In this document: one piece after another, positions 1 through 64,000 of the stretch
Position numbering within the stretch: position 1 is the first letter of the stretch
How the letters are laid out: each line of letters begins with the position of its first letter
Assembly (NCBI GenBank): GCA_964195605.1
Contig: CAXMSA010000002.1
Location: 608 to 64,607, forward strand
DNA: 64,000 nt
From: an uncultured Amylibacter sp.
GTDB lineage: Bacteria > Pseudomonadota > Alphaproteobacteria > Rhodobacterales > Rhodobacteraceae
Direction: 5' to 3'
The notes under the pieces: generated by a model
Told to the model about the DNA's origin: nothing
Databases searched by the model: none
Seen by the model: the letters and a program-made list of their open reading frames with translations, nothing else
Position numbers and translations under genes: made by a program

Positions 1-908
1 CCCATATCAATCCGCGCCTCTTTGGTGGCAGATGCCATATGCGGTAGCAGCATCACGTTGTCGCGTCCGCATAGGCGTGGGTCAACTTCGCTGCCTTTCT
101 CAAAGACATCCAATCCAGCCCCAGCCAAACGTCCGCTTTCTAATGCGTCTATCAGGGCGGTTTCGTCAATCACTGAACCGCGCGCCGTGTTGATGACAAA
201 AGCACTTGGTTGTAGCATCTGCAAACGTTTCGTATTCAATAAATGATGGGTTTCAGGGGTGTTTGGGCAATGCACTGACAATACATCTGCCATCGGCAGC
301 ATGTCGTCGAGCTTTTCGATAAAGCTTGCATTCAAGTTACGTTCAATTTCAGGGTGCACGGGCTTGCGGTTATGATAAACTACCTTCATCCCAAACGCAT
401 TGGCGCGGCGCGCCACGGCCATACCAACGCGGCCCATGCCGATGATGGCCAGTGTTTTGCCGCCAATAGAGGAACCCAAAAATGCAGAAGGCGCCCAGCC
501 TTGCCATTTGCCTGATTGCAATGCGGCCGAGCCTTCTTTGAAGCGGCGCATCACGGTCAGGATCAAGGCCAGCGTCATATCGGCGCTGTCTTCAGATAAC
601 AGGCCGGGCGTGTTGGTGACCATGATCCCGTGCGCCTTGGCGGCCTCTATATCAATATGGTCATAGCCTGAACCATAGTTGGTGATCAGTTTCAGTTGCG
701 CGCCAGCCTTGGCCAGCGTTTTGGCATCAAGATTATCGCTAAGTGTCGGCACCAGAACATCAGCAGTTTGCAACGCATTAACCAATTGGGCGTGGGTGAA
801 AGGCGTGTCTGTTACATTCAATTTAGCATCAAACAATTCGGACAGTCGGCTTTCAACTGTCTCTGGCAACCGTCGCGTCACGACAACACTTAGTTTGGAA
901 TTGGACAT
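1..908 (-). CDS. D-isomer 2-hydroxyacid dehydrogenase (glyoxylate/hydroxypyruvate reductase-like), runs off the window edge
   Basis: Manual minus-strand translation from ATG at 908: MSNSKLSVVVTRRLPETVESRLSELFDA..., with later NAD-binding GMGRVG and HCPNTPETHHLLN segments typical of the family. No stop codon inside the window, so it is absent from the ORF track. Confidence 0.9.
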   Translation of the reverse strand, partial: MSNSKLSVVVTRRLPETVESRLSELFDAKLNVTDTPFTHAQLVNALQTADVLVPTLSDNLDAKTLAKAGAQLKLITNYGSGYDHIDIEAAKAHGIMVTNTPGLLSEDSADMTLALILTVMRRFKEGSAALQSGKWQGWAPSAFLGSSIGGKTLAIIGMGRVGMAVARRANAFGMKVVYHNRKPVHPEIERNLNASFIEKLDDMLPMADVLSVHCPNTPETHHLLNTKRLQMLQPSAFVINTARGSVIDETALIDALESGRLAGAGLDVFEKGSEVDPRLCGRDNVMLLPHMASATKEARIDM

Positions 909-1023
909 CATTCACCTATATGGCTGGATTTCTTTTGTCTATTCTGGCAAATTTTAAGACACAAGAACAGGGCGAAACAACCAGCCTTGTCAAAAAACAC
1001 TTTGGCCAGAGCAGGCATGTAAA

Positions 1024-1536
1024 ATGGTACAGTTGAATATGAAACCCCTTTTATTGGGTGTTATGGTAGCTATTCTGGCGGGGTTTCCTGCTATGACAGC
1101 GGCAACAGAACGTGGTGCCGTGACTAATTTGCTGTTGCCCCGGTTTGTTTCAATGAAAGCAAAACAGGGTAATGCGCGGCGGGGCCCGGGTTTGACATAC
1201 CGTATTGACTGGGTTTTCCAGCATATTAACACGCCGCTTCTGATTACTGCTGAATTTGGCCATTGGCGGCGAGTGCAAGACAAAGACGGGCAAGGTGGTT
1301 GGATGCATTACGCGCTTTTATCGGGTTCACGCACAGTTATTGTGAATAAGCCGGATATAACGTTGCGCATTAAGCCAAACCTGCAAGCCGCCCCTGCTGC
1401 CTATGCGCAAGAGGGAGCGATTGTCTTGCTGAATGAATGTTTGCCGGAATGGTGTTCTATTTCAGCAAAAGGCGACGAAAGCTGGGCGTTGAAAACCGAC
1501 ATATGGGGGGTTGGGGCGGATGAGTTACGTGATTAG
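1024..1536 (+). CDS. Exported bacterial SH3-domain protein (tandem SH3_4-like)
   Basis: N-terminal signal-like stretch, then LPRFVSMK..NARRGPG..YRIDW..GHWRRVQDKDGQGGWMH, the conserved alphaproteobacterial SH3 protein pattern. Confidence 0.8.
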   Translation: MVQLNMKPLLLGVMVAILAGFPAMTAATERGAVTNLLLPRFVSMKAKQGNARRGPGLTYRIDWVFQHINTPLLITAEFGHWRRVQDKDGQGGWMHYALLSGSRTVIVNKPDITLRIKPNLQAAPAAYAQEGAIVLLNECLPEWCSISAKGDESWALKTDIWGVGADELRD

Positions 1537-1639
1537 AACGTTTCGACTTAATGTTGAAACGCAATTTCCTGCCTCTCGCTTATGCTCGAACGGGATTTTC
1601 GTTCCGTGATGATTCAAGGTAAAGTCGAAACGCTATAAT
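1532..1639. repeat. 27-bp imperfect terminal inverted repeats (22/27 match) flanking a 54-bp core; MITE-like element or long hairpin
   Basis: 1532-1558 ATTAGAACGTTTCGACTTAATGTTGAA matches the reverse complement of 1613-1639; lies between convergent genes. Confidence 0.55.
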
Positions 1640-1645
1640 TAGGCT

Positions 1646-3670
1646 TTAAGCCAATCCACGCCCTTTCAACAAAGCATCAACCTTGGGTAGTGACCCGCGA
1701 AAGCCAAGATAGAGTTCTTCTGCATCCTTGGAACCGCCCGTCGCAAAGATATTGTCATGCAGGCGTTTTGCGGTATCCGCATCAAAAGGATCTCCGGCCT
1801 CGCGAAAGGCGGCAAAGGCATCTTCATCCATCACCTCTGACCACATGTAGCTGTAATAGGCACTGGAATAACTGTCGCCTGAAAACACATGGGCGAAATG
1901 CGGCGTGGCGTGGCGCATGGTGATAGCGGCAGGCATGCCGATATTGTCCAAAATCTCGGCCTGTTTTTGCATCGGGTCGCTGGGCGGGCTTTGGGTGTGA
2001 AAAGCCAGATCAACTAAAGCGCTGGCGGTATATTCCACCGTAGCAAAGCCCTGATCGAAATTGTCGGCAGCCAGCAAGCGTTGCAAAAGCTCTGCGGGGA
2101 TGGTTTCACCTGTGTCTGCGTGGCGGGCATATTGTTCCAGTACTTCGGGTACAGACAGCCAGTGTTCATAAAGCTGGCTGGGCAGTTCGACAAAATCGCG
2201 GGCCACAGATGTGCCAGAGATAAAGCCGTAGGTTACATCCGACAGCATTGAATGCAGCGCATGGCCGAACTCGTGAAACAAGGTGCGGGCATCGTCAAAG
2301 GTTAGCAAGCAGGGCTGTCCCTTTGGGGCTTTGGCGAAATTGCAGACATTCACAGTGATCGGGCGTATATCACCATCCAACGCTGATTGTGCGCGAAAAC
2401 GCGAGCACCATGCACCGGATCGTTTGGAAGAGCGTGCGAAATAATCGCCAATAAACACCGCCATGTGACGGTCGCCCTTCTTTACGTCCCAAGCGCGGGC
2501 GTCGGCGTGGTAAAGTGGGGCGTCTATCGGCGTGAAGCTTAACCCGAACAGCTTGTTGGCGCAGTCAAACGCGGCTTCAATCATTTGATCTAATTGGAAG
2601 TAGGGCTTCAGTTCAGCCTCATCCAGATCATGTTCAGCTTTACGCAGCTTTTCCGCGTAATAACGCCAGTCCCATGGGGCAAGATCGGCCTGAATATCAT
2701 CAGCGCGCATCAGCTTTGTCAGTTTTTCAGCATCCCTGTTGGCCGCAGCTTTTGCAGGTTCCCACACCGCCATCAGCAAATCCCGTACTGCCTCAGGGGT
2801 TTTGGCCATTTCTGTAGCCAGCTTAAAGTCTGAAAAAGTGTCATAACCCAACAACTGCGCCCGCTCTTGGCGCAGTTTCAGGGTTTCTGTAACAATTGCG
2901 CGATTATCCGTATCGCCACCATTTTCACCCCGCGCAACCCAAGCTTTAAACGCAACCGCGCGCAGATCACGGCGCGGTGAGAATTGTAAAAACGGCACGA
3001 TCAGAGAGCGTGACAAAGTGATGATATAGCCTGAAAGATCACGCTCTTTGGCGGCTTCATGGGCGGCTGCGGTCAGAAAGTCAGGGCATCCGGCCAGATC
3101 ATCCAAGGACAATTCCATAAACCATGTGCGTTCATCGGATAAAAGATTTTGGGTGAACGCGGTTCCCAACTCTGCCAACCGTTGTGAAATAGCCGCCAAC
3201 TGATCCCGCGCGTCACCCACAAGTTTTGCGCCTGACCGCACGAACATTTCATGGTATAATTCCAGCACACGTAATTGTTCGCCCGTTAATTCCAGATCAT
3301 TGCGGCCTTGATAAAGCGCATCAACGCGTCCGAACAGTTTGGCATTCATCATGGTTTCTGAATTAAACGCCGCCCATTTGGGCGCAAGATCGCGTTGCAA
3401 AACTTCCAGCACCTCGTTGGAGTTAGAGCCTGCAAGGTTCATGAAAACCCCGGCCACACGCTCCATGAAATGATCCGCGCGTTCCAGTGCCTCGATGGTG
3501 TTGGTAAATGTCGGGGCGTCTTGCGTGTCAGCCACCGCATTCACTGCTGCACGGGACTGTTTGAAGGCTTCTTCAAAGGCGGGTGCGAAATGTGCGTCGT
3601 TGATCTGGTCAAAAGGCGGTATTTCAAACGGGGTGGTCCATGTGGCGAAGAAGGGGTTTGTGGTGGTCAT
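1646..3670 (-). CDS. dcp: M3 family metallopeptidase (peptidyl-dipeptidase Dcp)
   Basis: HEFGH zinc motif, RDFVELPSQLYEHW, N-terminal NPFF..W.TPF..PPF. Likely start ATG 3670; the ORF track extends to 3748. Confidence 0.9.
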   Translation of the reverse strand: MTTTNPFFATWTTPFEIPPFDQINDAHFAPAFEEAFKQSRAAVNAVADTQDAPTFTNTIEALERADHFMERVAGVFMNLAGSNSNEVLEVLQRDLAPKWAAFNSETMMNAKLFGRVDALYQGRNDLELTGEQLRVLELYHEMFVRSGAKLVGDARDQLAAISQRLAELGTAFTQNLLSDERTWFMELSLDDLAGCPDFLTAAAHEAAKERDLSGYIITLSRSLIVPFLQFSPRRDLRAVAFKAWVARGENGGDTDNRAIVTETLKLRQERAQLLGYDTFSDFKLATEMAKTPEAVRDLLMAVWEPAKAAANRDAEKLTKLMRADDIQADLAPWDWRYYAEKLRKAEHDLDEAELKPYFQLDQMIEAAFDCANKLFGLSFTPIDAPLYHADARAWDVKKGDRHMAVFIGDYFARSSKRSGAWCSRFRAQSALDGDIRPITVNVCNFAKAPKGQPCLLTFDDARTLFHEFGHALHSMLSDVTYGFISGTSVARDFVELPSQLYEHWLSVPEVLEQYARHADTGETIPAELLQRLLAADNFDQGFATVEYTASALVDLAFHTQSPPSDPMQKQAEILDNIGMPAAITMRHATPHFAHVFSGDSYSSAYYSYMWSEVMDEDAFAAFREAGDPFDADTAKRLHDNIFATGGSKDAEELYLGFRGSLPKVDALLKGRGLA

Positions 3671-3844
3671 GAGGTTCTCCAGTATAGTTGTGGCAAAACA
3701 TAGCCCTGCAGGGGCGAAGGTCAACAGACCTATGCATTTTGCGACCACTATGTCGTTTTTTCCTCAAATAAGTCGTCGAACTCTAGCCCCTTGCGCATAA
3801 ATTTTGCAATCTAACGATATTATTCAATTTAAGGAATCGATCCG

Positions 3845-6337
3845 ATGAAAACCCATGTGAAAGCTCTGGTTGTTGGTGGTGGTGCTGTTGGTACAGGCAT
3901 TGCATATCATTTAGCGAAATACGGCTGGGATGATGTGATGTTGCTGGAACGCGATGAGCTGACTTCGGGGTCAACTTGGCACGCCGCTGGATTGTTGCCT
4001 TTGTTCAACATGGGTTATGCTACCACGCATTTGCATGATTATTCGGTTGAGTTTTATAAGTCGCTTGAGGCTGAAACTGGTCTGAACGCGGGATTTTCGA
4101 TTGTTGGCAACCTGCGCATGGCCCAAACCAAAGATCGTATGGATGAATATATGCTGTATGGTTCCGTCGCTGAAACTGTGGGCATTGAGTATCACCACCT
4201 GACGCCTAATGAGATCAAGGAACGCTGGCCACTTATTCGCACCGATGATTTGGAGGGTGCTATTTATCACCCGGGTGATGGCTATATCAACCCCGCCGAC
4301 GTGACCATGGCTATGGCCAAAGGCGCGCGCCAACGCGGTGTGACTATTGAACGGAAATGGCAGGTTGACGGGTACGAATGGACAGGGTCCGAATGGAAAG
4401 TTACCTGCACCAAGATGGTGGAAAAGGGCGGCAATCTGGTACCATCCGAAGAGCAAGTGATCATCACGGCTGAACATGTTGTGACGGCTACGGGCAACCA
4501 CGCGCAACGCACGGCACAATTACTGGGCATTAAAATCCCTGCAATCCCTGTGGAACACCAGTTTATTGTCACCGATAAAGACCCTGCTTTGGTGCAGTGG
4601 CGCTCAAACGGTAATCCTGAACACCCTGTGATCCGCGACGCGGATGCGCAATCTTATGTGCGTGAAGAACGTGGCGGTTGGATTTTGGGTGTTTATGAGG
4701 CCAACGCGCCGGCACGGTTTAAATACGGTGTGCCAGACAGCTTTCGCGCGGATCTATTCCCGCTGGAACTGGAACGCATCGAAGAACAATATATGGCGAT
4801 GATCCACAGGATGCCATCTTGTGAAGAAAGCGGCTTGAAAGACGATTTCAACGGCCCGATTTGCTACACACCTGATGGCAACCCGCTGGTGGGCCCAGCC
4901 CCCGGCCTGCGTAATATGTGGCTGGCGGAAGGCTTCTCTTTTGGCATTACCGCAGCAGGTGGTGTTGGCAATTATATGGCGCAAATGATGGTCGAAGGTG
5001 AGGCCGAGATCGATATGGCGTCACTTGACCCGAAACGCTACGGCTCTTGGATGACGACGGAATACGCCTCTGTGAAGAATGAGGAATGCTATGAGCACGT
5101 CTACATTTTGCACCACCCCGATGAAGAACGTGAAGCGGCACGCGGCCTTCGCACATCACCCGCTTATGACCGCCAAAAAGCGGCAGGCGCACAGTTTGGC
5201 CAAGTCAACGGCTGGGAGCGGCCTAATTATTACGCGCCTAACGGCTTTGACGATAACGCCGCACGGTCTTTTCGCCGTGGTGGTTGGTGGCAATATGTTG
5301 TGGAAGAGGCCAAAGCCATTCGTGAGGGCGTAGGCCTGATCGATGCGACTGCATTCACCAAGCATGTGGTCAAGGGGCCGGGTGCGACGCAATTCCTGGA
5401 TTGGTTTACGTGTAACAAGCTGCCGAAAATTGGCCGTATCAACCTAACTTACGCGCTGACATCGCACGGCACCACACGCACTGAATACACTATCGTGCGC
5501 AATGGCGAGGATGATTATTATCTTGTCTCTGCGGGTGCTTGGACAGCTTATGACGCGGATTATCTGCGCAAAGCCGCTGCCGATAAGGCCGAAGAGTTCG
5601 GCTATATCGAAATTCAGGATGTGACCAATCAATGGGGTGTGTTTGCGATTGCAGGGCCAAAAACCCGTGATGTTTTGAACAAGATCATCAAGGATGTTGA
5701 TCCTGTAACAGCGCTTAGCAACAAACACTTTCCGTGGTTGTCTGCACGCCAGATTGAACTGGGCATGTGCCCGGTCAATGCTATTCGTGTGGCTTATACT
5801 GGTGAGCTGGGTTGGGAATTGCACCACCCGATTGAGATGCAAAACTACCTATATGACTTGATCATGGAAGCGGGTGCCGATGTTGGCATCAAACTGGTGG
5901 GTGCGCGGGCGCAAAACTGGTTACGGCAAGAAAAATCCTACCGCGCGTTTGGTACCGAGTTGGGCCGTGATGCAACACCTGCCGAAGCTGATTTGCCACG
6001 TTTCATTGATCTGTCAAAAGATTTCTACGGCAAAGAGGCGATGGAAGCGAAGGGCATCCGTTCAAAATGTGTGACCCTGTTGATCGATGGACCTGCGGAC
6101 GCAGACCCATGGGGGCGTGAAGCACTTTATGACGGCGACAAAAAAGTCGGGCGTTTAACCTCCGGCGGGTATTCGGTTGCGTTCGAAAAATCAATCGGCA
6201 TGGGTTATCTGCCACCTGAATTGGCGGTTATGGGTCAAAAGCTGAAGGTCAGAATGTTCCGTGAATTGTGGGATGCGGAAGTGGTTGAAGACAGCCCTTA
6301 CAATCCAAATAATTCTACGATCAGGGTGGATGGGTAA
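3845..6337 (+). CDS. GcvT-family FAD-dependent oxidoreductase (dimethylglycine/sarcosine dehydrogenase-like)
   Basis: GGGAVG FAD motif, GSTWHAAG (covalent-FAD His), C-terminal aminomethyltransferase/THF domain (YTGELGWELH); 830 aa. Confidence 0.88.
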   Translation: MKTHVKALVVGGGAVGTGIAYHLAKYGWDDVMLLERDELTSGSTWHAAGLLPLFNMGYATTHLHDYSVEFYKSLEAETGLNAGFSIVGNLRMAQTKDRMDEYMLYGSVAETVGIEYHHLTPNEIKERWPLIRTDDLEGAIYHPGDGYINPADVTMAMAKGARQRGVTIERKWQVDGYEWTGSEWKVTCTKMVEKGGNLVPSEEQVIITAEHVVTATGNHAQRTAQLLGIKIPAIPVEHQFIVTDKDPALVQWRSNGNPEHPVIRDADAQSYVREERGGWILGVYEANAPARFKYGVPDSFRADLFPLELERIEEQYMAMIHRMPSCEESGLKDDFNGPICYTPDGNPLVGPAPGLRNMWLAEGFSFGITAAGGVGNYMAQMMVEGEAEIDMASLDPKRYGSWMTTEYASVKNEECYEHVYILHHPDEEREAARGLRTSPAYDRQKAAGAQFGQVNGWERPNYYAPNGFDDNAARSFRRGGWWQYVVEEAKAIREGVGLIDATAFTKHVVKGPGATQFLDWFTCNKLPKIGRINLTYALTSHGTTRTEYTIVRNGEDDYYLVSAGAWTAYDADYLRKAAADKAEEFGYIEIQDVTNQWGVFAIAGPKTRDVLNKIIKDVDPVTALSNKHFPWLSARQIELGMCPVNAIRVAYTGELGWELHHPIEMQNYLYDLIMEAGADVGIKLVGARAQNWLRQEKSYRAFGTELGRDATPAEADLPRFIDLSKDFYGKEAMEAKGIRSKCVTLLIDGPADADPWGREALYDGDKKVGRLTSGGYSVAFEKSIGMGYLPPELAVMGQKLKVRMFRELWDAEVVEDSPYNPNNSTIRVDG

Positions 6338-6365
6338 ACCACTCCGTATCACTACCGATTGACGT

Positions 6366-6400
6366 AAGAGCCGCGGCGGATAAAGCTGCGGCTCTTTCTT
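6366..6400 (+). terminator. Rho-independent terminator
   Basis: Stem AAGAGCCGCGGC/GCTGCGGCTCTT, 7-nt loop, followed by TCTT, just after the oxidoreductase stop. Confidence 0.75.
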
Positions 6401-6401
6401 A

Positions 6402-7268
6402 TTGGATCCCCCCATGCCGCAACACGCGCTATACAAATCCGTTGCCATCATGTTTCTGGCCATGACCATGATTGTAATTGGTGATGCGGTGGGTAAGATA
6501 CTATCCGCTTCGGGGTTTCGCCCTTTGTTTATCGCATGGGCGCGGTTTGCGCTGGGCGCGTTGCTTATTTTGCCATTCAGTGGTCTAACACGCGCAGAGC
6601 TGCCGAACTTGCTGAACAGGTTCGTCATTTTGCGCGCCTGCTTTATTATAGGGGGGGTAAGTTCGATCCTGACTGCGCTGAAAACCGAGCCGATTGCCAA
6701 TGTTTATGGTGGGTTCTTCATTGGCCCCGTGATCTCTTACATCCTGTCAGCTATAATCCTGAAAGAACGCATCACACTGTGGCGTAGTTTACTGTTGATG
6801 ATCAGTTTCATCGGTGTGCTTTTGGTTGTTAAACCGGGTTTCGGTATGACCCCCGGCATGGGCTTTGCGATACTTGCAGGCAGTTTTTACGGTGCTTTTC
6901 TAGTGGCCACACGCAGGTTGGCAGGCCAGTATCGCCCGCGGTTTTTGCTGGTCTCGCATTTGTTGATCGGGGCTGTTGTTCTGTTCCCTTTAAGCATTGG
7001 CCCAGTGCCGGAAATGACCCCTTTCCTGGGTGGTTTCATCATAATCAGTGCCATTGCCTCTGCGGTGGGTAATATGTTGTTGATCGTTGTAAGCAGAACA
7101 ACGCCTGCAAATGTTATGGCCCCATTGGTTTACAGCCAACTTATATCGGCCACGGTTGCCGGCGTGTTGATTTTTTCTGACTGGCCAGATTACTATAGTC
7201 TGGTCGGTTTAATGGTGATTATAATCGCGGGGGTATCCTCTTTCTGGTTGGCGCAACATGGAAAGTAG
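6402..7268 (+). CDS. DMT/EamA family transporter
   Basis: About 10 hydrophobic segments, two-repeat EamA layout (FIGP..LKERIT; APLVYSQL). Confidence 0.85.
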   Translation: MDPPMPQHALYKSVAIMFLAMTMIVIGDAVGKILSASGFRPLFIAWARFALGALLILPFSGLTRAELPNLLNRFVILRACFIIGGVSSILTALKTEPIANVYGGFFIGPVISYILSAIILKERITLWRSLLLMISFIGVLLVVKPGFGMTPGMGFAILAGSFYGAFLVATRRLAGQYRPRFLLVSHLLIGAVVLFPLSIGPVPEMTPFLGGFIIISAIASAVGNMLLIVVSRTTPANVMAPLVYSQLISATVAGVLIFSDWPDYYSLVGLMVIIIAGVSSFWLAQHGK

Positions 7269-7275
7269 GCCCTGC

Positions 7276-7438
7276 TTGTAAATTTACAAAATTTACAAGT
7301 TTACAAGCCAAGCTTTACACGACCCATACAAAAATACACGAAAAACCCTTGTTTTTCTTATATTTTCAACACTTCCCCGATCTAATTTTGTAAATATAGT
7401 CACAGAATATGACCCTGAGTCGTGACTGACTTTACAAA
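7276..7438. promoter_or_regulatory. Array of TTTACAA/TTGTAAA motifs upstream of aceA (candidate ScfR/RamB-family operator sites)
   Basis: Copies at 7276, 7283, 7292, 7300, 7314 (TTTACAC), 7387 and 7431, in both orientations. Confidence 0.55.
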
Positions 7439-7454
7439 ATCAAGGAACTGAAAA

Positions 7455-9038
7455 ATGCCTTACGATACGCAAAGCACAGAGTTGCAAAACCTGATCGCAC
7501 AGCACGGAACTGCTTGGGCGGCGATCAACCCTGAATATGTGGCACGCATGCGTGCGCAAAACAAATTTCAAACTGGCATTGATATTGCAAAATATACCGC
7601 CAAGATTATGCGCGAAGATATGGCCGCTTATGATGCGGACAGCTCACAATACACCCAGTCCTTGGGGTGCTGGCACGGGTTTATCGGCCAACAGAAAATG
7701 ATTTCGATCAAGAAGCATTTCGGTACAACCAAAGGTAAATACCTGTACTTGTCCGGTTGGATGATCGCGGCATTGCGTTCCGAGTTTGGCCCATTGCCTG
7801 ACCAAAGCATGCATGAAAAAAGCTCTGTACCTGCGTTAATCGAAGAGCTTTACACATTCTTACGTCAAGCGGATGCCCGTGAATTGGGGGGCTTGTTTCG
7901 TGCGTTGGATGCGGCATCTGATGCGGCTGCTAAAGCCGAAGTGCAAGCCAAGATCGACAATTTCGAAACCCACGTTGTGCCGATCATCGCTGACATTGAT
8001 GCAGGCTTTGGTAACGCGGAAGCGACATATCTGCTGGCCAAACAGATGATCGAAGCGGGTGCTTGTGCATTGCAAATCGAAAACCAAGTGTCAGATGAAA
8101 AACAATGTGGCCACCAAGACGGTAAAGTAACTGTACCGCACGAAGATTTTCTAGCGAAAATCCGTGCCTGTCGCTACGCCTTCCTTGAATTGGGTGTGGA
8201 TGACGGTGTTATTGTTGCTCGTACAGACAGCCTAGGCGCTGGCCTAACCAAACAAATCGCAGTTACCAACACACCAGGCGATCTGGGTGATCAATACAAC
8301 AGTTTTCTGGATTGTGACGAAGTGACTTTGGATGATATGGCCAATGGTGATCTGGTAATCAAACAAGACGGAAAGTTGATGCGCCCGAAACGTCTGCCAT
8401 CAAACCTGTTCCAGTTCAAAGCCGGCACAGGCGTGGCCCGCTGCATTCTGGATAGTGTCACAAGCCTACAAAACGGTGCAGATATGATCTGGATTGAAAC
8501 TGAAAAACCGCATATCGGCCAAATCGGCGAGATGATCAATGAAGTGCGTAAAGCCGTACCTAACGCGAAGCTGGTTTATAACAACTCACCGAGCTTCAAC
8601 TGGACTTTGAGCTTCCGCCAGCAAATCTTTGACACATGGAATGATGAAGGCAAAGACGTGTCAGCTTATGACCGTGATGGGTTAATGTCTGTGGATTACG
8701 ATGGCACTGATCTGGCCACGGAAGCGGACGATAAAATCCGTACTTTCCAAGCTGATGCAGCACGTGACGCGGGTATTTTCCACCATCTGATCACCCTGCC
8801 GACATACCACACGGCAGCCCTGTCTACAGACAATCTGGCGAAAGATTACTTCGGTTCCGAAGGCATGCTGGGTTATGTGGCTGGCGTTCAACGCAAAGAA
8901 ATCCGCCAAGGCATTGCCTGTGTGAAACACCAGAATATGTCAGGTTCCGACATGGGCGATGATCACAAGGAATACTTCTCAGGTGACGCGGCCCTAAAAG
9001 CGGCTGGCGAAGACAACACGATGAACCAGTTCGGTTAA
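7455..9038 (+). CDS. aceA: Isocitrate lyase (long, Pseudomonas-type)
   Basis: YLYLSGW, DIDAGFG, and catalytic loop QVSDEKQCGHQDGK; 527 aa. Confidence 0.95.
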   Translation: MPYDTQSTELQNLIAQHGTAWAAINPEYVARMRAQNKFQTGIDIAKYTAKIMREDMAAYDADSSQYTQSLGCWHGFIGQQKMISIKKHFGTTKGKYLYLSGWMIAALRSEFGPLPDQSMHEKSSVPALIEELYTFLRQADARELGGLFRALDAASDAAAKAEVQAKIDNFETHVVPIIADIDAGFGNAEATYLLAKQMIEAGACALQIENQVSDEKQCGHQDGKVTVPHEDFLAKIRACRYAFLELGVDDGVIVARTDSLGAGLTKQIAVTNTPGDLGDQYNSFLDCDEVTLDDMANGDLVIKQDGKLMRPKRLPSNLFQFKAGTGVARCILDSVTSLQNGADMIWIETEKPHIGQIGEMINEVRKAVPNAKLVYNNSPSFNWTLSFRQQIFDTWNDEGKDVSAYDRDGLMSVDYDGTDLATEADDKIRTFQADAARDAGIFHHLITLPTYHTAALSTDNLAKDYFGSEGMLGYVAGVQRKEIRQGIACVKHQNMSGSDMGDDHKEYFSGDAALKAAGEDNTMNQFG

Positions 9039-9254
9039 CATACATAGTACCAAACCCTTTCTGAAGGGCCTTCGGGGGAAACCTTGCAGGCCTTTTACTT
9101 CTGTGGCCGTAAAACCAAGAACTATTACCTTCGTATGCTTGCCTCTTCAATTCACAAAATATTACCTATTTAAGATAGCGATTGACGTATTTTTTCAATA
9201 TGCTTTTGCTGGCGTTTAAGGCTTCACCATAAAGCCAGTGATACTATTTCAGGA

Positions 9255-10802
9255 ATGCCGCATATGTCTGATAACCTTAAAATTCTTTTTGTTATAACTG
9301 ATCAGTTTCGGGCTGATTGTATTGAAGGTGCTTTGGCAGATCATGTGGATCTGCCTAACATTCAGGCGTTCCGCAAAGAGGCGGTGACATTCGTCAAACA
9401 TTACTCTGTCACCAACCCATGCGGACCATCGCGGGCCAGTATTCTAACGGGTAAATATGCGATGAACCATCGGTCTATCCGCAATGGTACACCATTATCC
9501 AATGACATAACAAATATTGCGCTTGAGGCCCGTAAATCGGGTTATGACCCGATGTTATACGGCTATACCGATACCAGTTTTGATCCGCGCACGCATCACC
9601 CGAACGACCCTGATCTGACAAGCGAGGAAAATGTTTTGCCGGGGTTCAGGGAAGTGCTGGAAATGCGGTCTAAACAAAGCTACCCTTGGCGGGCGTATCT
9701 GAAATCCAAAGGTTATGATCTGCCAGATTACGCGCATTTTTATGATGCCATATCCCCTGATCCAATTAGGGCACCGCGGCCGGATGATCCGCCATTTTAT
9801 AAGGCTGAGGATAGTGACACTGCATTCCTGACCAACTCACTTCTTCATGACCTGTCTGTACGTATGGATCAAAACTGGTTTGCGCTTGCTACTTATATCC
9901 GCCCGCATCCCCCGCTGGTGGCCCCTGAGCCTTACAATAAGATGTATGACCCAAGCACATTACCCAAGCCCGCGCGCATGTCCACACAGGCAGAGCAGGC
10001 GGCATCGCATCCTTATATGGCAGGGGCTGTGCAACACCCGACGGTTAACACCGTTGTGTGCGGCCTTGATCCGCTGGATAATGAAAACGATAATGATGTG
10101 CAGCAGCTGCGTGCGATTTATCTGGGCTTGGCAACGGAGGTGGATAGTCATTTTGGCCGGATCATCAATTTCCTAAAAGAAACTGACCAGTATGATGATA
10201 CTCTGGTTGTCTTTGTTGCTGACCACGGTGAAATGCTGGGTGAGCATCACTTGTGGGGTAAACAAAACCCTTATGAAGCGGCTTACCATATTCCATTGAT
10301 TATCCGTGATCCAAAAAATACGGCACAACATGGCACCACAGTTCAGACTTTTACCGAGTCTATTGACGTGACCCCCACAGTTTTGGATTTGATCGGGCAT
10401 CAAGTACCTGCAGGTATGGACGGTGTTTCTTTACGCCCCTTCCTAGAAGGTAAAACCCCTGCGAAGTGGCGAGATTCTGTTCATCTGGAACTTGATTACA
10501 GTGAGCCGGATGAGGTGACTATTTGGCAGCAGGCCGCCGGGGTCTCAACCCATGAAGCAAATCTGGCAATCCTGCGTGAAGAGCAATTTAAATTGATACA
10601 TTTCAATGGCGACCTGCCGCCAATGTTATTTGATCTGCAAGCTGATCCGCATGAATTACATGATCTGGCGGCAGACCCTACCCATGCACCCACATTGCTA
10701 CGCTTGACCCGAAAACTACTAAGCCACCGCATGAAATATGCGGACAGGACTTTAGCGGATGTCAGAATTACGCCTAACGGGGTTGTGGGTTATACTCCCT
10801 AA
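9255..10802 (+). CDS. Sulfatase-superfamily hydrolase, phosphonate monoester hydrolase/phosphodiesterase-like
   Basis: DQFRAD metal motif, formylglycine motif CGPSRASILTG, YIRPHPP, ADHGEMLGEH. No signal peptide. Start may be ATG 9264. Confidence 0.85.
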   Translation: MPHMSDNLKILFVITDQFRADCIEGALADHVDLPNIQAFRKEAVTFVKHYSVTNPCGPSRASILTGKYAMNHRSIRNGTPLSNDITNIALEARKSGYDPMLYGYTDTSFDPRTHHPNDPDLTSEENVLPGFREVLEMRSKQSYPWRAYLKSKGYDLPDYAHFYDAISPDPIRAPRPDDPPFYKAEDSDTAFLTNSLLHDLSVRMDQNWFALATYIRPHPPLVAPEPYNKMYDPSTLPKPARMSTQAEQAASHPYMAGAVQHPTVNTVVCGLDPLDNENDNDVQQLRAIYLGLATEVDSHFGRIINFLKETDQYDDTLVVFVADHGEMLGEHHLWGKQNPYEAAYHIPLIIRDPKNTAQHGTTVQTFTESIDVTPTVLDLIGHQVPAGMDGVSLRPFLEGKTPAKWRDSVHLELDYSEPDEVTIWQQAAGVSTHEANLAILREEQFKLIHFNGDLPPMLFDLQADPHELHDLAADPTHAPTLLRLTRKLLSHRMKYADRTLADVRITPNGVVGYTP

Positions 10803-10982
10803 TCAGTTCCGGCTGCTTTGACTGCGATAGATAAGGTCGGAAATGCCGCCACGGTTTAACCCGATATCATTCAGTTCTTTATCAGTTAAATGATTCAGGT
10901 GTTTTATCGTGTCACGATGGGCAGTCCAATCTAGGACGTACCTTAAAAACCTGAAAATAGAAGTTTCCTTTAACCATTTCAT
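10803..10982 (-). CDS. DUF1127 (YjiS-like) small protein, 59 aa; not in the ORF track
   Basis: Manual translation MKWLKETSIFRFLRYVLDWTAHRDTIKHLNHLTDKELNDIGLNRGGISDLIYRSQSSRN. L..L.D..L.DIGL.R..I signature, GGAG RBS, 16 bp after the ABC ATPase stop. Confidence 0.85.
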   Translation of the reverse strand: MKWLKETSIFRFLRYVLDWTAHRDTIKHLNHLTDKELNDIGLNRGGISDLIYRSQSSRN

Positions 10983-10998
10983 GTGCTTGTCTCCAAAT

Positions 10999-12000
10999 CT
11001 AAGGTGTCATCAACTCTTCCCAGCGATGGCAAGCAACTTCATGCCCGTGACTGGAATGTTGCAATATCGGTTCTACCTCACGGCAGTGATCCGTTACATA
11101 CGGACAACGTGTGTGGAACTTACAGCCCGATGGTTGGTTGGTGGGTGACGGAATTTCGCCTTCCAGCTTTTGCGCTTTACCTCGATCATCCGGGTCAAGT
11201 GACGGGATCGCGGATAGCAGTGCCTTGGTATAGGGGTGCCGTGGATTTGCAAACAACTCGCGCGTTGGCGCGGTTTCCACCAGACGGCCCAGATACATCA
11301 CGGCCACGTGGTCACAGATATGCGCCACCACACTTAAATCGTGACTGATAAACAGGAACGTCAGCCCCATTTCCTGTTGAATTTCTTTCAATAGGTTCAG
11401 AACATCAGCCTGAATAGACACATCCAACGCGGCCACACTTTCATCGGCCACAACGAAATTCGGATTAGATACCAGCGCACGCGCAATGGAAATCCGCTGC
11501 CGTTGACCACCCGAAAATGCGTGTGGGAAGCGGCGCAAGTGCTCTAGGTTCAAGCGGCATTTCGCAGCTATTTCACGCACCCATTTATCGGTTTCTTCGC
11601 GTGATGATGTCAGGCCCATCACCTCTACTGGCTCGGCAATAATATCGCGCACGGTCATGCGCGGGCTTAGTGCCGCGTAAGGGTCTTGAAAGATCAGCTG
11701 TGCGCGTTTGCGGTATTCATTCAGCTCGCTTGGTGAAAGGCTTGTCAGGTCAAAACTTGCTTCGCCGTCATTATAAGCAACTGTCCCACGTGAGATCGGG
11801 GCGGCTTGTAACAAAGCTTTGCCCAGCGTGGTCTTGCCAGAGCCACTTTCACCTACAAGGCCGAAAAAACTGCCCTTGGCAATGTCCAGATTGACATTTT
11901 CAACTGCTTTGACCACAGGTTTCGGGCCAAACAGGCTCTTGCCGCGCAATGGGTAATGAACTGAAAGATCACGGGCTTCTATTAGTACGTCATCACTCAT
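10999..12000 (-). CDS. Oligopeptide/dipeptide-family ABC transporter ATP-binding subunit (OppF/DppF-like)
   Basis: GESGSGKT, FSGGQRQR, ADESVAALD, C-terminal oligo_HPY domain. Confidence 0.93.
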   Translation of the reverse strand: MSDDVLIEARDLSVHYPLRGKSLFGPKPVVKAVENVNLDIAKGSFFGLVGESGSGKTTLGKALLQAAPISRGTVAYNDGEASFDLTSLSPSELNEYRKRAQLIFQDPYAALSPRMTVRDIIAEPVEVMGLTSSREETDKWVREIAAKCRLNLEHLRRFPHAFSGGQRQRISIARALVSNPNFVVADESVAALDVSIQADVLNLLKEIQQEMGLTFLFISHDLSVVAHICDHVAVMYLGRLVETAPTRELFANPRHPYTKALLSAIPSLDPDDRGKAQKLEGEIPSPTNQPSGCKFHTRCPYVTDHCREVEPILQHSSHGHEVACHRWEELMTP

Positions 12001-12995
12001 TTTGAAGCTCCCTCATCGTAAATATGGCACGCAACATTATGCCCTTTTGTGACCTCACTGAAACCTGGTATCTTGGTAGAGCAAACATCGCCCACTACCG
12101 AAGAACACCGTGTGCTGAACACACAGCCAGGTGGCCGTTCCAGTGGTGATGGAATATCGCCCGGGATAGCGGTTAGTGGATTGTCCAAATCATCAAGGCT
12201 TGGCAGTGCTGCAATCAGGCCCTTGGTATAAGGGTGTGATGGATTACGAATTACTTCGCGCACAAGACCTTGTTCCACAAGGCGGCCCAAATACATCACG
12301 GCCACTTTATCAGCGGTTTGGGCTATCACACCCAGATCGTGCGTAATGAAAACAATCCCCATGCCAAATTCAGTGACAAGATCTTTCATCAAATCTATCA
12401 CCTGTGCTTGAATGGTCACATCCAGTGCTGTTGTAGGCTCATCCGCGATCAGCAATTTAGGCTTGGTTGAAAGAGCCATCGCGATCATCGCACGCTGGCG
12501 CATCCCGCCTGACAACTCGAACGCATATTGCCTGAAGCGCTCGCTCGCGTCGGAAATCCCCACGCGGTCCAGCATTTCAATGGAAACTTCTTGCGCGCGC
12601 TTTGCATTCATATCCGTATGGATCTGCAACTGTTCGACCATCTGATCCCCGATGGTGATCGCGGGTGCGAAACTGGCCATTGGTTCTTGGAAGATCATTG
12701 AAATAGCCCCGCCACGGATCACTTTCAGATCAGTGGAGGTTTGCAATGACATCACGTCAATCGGCCCGTCTTCCAGATGCAAAGTGACTTTGGTGTCGTC
12801 ACTATAGATCGCGTTTGATGGGTTCAGTTTCATCAAAGATTTAGCAGTAACCGATTTTCCCGATCCACTTTCGCCCACAAGGCCCATGACCTCGCCTGCT
12901 TCCAGTGTGAAAGAAACATTGTCTACTGCGGTGATCCGACCCTCATCCGTATCGAATTGAAGGGTCAGGTTTTCTACATCTAAAAGTCGTGTCAT
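11997..12995 (-). CDS. Oligopeptide/dipeptide-family ABC transporter ATP-binding subunit (OppD/DppD-like)
   Basis: GESGSGKS, LSGGMRQR, ADEPTTALD, HPYT. Confidence 0.93.
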   Translation of the reverse strand: MTRLLDVENLTLQFDTDEGRITAVDNVSFTLEAGEVMGLVGESGSGKSVTAKSLMKLNPSNAIYSDDTKVTLHLEDGPIDVMSLQTSTDLKVIRGGAISMIFQEPMASFAPAITIGDQMVEQLQIHTDMNAKRAQEVSIEMLDRVGISDASERFRQYAFELSGGMRQRAMIAMALSTKPKLLIADEPTTALDVTIQAQVIDLMKDLVTEFGMGIVFITHDLGVIAQTADKVAVMYLGRLVEQGLVREVIRNPSHPYTKGLIAALPSLDDLDNPLTAIPGDIPSPLERPPGCVFSTRCSSVVGDVCSTKIPGFSEVTKGHNVACHIYDEGASK

Positions 12996-14140
12996 TTGCT
13001 GCTATCCGAATAGGGGTCGGCAGCATCGCGTAATCCGTCACCGACGAACACAAAGGCCAACACAAGTATAATAAAGAAGATCACTGGTATGAAGTACCAC
13101 TGATAGTTAAGTAGAACATCGGCACTTGTGACATTTTGCAACATCACCCCAAGTGAATTCACAGGGTCCTTCAGGCCCAACCCGATAAAGCTAAGGGCGG
13201 TTTCTGACAGAATCATATAGGGAAAAGAAATCACCAAATCGACGATGATATAGCTGGTAAAGCTAGGCAATAAGTGGCGTCGAATGATATGCGCAGGCGT
13301 TGCACCACATAGTTGAGCTGCCAGCACATATTCCTGATTTCGTTCCGTTAACAAGTGCGTTCGTATTCGTCGGGCAAGGGTAGGCCAACCAATCAGTCCT
13401 AATACCATCGAGATGAAAAAGAACCTCGCCTCCGCGCTCCATGTGTCTGGTATAAAGGCGGCCAAGGCCATGAACAGTGGAATACTGGGGATGGTGCGTA
13501 CCGTATCAGTTATCATTTGCAAGCCAGAGTCGATCCAGCCACCGTAATAACCTGCAATCCCCCCTATCGCCAATGCCAGAAGGAAAGCAATAACCACCCC
13601 GATGGTTCCCACCGCCATTGATGTATTGATCGCGGTCAGGGTTCGGGAATAAATATCCTTACCTGTCGAGTCTGTGCCAAAAATATGGATCATGCCTTTG
13701 TCGACACCAAATAAATGGGTCTCAAAATTCACGCCCAGAAACGTATATGGCACACCTTTGCTGAAAAACTCAACATAGCGACGCGCTTCAAGGCTGGTGT
13801 CGGTTTTCGTCACCCAGCGAAAGTTGGTTAGTGCCGAACGGGTACGTTCTGACGTATAAACAAACGGGCGTAGCGAACAACCGCTGTCATCGCAAAAAGA
13901 CGGGATTTGTGGTGCGCCGTTCATATATTCCTTATCCCGCCCCGCAATGGTGGCGTCATATGGCGTCAGGAATGGTGCGAATATACCTGAAAGGATCAGA
14001 AAAATCAGAACCCATGCCCCAGCAAGGGCGGATTTGTTTTTCTTGAACCGCTGCCAGATTAACTGGCTTTGCGAGGCAGTGAAATAGGCCTCTTTCAGCT
14101 TTTGGTCGGCAGCGGCATCTATGTTTGTTGTATCGGTCAT
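12992..14140 (-). CDS. Oligopeptide-family ABC transporter permease (OppC-like)
   Basis: GTDSTGKDIYSR, EAA-like loop EYVLAAQLCGA..IIRRHLLP. Confidence 0.9.
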   Translation of the reverse strand: MTDTTNIDAAADQKLKEAYFTASQSQLIWQRFKKNKSALAGAWVLIFLILSGIFAPFLTPYDATIAGRDKEYMNGAPQIPSFCDDSGCSLRPFVYTSERTRSALTNFRWVTKTDTSLEARRYVEFFSKGVPYTFLGVNFETHLFGVDKGMIHIFGTDSTGKDIYSRTLTAINTSMAVGTIGVVIAFLLALAIGGIAGYYGGWIDSGLQMITDTVRTIPSIPLFMALAAFIPDTWSAEARFFFISMVLGLIGWPTLARRIRTHLLTERNQEYVLAAQLCGATPAHIIRRHLLPSFTSYIIVDLVISFPYMILSETALSFIGLGLKDPVNSLGVMLQNVTSADVLLNYQWYFIPVIFFIILVLAFVFVGDGLRDAADPYSDSSK

Positions 14141-14145
14141 ATCTC

Positions 14146-15150
14146 TTATCCTACAATGCTGCGACGAACGCGTGGATCGGTAAGGGCGAGGATGATGTCA
14201 GTAATAAAGTTAATGCTGACAATACTTGCGGTCAGCAAGAAAATGATCGCCCCCGCTAACTGCTGATCGTTTGATCGCGCCAAGGCTTCGATCAACAATG
14301 AACCGGCTTCGGTCAATGTCAGGATCAGGGCCACGATAGGCAACTCGTTGAAGATACGGTTCAAATCGAACCCTAGTGAGTTGATGATCGGGCTTAGTGC
14401 GTGGCGTGCAGGATAGCGCATCAACAATCTGCGGCCTGACACACCGCGTGCAGCGGCGGCAGTCACATAGAGCTTGCCAATTTCATCAGACATCAAGGCA
14501 CGTACTGTTTGGATGGCAAACGCGGTCGCAGACCAGCCCAGAATAAAGATCGGCAACCAGACGTGGCCAAGGAAATCCATTACCCGGTCATACGACCATG
14601 CCGCATCCCGGAACTCTTTTGAAAACAATCCCGTCAGACTGTCTCCGAACATCACGGTGGAGAACAGCATGATCATCAGGGCCAGCAGGAAGTTTGGCAG
14701 GGCCAGACCTAGGTAGCTGACCAGACGCAGGCTGTTGTTCAAAACAGCATTTTTTGAAGTTGCAGCCAGAATGCCAACAGGAATGGCAATTGCGTAGGCA
14801 AGAAGCAGGGCAGATAAGCAAAGCCCCAAGCTTAACCAGAATTTCTCACCCAGAAGCTGGTTGATATTCAAACGCAGGATACAGCTGTCACCGTATTCGC
14901 CTTGGAAGGCATTGATGATCCAGCCACCCCAGCGTTGAATGTAAGGTTGGTCAAGGCCAAGCCGGACACGTTCTGCCTGTATATCAGCAGGAGAGATCAC
15001 AGCCCCTTGAGAGTTCTTAAAGGCTAGGTACCGCTCGGCGCAATCGCCGGGTACCAATTCCATCAAGGAAAAAACAATGAATGAGACAAGTACAAGCGTG
15101 AAGATTGCCAACACCGCCCGAACCACAACAAATTTGGAAAATTCTAACAT
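14146..15150 (-). CDS. Oligopeptide-family ABC transporter permease (OppB-like)
   Basis: ELVPGD..RLGLDQP..YVTAAAARGVS; hydrophobic profile and operon position. Confidence 0.9.
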   Translation of the reverse strand: MLEFSKFVVVRAVLAIFTLVLVSFIVFSLMELVPGDCAERYLAFKNSQGAVISPADIQAERVRLGLDQPYIQRWGGWIINAFQGEYGDSCILRLNINQLLGEKFWLSLGLCLSALLLAYAIAIPVGILAATSKNAVLNNSLRLVSYLGLALPNFLLALMIMLFSTVMFGDSLTGLFSKEFRDAAWSYDRVMDFLGHVWLPIFILGWSATAFAIQTVRALMSDEIGKLYVTAAAARGVSGRRLLMRYPARHALSPIINSLGFDLNRIFNELPIVALILTLTEAGSLLIEALARSNDQQLAGAIIFLLTASIVSINFITDIILALTDPRVRRSIVG

Positions 15151-15202
15151 TGCTACGTTAATCCCCCCTGGAATTTAGATGGCTATTTTTTTGATTTTGT
15201 AA

Positions 15203-15228
15203 CCTTGGGCAATCGAAATTGCCCAAGG
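15203..15228. terminator. Perfect 11-bp hairpin between the binding-protein and permease genes (mRNA stabiliser or partial terminator)
   Basis: CCTTGGGCAAT-CGAA-ATTGCCCAAGG; the loop reads UUCG on the transcribed minus strand. Confidence 0.65.
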
Positions 15229-15255
15229 CTTTTAGGTCAGAGACTTAAAGACAGA

Positions 15256-17298
15256 TTATTCGTCTAGGTACCACTGTGTCGGGCGGTAAGGATATGCCCG
15301 GTAGTAAGCATAAGACTGCGTCTTGAACTCGGTGAAGTTCTTCAGTGCATTGTTGTGATAGATCGGTGCAACTGCTTTCACAGTACCGATAAACAGCAGG
15401 CTTTTGGCCATGGTCTCTACCAGACGTGCACCAATTGTATTTGATTCATCAGAACCAGCTACAGCACCTTGGAATGCATCAATGTCTGCCATCATATCAT
15501 AGACATACTGTGGTGGTTTCACACCAGACGCACCATTTTGGTCAAGATATTCAGCCCAAAGTATACCGTTCCGCACGTTGAAGTAGTTATCAAACGGTGG
15601 TTGGAACACTTCGGCGTTGCCTAGGATAACAGCCAATGGTTGACCTTTAGCATACATCATCACATCAAGTTTGTTAGAAGACTGTGCTGAACGAAATTCA
15701 TCCGTTGTCACTTCTTTAACTGTATTATTGATGCCAACGTCTTTCCAGTTTTGGCCAACAAGTTCGACCAGTTTCACTGAAATACCTTGTGTCGCAACCT
15801 GAAGGTTCAGCACCAGTGTTTCGCCATTTGGCAACTCACGCATACCGTCGCCATCTGTGTCAACCATACCGATCTCATCAAGCAATGCATTGGCTTTTCC
15901 AGCATCGAACTGAGTCATATAGTTGTCCATCTCTTCGCTTACAAACGAAGGCGATGGTGAGAAAGCAACATACTGCGCTGGTTTACCCAGACCGAAATAA
16001 ACAACTTCGTTCATTTCGTCACGGTTCATCGCAACAGACATCGCCTGACGGAACCGTACATCACCGAACACTTTACGCTTCTCAAGGTTCTCGGAATTTA
16101 CGTTAAACGCGAAAACACCAAATGCAACTTCAGGCTTCAGATCAACGCTAAAGTTACCTTTTTCCTGATTTTCCATCAACAATGGCGCATAATCTAGGTT
16201 CAGTGACTGTGCCTTATAATCAACTTCTGCGTTGACCAATTTCAGCAACCGCACTTCACTTTCACCAACAAACAACTCGTCTTGCTCATTGATATATGGC
16301 AATTGGTTACCCGCAGTATCAACCTGGAAGAAATACGGGTTAGCAACCAGATGACGGCCTTCCGTGCTTTCAGCGATGATGATGTGGCTTTCCAATGTTG
16401 GCACCGTATCAGCAGGCATAGCCGCTAGTTTGTCAGAATTAGTCAACATCGGTGTCGGCGTGTCCATCCAGTCAGAGCTGCCATAGTAAGCTGCAACCGC
16501 TGCATAACCGTTTTCAAATCCCATAGCTTGTGCATTTGCATCTGCATCTGCATCTACAGACGGGTGATATTTACCCAGGAAGTGCATTGGCTGGAAACCT
16601 TGCGCATAGTGGTTGGCAAAGTGTGACAACAGGCCCGGTTTTGGTGACGGCAGGTTGAACTGGATAGTTTGCTCATCAACAACCACAAGGTTCATTTTTT
16701 CGCCAGCAACCAAAACATAATCTTTTGGCTTTTCACGCACATTGCTATCAACCGCTAGATTGTCATACCAGAACTTAACGTCACGGGCACCAAATGGCGC
16801 GCCATCTGACCATTTGTGGCCTTTACGCAGATTGAAAGTCAGCTGTGTGAAATCAGCGTTCCATGCCCAGCTTTTAGCAACGTTTGGCACGATGGTTGTC
16901 AGATCGTCTGAATAACGCACCAAGTTCACGTGACGTACAGACATAAAGTCTGATGTACCGGACTCTGTTGCATTTGAAAGCGCATCAAATGTGCCGCCGT
17001 ATTTACCAACAGAAGCGTAAGGTGTCATAATCAATGGCTCTGCCGGAATACGGTCTGCAAGACCAGGCAGCGGGCCATTACCGCGAATGCGTGCATTCAG
17101 CGCTTCAGACGCAGGGTTTGCGGCAAATTCCATAGTACAGTTGCCCAGAGATTGATATTCGGCAAGTTCAAATACTTGTGGAAAAGCACCGCTCGCGATG
17201 CCTGCCATGTCGGAGACTGTCGCTGCAGGGCATGTGCCGGCAAGGGCAGCTCCCGTCAGCGTCAGCCATGCGACACCTGATAAGGTTAGTGTTTTCAT
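15256..17298 (-). CDS. Family-5 ABC transporter substrate-binding protein
   Basis: Signal peptide, PNVAKSWAWNADFTQLTFNLRKGHKWSDGAPF, GNQLPYI, D.RFRQAMSVA.NR; 680 aa. Confidence 0.92.
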   Translation of the reverse strand: MKTLTLSGVAWLTLTGAALAGTCPAATVSDMAGIASGAFPQVFELAEYQSLGNCTMEFAANPASEALNARIRGNGPLPGLADRIPAEPLIMTPYASVGKYGGTFDALSNATESGTSDFMSVRHVNLVRYSDDLTTIVPNVAKSWAWNADFTQLTFNLRKGHKWSDGAPFGARDVKFWYDNLAVDSNVREKPKDYVLVAGEKMNLVVVDEQTIQFNLPSPKPGLLSHFANHYAQGFQPMHFLGKYHPSVDADADANAQAMGFENGYAAVAAYYGSSDWMDTPTPMLTNSDKLAAMPADTVPTLESHIIIAESTEGRHLVANPYFFQVDTAGNQLPYINEQDELFVGESEVRLLKLVNAEVDYKAQSLNLDYAPLLMENQEKGNFSVDLKPEVAFGVFAFNVNSENLEKRKVFGDVRFRQAMSVAMNRDEMNEVVYFGLGKPAQYVAFSPSPSFVSEEMDNYMTQFDAGKANALLDEIGMVDTDGDGMRELPNGETLVLNLQVATQGISVKLVELVGQNWKDVGINNTVKEVTTDEFRSAQSSNKLDVMMYAKGQPLAVILGNAEVFQPPFDNYFNVRNGILWAEYLDQNGASGVKPPQYVYDMMADIDAFQGAVAGSDESNTIGARLVETMAKSLLFIGTVKAVAPIYHNNALKNFTEFKTQSYAYYRAYPYRPTQWYLDE

Positions 17299-17397
17299 TA
17301 TATATTCTCCCAGTTGTTATTCCATTGTTTTTTTAAGTCAGACTAAAACGCAGCCTGCTTGCTATGAGATCGATAGCATCCTTTTCCTGATGGAATC

Positions 17398-17442
17398 AGT
17401 TTATACAAACTACATTACAGTTTTGTAACAGTTTTGTAATAT
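17398..17442 (-). promoter_or_regulatory. PhoB-type promoter: Pho box plus -10 element
   Basis: The minus strand reads ATATTAC-AAAA-CTGTTAC-AAAA-CTGTAAT (11-bp period), then 10 bp, then TAAACT; it points at the binding-protein gene. Confidence 0.75.
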
Positions 17443-18165
17443 TAGATATTCTCTCCCTCTTACAAGCGTCGCAATCAAATGCGCACGACCGATTGAAGAA
17501 GATTGGACAAGAGTCACTGAACTGTCAATAAATTTTCAGGATTTCACAGTAAATTCATACATTTTCGAGTTGTCTTAATTTTGTTAAATCTTATCGCTGT
17601 CTGTACTACCTATCCCCCGTTGGCACGACCTGACCATGTTACATTGGTGGCATTGTAGTAAAATCAACCGCTTTGATTGGGCGTCTAACAGCACGGACAT
17701 CTGCGCTATTTCACACGATAACAAGCGTTTTATGCCAAGTTTCAAAGATTTTACGCCGGTAAAGCCCTGTGATGCCGATTGCTATAAGGCGACTAAACGA
17801 TTTGGTTACCATTGATTTTCCGGGCGGAATGCCCATCACGGGAATATGCATCACCATCAATATTGCATCTATCTCCTGACCTAATGCCACCCTTAAATTG
17901 CATATTTCCAAGTCTATGCAAAAATCTTTTAAAACTCCTAGGTCTGTAGAAATATCTTTTAAAATGTGCCGTTTGGCCTGCACCTTGATCAACCCTTCAT
18001 CCGATTCGCCAAATCGAAATGATCCTGATTGATTATTGTCACCACATAAGCTGCTTATTTAAAGCAATCGACGGTCACCCTTTCGGCTGTCTTGTTTTCA
18101 GAGTTTATGCGTCATCAGAGCAGAATGATTCTGATCTTTTACTTTTATTAAATTAGTTAATCCAC

Positions 18166-18196
18166 TTGACCTTCCAGTTACTGGAGCCATTATTTA
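18166..18196 (+). promoter_or_regulatory. CueR/MerR-type promoter of copA
   Basis: TTGACC-19 bp-TATTTA with dyad TCCAGT-T-ACTGGA in the spacer, closely resembling the E. coli copA promoter. Confidence 0.8.
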
Positions 18197-18233
18197 TACC
18201 CATAAAGCCAAAACCACCAATCGGATAAAGATA

Positions 18234-20681
18234 ATGAATACCCAAAGTACCAGCGCATTCCAGATTGAAGGCATGTCTTGTGCATCGTGCGTGAGACGGG
18301 TGGAAAAAGCATTGTTAGCAGTTCCCAATATTACCAAAGCTGTAGTAAACCTCGCCACAGAAACAGTTCAAGTCAGCTACGATAACCCTGTCACCACGGT
18401 CGATGTGGTTAAAATCTTATCAGATACAGGCTACCCCGCAGTCTCTTTGGACGTAACATTAGATATCGAAAACATGTCTTGTGCGTCTTGTGTCGGACAG
18501 GTTGAAAAAGCCCTGAAAGCCGGGGCAGGGGTGTTGGATGCATCCGTTAACCTTGCGTCCGAGACAGCATCAGTGCGTTTTACCGCAGGTGTCATATCCC
18601 CTGAAAAAATCGCAGGATTAGCCACAGAAGCTGGTTACCCCGCGAAAGTGAAAACACAAAGCAATGTTGATAAAACAGACCGTAAAGCGCAAGAAATTGC
18701 AACGCTTGGGCGGCTGACATTATTAGCCGCAGTCTTGGCCTTGCCCGTTTTTATAATAGAGATGGGTGGCCATATCTTCCCCGCCCTGCACTTATTTATC
18801 GATAATAGCTTAGGGATGCAAAACAGCCGCCTTTTGCAATTTGTTCTTACCACTGCCGTACTGTTTGGCCCCGGTCTGTCGTTTTATACCAAAGGGTTTC
18901 CTGCCTTAATCAAGGGCACCCCCGATATGAATTCACTTGTCGCACTTGGTACATCTGCAGCTTACGGGTTTTCGCTGGTAGCAACATTTGCCCCCAACTT
19001 GCTGCCTGCTGGTACAGCCAATGTCTATTATGAAGCCGCTGCGGTCATCGTGGTGCTGATCCTGCTTGGCCGCTTTATGGAAGCCCGCGCCAAAGGGCGC
19101 ACTGGGCAGGCCATTCGAAAACTTATCAGTCTGCAACCAAAGACTGCATTTGTGGAACGGGACGGGAAAACAATTGAATTGGTCATTGATGAGATTGTCG
19201 TAGGCGATCTGATCCATACCAAACCGGGTGAGAAGATTGCAGTAGATGGCACAGTTCAAACCGGTAGATCTTATGTTGATGAAAGCATGATCACGGGTGA
19301 GCCGGTTCCGGTGGAAAAGACAAATGGTGCGCATGTGGTTGGTGGCACGATAAACGGCACAGGCGCTCTTGCATTTATTGCTACCAAAGTTGGCAGTGAC
19401 ACCATGTTGGCGCAAATCATCCATATGGTTGAACAGGCGCAAGGGGCTAAACTACCTGTTCAGGGCATGGTCGATAAAATCACGGCATGGTTCGTACCTG
19501 CGGTGATGATTATCGCACTACTTACCGTTATTCTCTGGTTTATCTTCGGGCCGGAGCCTGTTCTTGGGTTTGCGCTTGTCGCGGGGGTATCGGTTCTGAT
19601 CATTGCTTGCCCGTGTGCTATGGGCCTGGCCACGCCAACCTCGATAATGGTGGGAACGGGACGCGCAGCTGAAATGGGCGTTTTGTTTCGCAAAGGGCAA
19701 GCGTTACAAATGTTACAAGAGGTCTCTATCGTTGCCGTAGATAAAACGGGTACGCTTACCGAAGGCCATCCCGAACTGACCGACTTGATTGTAGCCGACG
19801 GGTTTGATCCCGACGAGGTACTTGCGCATGTCGCCGCCATAGAAGCGACCTCGGAACATCCGATTGCGCAGGCAATTCTGCGGGCCGCCAACGGCATGAC
19901 CTTGCCCGACATTCAGGATTTCACGTCGATCACTGGTTACGGTGTGCAAGCAACAGTTAATGGTAAAACCGTGCTTATTGGCGCAGACCGTTTTATGGTC
20001 CGGGAAAATGTGACCCTTGATGGGTTGAAAGCCCGTGGGGTTGCGTTAGGTCAAAGCGGCAAAACACCGCTTTATGCCGCGATTGACGGCCAGATTGCCG
20101 CCGTGATTGCGGTGTCAGACCCGATCAAAGAAACCACCCCCGCTGCAATTGCAGCACTTCATGATCTGGGCCTGAAAGTGGCGATGATCACAGGCGATAA
20201 TACTGGCACCGCAAACGCCATCGCCAAACAGCTTGGTATAGATCACGTGGTGGCCGAGGTTTTGCCTGAAGGCAAAGTTACCGCATTGAAGGCCTTGCGT
20301 GCAGGTGGCCACAAACTCGCCTTTGTCGGTGACGGCATCAATGATGCGCCTGCACTTGCGGTGGCAGAGGTTGGCATTGCGATCGGAACAGGTACCGATG
20401 TGGCGATTGAGGCAGCCGATGTGGTGCTGATGTCAGGTGATCTGCAAGGTGTGGCCAACGCTTTTGCGATCAGCCAACGCACCATGCAAAACATTCGCCA
20501 AAACCTGTTCTGGGCATTTGGATACAATATTTTACTGATCCCTGTAGCCGCAGGTGCACTTTACCCGTTAAGCGGTGTTCTGTTATCACCTGTTCTGGCT
20601 GCGGGTGCTATGGCACTGTCCAGCGTTTTCGTTTTGACAAATGCGCTTCGGTTGCGTTGGGTCAATGTTGGAAAATCATAA
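18234..20681 (+). CDS. copA: Cu(I)-translocating P1B-type ATPase
   Basis: Two MSCASC HMA domains, [23 protein letters not shown] and MALSS motifs. Confidence 0.95.
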
Positions 20682-20876
20682 AGAACGATGAAAACCAGAA
20701 CTATCCACGTAAAATTATCTCATTCGTAGCCTCTTCGTACTGGCAGATGAATATCTGCCCATTTCATAATCAAGAGATGTTAATAAATTCGGAAAATTAT
20801 CTAAATTCGACAAGGAGAGGCTTGAATATTATTTCCAACTGTATCTATTAACAATTGCTCAAGTTAGGATGTCGAC

Positions 20877-22043
20877 ATGAAGCCGTTTAAATTTCAGACC
20901 ACCAGTTCAATTCTGTCCGAAGTTGGTGCCACCGAAAAGATCGGCCAGATCATGGCTGAAATGGGGTGCCATAAGGTTGCTTTCGTAACCGATGCAATGA
21001 TCTTGAAGTTGGGTCTGGCAAATGCTGCTCTGAACGGTTTGAAAGCCGCAGGCATAGATGTACATATTATTGATAATGTAGTCGCAGACCCGCCAGAGGC
21101 TATGATCCGTGCGGCAGTTGATGCGGCCAAAGCCCAAACTGTTGATGGTGTTGTTTCCGTTGGCGGTGGCTCGTCTTTGGATACGGCAAAACTGATATCG
21201 GTTTTGGCACACCCCCATATAACGCAAGATCTTGATGAAATGTACGGTGTGGGCATGGTCAAAGGCATGCGCTTGCCGTTGCTTCTGGCACCGACTACAG
21301 CAGGTACCGGTTCTGAAGTGACCCCGATCTCGATTGTCACCACGCGCACATCTGAGAAAAAGGGTGTGGTGTCACCTGTCTTATTGCCGGACTGGGCCAT
21401 ATTGGACGCGGAACTGACTATCGGCCTGCCTGCCCATATCACTGCGGCCACTGGTATTGATGCGATGGTGCATGCGATTGAGGCTTACACCACCAAACAC
21501 GCAAAAAATCTTCTGTCTGACACGCTGGCAAAACAAGCCTTGCAGCTTTTGGGCGGCGCTATCCACACGGCTTGCAGTCATGGCGACGACCGTACCGCGC
21601 GCTCTGACATGCTGCTGGGCTCCATGCTTGCGGGCATGTCGTTTGCCAATGCGCCGGTCGCCGCCGTGCATGCGCTGGCCTATCCGTTGGGGGGGCATTT
21701 TCATGTGCCACATGGGCTGTCAAACGCGATTATCCTGCCGTATGTGCTGGAATTTAATATGGCAGATACTCTGGCCGCCAGACAATATGCTGAAATTGCC
21801 CCGATTGTTTTTCCCGAACTGACAGGGAAAACAACGCTAGAAATATGTGCAGGCATGGTGCAGGGTTTTAAAAACCTCGGCCCCGAACTTGGCATGAAAT
21901 CCTGCCTGCGTGATGTGGGTATTAACCATAATGACCTGCCGATGCTGGCCGAAGATGGTATGAAACAAACCCGGCTTTTGGTGAATAATCCACGCGAAAT
22001 GACCTATGAAGCGGCTTTGGCGATTTATACTGCGGCCTTATAG
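20877..22043 (+). CDS. Iron-containing alcohol dehydrogenase
   Basis: GGGSSLD, PTTAGTGSE, GIDAMVHAIE, VHALAYP..HVPHG. Confidence 0.9.
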   Translation: MKPFKFQTTSSILSEVGATEKIGQIMAEMGCHKVAFVTDAMILKLGLANAALNGLKAAGIDVHIIDNVVADPPEAMIRAAVDAAKAQTVDGVVSVGGGSSLDTAKLISVLAHPHITQDLDEMYGVGMVKGMRLPLLLAPTTAGTGSEVTPISIVTTRTSEKKGVVSPVLLPDWAILDAELTIGLPAHITAATGIDAMVHAIEAYTTKHAKNLLSDTLAKQALQLLGGAIHTACSHGDDRTARSDMLLGSMLAGMSFANAPVAAVHALAYPLGGHFHVPHGLSNAIILPYVLEFNMADTLAARQYAEIAPIVFPELTGKTTLEICAGMVQGFKNLGPELGMKSCLRDVGINHNDLPMLAEDGMKQTRLLVNNPREMTYEAALAIYTAAL

Positions 22044-22081
22044 GCCCTAATATCCCTTACAAGTTTACGCAGTGTTTTTTA

Positions 22082-22099
22082 TTTTACCAGTCGGTAAAA
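22082..22099. promoter_or_regulatory. Palindromic operator candidate upstream of the TAXI operon
   Basis: TTTTACC-AGTC-GGTAAAA. Confidence 0.5.
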
Positions 22100-22196
22100 C
22101 AAAAATAACAGGTGTTTTTAAGTGACATCAATAAAACATTACGTATTATCAGGGCGAGTCGGTCTAAGCCGGCCGTATAGCATATGGGAGAATCTT

Positions 22197-23156
22197 ATGA
22201 AAAAATTTAGCTTTTTAGCAGCTGCACTGACAGCTTCAACAATGGTGGCGGGTGCCGCCACTGCGGAACAGTTTGTGTCTATTGGCACAGGCGGTGTAAC
22301 CGGGGTTTATTACCCAACAGGTGGCGCAATTTGCCGTCTGGTGAATAAAAACCGCAAAGAACATGGTATCCGCTGCTCTGCAGAGTCTACAGGTGGATCA
22401 ATCTACAACATCAACACTATCAAAGCGGGTGAGTTGGAATTTGGTGTGGCCCAGTCTGACTGGCAGTACCATGCCTACAACGGCACATCCAAATTCGCAG
22501 ATGCTGGCAAATTTGAGAAACTGCGCGCAGTATTTTCAGTTCATGCCGAGCCAGTGACGGTTATTGCACGTGATGATGCAGGTATTGCCAACATCTCTGA
22601 TGTTAAAGGCAAGCGGATGAATATCGGCAACCCCGGTTCCGGTACACGTGGTACATGGGAAGTTCTTGAAGGCGCACTTGGCTGGGAACGTTCTGATCTG
22701 GCTCTTGCGGCAGAAATGAAATCTGCTGAAACTGGTGCTGCTGTTTGTGATGGTAAAATCGACGCTTATTTCTGGTTGGTGGGTCACCCATCCGCGCTTA
22801 CACAAGAAAGCCTAGCTTCATGTGCGGCACACTTGGTTGACGTTACAGGTCCTGAAATTGATAAGCTGATTGCGGATAACTCATACTACCGTAAAGCAAC
22901 AATTCCGGCCGGCATGTATAACAACGCTGATGATGTCACAACATTCGGTGTTGGTGCTACTTTTGTAACGAGCGCTGATGTGCCGGAAGATGTGGTTTAT
23001 GTTGTTGTGAAAGCTGTGTTTGATAACATTGACCAGTTCAAGAAATTGCACCCTGCGTTTGCAAACTTGAAACCGGGAGAAATGATCCAAGACGGTCTTT
23101 CTGCACCGCTTCATGCTGGTGCGGTTAAGTACTACAAAGAACAAGGCTGGATGTAA
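22197..23156 (+). CDS. TAXI-family TRAP transporter solute-binding protein
   Basis: [37 protein letters not shown]. Likely start ATG 22197 behind a GGAG RBS. Confidence 0.93.
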
Positions 23157-23167
23157 TATCAGCCCGT

Positions 23168-23193
23168 GTAGCAGAGGGGAAACTCTCTGCTAC
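23168..23193 (+). terminator. Hairpin between the TAXI binding-protein and permease genes
   Basis: GTAGCAGAGGG-GAAA-CTCTCTGCTAC followed by AATTTT. Confidence 0.65.
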
Positions 23194-23290
23194 AATTTTG
23201 CGACTCCAAGATAAAACTATAAATAAATTTTAAAAATGTCGGGTGAATACAGGTTTTATGTACATCTGAACGCTCTGGGGAGAGACATAT

Positions 23291-25921
23291 ATGTCAGATA
23301 ATCAAACGATGTCGGATGCGGACAAGCTAGTCGCGGATGTAGATACAGGCGCGCGAAATCCATTGGGTTGGCAGGCAAAACTTATACCCGTGATTTGTTT
23401 TTCATGGGCGATCTACCAACTTTATATTGCCTCTCCTGTCCCCTCTATGCTGTCAACCGCCCTTGGTATTGATTTCTTTCAGTTTATCGGCAACCTGTCG
23501 ATTTCACGCAAAGTGCATTTGGCGTTCTCTCTTGTGCTTGCCACACTTGCTTTTCCATTATTCAAAAGCAGTTCGCGCACAAGCATCCCTTGGTATGACT
23601 GGATAGTGCTGTCGCTTGGTGTCTGCGCGATGCTGTACATGATTTTGATGAACACCAATATCGCGGAACGCGCAGGTGATTTCGGACATGCCAATATTAA
23701 ATTCGATATGACTGTTGCTGTGCTTGGGGTCATTGTGTTGACTATGGCTGTATACCGATCACTTGGATTGCCACTGGTTGTGGTTGCGGGTGTTCTGGCT
23801 GCATATGTGTTTATCGGCGGCGGCAACTGGGGCGGGGCTTCTTTTGTCAAAGGCATGTGGCACTTCTGGATGCAGGAAGAAGGCATATTCGGGAAACCCC
23901 TTGCGGTATCTACCCAAACGATTTTCTTATTCGTGCTGTTTGGCGCTATTCTGGAAAAAGCCGGTGCTGGCGGATATTTCATTAAAATCGCCTTTGCACT
24001 GCTTGGCCACTTTAAAGGCGGACCGGCTAAAGCCGCTGTTATCGCCTCTGCTTTAAGCGGACTTTATTCAGGTTCCTCGATCGCCAATACGGTGACCACG
24101 GGCACATTCACTATTCCATTGATGAAACGCACAGGCTTTTCTGCTGAAAAGGCGGGAGCGGTTGAGGTGGCTTCATCCACCAACGGCCAGCTGATGCCGC
24201 CGGTGATGGGGGCTGCGGCCTTTTTGATCGCCGAATTCACAGGTGTTGAATACACCACGCTTTTGAAACATGCGCTGTTGCCTGCGATTATTTCCTATAT
24301 AGCGCTTGTGTACATTGTGCATCTGGAAGCCTGTAAACTGGACCTGAAAGGTCTGCCAAAACCGCCTTCAACAAAGACACTTACGCATAAGATGATCGGG
24401 TTCCTGACTGGGTTTATCACTGTGGGTGTATTGTTCGTGCTGGTCTACTTCACGCTGGGCCAAGTTAAAGCGGCATTCCCCGGGTTGACCGTATATATGG
24501 TGCTGGCGATCACATTCGTGCTGTATCTGGTTCTGCTTTATCTCGCATCAAAACGGCCTGATCTGGAACGTGATGATCCGAATGCGCCGATTACCGAATT
24601 GCCGGTTGCATCCGATACCGCATGGACCGGTCTTTATTTTCTGTTGCCGATCATCATATTGCTATGGTGTATCTTACCATCACCAGAACGTCTGTCGGCA
24701 CACTTGTCAGCCTATTATGCCTGTCTTGCAATGATCTTCATCACGCTGACACAGCATCCGCTAAAAGCGATGTTCCGTGGTGAGTCTGAAGTGTTCAACC
24801 GCTTAAAACACGGTATTGGCGAATGTGTGGAAGGTGTCACCGCGGGCGCACGCAACATGATTTCGATCGGTATTGCTACAGCTGCTGCCGGTGTGATCGT
24901 TGGGTCGATTTCTCTGACAGGCGCACACGGGTTTGTGGGCGAGGTTGTAGAATACCTCTCTGGCGGCAACCTGCTGGTGATGCTGGTCCTTGTGGCCATC
25001 ATGAGCCTACTTTTGGGCATGGGTCTGCCAACAACCGCCAACTATCTGGTTGTGGCTGGTCTTATGGCGCCGGTGATTGTGGCACTTGCAGCTAAGTCGG
25101 GGCTGATCGTTCCCTTGGTGGCGGTACACCTGTTCGTGTTCTACTTCGGTATTCTGGCAGATGATACGCCCCCGGTTGGCCTTGCGGCCTATGCGGCGGC
25201 GGCGATTTCAGGTGGCGATCCGATCAAGACCGGTATTCAGGGTTTCACCTATGATATCCGTACCGCCTTGTTGCCATTCCTGTTCCTGTTCAACACCGAA
25301 TTGCTGTTGATGAACGTTACTCTTGCGAAAGGTGTATTTGTTTTCGTTGTGGCCACCGGCGCGATGATGTTGTTTGCCGCAGCCACGATGGGATGGTTCC
25401 TGTTCAAAAGTAAGCTATGGGAAAGTGTCGCGTTGCTGTTGATTGCATTCACGCTGTTCCGCCCCGGGTTCTGGCTGGATTACGCATCGGCACCGTTTGA
25501 AGTACAACCGGGTGGCCAAGCGATTGTTCTGGCCGAAGCGATGCCGGATAATGCCACGATGCGCATTCGAATTGTTGGGCCTGATTTCGATGATGTTGAT
25601 ATAGCCAACAACACCAGTATCATTTTGAACCTTGGCGAAAAGGCTGACGGTGAAACGCGTCTGACAAATGCAGGGCTTCAGGTGCTGAATGAAGATGGCA
25701 AGGTTATTATTGATGCCCTGACATGGGACTCTAAGCACAAGCAGCTAGATCGTTTGTTTACGATGGGTGATCTGGATAATCCTCTGGTGATCGATAAAGT
25801 CCTGTTGAAACGCGACAGACCAGCCAAAGAACTGTTCTATATCCCGGCGTTCTTGTTACTGGGTCTGATCTGCATGTTGCAACTTGGCCGACAGCGTAAG
25901 TCAAAAACGCAGGCGGCGTAG
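23291..25921 (+). CDS. TRAP transporter fused 4TM/12TM permease with C-terminal DUF3394-like domain
   Basis: GGPAKAAV, GSSIANTVTTG, QLMPPVMGAAAF, LADDTPPVGLAAYAAA. Confidence 0.92.
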   Translation: MSDNQTMSDADKLVADVDTGARNPLGWQAKLIPVICFSWAIYQLYIASPVPSMLSTALGIDFFQFIGNLSISRKVHLAFSLVLATLAFPLFKSSSRTSIPWYDWIVLSLGVCAMLYMILMNTNIAERAGDFGHANIKFDMTVAVLGVIVLTMAVYRSLGLPLVVVAGVLAAYVFIGGGNWGGASFVKGMWHFWMQEEGIFGKPLAVSTQTIFLFVLFGAILEKAGAGGYFIKIAFALLGHFKGGPAKAAVIASALSGLYSGSSIANTVTTGTFTIPLMKRTGFSAEKAGAVEVASSTNGQLMPPVMGAAAFLIAEFTGVEYTTLLKHALLPAIISYIALVYIVHLEACKLDLKGLPKPPSTKTLTHKMIGFLTGFITVGVLFVLVYFTLGQVKAAFPGLTVYMVLAITFVLYLVLLYLASKRPDLERDDPNAPITELPVASDTAWTGLYFLLPIIILLWCILPSPERLSAHLSAYYACLAMIFITLTQHPLKAMFRGESEVFNRLKHGIGECVEGVTAGARNMISIGIATAAAGVIVGSISLTGAHGFVGEVVEYLSGGNLLVMLVLVAIMSLLLGMGLPTTANYLVVAGLMAPVIVALAAKSGLIVPLVAVHLFVFYFGILADDTPPVGLAAYAAAAISGGDPIKTGIQGFTYDIRTALLPFLFLFNTELLLMNVTLAKGVFVFVVATGAMMLFAAATMGWFLFKSKLWESVALLLIAFTLFRPGFWLDYASAPFEVQPGGQAIVLAEAMPDNATMRIRIVGPDFDDVDIANNTSIILNLGEKADGETRLTNAGLQVLNEDGKVIIDALTWDSKHKQLDRLFTMGDLDNPLVIDKVLLKRDRPAKELFYIPAFLLLGLICMLQLGRQRKSKTQAA

Positions 25922-26051
25922 AAAGGAACCATACACGGCTGATCGTAAGACCAAAGAGGTTTTCTTATCTGCCTGCATTCTCAGTGTTGATAATGGTCTA
26001 TATGCTGCAAACGCGGCGCAGACGTAACGAAGAAAGAAGTGAGGTTCCAGT

Positions 26052-26477
26052 ATGAGTAATATAGTTCTGTGCGCTGTCGATTTAGGACAGTCTGACAAAA
26101 GCGAAAACGTGTTACGGAAGGCCAGGAAACTGGCCGACCTACACGGGGCGGATCTAAGTGTGATCACGGTTATCCCTGATTTCGGGATGAGTCTTGTCGG
26201 AAGTTTCTTTGACAAAGACACTTTGAAAAATGCTTTGCAAAAAGCCAATGATGATTTGCATAGTCTCGTAAAAGATACACTGCCAAAGGCAGGCGATGTG
26301 CAGCATATTGTTGCCCTAGGTACTGCTTATGAAGAAGTACTGAAAGCGGCCAAAAAGATCGAAGCCAATCTTATTGTTATAGGTGCCAGCAAACCCGATT
26401 TGGTCGATAAAATTCTGGGACCGAATGCAGCGCGGGTTGCCCGCTATGCTTCAGTTTCGGTGTATATCGTACGTTAA
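26052..26477 (+). CDS. Universal stress protein (TRAP-associated)
   Basis: VLCAVD..IVIGAS..LGPNAARV USP signature. Confidence 0.88.
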   Translation: MSNIVLCAVDLGQSDKSENVLRKARKLADLHGADLSVITVIPDFGMSLVGSFFDKDTLKNALQKANDDLHSLVKDTLPKAGDVQHIVALGTAYEEVLKAAKKIEANLIVIGASKPDLVDKILGPNAARVARYASVSVYIVR

Positions 26478-26492
26478 GCTTTACCTAAATTG

Positions 26493-26536
26493 AAAACGGC
26501 CCGTTTACCTTTATCTGGCAAACGGGCCGTTTTTTT
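26493..26536. terminator. Bidirectional terminator between convergent USP genes
   Basis: 14-bp stem AAAACGGCCCGTTT/AAACGGGCCGTTTT with A and T tracts. Confidence 0.8.
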
Positions 26537-26551
26537 GCAAGGTTACGGTTT

Positions 26552-26995
26552 TTATCTAACCGTCAAAACCGGGCATTTCGCCATCAATTCAACACGGTGC
26601 GAAACGCCGCCGCGCAATGTGGCTTCTATATTGCCCATACCGCGCGATCCGATGACGATCATATCCGCGTTATGGTGTTTGGCACGTGCAATAACTGTGC
26701 GTGCAACGGGGCCATCTATGACCTCGCCCGCAACATCCTTGGCACCCTTTTTACTTGCGCGTCCCTTGGCTTCAGCGACTAAATCACTGGCGGCTTTTTG
26801 CAAAACCGCCTCATTACCGCCTGGGATATGTTCGATCTCTGCGTAGTTGGACAGACCCTTTGGTAATTCGTGTGTTTTCAACACATAAAGCACAATAATC
26901 TGTGCATCCATCGCGGCTGCAATGGACGCGGCATAATCTACGGCTTTCATTGAATGCCCAGACCCGTCCACGGCTACGAGTAGTTTTTTAATCAT
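26552..26995 (-). CDS. Universal stress protein
   Basis: LLVAVDGS..IVIGSRG..GGVSHRVELMAKCPVLTVR. Confidence 0.9.
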   Translation of the reverse strand: MIKKLLVAVDGSGHSMKAVDYAASIAAAMDAQIIVLYVLKTHELPKGLSNYAEIEHIPGGNEAVLQKAASDLVAEAKGRASKKGAKDVAGEVIDGPVARTVIARAKHHNADMIVIGSRGMGNIEATLRGGVSHRVELMAKCPVLTVR

Positions 26996-27580
26996 CTGAA
27001 GAACCTTTCTAATCTATTATCGGGCTGATTTATGACATTAGGCCCTTTTTGACGTTGTCACAATGCTCTTGCTCAAGCTGAATATCAAGAGTGCTGTTGG
27101 AATATTCCTGATAAGGTGGCTTTTGGGTTCGCCGAACGCAGCTCTAACGCAATCGCAACCTTTCGCAGTGTATAACGCCTTTGCTGGCAAAAGTGGTTAA
27201 CGGGTTTTCAAAGGGCGGATAACAGCGCCAAATGCGAAAGCCACCGAAATTACTGATTAAGTTAAGCGTTTCAACAAAAACTCGAAACGTTGTAGCTGCA
27301 AAGGCTATCAACTCTTGTTCGGCATATACAACCACGTTGGTGGGCCCACCGCTTTCATAATATGATGCGAAATAAGACAGAAATACAGATGTAATGTAAA
27401 AACAATGCACCCGTTTCAGGTGGCAGTGGAAAACCCGTGCTGCCGTTTTTAAGGCAAAAGATCGTCGTGGGTTCTGGGTGAAAACAAATGTTATTATTAG
27501 ACAAATTAAAAACGAAAGCTATTGTGAACTATGAGTCGCAAAAAATAGCAGCTTATTCTGTAACATATGGGGAAATTAAT

Positions 27581-28996
27581 ATGTCAAGCATACAAGAACC
27601 TTCGTTTCGTCAATCCGTTGATATGATGTTTGAAAAGGCTGTCAGCCTTATGGATTTATCACCGGGCCTTCAAGAAAAGATCCGAGTTTGCAACTCGACC
27701 TATACCGTTCGTTTCGGGGTGAAACTGCGTGGTGATATTCATACGTTCACTGGTTATCGCGCGGTACATTCCGAACATAAAGAACCGGTAAAGGGCGGCA
27801 TTCGTTTTGCGCTGTCTGTTAATCAGGATGAAGTAGAAGCGCTTGCAGCCTTGATGAGTTATAAATGTGCATTGGTCGAAACCCCGTTTGGTGGTTCAAA
27901 AGGTGGTTTGAACATTGATCCCAACGCATGGGAAGTCGATGAGTTGGAACGCATCACGCGCCGTTTTGCCTATGAGCTGATCAAACGCGATTTGATCCAC
28001 CCGTCACAAAACGTACCGGCCCCCGATATGGGCACTGGCGAACGCGAAATGGCGTGGATTGCCGACCAGTTTCGCCGCATGAATACAACCGAGTTGAACT
28101 CCGAAGCCTGTGTTACAGGCAAACCGCTGAACAAAGGCGGCATTGCCGGGCGGGTTGAAGCAACTGGGCGCGGAGTGCAATATGCTTTGCAAGAATTTTT
28201 TCGTCACGCTGAAGACATTAAAGCGGCCAAGATGACCGGTACTTTAGACGGCAAACGGGTGATCATGCAGGGTTTGGGTAACGTGGGCTATCATGCGGCA
28301 AAGTTTCTGAGCGAAGAAGATGGTTGCCTTATCACAGCAGTGATCGAACGTGACGGTGCCATTGTTGATGATAAGGGTATCAATATTGAAGAGCTGTCAC
28401 ATTACATCCGCACACATGGCGGGGTAAAAGGCTTCTTCTCTGGCGAATATGTGAAAAACGGCGCGGCTGTTTTGGAAAAAGATTGCGATATTTTAGTCCC
28501 TGCGGCTTTGGAAGGGGTGATCAACCTATCGAATGCAAAACGTATTTCAACCAAATTGATTATCGAAGCGGCAAACGGCCCTGTCACCGCTGGTGCGGAT
28601 GAAGTCCTGCGCAAAGCAGGTGTGGTGATTATCCCTGATATGTATGCCAACGCGGGCGGCGTAACTGTGTCTTACTTTGAGTGGGTCAAAAACCTAAGCC
28701 ATATCCGCTTTGGCCGGATGCAGCGACGCAAGGAAGAGTCAAATAATATCCTGCTGATCAAAGAGCTGGAACGTCTGGTCGGCAAGCCGGTTTCCGACGA
28801 TTTCAAATACAAGTTTTTCCAAGGCGCGGGTGAGCTGGAACTGGTGCGTTCAGGGTTAGAGGATACAATGCGCGCGGCTTATCAATCCATGCGCGGGGTT
28901 TGGCATTCACGCGATGATGTGGATAGCCTGCGTACCGCGGCCTATCTGGTATCGTTGGGGCGTATTGCTGAAAGTTATAAAGCACTGGGCCTATAA
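27581..28996 (+). CDS. gdhA: Glu/Leu/Phe/Val dehydrogenase (glutamate dehydrogenase)
   Basis: KGGIRF, PFGGSKGG, VPAPDMGT, GLGNVG, EAANGP, NAGGVTVSYFEW. Likely start ATG 27581; the track start 27488 is upstream. Confidence 0.9.
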   Translation: MSSIQEPSFRQSVDMMFEKAVSLMDLSPGLQEKIRVCNSTYTVRFGVKLRGDIHTFTGYRAVHSEHKEPVKGGIRFALSVNQDEVEALAALMSYKCALVETPFGGSKGGLNIDPNAWEVDELERITRRFAYELIKRDLIHPSQNVPAPDMGTGEREMAWIADQFRRMNTTELNSEACVTGKPLNKGGIAGRVEATGRGVQYALQEFFRHAEDIKAAKMTGTLDGKRVIMQGLGNVGYHAAKFLSEEDGCLITAVIERDGAIVDDKGINIEELSHYIRTHGGVKGFFSGEYVKNGAAVLEKDCDILVPAALEGVINLSNAKRISTKLIIEAANGPVTAGADEVLRKAGVVIIPDMYANAGGVTVSYFEWVKNLSHIRFGRMQRRKEESNNILLIKELERLVGKPVSDDFKYKFFQGAGELELVRSGLEDTMRAAYQSMRGVWHSRDDVDSLRTAAYLVSLGRIAESYKALGL

Positions 28997-29257
28997 AATA
29001 AGAGCAACACAAACCGCCAAGTTATCCTGATTGGAATGGGCTTGCGCGTCGATCATCTTGGTGATCGACGCGGCAATCTTTTCAGCTGTTTGGTTTGCTG
29101 GCGTTATACATGTGATTAAATCTTGATCTGATAGGCTTAGAATACCGTCGGTCGCTGCAATTAAAATATCCCCGCTTTTTATGTTCGTTGTTTTCATATT
29201 AGGGGCGATACATCACGGTGCAACATGCTGCTTTCATGGACCTCACCAAGCGCGCAT
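28991..29257 (-). pseudogene. Remnant fusing a Ser/Thr kinase catalytic-loop fragment to a PP2C phosphatase C-terminal fragment
   Basis: 28991-29197 encodes GDILIAATDGI...DNLAV (PP2C metal-binding motifs); the adjacent frame 29198-29254 reads ALGEVHESSMLHRDVSP. Confidence 0.6.
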
Positions 29258-29288
29258 TAAGCTCCCTTTCTTTACCGAGTTAGTTTTG

Positions 29289-29303
29289 GCAAAAAATGTG
29301 CCA
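29289..29303 (-). promoter_or_regulatory. Sigma54-like -24/-12 promoter
   Basis: Minus strand TGGCAC-ATTTT-TTGC, pointing into the kinase/PP2C remnant. Confidence 0.45.
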
Positions 29304-29368
29304 AAAAACAACAGGCCCTAATCAGGTTAAAACGGAGACGTGCCGTCTACTTCTGCCTTTAACTTGCG

Positions 29369-30202
29369 TTAAGATTTGATATTGGCCTCAGCTTCTTCAC
29401 CGCCTTCAATAACCAAAAGGTGTAACAGGCTTTCCAGAATCGCGATAACACCCAGATAACAGGCAAAAACATAAGGGCTTTCCATTTCGGCGGTTAATAC
29501 CGCTTCGGGTTCCAACTCTGAAAGTGGCAGGTTACTGTCAGTGATAATCAGTAGTTTCATGCCCTTTTTCCGGGCAAATTTGCAGGCGTTTACGGTGATC
29601 TGGCTATAGGGATGTACTGTGATGGCAAGCAAAACATCCTGATCAGAGGCAAAGTTCAGATCAACGATCGGGTTGGCCATATCACGGGGGACAAACTGCA
29701 CATTGGGCAAACCCAGCCGTGCTATATGCTGAAAATAATAGGCCAAAGCATAGCTGGTGCTGGTTGCTGTTACATAAACAGTGCGGGCATTAGTCAGTAT
29801 GGAAACGAATTTTTCCGAAACCTCTGGCGTCATATGACGTAAAGAGTGTTTCAGGATCGACATCGAATTTTCAGCGGAACTGGCCAGTATCGAGCCTGTG
29901 TTGCCCATTGCCGACAATTCATCCAGCCAGCTGGAATTGATAACCGGTTTTGATGTGGTGCGCAGGGCGCGTCTGAAAGGGTCGCGGAATTCTTCAAAAC
30001 CGGGAAATCCCAGTTCTTTTGACAGGCGGACAAGTGAATATGTGCTAACGCCGATTTTTTCGGCCGTAGTTCTGATCGGATCAAGACCAAAATCTGCGGG
30101 ATGGTCGATCACGTATTTCGCAGCTAATTGCAGCGTTGGAGCCAGCATTGAATACTGTTCCCGCATTTTTTTTAACACGCGATTTTGCTGCGTCGCACTC
30201 AT
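29369..30202 (-). CDS. MurR/RpiR family transcriptional regulator (HTH + SIS)
   Basis: AAKYVIDHP.DFGL..IR..A..IGVS.YSLVRLSKELGFPGFEEFR, followed by an SIS domain. Confidence 0.9.
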   Translation of the reverse strand: MSATQQNRVLKKMREQYSMLAPTLQLAAKYVIDHPADFGLDPIRTTAEKIGVSTYSLVRLSKELGFPGFEEFRDPFRRALRTTSKPVINSSWLDELSAMGNTGSILASSAENSMSILKHSLRHMTPEVSEKFVSILTNARTVYVTATSTSYALAYYFQHIARLGLPNVQFVPRDMANPIVDLNFASDQDVLLAITVHPYSQITVNACKFARKKGMKLLIITDSNLPLSELEPEAVLTAEMESPYVFACYLGVIAILESLLHLLVIEGGEEAEANIKS

Positions 30203-30260
30203 ATCAGAACTTTCACTTATTATTCATTTGAACAGTATAATCGAAAGTCCACGGACTTTG

Positions 30261-30989
30261 CTAGCTGGTTTGTATTTTTACTGCTTCAAGTTGCGCATAA
30301 AACGGTAAAGCCGCAGCCAACACAGCTTGCAACGCATCGCCAACATCGGGCAAAAGCCCTTCGATCCCGGCAAATCCTGTGCTGTTACGCACCGCAGGAT
30401 ACCAATGCGGCGCCCATGGCCCGTCTTGCGGGTGACCACCTTTGGGCCAGCTTAACATGGCCGGATCATAGGGCAGATCAATGGTCGTACATAAAGCGCG
30501 CAGCATGGCTGCGGGATTGGCGCGAATATCGGCGCTGTCGATGACAATGGGGGCGTGGCCCAAGTGCTGTGCAACCTGATCAAACAGCTCTGCCTGTTCC
30601 TGAAAACCGATGTCGCTCAGGCTAGGGCTTTCACGTTTGGCGTGGTAACTGGCAATGACCCTTGCAGGGTGGCGGATTAGGAAGATGTTAGTGACATCAT
30701 GCATCCATGTGCGGTCAAATCTGGGCAACATATGCTGGGTCATATGTTTTTGATAAAACACAGTTCTTTCCTGTGGTATGCTGCCTGTAAGGCGTTTGGA
30801 AATTTCTGCGGGATCGTGCAACCATGTGTCGAGTATCTCGGTGCGCATCGGATGATCAAGGCCGGTTTCCAGCAAATATGCTGCATAATAAGGCTCATCC
30901 CAAACCGCACAGTCGGAGCGTGCGCCAAAGGCATACATCATCGCGGTGGACAGGTTACGCGGTCCTGACCACATGGCGATGCGTTTCAT
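30261..30989 (-). CDS. Sulfotransferase-like P-loop protein (homolog of the N-terminal domain of plant BCAT-like proteins)
   Basis: MWSGPRNLSTAMMYAF..DEP(Y/F)Y..YQKHMT..FLIRHP..WAPHWY. Confidence 0.75.
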   Translation of the reverse strand: MKRIAMWSGPRNLSTAMMYAFGARSDCAVWDEPYYAAYLLETGLDHPMRTEILDTWLHDPAEISKRLTGSIPQERTVFYQKHMTQHMLPRFDRTWMHDVTNIFLIRHPARVIASYHAKRESPSLSDIGFQEQAELFDQVAQHLGHAPIVIDSADIRANPAAMLRALCTTIDLPYDPAMLSWPKGGHPQDGPWAPHWYPAVRNSTGFAGIEGLLPDVGDALQAVLAAALPFYAQLEAVKIQTS

Positions 30990-31894
30990 GTGGTTTCCGT
31001 AGCGATCAGATCGGCATAAAGCGCGCGAATACGCTGGGTGACAAGACCAAGTGTGGCATCGCCAATACTGCGCCCGTCGATCTGGGATACGGGTGTTTGT
31101 GCGCCAAATGTACCAGTCAGGAACGCTTCATCCGCACTATAGGTGTCCACAAGCGAATAATTGCGTTCTAGGCATTCAATGCCGTTGGCACGGCACAGAT
31201 CAATTACCTTCTGGCGGGTAATCCCGTTCATGCAATAGTCGCCCGTACTGGTCCAAACCACGCCCTTTTTAACGATGAAAAAGTTGCACGCGTTGGTGGT
31301 GTTCACAAAGCCGTTGATGTCCAGCATCAGGGCCTCATCCGCACCAGCCTTTTCGGCGGCGATACAGGCCAGTATGCAGTTCAGCTTGGAATGTGAGTTC
31401 AGTTTTGGGTCTTGGGTCATCGGCAGCCCGCGCAGATGTGGCACAGTGGCCAGACGGATCGGACGCGGCAGGGATGGTTTGGAATGTTCGCAAATAATCA
31501 CCACTGTCGGGCCTGTTTGCGATAGAGACGGGTGTTGGAACGGCTTGACCTTAACCCCGCGCGTGACCATCAGGCGGACATGCACATCCGTGGTCATATT
31601 GTTGGCTATGCGGGTGGCCTCAAGGGCGGCAATCACGCCCGCACGATCCATGCCGATATCAAGATCAATTGCTTTTGCGGCCTCAAACAGCCGGTCAATA
31701 TGTTCGTCCATGAACGCCCACTTCCCGTCATAAAGGCGCAAACCTTCCCAGACACCGTCGCCCAGCATAAAGCCGCTGTCATAAACCGAGACCACAGCTT
31801 GTGCGCGCGGCACGATTTGGCCGTTCACATATATCTTGATTGTCTCATTGCGTTGGTCATCGGCGGCTTGGTGGGTGGTGACGTGCTTGTCCAT
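30986..31894 (-). CDS. Class IV PLP aminotransferase (D-amino-acid/branched-chain aminotransferase-like)
   Basis: SVYDSGFMLGDGVWEGLR, PLP-Lys region HSKLNC, GITRQ, EAFLTGT. Confidence 0.9.
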   Translation of the reverse strand: MDKHVTTHQAADDQRNETIKIYVNGQIVPRAQAVVSVYDSGFMLGDGVWEGLRLYDGKWAFMDEHIDRLFEAAKAIDLDIGMDRAGVIAALEATRIANNMTTDVHVRLMVTRGVKVKPFQHPSLSQTGPTVVIICEHSKPSLPRPIRLATVPHLRGLPMTQDPKLNSHSKLNCILACIAAEKAGADEALMLDINGFVNTTNACNFFIVKKGVVWTSTGDYCMNGITRQKVIDLCRANGIECLERNYSLVDTYSADEAFLTGTFGAQTPVSQIDGRSIGDATLGLVTQRIRALYADLIATETT

Positions 31895-31975
31895 ATCTGT
31901 GCCTTTAGAATGTTGATCTTATCCATAGACACAAAAAAACAACTGTGATGTCAATTGTTGTTTATGCGTCGGCTG

Positions 31976-32926
31976 CTATTGCAAGAATTGCTCGTTCGGT
32001 ATGTGCAAGCCTTCCATCAGTGATGATAAGTGCGTGGTGCAATGTTTCAAAAAGGCCTCTGTGATCGGCATGTTTTCGGTTTCGGCATTCCAAATCAACT
32101 CGAAGGCGATAAAAGTCGGAGTGTTTTGATCTATCATCAGTTGGCGTGCAGTTTCCCGGTTCTCCGGCGCAATCTTTGACCAAGGCAATATCGCCGAGGC
32201 CAGCCCCAGGCGCGCCCATTCCTGCATCACCTGATAATTAACAGCCTGTCCTGCATATTCTTTGATGGTCTGGCCGCATTGGTTGAACCAGCTGCGGGTT
32301 GCGTTTGCGTGGCCACAGGTGTTGGGGGTTAATATGAAAGTCTCATCAGCCAGTTGGTTTATTGTTATCGGGCCGCTGCCTGTAACGATCGATGTGGCGC
32401 CATCGCGGGGCACCACGAAAATAGGCTCGCGGTAAAACGGCAGTGTAGCGGTTTTTATCCGCAGTGGTTTAGGGGTATGCTGCACTGGGCGTATGGCCAT
32501 GTTTACTTGTCCAGTTTCAAGGCAGATTATCAAATTATCCATGAAACATTCTTTGAAATAGCTGGCCACATCGGGGTTTTTATCTGTAAAGGGGCTGACC
32601 AGCGCATTGATCAGGCGCATGTCCAAAAGCGGAGAAAACCCGATGGCAAGCAGTTTGTGATCTGGCTCGAAATACAGTTTTGCCCTGTCAGCCAATTCGC
32701 GTTTTGTGTTCAACATCGCCTGTATTGCCGGCAACATATGGGTGCCGAACTGGGTCAGTTTGACATGCCGTGTAGTGCGTTCAAATAGCTTGCCGCCCAG
32801 TCCATCTTCCAGATGTTTGATGCCGTTTGATAGGGTGGGCTGGGTCACAAAGCAAGCCGCTGCTGCTTGGGTGAATGAGCCGGAATGAGCCACTTCAAGG
32901 GCAAACTTCAGATGGTTGAGGTTCAT
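31976..32926 (-). CDS. LysR family regulator (OxyR-like N-terminus)
   Basis: SFTQAAAACFVTQPTLSNGIKHLE..LGGKLFERTTR. Likely start ATG 32926. Confidence 0.92.
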   Translation of the reverse strand: MNLNHLKFALEVAHSGSFTQAAAACFVTQPTLSNGIKHLEDGLGGKLFERTTRHVKLTQFGTHMLPAIQAMLNTKRELADRAKLYFEPDHKLLAIGFSPLLDMRLINALVSPFTDKNPDVASYFKECFMDNLIICLETGQVNMAIRPVQHTPKPLRIKTATLPFYREPIFVVPRDGATSIVTGSGPITINQLADETFILTPNTCGHANATRSWFNQCGQTIKEYAGQAVNYQVMQEWARLGLASAILPWSKIAPENRETARQLMIDQNTPTFIAFELIWNAETENMPITEAFLKHCTTHLSSLMEGLHIPNEQFLQ

Positions 32927-32940
32927 TGGTTTTCCTATAT

Positions 32941-32979
32941 ATAGAAAAATTCTATTAAACATATTTTAAAATAGAATTT
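32941..32979. promoter_or_regulatory. LysR operator region
   Basis: ATAG-N7-CTAT (T-N11-A) at 32941-32955, overlapped by the 10-bp inverted repeat AAATTCTATT...AATAGAATTT. Confidence 0.6.
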
Positions 32980-33046
32980 AACTAATAATAAGGTTTTTGC
33001 TAAACCTTGTCCAGACAAATAACAAAACGATGAAAGGGCAACCCTT

Positions 33047-33667
33047 ATGAAAGTATATGACATTGAGAATTTCCCGAACCCTGCGCGTGTGCGCATTGCT
33101 TTGGCGGAAAAAAACGTAACGGATCAGGTGGAATTTATACCAGTTGACGTGATGGGCGGCGAACATCGGACAGAGGCGTTTTGCGCCAAGAACCCCGATG
33201 CATCCGTGCCTTATGTGGAGCTGGAGGATGGTACCATCTTGTCGCAATGCACAGCAATTACCGAATATATCGACGGGCATTTTGAAGGTACGTCTTTATG
33301 TGGTGACACCCCGAAGGAGCGCGCGGTGATCCATATGATGAACCGCCGTGCTGAGGCAAATTTGCTGGATGCAGTTGGTGCGTATTTTCACCATGCGACA
33401 GACGGTCTTGGGCCTGATCTTGAGTTACCACAGAATAAAGAATGGGGCTTGGGCCAGCGCGAAAACGCCTTGTCGACGATGCAATATCTTGATGATACAC
33501 TTGCCACATCAGATTACCTTGCGGGTGATGCGTTTTCGATGGCGGATATCACGGCCTTCGCAGGTCTGGCTTTTGCAGATTTCGCAGGCGTGGAAATCGC
33601 CAACGAATTGAAGAATTTAACAGCGTGGCGCGCCAAAGTTGCCGCCCGCCCAAGTATCGCAGGATAG
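33047..33667 (+). CDS. Glutathione S-transferase family protein
   Basis: PNPARVRIALAEK, NPDASVPYVELEDG..SQCTAITEY, YLAGDAFSMADI. Confidence 0.92.
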   Translation: MKVYDIENFPNPARVRIALAEKNVTDQVEFIPVDVMGGEHRTEAFCAKNPDASVPYVELEDGTILSQCTAITEYIDGHFEGTSLCGDTPKERAVIHMMNRRAEANLLDAVGAYFHHATDGLGPDLELPQNKEWGLGQRENALSTMQYLDDTLATSDYLAGDAFSMADITAFAGLAFADFAGVEIANELKNLTAWRAKVAARPSIAG

Positions 33668-33676
33668 GGGATTATT

Positions 33677-34354
33677 ATGAAAATTAATGCGGATTTTGAC
33701 AAACGTGTAATGGTGCATTCCGATGAGCTGGACTGGATTACTTCCCCCACTGCGGGAGTTGACCGGCGGATGCTTGACCGGATCGGTGACGAAGTGGCGC
33801 GCGCGACAACGATTGTGCGTTATGCCAAAGGTAGCAAGTTTCCGGCGCATGTCCATACGGGCGGTGAAGAGTTTATCGTTTTGGATGGTGTGTTTCAGGA
33901 TGAACATGGCAATTTACCTGCGGGTAGTTATATCCGCAACCCGCCAACCACACGCCATGCGCCCGGCTCGGATGATGGCTGCACGATTTTCGTGAAACTG
34001 TGGCAGTATGATATGGATGATCGTACGCAAGTTACGACCGATATGAACAAAAACACCTCTGTTGATGCTGCGGGCCGTGATGGTGTTGCAGTCATGCCAT
34101 TGTTTAGTGACACGCGTGAAACTGTTAAGATGGAAACATGGGATGCAGGGGCTAAGGTTGCGATGGATTTACCGCAAGGCGGTGAGTTTCTGGTACTGGA
34201 TGGCGGGTTTAATGACGGCGTCGATGATCTGCGCAGGCATTCGTGGCTACGCTTGCCCGTTGGCAGTGCATTCTCTGCGGTTGCAGGCGCTAAAGGTGCT
34301 AAGGTTTGGATCAAAACTGGGCATTTACCCTATGCAAAAGCACCGAAAGGATAA
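33677..34354 (+). CDS. ChrR-like tandem cupin-domain protein
   Basis: F.AHVHTGGEEFIVLDGVFQDEHG..PAGSYIRNP...HAP; second cupin lobe at the C-terminus. Confidence 0.85.
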   Translation: MKINADFDKRVMVHSDELDWITSPTAGVDRRMLDRIGDEVARATTIVRYAKGSKFPAHVHTGGEEFIVLDGVFQDEHGNLPAGSYIRNPPTTRHAPGSDDGCTIFVKLWQYDMDDRTQVTTDMNKNTSVDAAGRDGVAVMPLFSDTRETVKMETWDAGAKVAMDLPQGGEFLVLDGGFNDGVDDLRRHSWLRLPVGSAFSAVAGAKGAKVWIKTGHLPYAKAPKG

Positions 34355-34357
34355 GAT

Positions 34358-35041
34358 ATGGCAGATAGGCAACTGGCAATCGTTGCAGGGGTGGGGGCGG
34401 GCTTAGGCCACGCCCTTTTGCGCCGTTTTGACGCGGGTGGGATGCAAGCCGTTGGGCTTGCCCGCAGTCCGTCGACCAATAATAACGGTCTGGATATTCG
34501 GGTTTGCGACCTAAGTGATGTGCAAGCTGTAAAGGCCGTTATTGCTGAGCTGATCCAAGAGTTCGGCGCGCCCAATATTGTAGTGCATAACCCGTCTAAT
34601 CTTGTGATAGCGCCGTTTCTTGAACTGGATCTTGATGCTTTTGAAGCCAGTTGGCGCGCGATGGTTTTATCGGCGGCGGTTCTGGGGCAAGCGATTTTAC
34701 CAGCAATGGTAAAGGCTGAAGCTGGCGCATTTATCGTGTCAGGGGCCACGGCCAGTCTGCGCGGTGGGGCACGATTTGCAGCCCTTGCCTCACCCAAATT
34801 TGCGTTGCGCGGCTTGACCCAATCATTAGCGCGTGAATTTCAGCCCTTGGGTATTCATGTTATCCATGCGGTTCTGGACGGGATTATTGATACGAAGCGC
34901 AGTCGGGAAAAACATGGGTTGGATCCCGCTAAAATGATGCGTCCCGAAGATATTGCCGAGGCTTATTGGCATTTGGCGCATCAGCCGCGCTCTGCCTGGT
35001 CGCATGAGGTTGATCTGCGGCCGCAGACAGAGACGTTCTAA
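34358..35041 (+). CDS. Short-chain dehydrogenase/reductase
   Basis: AGVGAGLG NAD motif, SGATASLRG, KFALRGLTQSLARE. Confidence 0.88.
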   Translation: MADRQLAIVAGVGAGLGHALLRRFDAGGMQAVGLARSPSTNNNGLDIRVCDLSDVQAVKAVIAELIQEFGAPNIVVHNPSNLVIAPFLELDLDAFEASWRAMVLSAAVLGQAILPAMVKAEAGAFIVSGATASLRGGARFAALASPKFALRGLTQSLAREFQPLGIHVIHAVLDGIIDTKRSREKHGLDPAKMMRPEDIAEAYWHLAHQPRSAWSHEVDLRPQTETF

Positions 35042-35045
35042 AGTC

Positions 35046-36107
35046 ATGAATACGGATGTTATTATTATAGGTGGCGGCCTGTCCGGGCTTGCCTTGGCCG
35101 ATCATTTGCAACGCGCGGGCGTGGATTATCTGCTGCTTGAGGCGCGTATGCGGCTGGGTGGGCGGATTAAAGCCGCATCTGTGGGGGATGCAGGCTTTGA
35201 TCTGGGGCCATCGTGGTTTTGGCCGGGTCAGCCGCGCATGGCGGCAATGGTGGACCGGTTTGATCTGGCACGCTTTGAGCAATACGCCAAGGGTACGCTA
35301 TGTTTTGAAGATGAACGGGGTGCGGTGGAAAATGGGCTGGCCCATGCGCCCATGGCAGGGTCATACAGGATAGAAGGCGGAATTTATGCCTTGATAGATC
35401 GGTTGGTTGCCAGCCTTGGAACACAAAATATACTGCTGGATGCGGCAGTGAACGCATTGCGTTATGATAATGCGGCTGTCACGGTTCAGTTGCAAAATGG
35501 TAAAGCCTTTTCAGGGAAACGCGTGGTTCTGGCTTTGCCACCACGTGTGGCTGCGGGTTTGACATATGCGCCTGCACTGCCTGATGCGGCGATGGAAGCG
35601 ATGCGTTCCATTCCCACTTGGATGGGCGGGCAGGCGAAGTTTCTGGCGATTTATGACCGCCCTTTCTGGCGTGAAAAAGGCTTGTCTGGCGATGCGATGA
35701 GCCGACATGGCCCGTTGGTGGAAGTCCATGATGCGACGGACCCTAAAACCGGTCTAGGGGCCTTGTTTGGTTTTGTCGATGTGCCCGCAACGGGGCGGCT
35801 TGGGCAAGATGAGACAATTAAAACGGCGGCGATTGGCCAACTTGGACGGCTGTTCGGGCCGCAGGCTTTGCAGCCAAAACAGGTGTTTTACCAAGATTGG
35901 GCACAGGCTGTGGAAACCGCATCTGATCTTGATCTGGAACCTTTGTATGAGCATCCGGCCTATGGTTTGCCAAAGCCCTTGTCGGGGCTTTGGAATAAAC
36001 GTTTGCGTATGGGATCCACAGAAGTTACGGCAGAGTTTGGCGGTTATCTGGAAGGGGCTTTGGATGTTGCGGAATATCTTGCTCAGGATTTAATTGCTGA
36101 TAGATAG
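35046..36107 (+). CDS. Flavin monoamine-oxidase-family FAD oxidoreductase
   Basis: IGGGLSGL..EAR.RLGGRI, DLGPSW, GGYLEGAL. Start ATG 35046; the track start 34953 overlaps the SDR. Confidence 0.85.
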   Translation: MNTDVIIIGGGLSGLALADHLQRAGVDYLLLEARMRLGGRIKAASVGDAGFDLGPSWFWPGQPRMAAMVDRFDLARFEQYAKGTLCFEDERGAVENGLAHAPMAGSYRIEGGIYALIDRLVASLGTQNILLDAAVNALRYDNAAVTVQLQNGKAFSGKRVVLALPPRVAAGLTYAPALPDAAMEAMRSIPTWMGGQAKFLAIYDRPFWREKGLSGDAMSRHGPLVEVHDATDPKTGLGALFGFVDVPATGRLGQDETIKTAAIGQLGRLFGPQALQPKQVFYQDWAQAVETASDLDLEPLYEHPAYGLPKPLSGLWNKRLRMGSTEVTAEFGGYLEGALDVAEYLAQDLIADR

Positions 36108-36155
36108 GGCAAATGCAAAGCCGCGCGGGCGGTTGGAAGTCATGGGAGATATGAC

Positions 36156-36983
36156 ATGGAAATTCTATCGGAAAACACCTGTTTTGGCGGGGTTCAGGGC
36201 GTTTACAAACATGCGTCAGTTGCCTGTCAGTGCGACATGACATTTGCAGTTTATCTGCCGCCACAGGCCAAGATACAAAAAGTGCCGGTACTGTGGTTTC
36301 TATCGGGCCTGACTTGTACCCACGAAAATGCCATGACCAAAGCGGGGGCGCAGGCTTGGGCTGCTAAATACGGGGTGGCTTTGGTGTTTCCTGACACCTC
36401 GCCACGCGGTGAAGCCGTGGCGAATGATGAGGCTTATGATCTGGGTCAAGGGGCCGGGTTTTATGTGGATGCTGTACAAAAACCCTGGGCACCGCATTTT
36501 AATATGTGGACATATGTGACCGAAGAATTGCCTAAACTGGTGACGGCTGAATTCGAAGTTTTAGAGGAAAAACAAGGTATTACTGGACATTCTATGGGCG
36601 GTCACGGGGCTTTGACCATTGCGATGACACTGCCTGATCGTTACCGATCTGTTTCTGCATTCGCACCGATTGCCAACCCATCCGCCTCTGATTGGGGGCG
36701 CAAGCAATTGGGGGCTTATCTGGGGGCGGATGAGGCGGCTTGGCTGGCGCATGATGCGTCATTGTTGATGGCAGAGCGCGGCTTTCATGCCCCGGTTCTA
36801 ATAGATCAGGGCACGGCGGATAATTTTCTGGATTTGTTAAAGCCGCAGGCGTTAGCAGATGCGATTATCGCACGCAAACAGGCCGCGACTTTGCGGATGC
36901 AAAACGGTTATGACCACAGTTATTTCTTCATTCAAAGCTTCATGGAAGATCATGTAAAGTTTCACGCTGAATTATTGAAGTGA
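36156..36983 (+). CDS. fghA: S-formylglutathione hydrolase
   Basis: LSGLTC, PDTSPRG, GHSMGGHGA, GYDHSYFFI. Confidence 0.95.
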   Translation: MEILSENTCFGGVQGVYKHASVACQCDMTFAVYLPPQAKIQKVPVLWFLSGLTCTHENAMTKAGAQAWAAKYGVALVFPDTSPRGEAVANDEAYDLGQGAGFYVDAVQKPWAPHFNMWTYVTEELPKLVTAEFEVLEEKQGITGHSMGGHGALTIAMTLPDRYRSVSAFAPIANPSASDWGRKQLGAYLGADEAAWLAHDASLLMAERGFHAPVLIDQGTADNFLDLLKPQALADAIIARKQAATLRMQNGYDHSYFFIQSFMEDHVKFHAELLK

Positions 36984-37477
36984 TACGATCTCGCGCCTGA
37001 AGAGTTGCTTGGCAACCTTTTCGGGGTCTTCCTCATAATTTCTTGCAGCCGTATGGCCCGCTTAGACTGCGCCTGCAATCAGGCTGTGGCTGGCGGCGTC
37101 GTCGATCAGTTCTAACGTTTGAAGTTTTGTATCGCTTATTATCAGCGTGTCATAAAGATTGTTGTGGCGGGTGCGTTTTGTGACCAGAAAAACCGCGCCG
37201 CAGGTGATGTCTTGTAATTGCCCTGAATAGGTGCAGGCCAGTTTGCAACCCGTGGCACTGATCGCGGCCAATTCTTGGTTTGTGTGAATTTTACATTCTT
37301 CGGTGCTGACAACGCCCCAATCACCTTCTGCTTTCATTGCATACATGGCGGCGTGGGCTTGTGGTCTGACATGGCCCATGCCGCAACAATGCGGGAATTG
37401 ATAGAAGCGGTTTGGTGCGGTGACTGGGCCGATTTTTACTGGTTCGAACAGGATGGAATATTTATTATTATCGGCAT
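36972..37477 (-). pseudogene. Trimethylamine/histamine dehydrogenase-like flavoprotein pseudogene with a large internal deletion
   Basis: N-terminus YSILFEPVKIGPVTAPNRFYQFPHCCGMGH..KAEGDWGVVSTEECKIH joined in frame to C-terminal-type sequence LVTKR..LY..LIAGAV*AGHTAAR..FRRE. Frameshift just after ATG 37477 and in-frame TAA at 37062-37064. Confidence 0.8.
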
Positions 37478-37522
37478 CCTTTGCACCTTAAATTTTGATT
37501 GTACTGTGCTTTATTTTATGGA

Positions 37523-37540
37523 ATTATACAAGTGTATAAT
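37523..37540. promoter_or_regulatory. Palindromic TetR operator candidate
   Basis: ATTATACA-AG-TGTATAAT in the divergent interval between the pseudogene and tetR. Confidence 0.65.
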
Positions 37541-37554
37541 AAGAAGCAGTTCAA

Positions 37555-38187
37555 ATGGTAGATTCGCGAAAAAGTTTTAAACGGGAAAGCTCTGACCAAC
37601 GTCAGGATGACCTGATTGAAGCCACGCTGTCGCTGATCGCGTCAGGCGGGCCTGAAGTTGCGACCGTGCGTAATATAGCACTTGAGGCGGGCGTAACACC
37701 GGGGCTGATAAGGCATTATTTTTCGACCAAAGAAGATTTGATCGGGGCGGCTTATGAGCGGCATATGACAACGATGCGCTACGCCGCATATTCGCCGCTT
37801 GAACAAGAGCTGCCCGGTGCGGTGGCACGTCTTGCAGCCCTTGTTAAAGCTTCTGTTTTACCACCTGTTGTCGATCCGCGTTCGCTAGCTTTATGGGCTG
37901 GTTTTATCCAGTCAGTTCAACGGGATGACGCAATGAAGGTGATCCACGAAAGAACCTATCGCCAGTTTAGGGATCAACTGCAGGAACTTATTAGGGACGC
38001 GTTTCTTGAGCTGGGACAGCCCAAAACTAAAACGGATTTGCGTAAGCTTGCGATTGCCTGCAACGCGGTTATGGACGGGTTGTGGTTAGAAGGCAGTGCG
38101 CTGCCAGATACGTTTCAAGCGGGCGAGTTGCCTGCGATTGGCTTGGCATCTGTGGGTGCAATTCTTGGCCTGAAACTGGAGGAATAA
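37555..38187 (+). CDS. TetR family regulator (BetI-like C-terminal domain)
   Basis: LIEATL..ATVRNIA.EAGVTPGLIRHYF..KEDL; A.MDGLWLE. Confidence 0.92.
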   Translation: MVDSRKSFKRESSDQRQDDLIEATLSLIASGGPEVATVRNIALEAGVTPGLIRHYFSTKEDLIGAAYERHMTTMRYAAYSPLEQELPGAVARLAALVKASVLPPVVDPRSLALWAGFIQSVQRDDAMKVIHERTYRQFRDQLQELIRDAFLELGQPKTKTDLRKLAIACNAVMDGLWLEGSALPDTFQAGELPAIGLASVGAILGLKLEE

Positions 38188-38189
38188 TA

Positions 38190-39383
38190 ATGCGATTTGC
38201 AAACATTACCGAACGGCTTGCCGGTTTGGGCAGTGAGAAATGGGCTGTGCATCTACATGCGTTAAAATTGCAGGCAGAGGGGCGTGATATTATCAAAATG
38301 ACCATTGGCGAACCCGATACCCCGCCGCCTGCCGCGTTGATAAAAACAGCGGTTGAAGCGATGCAAAATGGGCGCACACGCTATTCAAACGGGCGCGGTG
38401 AGCAGGGGCTTCTAGAGGCCCTTTCTAAACGCTATACGCAAAGCAGCGGGCGGGCGATTGCGCCTGACCAGTTCATCTGTCTACCCGGCACGCAATCGGC
38501 ACTTTATGTGGCGATGCAGGGCATCGCGCAAACGGGCGATGAGGTACTGGTTGGCGACCCCATGTATGCCACTTACGAAGGGGTGATTGCGGCGAGTGGT
38601 GCAACGTTGGTGCCGGTACCGATTAGGGCTGAAAACGGGTTTCGTTTGGCGGCGGCGGATATTGCGGCGCGTATAACCCCCAAGAGCCGTGTGATTTTGT
38701 TGAACAGTCCGCATAACCCGTCAGGCGCGATCTTGACGGCGGATGATATTGCGAAAATTGGTGCGTTGGCGATAAAACATGATCTGTGGATTGTAGCGGA
38801 TGAGGTCTATGAAGAGCTGGTGTTTGATGCCGCCACATTCGTGTCACCCTTGGCTTTTGCAGAACTGGCAGAGCGGGTGATTGTGGTCTCGTCAATTTCA
38901 AAATCCCATGCGTCACCGGGGTTTCGCAGTGGCTGGTGTATTGGGTCTTCTGACTTCATCAAACACCTGCTTTGTGTGGCTGAAACCATGCTGTTCGGCA
39001 ACCAGCCGTTTATCGCAGATATGACAGCGGAAGCGGTTTCAGAACCTTCCGAGGTGGCAGTAGGGATGAGGCGCAGGTTTGCCCGCCGTGCGGAGCTGGT
39101 GTTTGAGGCGTTGGACGGGGTTGCCGGGCTGCGTGTCAGCCGACCAGAAGCTGGAATGTTTGCACTGATAGATGTGTCGGCTTTGGGTATGGATAGCAAT
39201 GAATACGCGCTGGATCTGTTGCAAAATGCTGGTGTTGCGGTGATGCCGGGGACATCTTTTGGCGATTGCATTAAGGGCTGGGTGCGTATTGCGCTGACAG
39301 TTGATAACGAGACCACTTTGCGGGCCTGTGAACGGATTGCAGGTCACGCTAACGCTTTGATTAAATTAAAGGAAGCATCATGA
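38190..39383 (+). CDS. Class I/II PLP aminotransferase, AruH (arginine:pyruvate transaminase)-like
   Basis: MRFANITERLAG, TIGEPD, NSPHNPSG, DEVYE, SISKSHA..G.RSGW. Start ATG 38190 behind a GGAGG RBS. Confidence 0.85.
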   Translation: MRFANITERLAGLGSEKWAVHLHALKLQAEGRDIIKMTIGEPDTPPPAALIKTAVEAMQNGRTRYSNGRGEQGLLEALSKRYTQSSGRAIAPDQFICLPGTQSALYVAMQGIAQTGDEVLVGDPMYATYEGVIAASGATLVPVPIRAENGFRLAAADIAARITPKSRVILLNSPHNPSGAILTADDIAKIGALAIKHDLWIVADEVYEELVFDAATFVSPLAFAELAERVIVVSSISKSHASPGFRSGWCIGSSDFIKHLLCVAETMLFGNQPFIADMTAEAVSEPSEVAVGMRRRFARRAELVFEALDGVAGLRVSRPEAGMFALIDVSALGMDSNEYALDLLQNAGVAVMPGTSFGDCIKGWVRIALTVDNETTLRACERIAGHANALIKLKEAS

Positions 39384-40951
39384 AAACCATTGGGGAAGCG
39401 CTTGTAGCACAGTTAGAACAACGCGGCGTAGAAATTGTGTTTGGCATTCCGGGGGTACACACGGTCGAATTGTATCGCGGGCTGGCAAGTTCGGGTATTC
39501 GACATGTCACATCACGCCATGAACAAGGCGTGGGCTTTATGGCAGACGGTTATGCGCGGGTGTCGGGCAAGCCGGGGGTGGCTTTTGTGATCACTGGGCC
39601 GGGTTTGGCTAACACGTTGACACCGATGGGGCAGGCGCGTGCTGACAGTAGTTCTATGTTGGTGGTCTCTGGGGTCAACGCGACCACGACTTTGGGGCGC
39701 GGTTTGGGCTGTTTGCACGAATTGCCGGAACAACAGAAGATGACCGCAACAGTGGCTTTAGTCTCAACCCAACTGACGGCAGACAGTGATCTGACGCCTG
39801 CACTGGATCGCGCGTATGATCTGTTTGCGAATGCGCGCGGTGGTCCTGTGCATATCGAGGTGCCTACAGATGTGATGAAGCTGGCTTATACGGCTACGGA
39901 TGAGGTGCCTATTGCAAGCACGCTCAAAGACAAGCTGGATATAACAAAAGTAGCTGCGGTTTTAAGTGCCGCAAAATCGCCTGTGATTATAGCAGGTGGC
40001 GGCGCACGCCGGGCAGAAAGTGATCTGTTTGCGCTCGCGGTTCGGTTGGATGCGCCTGTGGTGGAAACCGTGAATGGGCGCGGACTATTGCATGGGGATG
40101 CATTATGTGTACCTGCCAGCCCCAGCCTGAAATCGGTTAATGCCTTGATTGAGGGCGCAGATGTAGTTCTGGCTTTGGGCACCGAGTTCGGACCGACGGA
40201 TTACGGCATGTGTGGCACGCTATGCCCACCCAAGATTGCCAAGCTGATCCGTGTGGATATTTGCACCGAACAACTGGCACGCCACCCTGTGGACCATGGC
40301 ATATGCGGGCGGGTGGAAGATGTTTTGCCTGATCTGCTTGTGGCCTTGGGTGATGGTGCTGCGCAACATAATGGCGCAAGCCGTGCAGATGCGGTCAGAC
40401 GTGCGGCATGGGATGAGGTTGGGGAAGATTACCGGCTGCAAATTGGCCTGCTTGAGACCATTCAAGCGGCGATGCCAAACGCGATACTGATCGGGGACAG
40501 CACCCAAGTGACCTATGCGGGCAACCTTTATTATGACCACGACCGTGCGGGCGGCTGGTTTAATGCAGCCACGGGTTTTGGCGCACTGGGCTTTTCCATT
40601 CCGGCCTGTATCGGGGCGGCTTTGGCTGATCCAACGGCACAGGTGGTGTGTTTGGTCGGCGACGGCGGCGCGCAGTTTTCAATGCCTGAGATTATGGTGG
40701 CGGTGGATGAAAAGCTACCCATTCTGTTCATTGTTTGGAACAATGAGGGTTATCAGGAAATTGAAACCTCTATGGCGCGTGCGGGGGTGGCTGTTGTTGG
40801 CTGTGATCCGACACCACCCAAGTTTGAATATATTGCCAAGGCTTGCGGCATACCGTTTCAAAGCTGTGAAATGACAAAAGAGGGTTTGGCCGAAGCGTTA
40901 CGGGGTGAACGGCCATTAAGTGGCCCTGCGATGATCGAAATTAAAGCTTAG
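39380..40951 (+). CDS. ThDP-dependent decarboxylase, AruI (5-guanidino-2-oxopentanoate decarboxylase)-like
   Basis: FGIPGVHTVELY, RHEQGVGFMADGYAR, GDGG-X-NN ThDP motif; translationally coupled to the AruH-like gene. Confidence 0.82.
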   Translation: MKTIGEALVAQLEQRGVEIVFGIPGVHTVELYRGLASSGIRHVTSRHEQGVGFMADGYARVSGKPGVAFVITGPGLANTLTPMGQARADSSSMLVVSGVNATTTLGRGLGCLHELPEQQKMTATVALVSTQLTADSDLTPALDRAYDLFANARGGPVHIEVPTDVMKLAYTATDEVPIASTLKDKLDITKVAAVLSAAKSPVIIAGGGARRAESDLFALAVRLDAPVVETVNGRGLLHGDALCVPASPSLKSVNALIEGADVVLALGTEFGPTDYGMCGTLCPPKIAKLIRVDICTEQLARHPVDHGICGRVEDVLPDLLVALGDGAAQHNGASRADAVRRAAWDEVGEDYRLQIGLLETIQAAMPNAILIGDSTQVTYAGNLYYDHDRAGGWFNAATGFGALGFSIPACIGAALADPTAQVVCLVGDGGAQFSMPEIMVAVDEKLPILFIVWNNEGYQEIETSMARAGVAVVGCDPTPPKFEYIAKACGIPFQSCEMTKEGLAEALRGERPLSGPAMIEIKA

Positions 40952-40959
40952 AGGATAGT

Positions 40960-41742
40960 ATGACTGAACCTACATTTGAATTTACCCGCGCCGTCACCCG
41001 TAAGCCCAGTGCCAGTATTGTAGATGGGTTGCGTGCATTTGATATTGGTACGCCTGATCACGCGCAGATGCTTGATGATCATGCGCATTATGTGAAGACC
41101 TTGCGTGAAACTGGTGCTGACGTGGTGGAATTGCCAGCTTTAGGGGCCTACCCCGATGCGGTGTTTGTTGAAGACACAGCACTTTGCCTGCCCCAAGGGG
41201 CGATCATGATGCGCCCTGGTGCGCCAAGCCGTGCGGGTGAAGTGGATGGCATGGCCCCGGTTTTGCGCGAGTTTTACGATGTGGTTCTGGATATTAACGG
41301 CCCCGGATTTATTGAAGGTGGGGATATTCTGGTCACGTCCATGGAAATACTGGTGGGGCGGTCAGACCGCACCGATGCAGCAGGGGTGGCAGAATTGCAA
41401 AGCCTTGTAGCACCTTGGGGTTACATTGTGCGTGAGGTGTTTACGCCCGAAGGTGTGCTACATTTCAAAACCGATTGTTCGCTGTTGGATGGGGAAACCA
41501 TTTTGGCAACAAAACGGCTGGAAGCTTCGGGATGTTTTGAAGGCTACCGGGTTATTCATACTGCTGAAGGTGAAGAGGCGGCAGCGAATGCGATCCGGTT
41601 CAATCAATTTGTGCTGATGGCGGCAGGCTTTCCAAAGACCGCAAAGCGATTACGCGATGCGGGTTTTGAGGTGCGCGAGATCAACAACACGGAATGTGCC
41701 AAGTTGGACGGCGGCATGTCGTGCCTTTCGTTGCGATTTTAA
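40960..41742 (+). CDS. Dimethylarginine dimethylaminohydrolase (DDAH)/amidinotransferase family protein
   Basis: PDAVFVED, IEGGD, LHFKT, DGGMSCLS (catalytic Asp/Glu, His, Cys). Confidence 0.88.
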   Translation: MTEPTFEFTRAVTRKPSASIVDGLRAFDIGTPDHAQMLDDHAHYVKTLRETGADVVELPALGAYPDAVFVEDTALCLPQGAIMMRPGAPSRAGEVDGMAPVLREFYDVVLDINGPGFIEGGDILVTSMEILVGRSDRTDAAGVAELQSLVAPWGYIVREVFTPEGVLHFKTDCSLLDGETILATKRLEASGCFEGYRVIHTAEGEEAAANAIRFNQFVLMAAGFPKTAKRLRDAGFEVREINNTECAKLDGGMSCLSLRF

Positions 41743-41757
41743 GTAAATCGACACAGA

Positions 41758-41771
41758 TTGATTTAAATCAA
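41758..41771. promoter_or_regulatory. FNR/FnrL-family box
   Basis: Perfect TTGAT-TTAA-ATCAA, 89 bp upstream of the cupredoxin ATG. Confidence 0.75.
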
Positions 41772-41859
41772 AGCATAAACTTCTGAAAAGCGTACAGATA
41801 AGGTGCATCGCAAAAGGCGGTGCCAATTTCAAAGAAATATATACCAGAAGGAGAATATC

Positions 41860-42312
41860 ATGAAAATGGCCCTATCCGCTATGTGCATTCTTACACTCTT
41901 TGCCACTGGCCCCACCTTTGCAGGGGGTGATCTGAGCCGCGCCAATGTGATTGACGTTGTGATCGAAATGGGAAGCAATGATGACGGGATGTACCTGAAG
42001 CCAGACAATTACGTGTTTGAGACGGGGCAGGCGTATAAACTGATCCTGAAAAATGTTGATGAGATCAAGCATGAGCTGGCACTTAACGAAATGGGCGAAA
42101 GAATTTTCACCCGTAAGGTCGAAGCATCTGATGCGGACGGTAATCTGATTACCGAAGTGAAAGGCGCAATCAATGAGGTGGAAGTCGGGGCGGGGCAAAC
42201 CGTTGAATGGTTCATCGTTCCCGTGCAGACAACAAAATCACCAGTTGAGATTACCTGCGAAATTCCCGGTCATCTGGAAGCTGGGATGCGTGCGAGTGTT
42301 GAGATCAATTAA
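41860..42312 (+). CDS. Periplasmic cupredoxin (type-1 copper, CopI/plastocyanin-like)
   Basis: Signal peptide, KHEL, CEIPGHLEAGM (His/Cys/His/Met ligands). Start ATG 41860. Confidence 0.85.
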   Translation: MKMALSAMCILTLFATGPTFAGGDLSRANVIDVVIEMGSNDDGMYLKPDNYVFETGQAYKLILKNVDEIKHELALNEMGERIFTRKVEASDADGNLITEVKGAINEVEVGAGQTVEWFIVPVQTTKSPVEITCEIPGHLEAGMRASVEIN

Positions 42313-42321
42313 AACGAAGTT

Positions 42322-42350
42322 ACCACTGCCAAAATGTAATTGGCAGTGGT
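42322..42350. terminator. Bidirectional terminator
   Basis: ACCACTGCCAA-7 nt-TTGGCAGTGGT between convergent genes. Confidence 0.75.
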
Positions 42351-42363
42351 TGTTTTCTGAAAC

Positions 42364-42966
42364 CTAATTGGCCGCAAGTTGTGTTTCCAGTTCAGTAATG
42401 CGTTGCTGTAACACCGAAACCGATTTTTCAATGTCGGATACCGTATAGCGTTCGGTGATATGTTGCGGACAATTCCAGTCAAAAGCCTCTACTTTGATGA
42501 CATACCCACGTTCTATATGGCCGCGATAATCCGGCATTTGCAGTTTTTCGATAATCTTGGGCTGATCCAACCCGACCAATTCCACCCGCCCCAGAAGCTT
42601 TAGGCGGGTTTTGTTGGGGTAATCCATGAAAAACAGGGAAACGCGGTTATCTTTGGTCAGATTTCCGACGCTGACATATTGGCGATTGCCACGAAAATCA
42701 GGCATTGCAATGGTTTTCTGATCCAGTATTTTAACAAAGCCCAAAGGCCCGCCGCGATGCTGCACATAGGGCCAACCCGTTTCACTAACGCTGGCCATAT
42801 AAAGGCTGTCGCGGGCGGAAATAAACGTCGCCTCATTTGGGCCGATCAGATTATTGTAATCTTCGGTGCCTTCTTCCATACGGGTGTACATTTTACGACT
42901 GCCAAAGTCACTTTGGATGGATTTGACCGTCTCGGTAAACATGATATCTGCGAATTTATGGGGCAT
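42364..42966 (-). CDS. Pyridoxamine 5'-phosphate oxidase-like FMN-binding protein
   Basis: YMASVSETGWPYVQHRGG..DFRGNRQY...DWNCPQHIT. Confidence 0.85.
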   Translation of the reverse strand: MPHKFADIMFTETVKSIQSDFGSRKMYTRMEEGTEDYNNLIGPNEATFISARDSLYMASVSETGWPYVQHRGGPLGFVKILDQKTIAMPDFRGNRQYVSVGNLTKDNRVSLFFMDYPNKTRLKLLGRVELVGLDQPKIIEKLQMPDYRGHIERGYVIKVEAFDWNCPQHITERYTVSDIEKSVSVLQQRITELETQLAAN

Positions 42967-42975
42967 GGTGATCTC

Positions 42976-43443
42976 CTATAACCCTAGGTCGCTTAAGCTA
43001 GGGTGGTCAGCGGGGCGTGGGCCTGTTGGCCATTTGAATTTGCGTTCGGCATTTGTTATCGCAAGGTCGTTGATGCTGGCAAAACGGAATTTCATCAGAC
43101 CATCTTCATCAAATTCCCAGTTTTCATTGCCGTAAGAGCGGAACCATTCGCCTGCTTGATTGTGCCACTCATAGGCAAAACGCACGGCGATACGATTGCC
43201 TGAATAGGCCCAAAGCTCTTTGATCAGGCGGTAATCATGTTCGCGTTGCCATTTTTGGGTCAGAAAATCAATAATTTCGGCGCGACCTTTGGGAAAATCG
43301 GCGCGGTTGCGCCAGATACTGTCGGGCGTGTAAGCCAATGCGATTTTTTCGGGGTTCTGGCCGTTCCAGCCATCTTCGGCAGCACGGACTTTTTGGATTG
43401 CAGTTTCTTTTGTAAAGGGCGGAAGTGGGGGGCGTTGTGACAT
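42976..43443 (-). CDS. DUF1348 / SnoaL-like (NTF2-fold) protein
   Basis: [44 protein letters not shown]. Confidence 0.88.
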
Positions 43444-43464
43444 GGATTTATCCTTTGGTTAAGG

Positions 43465-43491
43465 AGGGCGCAACAGGGGGTGTTGCGCCCT
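43465..43491. terminator. Intra-operon hairpin
   Basis: AGGGCGCAACA-GGGGG-TGTTGCGCCCT, just upstream of the DUF1348 RBS on the minus strand. Confidence 0.55.
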
Positions 43492-43500
43492 AGGGGCAGG

Positions 43501-44484
43501 TTAATTGCTTAAAGAACGGCCCAGAAATCTGTGGATTTTATCGGCAATTTCAGGTCCGTTTGTTTCCAGTGCGAAGTGGCCCGCATCTAACATATGAAGC
43601 TCTGCTTTTGGTAGGTCGCGCAGATAAGGTGGTGCCCCTGCGCCTGGAAAAATAACGTCATTCTCACCCCAGACGATTAAGGTTGGTGGCTGGTATGTAC
43701 GGAAGTATTCCTGAAAATCGGGGTACAGGTCAACATTGGTGCGGTAATCATAAAACAGGTCAAGCTGGATTTCCTGATTGCCAGTGCGATCAAGATAGGC
43801 CTGATCCAACATCCATGCGTCCGGGCTGACCAGCTCTGCATTTTTTGCTGGTATTCCGTGGGTGTATTGCCATTCAGTTGCACCTATTTTTAGAAATCCG
43901 CGCAGCTTTTCACGATTTTCTGGTGTGTTATCAGACCAGTAGGTTTTAAATACATCCCAGAACTCTAGCAGACCTTCGTCATATGCATTGCCGTTTTGGA
44001 TGATCAGCGCATTGATTTTTTCAGGGGCTTTCAGGGCCAGACGGTAACCAACGGGCGCGCCATAATCCATCACATATAGTGAATAACTGTCCAGTTTCAG
44101 GTCTTGGGTGAAGCTTTCAATCAGGTTTGCATATGAGGCGAATGAATAATCGAAATCTGCACGAGATGGCATCGCACTGCGGCCAAATCCGGGGTAATCA
44201 GGGGCGATGACGTGGTATTTATCGGCCAGTGCGGGGATCAGATTGCGGTATTGTTGCGATGATGTCGGAAAACCGTGCAACAGCAACAAGGTGGGTGCGT
44301 CTTTGGCGCCGGCTTCACGGTAGAAAATTTCCAGACCGTCAACTTCAGCGGTTTTATAATGCACGGCTGTTTCTGTTTGAATAGATGCGGCCTGTGCTTG
44401 TGTTGATGTAAGGATGGGGGCGGTGATTAAACCAAAGGCCAGCAAGGCGGCCCCGTAAGTTTTTTTGAATGAGAATTTAGACAT
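43501..44484 (-). CDS. Exported alpha/beta hydrolase (epoxide hydrolase/dehalogenase-like, Asp nucleophile)
   Basis: Signal peptide ending AQA, LLHGFP, MDYGAP, DAGHF. Confidence 0.85.
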
Positions 44485-44582
44485 TGCGATTTCTTTCTGG
44501 TTTAGGTTCGTCAGGCGTGGCCTGTTGTTGGGACCTGTATAGAGAATTTTAATTGTTTGAATAATACGCTTAATTGTGAATA

Positions 44583-44607
44583 TACTATTCCAAAAATAGG
44601 AATAGTA
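44583..44607. promoter_or_regulatory. LysR operator
   Basis: Perfect TACTATTCC-N7-GGAATAGTA directly abutting the LysR ATG. Confidence 0.65.
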
Positions 44608-45513
44608 ATGGATCGCTTGTTGGAAATGGAAGTTTTTGCGGCTGTCAATGAGATGGGCAGTTTCAGCAAAGCGGCTGAACGGATGCGCATGTCGCCACCT
44701 GCTGTGACCCGTGCGGTGGCGTCATTGGAAGAACGACTTGGGGCAACGCTGTTGACGCGCACCACAAGGCGCTTGCATTTGACCGATGCGGGCGCGCGGT
44801 TTCTGGAAAGCGCGCAAAGGTTATTGTCTGAGATTGAGAGTGCGGAAAAGAATGCAAGTGGTGAGACAGGGGTGCCACAGGGGCATTTGACGATTTCGGC
44901 CTCGGTAACGTTTGGGCGATTTGTGATCGCCCCCATGGTGCGCCGTTTTTTGCAAACGCAGCCCAAGATTACAGCGACTGTTTTAAGTTTGGACCGCGTG
45001 GTTAATCTGGTTGATGAAGGTATTGATGTGGCCGTGCGGATAGGTGAACTGGCCCCTTCCAGCCTGATTGGGCGTCGCGTGGGGGCGGTGCGGCGTATCT
45101 TTGTTGCCAGCCCAGATTACCTGACACGGCGCGGCTGCCCAGAGCATCCACAGGAATTGAAATTGCATGCGATGATCGGGTTTACCAACATTCAAGCCAG
45201 CCAAGAATGGCATTATAAAACCAAGGCCGGCAAGGGGCATGTGACGCTTACACCGCGTTTAATGGTTAACGATGCCATGGCCGCGGTTGAGGCGGCGGTG
45301 GCAGGCGAGGGTATAACGATGATGATGTCTTATGTGGTTGTGGATTTGATTAAATCAAACAAACTGGTGCCGATATTGATGGATTTTGTACCGCAAGAGA
45401 TACCAGTTCATCTGGTGTTTCCGCAAAGCCAGCTGGTTGCACCGAAACTGCGGGCTTTTCTGGATTTCTCAGCTGCACGTTTGAAGGTGGAATTGGCGCG
45501 GCTGGCCTTGTAA
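44608..45513 (+). CDS. LysR family regulator (CrgA-like)
   Basis: [49 protein letters not shown]. Confidence 0.93.
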
Positions 45514-45520
45514 CAGTGGA

Positions 45521-46651
45521 TTAGCGGTCGCTGGTATTTCGGTCTTCCAAACGTTCAAGATTTACGACGGTTGACAACATCAAACGATCTTGGCTCCAGT
45601 CGGTTGGGGCTTGGATGGTCAATGATGCCAAGATAACCAGTGTCATTGCAGGCAGTAAAATACAGGCAAAGGTTTTCTTTGAAATTTCTGTGGTGGCAGG
45701 TTCTGCCATCGCGATGATACGTTGTTTCAAGGCGGTTGCAGCATTAAGACCAAACGGGGTGTTGTCGACCTGCACGAAAGGCACAGAAGGCAGTGCGATA
45801 GAGTATTTATCTTGTTTGCGGATGCTGTTCTGGCAAACCTGTAACAGGCATTCGCAATAAGCTTTTGCATCGAATTTACTGTCGGAAATAAGCTGTTGGT
45901 CACAGGCCAGTTCGCGCAGATGCTGGACTTGGCGTTTCCACAAATAAAACACCGGGTTCCAGAAAAACAGCGGGTGCAAGGCTTCCAGAATATAGGCCCA
46001 TTCAACGTCTTTCTGGCGCATATGCTGGAATTCGTGGGCTAACGCCATTTTTAGGTCATTGCTTTTTGTCAGCATACCTGAGGGAATGACAACATAACGG
46101 TTTTTCAAGCCGCGGGTTGAAAACGGGATGAAGGTTTTATCACTTAAAAGGATCTTCAGATTGCCGAATTGGCGCCATTGATAGCTGTTGCGTAATATTG
46201 TGCGTAATTTAAATATGCTGAAAAGTGAGCGGCTTAAGATGCCGATAAAGCCTATGGCAAAGAGGCCCGCAATGAAAATATAGCTAGGGCTTTTCAGGTT
46301 CAGAATTTCTTGGGTAATGGTGCTGCGCATGCCCAAGATGCGTTCAAATTCAACGGCTTTCATTTCGATACTGCCGTTTAGGTACTGGGCCACAGCAAAG
46401 TCGGAAACCCGCATTGAGAAATCGGCTGCAAGAAGGCCCGCACTTGTAAGCACATTGACGGCAAGGGTGGCAATCGGGCTAAGGATAATGGCAATAAATA
46501 TGCCGTTTAGCAGGCGCAGTTGCAGGATGTACGGAAGGTGAATTTTAAGCTTTTTTATAGTGTAGCGTGCCAAAACCCATAGGGCAAAGGCAAAGATCAG
46601 CATGATGTTTGCGTTGATGTAAGCGTTCAGGGCAGCATCAGTCAGTATCAT
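45521..46651 (-). CDS. M56 family (BlaR1-like) membrane metallopeptidase
   Basis: AHEFQH zinc motif, FFWNP..RELACD; ends shortly after the last TM helix. Confidence 0.85.
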   Translation of the reverse strand: MILTDAALNAYINANIMLIFAFALWVLARYTIKKLKIHLPYILQLRLLNGIFIAIILSPIATLAVNVLTSAGLLAADFSMRVSDFAVAQYLNGSIEMKAVEFERILGMRSTITQEILNLKSPSYIFIAGLFAIGFIGILSRSLFSIFKLRTILRNSYQWRQFGNLKILLSDKTFIPFSTRGLKNRYVVIPSGMLTKSNDLKMALAHEFQHMRQKDVEWAYILEALHPLFFWNPVFYLWKRQVQHLRELACDQQLISDSKFDAKAYCECLLQVCQNSIRKQDKYSIALPSVPFVQVDNTPFGLNAATALKQRIIAMAEPATTEISKKTFACILLPAMTLVILASLTIQAPTDWSQDRLMLSTVVNLERLEDRNTSDR

Positions 46652-47033
46652 TTTTCAACCTCTTATCTAGCAGAGCTCGAATTTCCTCTAGGGCTTCTTC
46701 GGACATGCCCGCGTCATCCACAAGGCGGGCCACCAGTGATACCGGTGTGTCGTCAAACAGCTTTTCAGACAGGTTCTTAAGTGACCTTGACTGATAGATA
46801 TTTTTTTCAATAGCGGGCTTATAGATAAACTTCTTGCCCTCTTTTATACTTGCCACAAAATTCTTCTGCTCCAAAATACGCAGGATTGTGGCAGCGGAAG
46901 TGTAGGCAAGATTGCGACCTTCGGCCAGATTGGCCAGAACATCGCGCACGGTCCCTTGACCGAGTTTCCATAGGTGAGACATGAACTCCAGTTCAACTTC
47001 TGTCAGCAGTTCATTTTTCTTTTTTTGTCTCAT
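46638..47033 (-). CDS. BlaI/MecI/CopY family repressor
   Basis: LTEVELEFM..LW..GTVRDV..LAYTSAATILRILEQK. Likely start ATG 47033. Confidence 0.92.
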   Translation of the reverse strand: MRQKKKNELLTEVELEFMSHLWKLGQGTVRDVLANLAEGRNLAYTSAATILRILEQKNFVASIKEGKKFIYKPAIEKNIYQSRSLKNLSEKLFDDTPVSLVARLVDDAGMSEEALEEIRALLDKRLKNDTD

Positions 47034-47109
47034 AGGTGCTTTGCCCAACATTAATTCGTACTGGGTCTATTAAATACTAAAACGGTCGTTTTTCCAACCC
47101 CGAACACAT

Positions 47110-47387
47110 CTATACTTTCCAGAAGCAAAACACACCCCATACGGCACCTATGCCAAGGGGGGCCCAAAGCGGCATTCCCATCAGGCCAAGCCAGGCAAGG
47201 AATATGTAAACAGTGCCTAATAGCGATATAAACAAGCGATCCCCGCGTGTGGTGGTCAGGCCCAGAACGCCTTTGCGTTCGGCCCCGCCGGGGTATTTAA
47301 TCTCGAGTATTGTCAGGATGCCCATGGCACTGAATATCCCGATAAAAACCAATGCGGTGGGCCACGTCCATGCCATCCAACTTAACA

Positions 47388-47388
<1 letters not shown>
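47110..47388 (-). CDS. DUF2160 small membrane protein (GlpU-like)
   Basis: WMAWTWPT..RKGVLGLTTTRGDRLFISL. Confidence 0.85.
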
Positions 47389-48185
<797 letters not shown>

Positions 48186-48195
48186 GGGGTCCGTC

Positions 48196-49059
48196 CTATT
48201 CCGTATCGTTTTTGGTCATTAGCGTGTAGAACAGCCATGACACAAGCAGGGTGATTGCAAAGTAGATCAGTGACATTGCCGCCGCCGGGCCAAGGTCAAA
48301 CTGGCCAAGTGCTATTTTTACCAAATCAATTGACAGCAGGGTTGTTGAGTTGCCGGGGCCGCCGCCTGTCAGCACGAATATTTCTGTGTAGATGTTGAAA
48401 CTGTCCATGAAACGTAACAGGATTGCGATGGTCAGCACCTGTTTCATTTTTGGCAATTGGATATAGCGAAACACGGCCCAGTTTGAAGCACCGTCGATTT
48501 TGGCGGCTTGATAATAGGCGTCGGGGATCGATACTAGGCCTGCGTAACTTAGTAACACGACTAGTGATGTCCAATGCCAGACATCCATTGTGATGATAGT
48601 GACCCATGCGGCAAACGGGTTTTGGGTCATGTCGTAATTGATGCCAAGTGTGGTGTTCATCAAATAGCCCAAAAGACCGATATCGGGCAGGGTGAAAATG
48701 TTCCACATCGCCCCCACCACGTTCCACGGGATCAGCATTGGTAAAGCCATTGTCACAAGGCAGACCGGCACCCAAAAGCCTGAGCGCGGCATGGACAGGG
48801 CGATGATGATGCCCAAGGGCACCTCGATTGACAGGATCAGTGCGGTGAACATGAATTGGCGGCCAAGGGCTGCATGGAAGCGGTCAGAATGCAGCAGTTT
48901 TTCAAACCAGCCCAAGCCTTCCCAGAAAAACAGGTTGTTGCCGAAGGTTTCCTGTACCGAATAGTTGACTACGGTCATCATTGGAATAAGCGCGTTGAAA
49001 GCTACCAGCAACAGAACTGGCAAAACAAAAAACCAAGCTTTTTGATAGTGGGTTTTCAT
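48196..49059 (-). CDS. Carbohydrate ABC permease (glycerol-type, GlpP-like)
   Basis: NYSVQETFG..YYQAAKIDGA. Confidence 0.9.
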   Translation of the reverse strand: MKTHYQKAWFFVLPVLLLVAFNALIPMMTVVNYSVQETFGNNLFFWEGLGWFEKLLHSDRFHAALGRQFMFTALILSIEVPLGIIIALSMPRSGFWVPVCLVTMALPMLIPWNVVGAMWNIFTLPDIGLLGYLMNTTLGINYDMTQNPFAAWVTIITMDVWHWTSLVVLLSYAGLVSIPDAYYQAAKIDGASNWAVFRYIQLPKMKQVLTIAILLRFMDSFNIYTEIFVLTGGGPGNSTTLLSIDLVKIALGQFDLGPAAAMSLIYFAITLLVSWLFYTLMTKNDTE

Positions 49060-50141
49060 GGCGTGCCCCCTTTGGCTTTTGTGGCAATCCAGCCATCGCG
49101 GTAGAGGCGGGTTTTTGCGGGGTCAAACGACAGATGAACGGTTTCGCCTTGTGAGGGAACCGTGCCTTTGACCACAACTTTAATCAGGGTATCACCGGCC
49201 ATTGCATCAACCACGTTGTGGCGCCCAACATCAGAGACTTTGCGGATAATCACCTTTAGACCATGATCGCTAAGGCTGACGTGCTCGGGGCGGATGCCGA
49301 TCTCGGTTTTGCCTTGTATGCCGTTTCCGATTTTTCCTTCAAGCTGTAATTGTTTCCCGTGGAAAAACGCAACCCCTTGTTGCACCTCGCAGGGCAACAC
49401 GTTCATGCCGGGTGAACCAATGAAATGGCCGACGAAAGTGTGCGCAGGGCGTTCGAACAGCTCAACTGGTGTGCCTATCTGGACAATCTCGCCATCGTTC
49501 ATCACCACCACCTGATCGGCAAAAGTCAGGGCTTCGGTCTGATCGTGGGTGACATAGATCATTGTGGCGCGTACTTTCTGGTGCAGCTCTTTCAGCTTGG
49601 AACGCAGTTTCCATTTTAAATGCGGATCGATCACCGTAAGCGGTTCATCGAACATCACTACATTGACATCTTTGCGCACCAAGCCGCGGCCCATGGATAT
49701 TTTTTGTTTGTTGTCAGGCGACAAGGCTGATGCGCGGGTTTGCAACATGTCGCTGAGTTCTAGCATCTGGGCGATTTCTATAACGCGGCCCTTAACGGTT
49801 GCCTCATCCATACCGCGATTGCGTAACGGGAAGGCAAGGTTGTTAAAGACGGTCATGGTGTCGTAGATCACCGGAAACTGGAATACTTGCGCAATGTTGC
49901 GTTGATCTGGGGGCAGGTGGGTGACATCCTGATCATCAAACAAAACGCGGCCTTCGGACGGGTCTAGCAGGCCTGATATGATATTCAGTAATGTGGATTT
50001 TCCGCAGCCTGAGGGGCCTAACAGGGCATAGGCACCGCCGTCTTGCCAATCCAGATTGATTTCCTTTAAAGCATAATCTTCAGGGGTATTGGGGCTTGGA
50101 TGGTAGCTGTGCCGCAGTTTTGAAAGGGTGATTTTTGCCAT
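49056..50141 (-). CDS. Carbohydrate ABC ATPase (GlpT-like)
   Basis: GPSGCGKS, AQVFQFPVIYD, degenerate signature, FDEPLT, THDQTEA. Confidence 0.9.
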   Translation of the reverse strand: MAKITLSKLRHSYHPSPNTPEDYALKEINLDWQDGGAYALLGPSGCGKSTLLNIISGLLDPSEGRVLFDDQDVTHLPPDQRNIAQVFQFPVIYDTMTVFNNLAFPLRNRGMDEATVKGRVIEIAQMLELSDMLQTRASALSPDNKQKISMGRGLVRKDVNVVMFDEPLTVIDPHLKWKLRSKLKELHQKVRATMIYVTHDQTEALTFADQVVVMNDGEIVQIGTPVELFERPAHTFVGHFIGSPGMNVLPCEVQQGVAFFHGKQLQLEGKIGNGIQGKTEIGIRPEHVSLSDHGLKVIIRKVSDVGRHNVVDAMAGDTLIKVVVKGTVPSQGETVHLSFDPAKTRLYRDGWIATKAKGGTP

Positions 50142-50151
50142 GTTTTACCCC

Positions 50152-51216
50152 TTACGCCACGAACGCGCCGTCGGGCGCGAAGTAGAAACATTGGGCGGGA
50201 TCCATGAAGAATTTACGGGTCTCGCCGATTTGATAAGGGTGGGTGCCGTGGGCCAGTGAAACCCATGTGTGATCGCCCATCTCGAAATGCGCACTGCTTT
50301 CAGAGCCGCTTAATTCAGTGACCAAAACCATGCCTGACAAGGTAACATTGGCATGCTCCGTTTGGTTTGGGGTCACGTGATGCGGGCGGATGGCTACTGT
50401 GTAGCGGCCATCCTTCAGTTTGGCAGCAGCCCCCGTCAGAGGCCATGATGTGGTGGTATCCAGCAAAGCCTTGGTACCTTGTTTGGTGATAGTCGCAGCA
50501 TTGATCGGCGGGCTGGAAAACACCTGGGCCGAGGCCAAATTATGCGGGTTGCGGTAAATTTCTGCGGTGAGGCCGAATTGGGTGACATGGCCGTCATCCA
50601 TCAGGGCGGTATAACCGCCCAGCAAAAGGGCCTCTTCGGGTTCGGATGTCGCGTAAACCACGACAGCACCACGCCCTGCAAAAAGTTCAGGCAGCTGTTC
50701 GCGTAGTTCTTCGCGCAGTTTGTAATCAAGGTTTGCAAGCGGTTCATCCAGAAATACCGCACGGCTTTCTTTGGCGATGGCGCGTGCTAATGCGGTACGT
50801 TGTTGCTGGCCGCCTGACAGTTCATGCGGACGGCGGTGCAGCATCGGGCGCAGCTGTAAAATGTCGGCAGCCTCTTCCACGCGGCCCTGAATTTCAGATT
50901 GTGCCATGCCTGCGACCCTTAAAGGGGAGGCGATGTTGTCGAATACGGTCATATGCGGGTAGTTGACGAAAAACTGGTGAACGAGTGAGATATTGCGCTT
51001 TTGGGTGGAAAGCCTGGTGACATCCTGCCCGTCCATGAATATCTGGCCGCCGGCCATGGGATCAAGGCCCGCCATCATTTTAATAAGCGAAGTCTTGCCC
51101 GCACCGGTCTGACCTAAAAGCACGTTGAAATGCCCAGGCTTAAGGGTCAGGCTGGTTTCTTTGATGTGGGTAATCGCGCCGACGCGTTTGGTGATATTTT
51201 TCAGTTCAATTGTCAT
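50152..51216 (-). CDS. Carbohydrate ABC ATPase (GlpS-like)
   Basis: GQTGAGKT, LSGGQQQR, DEPLANLDYKLREELR. Confidence 0.9.
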   Translation of the reverse strand: MTIELKNITKRVGAITHIKETSLTLKPGHFNVLLGQTGAGKTSLIKMMAGLDPMAGGQIFMDGQDVTRLSTQKRNISLVHQFFVNYPHMTVFDNIASPLRVAGMAQSEIQGRVEEAADILQLRPMLHRRPHELSGGQQQRTALARAIAKESRAVFLDEPLANLDYKLREELREQLPELFAGRGAVVVYATSEPEEALLLGGYTALMDDGHVTQFGLTAEIYRNPHNLASAQVFSSPPINAATITKQGTKALLDTTTSWPLTGAAAKLKDGRYTVAIRPHHVTPNQTEHANVTLSGMVLVTELSGSESSAHFEMGDHTWVSLAHGTHPYQIGETRKFFMDPAQCFYFAPDGAFVA

Positions 51217-51276
51217 TCGGGTACTTTTCTAGTGGGGCGCTGCCCATTAAAATGCCGGGGCCTATAAGCCCCAGCG

Positions 51277-51304
51277 TGATAAGTCTGGTTTGCCAGACTT
51301 ATCA
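51277..51304. terminator. Perfect 12-bp hairpin after the binding-protein gene
   Basis: TGATAAGTCTGG-TTTG-CCAGACTTATCA. Confidence 0.65.
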
Positions 51305-51312
51305 AAGAGTGG

Positions 51313-53049
51313 TTATTGTGCGGCCCAGCGGGCTACAAGATCGTCATAGTTGACGGTGATCCCTTGTGGTTTCTCGTTATCCAACGGGGGTTTTGCACCG
51401 CCGTTTACATACCAGAATGCTGCATCTTTTTCTTCGTTCAGACGCGGACCACAACCGCCATATACATTGGCGGCTTCATCAACCGCTTGCATACGAGCCA
51501 TTGTGATATCCATTTCACCGGCCAGACGATCCATCGCTTCTTGCGGTGTGAAAGCACCAGAGTTCACGTCACCGATTTGCTGCCACCAAATTTGGGCCAG
51601 TTTGGGATAGTCAGGCACATTAATGCCGGTTGGTGACCATGCCACACGATCAGGTGAGCGGTAAAACTCAACCAGACCACCCAGATTAGGCGCACGATCA
51701 GAGAACGACGCGTGGTTGACGGTACTGTTTCGGATGAAGGTCAAACCAACGTGTGATTTTTTCACATCCACGGTTTTTGACACAGCGAATTGTGCGTATA
51801 ACCATGCGGCTTTGGCACGATCTTCGGGTGTGGACTTAAGAATTGTCCATGAACCCACGTCCTGATAACCAACCTTTTGGCCTTCTTGCCAATAAGGGCC
51901 ATGCGGGGATGGGGCCATGCGCCAAAGCGGCTTGCCGTTGTCGTCCACAGTGTTATTGCCTTCAGACTTCGGTTTCACCATGTCGGCGGTAAAGGCTGTG
52001 TACCAGAAAATTTGTTGCGCTACGTTGCCTTGGCTAAGCGCGGGCAAGGACTGGTAGAAGTCAAAGGATGCCGCGCCCGGAGGTGCGTAAGCCCGTAACC
52101 ATTCATCCCATTTTCGAATGGCATAAACTGCTGCGGGGCCGTTTGCTGCACCACCCCGGCTGACAGACGCACCTGATGGATTACAAGAACCCGCTTCCAT
52201 ACGGATACCCCATTCATCAATAGGAATGCCGTTTGGCTCACCTTTGGAACCGGTACCGGCCATGGAAAGCCAGGCATCGGTCATGCGCCAACCCAGATCG
52301 GGGGCGCGTTTGCCATAATCCATGTGGCCGTAAATCGCTGTACCGTCGATTTCTTTGACGTCTTTGGAAAAGAACTCGGCGATGTCTTCGTAAGCTGACC
52401 AGTTCACTGGTACACCTAATTCATAACCGTATTTGGCTTTGAAGGCGGTTTTCAGGTCTTCGCGGTCAAACCAGTCTTTGCGGAACCAATAAAGGTTGGC
52501 AAATTGTTGATCGGGTAACTGATAAAGGTCGCCATCTGGCCCTGTGGTAAACTGGGTGCCGATAAAATCGCCTAGATCAAGATTAGGGTTTGTGACATCT
52601 GCACCAGCACCTGCCATCCAGTCAGTCAGGTTATAGGCCAGTTGCAAGCGTGAGTGGGTGCCAATCAAGTCACTGTCATTGACGTATGCGTCATAAAGAT
52701 TACGGCCAGTTTGCATTTGGGTTTGCACGGCTTGTACAACTTCGCCTTCGCCCAAAATCTGGTGATTGACTTTGATGCCGGTGATTTCCTCGAAAGCTTT
52801 TGTCAACACTTCAGACTCGTATGAATGTGTTGGAATGCCTTCCGAAAGCACGTTAATCTCCATGCCTGAAAACGGCGCTGCCGCCTTGATAAACCATTTC
52901 ATTTCGCCCATCTGTTCATCTTTATTCATAGATGACGGTTGAAACTCCTGATTGATCCATTTTTGAGCAGCGGCCTCATTAGCCATGGCTGTCGTGGTAC
53001 CCGCTATAACGGCAATGACCGCGGCTGCGGATAGTAAATACTTACGCAT
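51313..53049 (-). CDS. Carbohydrate ABC substrate-binding protein (glycerol-type, GlpV-like)
   Basis: Signal peptide, YQLPDQQFANLYWFR, YGHMDYGK..RWAAQ; the SBP-2 ATPase-2 permease-DUF2160 layout matches the glycerol ABC family. Start ATG 53049. Confidence 0.85.
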   Translation of the reverse strand: MRKYLLSAAAVIAVIAGTTTAMANEAAAQKWINQEFQPSSMNKDEQMGEMKWFIKAAAPFSGMEINVLSEGIPTHSYESEVLTKAFEEITGIKVNHQILGEGEVVQAVQTQMQTGRNLYDAYVNDSDLIGTHSRLQLAYNLTDWMAGAGADVTNPNLDLGDFIGTQFTTGPDGDLYQLPDQQFANLYWFRKDWFDREDLKTAFKAKYGYELGVPVNWSAYEDIAEFFSKDVKEIDGTAIYGHMDYGKRAPDLGWRMTDAWLSMAGTGSKGEPNGIPIDEWGIRMEAGSCNPSGASVSRGGAANGPAAVYAIRKWDEWLRAYAPPGAASFDFYQSLPALSQGNVAQQIFWYTAFTADMVKPKSEGNNTVDDNGKPLWRMAPSPHGPYWQEGQKVGYQDVGSWTILKSTPEDRAKAAWLYAQFAVSKTVDVKKSHVGLTFIRNSTVNHASFSDRAPNLGGLVEFYRSPDRVAWSPTGINVPDYPKLAQIWWQQIGDVNSGAFTPQEAMDRLAGEMDITMARMQAVDEAANVYGGCGPRLNEEKDAAFWYVNGGAKPPLDNEKPQGITVNYDDLVARWAAQ

Positions 53050-53211
53050 CTTGTCTCCTCCCTTATATATCGTAGTCGGCATACGCCGATCACAGTATAG
53101 TCATCCAAAAGATGGGATTCTGTCAAACTAAAAGTTTAGTAGAAATAATCACTGTTGGTATTTCGTAATGTGCATTGTTTTAACTGGGCGATTAATGGGG
53201 TTTTCCCCAGC

Positions 53212-53892
53212 TTATTCAGGTATTTGTTCCATAAGTTCTAGGGCTTTGGGGCCGATGGCATGGGCAATCTTGGCCACACCTTTTGCATTGGGATGAATAT
53301 TATCATTTTGCATGAATTTTGGGTTCGGGAACTTCTGGTCAGCCGTATCCATCAGGGCGCTAAAGAAATTTTTGTAAATCAACACATCATACTTAGTAGC
53401 AAGATCAACATAGATGGCATCAAATGCGGTTTTGTAATCGGGGCCGTAATTGCCAGGGGCAATCAGGCCGATCAGCAATACGGGCAGGCCGCGTTCTTTT
53501 GCTGCCTGTAGTATTCCTGCAAGATTTTTGCGGCTTGTTGCCGGGTCAATACCGCGTAACAGATCGTTGCCGCCCAAGGTGACGATCATCGCGCCAATTT
53601 CTGGTGTAAGTGTCCACGCCACACGAGATAGGCCACCTGCCGTGGTGTCACCTGATACGCCTGCGTTTAAGATGGTTACGTCTGCGCCAGTTTCGCGTAA
53701 CCAGTTTTGTAATTGAGGGACAAAGCCTTTTTTGGCGGGTAACCCATAGCCCTGGATCAGGCTATCGCCAAGGGCGGCAATGACAACGGGGGCAGCATTT
53801 GTGGGCCACGCGGTGAGTAAAATCAGAAATAATGTAATTGTGCGCTTGCGAAATTTGCAGGCAAGCCAATATATAAATGAAGAAGAGAACAT
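53212..53892 (-). CDS. tesA: GDSL/SGNH arylesterase (TesA-like)
   Basis: GDSL, NAGVSG, LGGND, DNIHPN; divergent from ybbAP-like genes. True start near 53892, not 54090. Confidence 0.85.
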   Translation of the reverse strand: MFSSSFIYWLACKFRKRTITLFLILLTAWPTNAAPVVIAALGDSLIQGYGLPAKKGFVPQLQNWLRETGADVTILNAGVSGDTTAGGLSRVAWTLTPEIGAMIVTLGGNDLLRGIDPATSRKNLAGILQAAKERGLPVLLIGLIAPGNYGPDYKTAFDAIYVDLATKYDVLIYKNFFSALMDTADQKFPNPKFMQNDNIHPNAKGVAKIAHAIGPKALELMEQIPE

Positions 53893-53896
53893 AAGG

Positions 53897-54601
53897 ATGA
53901 AACCCATGACCGAGACGATATTGTCGTTGAATGATGCCAAGCTTAGCTTATCTGGCAATGCGGGCAAGGTGGATATTCTGCATGGTATTACGTTGGATGT
54001 GCAGCGCGGGGAAACGCTGGGGCTTGTAGGGCCGTCTGGGTCTGGCAAGTCGTCTCTCCTTATGCTTATGGGCGGGTTGGAACAGGCCACGGGGGGGGCT
54101 GTGCATGCGTTGGATCACGACCTGACGCAGTTGAACGAAGATGCGCTGGCCCAGTTCCGTCTACAACATATGGGAGTGGTGTTTCAATCTTTCCACCTTA
54201 TTCCAACAATGACGGCGCTTGAAAATGTAGCGACGCCTTTGGAACTTGCAGGTGTTCGGGATGCATTTGAACGGGCAAAGGATGAACTTTGCGCGGTTGG
54301 GCTAGAAGCGCGGATGGATCATTACCCATCGCAAATGTCGGGGGGCGAACAACAACGTGTGGCATTGGCCCGTGCCGCGGCACCGCGACCTGATATTTTG
54401 CTTGCGGATGAGCCTACGGGTAATTTGGATACCAGTAACGGGCAGGTGATTATGGATTTGCTTTTTGGGTTACGCGACACATATGGCACAACAATTATTC
54501 TAGTAACCCACGCGGCAGAGCTTGCGGCGCGCTGTGACCGTATTGTGCGGCTGAATGACGGGCGGATTGATCAGGTGACACCACAGAAAGCCGCAGAATG
54601 A
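53897..54601 (+). CDS. ABC ATP-binding protein (YbbA/LolD-like)
   Basis: GPSGSGKS, MSGGEQQR, ADEPTGNLD. Confidence 0.9.
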   Translation: MKPMTETILSLNDAKLSLSGNAGKVDILHGITLDVQRGETLGLVGPSGSGKSSLLMLMGGLEQATGGAVHALDHDLTQLNEDALAQFRLQHMGVVFQSFHLIPTMTALENVATPLELAGVRDAFERAKDELCAVGLEARMDHYPSQMSGGEQQRVALARAAAPRPDILLADEPTGNLDTSNGQVIMDLLFGLRDTYGTTIILVTHAAELAARCDRIVRLNDGRIDQVTPQKAAE

Positions 54602-57120
54602 GTTTTATTGCAGCCTATCGTATCGCACGGCGTGAATTGCGTGGGGGTCTGCGTGGCTTCGGTATTTTCATTGCATGTCTTGCCCTTGGGGTGGGTGCGA
54701 TTGCAGCTGTGGGCTCGGTTCGGATGAGTATCGAAAAAGGGCTGGTGCAAGAAGGTGCGGTGATACTGGGGGGCGATGCTGTTCTGGAATTTACGTATCG
54801 TTTTGCCAGTGATGAAGAGCGCGGGTGGATTGCTGCGAACAGTGACAGAGTGTCTGAAATAGTCGATTTTCGTTCGATGGCGGTTGTCGGTGTCGGCGCG
54901 GAGGCAACACGGGCTTTGACGCAGGTGAAGGGGGTGGATGATCAGTACCCGTTATATGGCCGCGCCGTATTATCGCCTGATATTCCGCTGGCCAGTGCCT
55001 TGGCAGGGCAGGGTGCTGTGATGCAACAAGTATTGGTTGATCGGTTGGGATTGAAGGTTGGCGATAGCTTTCGTATGGGTGTGAAACAGTTTCAGCTTAG
55101 GGCTACCTTATTGCGTGAACCCGACAATGCCAGTGCGGGGTTTGGATTGGGGCCGCGTATTATTGTGGCGAAACGGGCGTTGACGGGGGCTGGATTGTTG
55201 GAGCCCGGGTCAATTTTCAAAACGAAATACAGGATGGCCCTGCCTGATGACACTGTGCTTGGCGCGATGCAGGCCAAGGCTGAGAAACTGTTTCAAGAAA
55301 GCGGTGCGCGTTGGCATGACCGGCGCAACGGAGCACCCGGCGTACAGCGGTTTGTCGGGCGTATGGGCGCATTTCTGGTGCTGGTTGGTTTGGCAGGGCT
55401 GGCGGTGGGTGGTATTGGTGTTTCGGCAGCTGTACGGGCTTATCTGGGTGGCAAGTCGACCGTGATTGCCACGTTAAAAACGCTGGGGGCAAGCGGGCGG
55501 ATCATTTTTTTGACTTACTTGATGCAGATTGGGGTGCTGACGTTTCTGGGCATTGCTTTGGGGCTGATATTCGGGGCGGCGATGCCAGTGTTGTTATCGC
55601 CTGTGATTGAAGCTGCTTTACCTGTTCCGGTTTTTGTGGGCGTACATCTGTCGCCTTTGATTGAGGCTGCACTTTACGGTATTCTGACCGCATTGATATT
55701 TACGTTATGGCCTTTGGCGCAAGCAGAGCAAATTCGCGCAGCTTCTTTATTTCGGGAACCGGGTGGGCAATTACACGGCTGGCCGCGGGCTATATTTCTG
55801 TTGTTGATACTTGCGTTGACACTTGCATTGGTGGGGCTTGCCGCATGGTATTCGGGGGCGCCTGAATTGGCGGTTTGGGTTGCGGGCGGTATTTTGATTG
55901 CACTTGGTGCATTGACACTATCAGCCGCAGGCGTGCGGCGGTTGGCGGCGCGTCTGTCAAGAACGGGTTGGGTGCGCGGGCATACGGCTTTGCGTCTGGC
56001 ATTTGGCGCTGTGGGTGGGCCCAGCGGGGAAACCACCTCGGTCGTTTTATCGCTTGGGTTGGGCTTGGCGGTACTGGCCTCTATTGGGCAGATAGAAGCG
56101 AACCTGCGCAATGCGATTTCAGATGAATTACCAAAAGCTGCCCCCTCTTACTTTTTCATCGATATTCAACCGGATCAGTTGGCAGGTTTTATGACGCGGT
56201 TGAATGCGCATGATGGGGTTTCAAAGGTGGATAGCGCACCGATGATGCGCGGGGTGATAACCCAGATCAACGGACAATCCGCGCAGGATGTGGCCGGGGA
56301 TCATTGGGTTATTCGTGGTGATCGCGGGATTACCTATTCCGCTGTCGTACCCAAAGGGTCATCCGTCACCCAAGGCCAATGGTGGGCAAAGGATTATGCG
56401 GGACCGCCGCTGGTGAGCGTGGCGCAAAAACAGGCCGATGAGATTGGGTTGAAACTGGGCGATACCCTGACCGTGAATATATTAGGGCGCGATATCATCG
56501 CGACCATCTCTAATTTTCGCAATGTTGATTTTTCGGATGCGAGCATAGATTTTGTGCTGACCTTAAATCCGTCTGCCATTGCAGGGGCACCGCATACGAA
56601 TATTGCGACGGTTTATGCCGATCAAGCGGTTGAGGCGACCCTGTTGCGCGATGTGGCCGGGGATTACCCGAACATTACTGCGGTGCGGGTGCGCGATGCG
56701 ATTGCACGGGTATCAGATGCTTTGGCAGGAATTGCGGCTGCCACCTCATACGGGGCGGGGGCCACGTTGTTGACGGGATTTATTGTCTTGATCGGAGCAG
56801 CGGCTGCGGGTGAACCTGCACGTATCTTTGAAGCGGCTGTTTTGAAAACTGTCGGGGCATCGCGGGGGCGCATTCTGGCCAGCTTTGCAATGCGGTCGGT
56901 CATTTTGGGCAGTGCGGCTGGCAGTGTCGCTTTGCTGGCAGGTGTTGTGGCCGGTTGGGGGGTGACGGTTTACGTGATGCAAACCAGTTACCAATTCCAG
57001 CCATTGTCGGCGGGACTAATCGTTGTGGGCGGGGCATCAGCAACGCTTCTGGCCGGGTTGATATACGCTTGGCGGCCACTTATGGCCCGTCCTGCGCAGG
57101 TTTTGCGGGCGCGTGAATAA
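54598..57120 (+). CDS. FtsX-like ABC permease (YbbP-like)
   Basis: ARRELRGG, IATLKTLGA, PSYFFIDIQP; 840 aa, two-repeat permease. Confidence 0.9.
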   Translation: MSFIAAYRIARRELRGGLRGFGIFIACLALGVGAIAAVGSVRMSIEKGLVQEGAVILGGDAVLEFTYRFASDEERGWIAANSDRVSEIVDFRSMAVVGVGAEATRALTQVKGVDDQYPLYGRAVLSPDIPLASALAGQGAVMQQVLVDRLGLKVGDSFRMGVKQFQLRATLLREPDNASAGFGLGPRIIVAKRALTGAGLLEPGSIFKTKYRMALPDDTVLGAMQAKAEKLFQESGARWHDRRNGAPGVQRFVGRMGAFLVLVGLAGLAVGGIGVSAAVRAYLGGKSTVIATLKTLGASGRIIFLTYLMQIGVLTFLGIALGLIFGAAMPVLLSPVIEAALPVPVFVGVHLSPLIEAALYGILTALIFTLWPLAQAEQIRAASLFREPGGQLHGWPRAIFLLLILALTLALVGLAAWYSGAPELAVWVAGGILIALGALTLSAAGVRRLAARLSRTGWVRGHTALRLAFGAVGGPSGETTSVVLSLGLGLAVLASIGQIEANLRNAISDELPKAAPSYFFIDIQPDQLAGFMTRLNAHDGVSKVDSAPMMRGVITQINGQSAQDVAGDHWVIRGDRGITYSAVVPKGSSVTQGQWWAKDYAGPPLVSVAQKQADEIGLKLGDTLTVNILGRDIIATISNFRNVDFSDASIDFVLTLNPSAIAGAPHTNIATVYADQAVEATLLRDVAGDYPNITAVRVRDAIARVSDALAGIAAATSYGAGATLLTGFIVLIGAAAAGEPARIFEAAVLKTVGASRGRILASFAMRSVILGSAAGSVALLAGVVAGWGVTVYVMQTSYQFQPLSAGLIVVGGASATLLAGLIYAWRPLMARPAQVLRARE

Positions 57121-57359
57121 AGAATTCTAAAAAAACCTAGCTTAGGTAATCTTAACAAACTGTTCAAATTTGTTAAAAACAGGTGAAATGCGGTTGGTTA
57201 TATAGCTCTGCGGTGCATAATTATTAAATATTTAGTAATACCCAGCACGTGGTGCTGTAAATTGTGTTTTAAATTCCCTTTTTCACAACTTTTTGAAAAG
57301 ATTCTTTTTGCACTTATTGTTTTTTTCGCTAGTGTTCCCCGAATAATGGGAGAAATAAC

Positions 57360-58340
57360 ATGACAATACTAGCGAAATTAACGAAAACCCTTTCGGCGGC
57401 TTTACTGCTGACACTGATGGTGTCGGCACCTAATACAGCTTCCGCTCAGGACGAATGTAACCGAGGAACATTGGACGCAGCTTATTGCGACCGTAACTTT
57501 GACCAAACTGCCGACCTGCCGCTGGATGAAGGCGATTGGGTTGATCCAAGCACAATCATTTTCGCATACACACCTGTTGAAGATCCAGCCGTGTATGCAA
57601 ATATCTGGGACGGCTTTGTGAAACACATGGAAGCGGTAACTGGCCGTAAAGTTGTGTTTTTCCCGGTTCAGTCAAACGCGGCCCAACTGGAAGCTATGCG
57701 TTCAGGGCGTTTGCACGTTGCTGGCTTTAACACAGGTTCAAACCCGATCGCGGTTAGCTGTGCGGGTTTTGTACCTTTCGCTATGATGGCGAAAGACGAT
57801 GGTGCATTCGGCTATGAAATGGAAATCATTGTTCCGGCAGACTCGCCTATGCAATCAGCCGCAGACATCAAAGGCAAAACAATGGCCTTTACCTCACCGA
57901 CTTCAAACTCTGGTTTCAAAGCGCCATCAGCGATTTTGAAAGGTGAGTTCGGTTTGGTTGCAGGAACCGACTTTGAACCTGCGTATTCTGGCAAGCATGA
58001 TAACTCGATCCTTGGCGTGGCAAACGGTGACTACGAAGTGGCCGCTATCGCCAACTCTGTTCTGGCACGTATGATCCGTCGTGGTGTGGTGGATGCGGAT
58101 AAAATCCGTACTATCTACAAATCGCAAACTTTTCCGACAACCGGTTATGGTCATGCATATAATCTGCACCCAGCAGTTGTCGCGAAAGTGAAAGAAGCGT
58201 TCTGGACATATTCCTGGGAGGAGCATTTCCAGAAGGAATTCAAAAAAGCAAACCGCTTTATCGGGATTACACATAAGTTCGATTGGGCTGTGATCCGTCA
58301 GATCGATGCGGCCAATGGCATAAGCTACGACTGTAAATAA
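57360..58340 (+). CDS. phnD: Phosphate/phosphite/phosphonate ABC substrate-binding protein (PhnD-like)
   Basis: Signal peptide, [31 protein letters not shown]. Confidence 0.82.
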
Positions 58341-58355
58341 ACTTCAAATTAACGT

Positions 58356-58387
58356 TATGGGGGCGGATCATATGGTCTGCCCTCATA
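58356..58387 (+). terminator. Hairpin after the binding-protein gene
   Basis: TATGGGGGCGGATC-ATAT-GGTCTGCCCTCATA (with G-U pairs), followed by TTTT. Confidence 0.55.
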
Positions 58388-58422
58388 TTTTAAGAAAATC
58401 AAAAAAGATACATGGGGATGGT

Positions 58423-59226
58423 ATGCTGCGTCTTAAGGGGCTTAAAAAGCGTTATAAAACTGGTGATTATGCGCTAAAAGGCGTTGATTTAGAGATACCG
58501 AAAGGGCAGGTTATCGCCCTTATTGGCCCATCAGGGGCGGGTAAATCCACTTTGATCAGATGTGTGAACAGACTGGTGGAACCGACCGAGGGTTCCGTAC
58601 ACTTAGGCGATCAGGAAATTACATCATTATCATCCGGCCCGCTGCGCAAAGCGCGCCGCCGCATGGGGATGATCTTTCAGGAATATGCACTGGTTGAAAG
58701 ACTGACGGTGATGGAAAACGTGCTGTCTGGCCGTTTGGGTTACGTCGGATTTTGGGCGAGTTGTTTTCGCAAATTTCCTAAGATGGATGTGCAAGAAGCA
58801 TATCGTTTGCTGGACCGTGTCGGCCTGATGCACATGGCAGACAAACGCGCGGATGAATTGTCAGGTGGGCAACGTCAGCGTGTCGGTATTTGCCGCGCTT
58901 TGATCCAAGATCCCGATTTATTGCTGGTGGATGAACCCACAGCCAGCCTTGACCCGAAAACCTCGCGCCAGATTATGCGCTTGATTAATGAACTTTGTGC
59001 TGAACGCGGCCTAGCCGCGATTATCAACATTCACGATGTGTTGCTGGCGCAAATGTATTCACAACGGGTTGTTGGCCTGAAACTGGGTGAGATCGTTTAT
59101 GACGGTAAGCCTGATGGGCTGAAACCTGCGGTTCTGACCGAGATTTATGGTGAAGAGGACTGGGAAGCAACGATTGACGAAGTTGATGAAGATGAAGAAG
59201 GTGAAGCTAAAGAGGCTGCCAAATGA
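58423..59226 (+). CDS. phnC: Phosphonate-type ABC ATPase
   Basis: [40 protein letters not shown]. Start ATG 58423. Confidence 0.9.
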
Positions 59227-60032
59227 GCAGTGCCAGCACAGATTTTCCATCCAAATGGAAAAAACCGCCCTTCATTAAAAGCCCCGCCTTGCGTTGGTCG
59301 ATCATTACCGGCAGCCTGATTTATCTGGCCCTTGCCTTTAGTACAATGGACGTGGACTGGGGACGTGCAGCAGAAGGTTTGCCACGCGGCAAACGGTTTT
59401 TGGGCGCATTTTTTCCGCCTAACTTTTCTGACAACCTTGGGGTTGTTTGGGAGGGGATCTTTGAAAGCAGCTGGATGGCGATTATTTCTACCTTTACGGG
59501 GATCGCACTGTCGATCCCGATCGGCTTGGGGGCGGCTAAAAACCTAGCCCCGAAATGGGTGTATCTGACATGCCGTTCTATCATCGGTGGCTCGCGGACA
59601 TTCCCTGAGATTATCCTTGCGATCTTTGCGGTGAAGTTCTTCGGTTTTGGCCCGTTTGCGGGCTTTGTCGCCCTGTCTATAGGAACCATCGGGTTTTACG
59701 CTAAGCTTCTGGCAGAGGATATTGAGAACATCAATCCGACACAGGCCGAAGCGGTTAAGGCCACGGGTTCCAGTTGGCTGCAATGGATCAACTATGCGAT
59801 CCAGCCACAGGTTATGCCACGCATGATCGGGTTATCCGTGTACCGCTTGGATATTAACTTTCGTGAAAGTGCGGTTGTGGGGATCGTGGGGGGCGGTGGC
59901 ATTGGTGCCACGCTGAACACGGCCTTTAACCGTTATGAATTTGATACGGCTGCGGCCATTTTGCTGATCATCATCGGTATCGTTATGGTGCTTGAATATA
60001 CATCCGGCTACCTTAGAAAGTTGGTACAATAA
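59223..60032 (+). CDS. phnE: Phosphonate-type ABC permease
   Basis: [30 protein letters not shown]. Confidence 0.9.
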
Positions 60033-60033
60033 C

Positions 60034-60846
60034 ATGCCTTTAATTGAAACGCCTGATGGCCCCGCATGGAAAAGACGCACACCGAAAGAACAATATATCA
60101 GATGGTTTTTCTGGATTATTGCGCTGACAATTATCGCTTATGCTTGGAAAGGCATATCTGACAAGACCGTTTGGTTTTTTGTGCAAGATGCGCCGCGCCA
60201 AATGGCAGATATTGCTGGCCGGATGGTACCGCCGAAGTTCAGCTATATGTCGCAGCTATGGGTACCTATCTGGGATACGCTGAACATTGCAACGCTTGGA
60301 ACGGTCATTGCCTTGGTGATTGCGGTGCCTGTGGCATTTGCTGCCGCCCATAACACCACACCACACCCGATTGTGCGTGCGGTTGCGATTTTCATAATCG
60401 TGTCGTCACGCTCAGTAAACTCTTTGATCTGGGCTTTGATGCTGGTGTTTATCTTCGGCCCCGGTGTTCTGGCTGGCACAATAGCTATTGGCCTGCGCTC
60501 AATCGGGTTCTGTGCCAAACTGCTTTATGAGGGGATTGAGGAAATTGATCACACCCAAGTAGAAGCGATTGAAGCCACTGGGGCCAGCAAAGCCCAGCAA
60601 ATGGTGTTTGGGATCATACCGCAAATCTTGCCGACATTGGCCGGTATCGGTGTGTTTCGCTGGGATATTAACATCCGCGAAAGTACCATTTTGGGTTATG
60701 TGGGTGCGGGCGGTATTGGCCTGCAACTTAGCGGTTCAATTGATACTTTGGCTTGGACACAGGTTTCCGTGATCCTACTGGTGATCCTGTTAACCGTGAT
60801 TGTCAGTGAATGGGTTTCAGCCAAGGTACGTGGTGCCATTATCTGA
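60034..60846 (+). CDS. phnE: Second phosphonate-type ABC permease
   Basis: SRSVNSLIWAL..KLLYEGIEE..WDINIRES. Start ATG 60034. Confidence 0.9.
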   Translation: MPLIETPDGPAWKRRTPKEQYIRWFFWIIALTIIAYAWKGISDKTVWFFVQDAPRQMADIAGRMVPPKFSYMSQLWVPIWDTLNIATLGTVIALVIAVPVAFAAAHNTTPHPIVRAVAIFIIVSSRSVNSLIWALMLVFIFGPGVLAGTIAIGLRSIGFCAKLLYEGIEEIDHTQVEAIEATGASKAQQMVFGIIPQILPTLAGIGVFRWDINIRESTILGYVGAGGIGLQLSGSIDTLAWTQVSVILLVILLTVIVSEWVSAKVRGAII

Positions 60847-61759
60847 TCATAAGAATTGTTGTGGCAGTACCAACTGGATCTTTGACGCTTATGAAGCGGC
60901 AAGGCCCCGCCTGCCACAACCCTTGTTCAGCAACAGTTATCAACTGACTGACAATCTAATCAGTATTGCCGATGATTTTGATACCTTCCTGCTGGATGCG
61001 TTTGGTGTGCTGGTTGTCGGGGATAAAGCTGTTCCCGGTGTTATTGCGCGTGTTGAAGAATTGCAGGGGCTGGGCAAGCGCGTCATGGTTGTGACAAATT
61101 CAGCCAAGACGACAAGGCAGGCCCATGCTGCACGCTATGCCAAGCTTGGGTTTAACTTTGGCGCGAACGATATCATTACCAGCCGAGACCCCGCATTGGC
61201 CGCTATCGGGCATGGGCCGGATTATAAGTGGGGTCTGGTTGCAGACCCAGCTTTGGGATCGGACGGGATTGCGCATCTTGATGGAGTTTTTCTGGCGGAT
61301 GATGAAACTGTATATGAAACGGTTGATGCTATTTTGATGCTGGGCTGTACGCATTGGACCGAAGCGCGTCAGAAAATTCTAGAGCAAGCACTGCGCCGTA
61401 ATCCCAGACCGGTTTATGTGGGAAACCCTGACATTGCTGCACCACAAGCAAAAAAGGCGTCTTATCAACCCGGTTATTTTGCCCATCGTTTAGCAGATGT
61501 AACGAGTATTACACCACAGTTTTTCGGCAAACCGTTTCCAAACATTTTTGAATGTGCTTTCACAAAACTTAGCCTAGACTTTGACCGCGACCGTACTGTT
61601 ATGGTCGGGGATAGTCTGCATACTGATATTCTGGGTGGGCGCGGGGTCGGCATTAAAACCGCGCTGATTACCGACTACGGCACGCTTGCGGGAATGGACA
61701 TTAATGTTGCTATAAAAAAATCTGGTATTATACCTGATTATGTTATGCCGCACCCGTAA
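60800..61759 (+). CDS. HAD-superfamily class IIA hydrolase; start uncertain (GTG near 60830 possible)
   Basis: Motif I FLLDAFGVL, motif II VTNS, motif III GKP, motif IV GDSLHTDILG. Confidence 0.87.
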   Translation: MSVNGFQPRYVVPLSDHKNCCGSTNWIFDAYEAARPRLPQPLFSNSYQLTDNLISIADDFDTFLLDAFGVLVVGDKAVPGVIARVEELQGLGKRVMVVTNSAKTTRQAHAARYAKLGFNFGANDIITSRDPALAAIGHGPDYKWGLVADPALGSDGIAHLDGVFLADDETVYETVDAILMLGCTHWTEARQKILEQALRRNPRPVYVGNPDIAAPQAKKASYQPGYFAHRLADVTSITPQFFGKPFPNIFECAFTKLSLDFDRDRTVMVGDSLHTDILGGRGVGIKTALITDYGTLAGMDINVAIKKSGIIPDYVMPHP

Positions 61760-61778
61760 GGGGCATGGTATAAAAACT

Positions 61779-61808
61779 TTGACTAAATGGTCAAAAAAAG
61801 ACTACGCT
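61779..61808 (+). promoter_or_regulatory. RutR-like operator overlapping a sigma70 promoter
   Basis: TTGACTAAATGGTCAA (one mismatch to the E. coli RutR box TTGACCAnnTGGTCAA); TTGACT-N18-TACGCT. Confidence 0.65.
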
Positions 61809-61867
61809 TTTTTCAATGACGAATCCCATTGGTTTCGTTTTCATCTATTTAAGGGGGTATAAGGCTG

Positions 61868-62857
61868 ATGTTTCTAAATAAATTAACCCGCCGCTGCATG
61901 ATTGCAGGTGTTGCTGTTGCCGCAACGCTTGGCACTGCAGGCATGGCGGCAGCAGAGGCGATTAAGGTTGCTGCGATTTACACATTGCCAGTTGAGCAAC
62001 AATGGATCAGCCGTATTCACATCGCGCTAAACGCAGCCGATGCGCGTGGCGATATTGAATATACTTATTCGGAAAATGTTGCCAATACAGATTATGAACG
62101 TGTGATGCGCGAGTATGCTGAAAGTGGCCAAAAACTGATCGTGGGCGAGGTGTTCGGTCTGGAACGCGCCGCACGTAAAGTGGCCAAGGATTATCCGGAC
62201 ACCGGATTTCTGATGGGCTCATCTTTCGAGCCTGCCGGCGATAATTTTAGCGTGTTTGATAACTGGATTCACGAGCCAAGCTATCTGTCGGGTATCGTGG
62301 CAGGTTCAGCCACCAAATCTAACGTGATCGGCATGGTCGGCGGTTTCGCGATTCCCGAAGTAAACCGTCTGATGAATGCCTTTATGGAGGGTGCGCGTTC
62401 TGTAAACCCTGACGTGAAGTTCCTAGTGAACTTCCTGGACAGTTGGTATGACCCGCCTAAAGCCAAGGAAAGCGCTTTTGCAATGATGGATGCGGGTGCG
62501 GACATCATGTATGCGGAACGTTTTGGTGTGTCTGATGCCGCTGTTGAACGCGGTGTGAAGGCGATTGGCAATGTGATCGACACCTCTGGCGATTACCCTA
62601 ACACGATCCTAAGCTCGGCTCTTTGGCATATGGAAACCACTATTGATACGGCGATCGCAGCTGTAGCAAATGGTACTTATAAAGCGGCAGATTACGGTCA
62701 ATATAGCTTTATGGCCCATGGCGGCGGTTCTGTGGTTGTCGACGCGGCACTGGTGCCTGCGGATGTTGTGGCAAAGGTTGCCGCCATTGAAGCTGACATC
62801 AAATCAGGCAAGTTTACAGTGACTGTAAACGATAATGCGCCTGTGTCTGATAAATAG
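61868..62857 (+). CDS. BMP-family (PnrA/TmpC-like) nucleoside ABC substrate-binding protein
   Basis: HEPSYLSG..IGMVGG..W.DP..KE.A..GAD; followed by a nucleoside-type ATPase. Confidence 0.88.
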   Translation: MFLNKLTRRCMIAGVAVAATLGTAGMAAAEAIKVAAIYTLPVEQQWISRIHIALNAADARGDIEYTYSENVANTDYERVMREYAESGQKLIVGEVFGLERAARKVAKDYPDTGFLMGSSFEPAGDNFSVFDNWIHEPSYLSGIVAGSATKSNVIGMVGGFAIPEVNRLMNAFMEGARSVNPDVKFLVNFLDSWYDPPKAKESAFAMMDAGADIMYAERFGVSDAAVERGVKAIGNVIDTSGDYPNTILSSALWHMETTIDTAIAAVANGTYKAADYGQYSFMAHGGGSVVVDAALVPADVVAKVAAIEADIKSGKFTVTVNDNAPVSDK

Positions 62858-62900
62858 ATAAAGGCTGGTTCGGGCCCTGTACGGCCCGAACCACATTTTG

Positions 62901-64000
62901 ATGACTAATCCCTTGATATTATCCCTGCGGGGTATGACAAAACGCTTTGGGTCTGTCGTGGCCTCGGATGCGATTGATCTTGACCTGCAACGCGGCGAGG
63001 TTCTGGCCCTGTTGGGTGAAAACGGTGCCGGCAAGACCACGTTGATGAATATGCTGTTCGGGCAATATACCCCTGACGCGGGGGGCGTGCATGTCTGGGA
63101 TGAGGCCGGTGTTGAAACCGTGCTGCCCGCAGGCCAGCCGCAAGCTGCCATTGATGCGCGGATCGGTATGGTGCATCAGCATTTTACACTGGCAGAGAAT
63201 CTAAGTGTTCTGGATAATATTCTGCTGGGTGCGGAACCCTTGTTCAAGCTGGGCCGCAACACGGGTGCCGCACGTGAAAAACTGACGGCATTGATGGATA
63301 ATTCGGGCCTGATTGCGCCCTTGGATGCGCGGGTGCGCGACCTGACCGTGGGCGAACGCCAACGGGTTGAAATTCTGAAAGCTTTATACCGCGATGTGCG
63401 CATTCTGGTGCTGGATGAACCCACCGCTGTTCTAACCCCGCAAGAGTCCGATACAATGTTTGCCGCAATGCGTGCGATGGTTGATAGTGGCCTGTCCGTG
63501 ATCTTTATTTCCCATAAATTACATGAGGTTCAGGCATTTTCAGACCGTATTGCAGTGTTACGTCACGGGCGTAAAACTGGTGAAATAGCGACAAAAGATG
63601 CAGATACTGCCTCAATTATCCGGATGATGGTAGGCGAAGATTTGGACGCACCTGTGCGGGTACAAGGTGTGCCGCAGCAGCCTATTCTTGAACTTGATAA
63701 TATTAACACGATGGGGGCCAAAGGCGGGCAAGGTCTGTCTGGTTTGAACCTCACGGTGCATGGCGGCGAAATTATTGGCATTGCCGGGGTTTCGGGCAAT
63801 GGGCAAAGTGCTTTTGCAGGGCTTGTTTCAGGCCTTGTGCAACCGGATGCGGGGAAAATGTCCGTGAATGGGCAAATGATGGCAAAACCGACCCCGAAAG
63901 CAATGATTAAAGCAGGCGTCGGGCGTATCCCGGAAGATCGCCACCATGATGGTATTGTTAGTGCCATGTCGGTGGCGGAAAATCTGGTGATTGAGCGGCT
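62901..64000 (+). CDS. Nucleoside/sugar (CUT2-type) ABC ATPase, runs off the window edge
   Basis: Manual translation MTNPLILSLRGMTKRFG..LLGENGAGKTTLMNMLFG..VHQHF..DEPTAVLTPQE..GVSGNGQ. Confidence 0.92.
   Translation, partial: MTNPLILSLRGMTKRFGSVVASDAIDLDLQRGEVLALLGENGAGKTTLMNMLFGQYTPDAGGVHVWDEAGVETVLPAGQPQAAIDARIGMVHQHFTLAENLSVLDNILLGAEPLFKLGRNTGAAREKLTALMDNSGLIAPLDARVRDLTVGERQRVEILKALYRDVRILVLDEPTAVLTPQESDTMFAAMRAMVDSGLSVIFISHKLHEVQAFSDRIAVLRHGRKTGEIATKDADTASIIRMMVGEDLDAPVRVQGVPQQPILELDNINTMGAKGGQGLSGLNLTVHGGEIIGIAGVSGNGQSAFAGLVSGLVQPDAGKMSVNGQMMAKPTPKAMIKAGVGRIPEDRHHDGIVSAMSVAENLVIER

Follow-up and report, generated by a model that had tools for sequence, protein, structure and literature searches.

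The window analysed here is a 64,000-nt stretch of DNA from an uncultured Amylibacter sp. (assembly GCA_964195605.1, contig CAXMSA010000002.1, positions 608-64,607, forward strand), and its host genome is a MAG that is 94.6% complete. Five plus-strand genes at 57360-61759 form an operon whose products resemble PhnD (a binding protein), PhnC (an ATPase), and PhnE (two permeases), with a HAD-IIA protein as the fifth. The binding protein gene (57360-58340) scores 212 bits with PF12974 and 217 bits with TIGR01098. It is followed by the gene for a PhnC-type ABC ATPase (58357-59226; TIGR02315, 328 bits), named GpxA in the figure legend of PMC12718374. The true start of this gene is probably the ATG at 58423; the TIGR02315 match begins at residue 23 of the ORF. 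The PhnE-type permease genes lie at 59223-60032 (TIGR01097, 263 bits) and 59992-60846 (TIGR01097, 280 bits), and the second probably starts at the ATG at 60034, with homologues aligning from about residue 15. The fifth reading frame (60800-61759) encodes the HAD-IIA enzyme, recognised by its Pfam and NCBIfam matches and its AlphaFold model. In the database, this gene is called from GTG 60833, which gives 308 aa; an identical 308-aa protein, P0007, is present in the database. This call overlaps the stop of the second permease gene by 14 nt, and the enzyme is therefore probably translationally coupled to the last permease gene.

The intergenic region upstream of the operon (57121-57359) is AT-rich and likely holds a promoter and an operator site. 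A scan of this region returned a sigma-70-like site at 57293-57320, although such sites are no commoner there than in shuffled sequence. No regulator gene adjoins the operon, and no histidine kinase or GlpR-type gene is adjacent to it in the window. The operon is flanked upstream by genes for a GDSL lipase, an ABC ATPase, and an FtsX permease, and downstream by a Bmp-type ABC system. The HAD gene is the sole enzyme gene of the operon, and Pfam/NCBIfam annotation of the neighbours found no phosphonate-cleaving gene within or adjoining it. The ORFs, family models, and codon reading all agree with the original prediction of an operon pairing a PhnCDEE-like transporter with a HAD-IIA protein whose motif I reads D-A-F-G-V-L.

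The transporter and its cargo

The binding protein matches Marinobacter GpxB (PDB 9LF9/9LFB) at E 4.7e-119 (400 bits; 290 residues, query residues 37-326). GpxB is a glycerol-1-phosphate/glycerol-3-phosphate (G1P/G3P) binding protein (PNAS 2025, PMC12718374), which contacts the phosphate through T111, G112, Y138, S168, N169, S170, and H199, and the glycerol hydroxyls through R223 and T247. In a HMMER alignment, all nine of these residues are identical in the binding protein of the window. Judged by orthology and ligand-residue conservation, the four transporter genes are GpxBACD, a PhnT-family G1P/G3P importer. The same set of a PhnT-family binding protein, an ATPase, and two permeases makes up GpxBACD in Phaeobacter sp. 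MED193 and Marinobacter sp. DSM 11874. GpxB has a solved ligand complex, and its binding was studied by MST or ITC in PMC12718374; its counterpart in the window is a predicted G1P/G3P-binding protein. The transporter itself is of an already known kind.

Conservation of the nine ligand residues suggests that the cargo is an ordinary phosphomonoester rather than a phosphonate or a compound with a P-N or P-O-P bond. The original prediction had proposed a non-standard phosphorus compound as the substrate class, and had named two things that together would speak against it: an ordinary sugar-phosphate phosphatase with another residue as acid/base, and an SBP that binds common phosphomonoesters. The conserved GpxB residues point to the second of these, and both they and the linkage to glycerol-phosphate genes described below contradict the proposed class.

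The part of the prediction that set the operon apart from classical alkylphosphonate systems is borne out. The binding protein scores 141.2 bits against the PhnD equivalog TIGR03431, below the cut-off of 261.1, and so falls outside that family. Furthermore, the amine-binding Glu177 and Asp205 of PhnD are Arg and Thr in the window's protein, as they are in GpxB. The E. coli alkylphosphonate transporter PhnCDE shares family and gene order with the transporter described here, but differs from it in these features and in the presence of C-P lyase genes. In annotation, these operons should no longer be labelled phosphonate transporters.

Phosphonate genes do occur elsewhere in the genome. Contig C97 carries a LysR-PhnW-PhnA cluster (PhnW, 468 bits; PhnA, 504 bits; a phn-type LysR regulator), and the ~4 kb examined on this contig contain no transporter gene. 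Across the MAG, PhnJ had no match and PhnX none above cut-off. The earlier claim that C-P lyase, PhnX, and PhnW are all missing therefore holds for the operon; for PhnW, which lies on another contig, it does not extend to the genome.

A HAD-IIA enzyme with an aromatic residue at Asp+2

The HAD protein has an intact phosphatase scaffold. Its domains match PF13344 (Hydrolase_6) at 61 bits and PF13242 (Hydrolase_like) at 49 bits, and its AlphaFold model is of high quality by score (pLDDT 91.3, pTM 0.89). A Foldseek search with this model returned 2HX1, chronophin, PGP, and NagD at E 1e-16 to 1e-19, which places the protein among NagD-like HAD-IIA enzymes with a C2a cap; the best structural match is 2HX1 (TM 0.77/0.83). 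Motifs II (VTNS), III (GKP), and IV (MVGDSLHTD) are intact, and the scaffold residues D55, T88, K233, D260, and D265 (P0007 numbering) are all present. In at least 129 of ~135 aligned relatives, the scaffold Asp and Lys residues are identical and motif II has Thr or Ser.

Motif I departs from the usual HAD pattern. It reads TTC CTG CTG GAT GCG TTT GGT GTG CTG (F-L-L-D-A-F-G-V-L), with the core D-A-F (GAT GCG TTT) at 60995-61003. The Asp nucleophile is encoded at 60995-60997, and two residues on, at 61001-61003, Phe replaces the Asp that serves as the general acid/base of HAD phosphatases (Asp+2; bioRxiv 10.64898/2026.09.11.751015). The only enzyme of the operon thus lacks this residue, as originally predicted.

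Two HAD enzymes without Asp at this position had been offered as analogues, and neither family model fits. The score against the LHPP model TIGR01458 is 43 bits (cut-off 175.95), and the phosphonatase (PhnX) model TIGR01422 is absent among the 17 NCBIfam matches of the protein. Phosphonatase and LHPP are both HAD enzymes that lack Asp+2, and phosphonatase requires a Schiff-base lysine in another cap type. The characterised structural relatives include two G3P phosphatases, Rv1692 of M. tuberculosis (4I9F/4I9G) and mouse PGP/G3PP (7PO7). These share the fold, cap type, and motifs I (nucleophile) to IV with the HAD protein, as well as the substrate class that we propose for it. They are distant in sequence (E 1e-10 to 1e-14), and differ from the HAD protein in its Phe at Asp+2 and its conserved N-terminal extension of ~45 residues.

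The Phe at Asp+2 is not a chance substitution but, from the alignment of its relatives, a trait of a whole clade. This clade comprises ~130 sequence clusters at E<=1e-30, and the Asp+2 column holds F, Y, or W in 131 of 135 aligned cluster representatives (F 85, Y 40, W 6, D 1). Because the 80 loci of our contig scan were gathered partly with a pattern that contains F-G-V, motif conservation is argued here from loci L108-L121 and from the 135-relative alignment. Two crystal structures exist for the clade: 2HX1 from Cytophaga hutchinsonii (motif I D-A-F-G-V) and 6NQ4 from Brucella suis (D-V-W-G-V). The same genome also encodes a separate, canonical TIGR01459 paralogue (131 bits), which adjoins ribF and no transporter. 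In comparison, the operon protein lies at about the TIGR01459 cut-off (102.9 bits as protein and 103.9 in the genome frame; cut-off 103.75). The ribF-adjacent paralogue also has an aromatic Asp+2, and the substitution is thus a lineage trait rather than an adaptation of this operon. A literature search on 2HX1, TIGR01459, or G1P phosphatase gave nothing functional, and an assay of one member would give the clade its first tested function.

Linkage to glycerol-phosphate uptake

Comparative genomics links the HAD gene to glycerol-phosphate uptake genes and gives no such tie to P-N or pyrophosphate metabolism. Among 250 genus representatives sampled without bias, a HAD homologue was present somewhere in the genome in 45 of the 66 with GpxB, compared to 29 of the 184 without it. 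Among those with GpxB, 32 of 66 have the HAD gene directly after gpxBACD, 2.45-2.56 kb downstream and on the same strand. The gene order SBP-ATPase-permease-permease-HAD recurs in 69 of the 80 fetched loci. Roughly one in two gpx operons has no HAD gene, with no recurring substitute enzyme found downstream of them; the HAD protein is therefore not obligatory for uptake.

HAD homologues that are unlinked to gpx also keep company with glycerol-phosphate genes. Some are part of GlpR-HAD-UgpBAEC gene strings that include a true UgpB (553 bits; L121, L040, and L042), others adjoin GlpR and UgpB-like transporters (L111, L113, and L116-L118), and one directly follows a glycerophosphodiesterase gene (L120). 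Marivita-type loci join both arrangements in one string, glpR-gpxBACD-HAD-ugpB...ugpC. In many related loci, the position upstream of the operon is taken by a GlpR-type DeoR gene. Pho-regulated phosphorus scavenging was considered as the main role of these operons and rejected, since the regulators at related loci are carbon regulators of the GlpR type.

Expression in Phaeobacter sp. MED193 points in the same direction. Its "uncharacterized protein" MED193_19469 is induced by G1P and G3P, with log2 fold changes of 3.8 and 3.7, while the proteome is otherwise little changed from that of cells grown on glycerol. MED193_19469 sits two locus tags past the first permease. In Phaeobacter sp. SH40 and Pseudophaeobacter leonis, the HAD gene occupies the fifth operon position. 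Locus-tag arithmetic and synteny in these two related genomes make MED193_19469 a putative HAD orthologue; a locus-tag paper search, a homologue search with the SH40 protein, and a look-up of cluster members returned no MED193 sequence record.

Proposed role and alternatives

We propose that GpxBACD imports G1P and G3P and that the HAD enzyme acts on the imported compound, most likely dephosphorylating G1P and so supplying glycerol kinase; we put the probability of this reading at about 0.6. The transporter would take up sn-glycerol-1-phosphate, the backbone of archaeal lipids, together with sn-glycerol-3-phosphate. The HAD protein would then act on the imported glycerol phosphate as a cytoplasmic, Mg-dependent HAD-IIA enzyme, stripping phosphate most likely from G1P, with G3P as a perhaps additional substrate. 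Prochiral glycerol would be converted to G3P by glycerol kinase and enter the normal GlpD route, with phosphate released. Glycerol kinase is encoded in this genome. It is also encoded in 238 of 251 genomes of the family, and being near-universal its presence does not discriminate between readings and leaves a co-occurrence test with the HAD gene powerless.

The reaction, its stereo-preference, and the residue that supplies the missing acid/base are what we infer here. Phe at Asp+2, together with glycerol being a poor leaving group, tells against a plain phosphatase mechanism, which would need a substitute acid/base. Three clade-invariant residues are candidates for this part (P0007 numbering): His263 in motif IV, Tyr20 in the N-terminal extension, and Asp200 in the NPD motif of the cap.

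The same features could be read as those of a glycerol-phosphate mutase, which would convert G1P to G3P by moving phosphate from O1 to O3 via a phospho-aspartyl enzyme and glycerol-1,3-bisphosphate, without ATP. Loss of Asp+2 would shield the phospho-enzyme from water; the nucleophile and Mg site are intact while the usual water-activating residue is missing throughout the clade. Linkage to G1P/G3P importers and GlpR is the same as under the phosphatase model, and the small difference between G1P-grown and glycerol-grown proteomes is compatible with a mutase too. HAD mutases exist, e.g., beta-phosphoglucomutase, but in the known ones Asp+2 is retained and takes part in both transfers, and we know of no glycerol-1,3-bisphosphate metabolism. 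We consider a mutase quite unlikely. If true, it would be a one-enzyme catabolic bridge across the "lipid divide" in bacteria, from archaeal G1P to bacterial G3P. Alternatively, the HAD protein may leave the cargo alone, either as a ligand-binding or regulatory protein or as a slow "housekeeping" phosphatase that travels with uptake operons. Half of the gpx operons function in its absence, the missing acid/base could mean very low turnover, and its gene forms a divergence island: nucleotide identity to Amylibacter MAG relatives is 62% there, compared to 79-89% for the transporter genes. Nevertheless, the Asp nucleophile, Thr/Ser in motif II, Lys in motif III, and the Asp pair of motif IV are kept in nearly all 135 distant relatives, as expected of a working catalyst, and the putative MED193 orthologue is induced along with the transporter. 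We regard a non-processing role as unlikely.

Two further readings concern the cargo. Import and cleavage of an atypical phosphorus bond (phosphoramidate, pyrophosphate, acyl phosphate, or activated phosphonate), as originally proposed, would account for the missing Asp+2, as in phosphonatase and LHPP, and for an operon with no other enzyme. We regard it as very unlikely, given a binding pocket identical to that of GpxB at every ligand-contacting residue, the failure of both family models, the glycerol-phosphate genes that neighbour the homologues, and the aromatic Asp+2 of the ribF-adjacent paralogue. Less probable still is import of 2-aminoethylphosphonate for the PhnW-PhnA pathway. The cluster on C97, with no transporter in the ~4 kb examined, fits this idea, but the replaced amine-binding pair and a PhnD equivalog score far under its cut-off leave it barely tenable. 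Overall, the interpretation first placed on this operon is supported in part, but most of it does not stand.

The link between the HAD protein and glycerol-phosphate uptake appears to be undescribed in the literature searched. The 2025 study of GpxB concerns uptake of the archaeal lipid backbone by marine bacteria; it covers the GpxBACD transporter only, and neither later G1P metabolism nor the downstream HAD gene is discussed there (PMC12718374). The HAD protein is a conserved, co-located, and probably co-induced candidate for metabolising this "wrong-handed" G1P. Furthermore, an assay of this clade would show whether HAD enzymes can transfer phosphoryl groups to or from an alcohol without Asp+2. 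One sub-branch of the HAD homologues has Fe-ADH/SIS/SDR genes as neighbours, and its substrates may be other polyol phosphates.

Transporter identity and genome setting

Five co-directional genes, touching or overlapping, lie at 57360-61759 and encode a PhnD-like periplasmic binding protein, a PhnC-type ATPase, two PhnE-type permeases and, in fifth place, a HAD-IIA protein. Upstream lie a GDSL lipase gene and a YbbA/YbbP-like ABC pair, downstream a Bmp-type ABC system, none of them related to the operon. With 141 bits against a cut-off of 261, the binding protein falls short of the PhnD equivalog model; it matches PDB entries 9LF9 and 9LFB (E 4.7e-119), which are those of Wang et al. (PNAS 2025; PMC12718374). 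The protein described there, GpxB, serves as the ligand-binding component of an ABC importer that takes up sn-glycerol-1-phosphate (G1P), the archaeal lipid backbone, and sn-glycerol-3-phosphate (G3P). GpxBs from five strains have a Kd of 1-2.5 uM, with weak binding of other C3 phosphates (PMC12718374). Seven residues contact the phosphate (T111, G112, Y138, S168, N169, S170, and H199) and two the glycerol hydroxyls (R223 and T247), the latter standing where PhnD has the amine-binding Glu177 and Asp205 (PMC12718374).

On this sequence evidence, the window transporter is a predicted GpxBACD, an already known system. Since all nine ligand-contacting positions are identical in the window protein, its predicted cargo is a plain phosphomonoester, and not the atypical phosphorus compound of the original prediction. 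The binding protein (57360-58340) shares 58-64% identity with most Rhodobacteraceae GpxBs, exceeding 70% in only three sampled genera. Its match to the gammaproteobacterial Marinobacter GpxB (9LF9) is stronger than these identities would predict, which suggests either two GpxB subtypes or lateral transfer.

The source genome is a 2.63-Mb MAG (94.6% complete), closest among named relatives to Amylibacter MAGs. A search of this MAG did not find PhnJ, and nothing scored above cut-off for PhnX. The original prediction of a DxF-type HAD enzyme in a PhnCDEE-like operon thus stands, as does the absence of these two phosphonate genes, but a cluster of LysR (phn type), PhnW (468 bits), and the phosphonoacetate hydrolase PhnA (504 bits) is present on another contig (C97, locus L122). 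This genome can therefore probably use 2-aminoethylphosphonate; no transporter gene was found in the ~4 kb examined around the cluster.

A further contig (C94, locus L128) encodes a true UgpB at 525 bits, together with UgpA at 390 bits, beside a divergent LysR gene, so that the genome is predicted to carry both known G1P/G3P importers. We found no HAD gene in the ~4.3 kb examined beside these ugp genes, and no GlpR of the gpx/ugp type in the genome. GpxB and the HAD protein are both absent from the nearest same-genus representative. The gpx operon is preceded, 4 kb upstream, by a glycerol-type CUT1 ABC operon (47110-53082, reverse strand; 589-aa binding protein, two ATPases, and permeases).

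A HAD-IIA variant with an aromatic residue in motif I

Motif I of the HAD protein reads F-L-L-D-A-F-G-V-L, with the nucleophile Asp at 60995-60997. The Phe at 61001-61003 occupies the position of the second Asp (Asp+2), the general acid/base in HAD phosphatases; motifs II, III, and IV are intact. An exhaustive profile-free search yielded 130 cluster representatives at E<=1e-30 and 916 at E<=1e-10, and the best 150 were aligned. Among the ~135 that span motif I, the nucleophile is Asp in 134, and position +2 is Phe in 85, Tyr in 40, Trp in 6, and Asp in 1. Judged by this alignment, Phe at Asp+2 is a trait of the clade. Two structural-genomics entries likewise have an aromatic +2 residue, 2HX1 (D-A-F-G-V) and 6NQ4 (D-V-W-G-V); literature searches turned up no function for either.

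Beyond the standard motifs, clade-invariant residues are Tyr20, Ser117-Arg118, Trp175, Arg192, Asn198-Pro199-Asp200, and His263 (numbered after P0007, an identical 308-aa database protein). Tyr20 lies in a conserved, well-folded N-terminal extension, Asn198-Pro199-Asp200 in the cap, and His263 within motif IV. A confident AlphaFold model (pLDDT 91.3) has 2HX1 as its best structural match, followed by chronophin, PGP, Rv1692, NagD, and LHPP; the modeled fold is that of an ordinary HAD-IIA protein. The protein is an uncharacterised HAD-IIA variant.

The same genome encodes a canonical TIGR01459 paralogue (131 bits; motif I D-L-W-G) on contig C3 (locus L091, 1471-2328, forward strand), immediately upstream of ribF, the riboflavin kinase/FAD synthetase gene. 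This adjacency is a hint that the branch serves another function, one related to flavins.

The HAD gene (compared over 60750-61800) shares ~62% nucleotide identity with two Amylibacter MAGs (L011 and L012), against 79-89% identity to the same MAGs across the four gpxBACD genes and 85-86% in the downstream Bmp gene. The edges of this sharp divergence island coincide with the HAD gene borders, suggesting that the gene kept its position but underwent allelic replacement or faster evolution.

Association with glycerol-phosphate uptake

The order binding protein-ATPase-permease-permease-HAD occurs in 69 of 80 loci from species-representative genomes, among them Rhodobacterales, Hoeflea, Roseibium, and the gammaproteobacterial Spiribacter. 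The motif was part of the search pattern in that scan, and the count was therefore redone, free of this bias, with 250 genus-level representatives of the family. GpxB was present in 66, the HAD protein in 74, and both in 45; the two were directly linked in 32 genomes, always 2.45-2.56 kb apart. The HAD gene is missing from about half of gpx operons, and no replacement enzyme was seen in them.

Unlinked HAD homologues (33-50% identity) all have D-(A/S)-(F/Y)-G-V. In three loci (L121, L040, and L042), a GlpR-like regulator is followed by the HAD gene and UgpBAEC (UgpB 553 bits vs a curated cut-off of 411). Five others (L111, L113, and L116-L118) have the HAD gene divergent from a GlpR-like gene and a UgpB-like CUT1 transporter. 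At L120 (4261-6133), a glycerophosphodiester phosphodiesterase gene immediately upstream abuts the HAD start, with UgpB- and UgpC-like genes nearby. Marivita and relatives (L021, L031, L039, L054, and L070) carry GlpR-like regulator, gpxBACD, HAD, and ugpB to ugpC in one string, both importers flanking the HAD gene. UgpB is the sole other protein shown to bind G1P (PMC12718374). Given these neighbourhoods, the HAD gene accompanies both known G1P/G3P importers and a glycerol-type regulator.

Published proteomes of Phaeobacter sp. MED193 compare growth on G1P or G3P with growth on glycerol (PMC12718374, Table S1). The top induced proteins, MED193_19449, 19454, and 19459, are transporter parts, and next comes MED193_19469, an "uncharacterized protein" (log2 fold change 3.8 and 3.7 on G1P and G3P, respectively; PMC12718374). 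Because locus tags step by five, this is the fifth gene, which encodes the HAD protein in Phaeobacter sp. SH40 and Pseudophaeobacter leonis; MED193_19469 is thus a putative HAD protein. That paper makes no mention of a phosphatase, HAD protein, or any catabolic enzyme. In the papers that could be searched, the connection between the HAD protein and glycerol-phosphate uptake does not seem to have been described; it is directly testable.

Candidate reactions

G3P can enter metabolism via GlpD. G1P cannot, and so would need one extra step, the simplest and most likely being hydrolysis to prochiral glycerol, on which GlpK would then act. The genome encodes GlpK, although glycerol kinase is too widespread for co-occurrence to be informative. 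This route fits the near-identical proteomes of G1P-grown and glycerol-grown MED193 outside the operon (PMC12718374), and also fits two characterised HAD-IIA enzymes being glycerol-3-phosphate phosphatases.

The difficulty for this route is chemical, since the normal role of Asp+2 is to protonate the leaving alcohol and to activate water (bioRxiv 10.64898/2026.09.11.751015). Its absence here means that another residue does its job, or that the reaction differs. The most interesting alternative to hydrolysis, which we consider unlikely, is a mutase that would turn G1P into G3P and shield its phospho-enzyme from water. The P-N, P-O-P, or phosphonate substrate originally deduced from the D-A-F motif is more improbable still, as the GpxB-type binding pocket and the glycerol-phosphate gene neighbours both speak against it.

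Three HAD homologues (L108, L109, and L110; ~41% identity) have an Fe-ADH_2 protein of 440-500 aa encoded upstream of them. G1P dehydrogenase is the best NCBIfam match of this Fe-ADH_2 protein, at 142 bits and thus below cut-off, and SIS, SDR, and sugar kinase genes lie nearby. This minority branch may represent a separate polyol-phosphate pathway.
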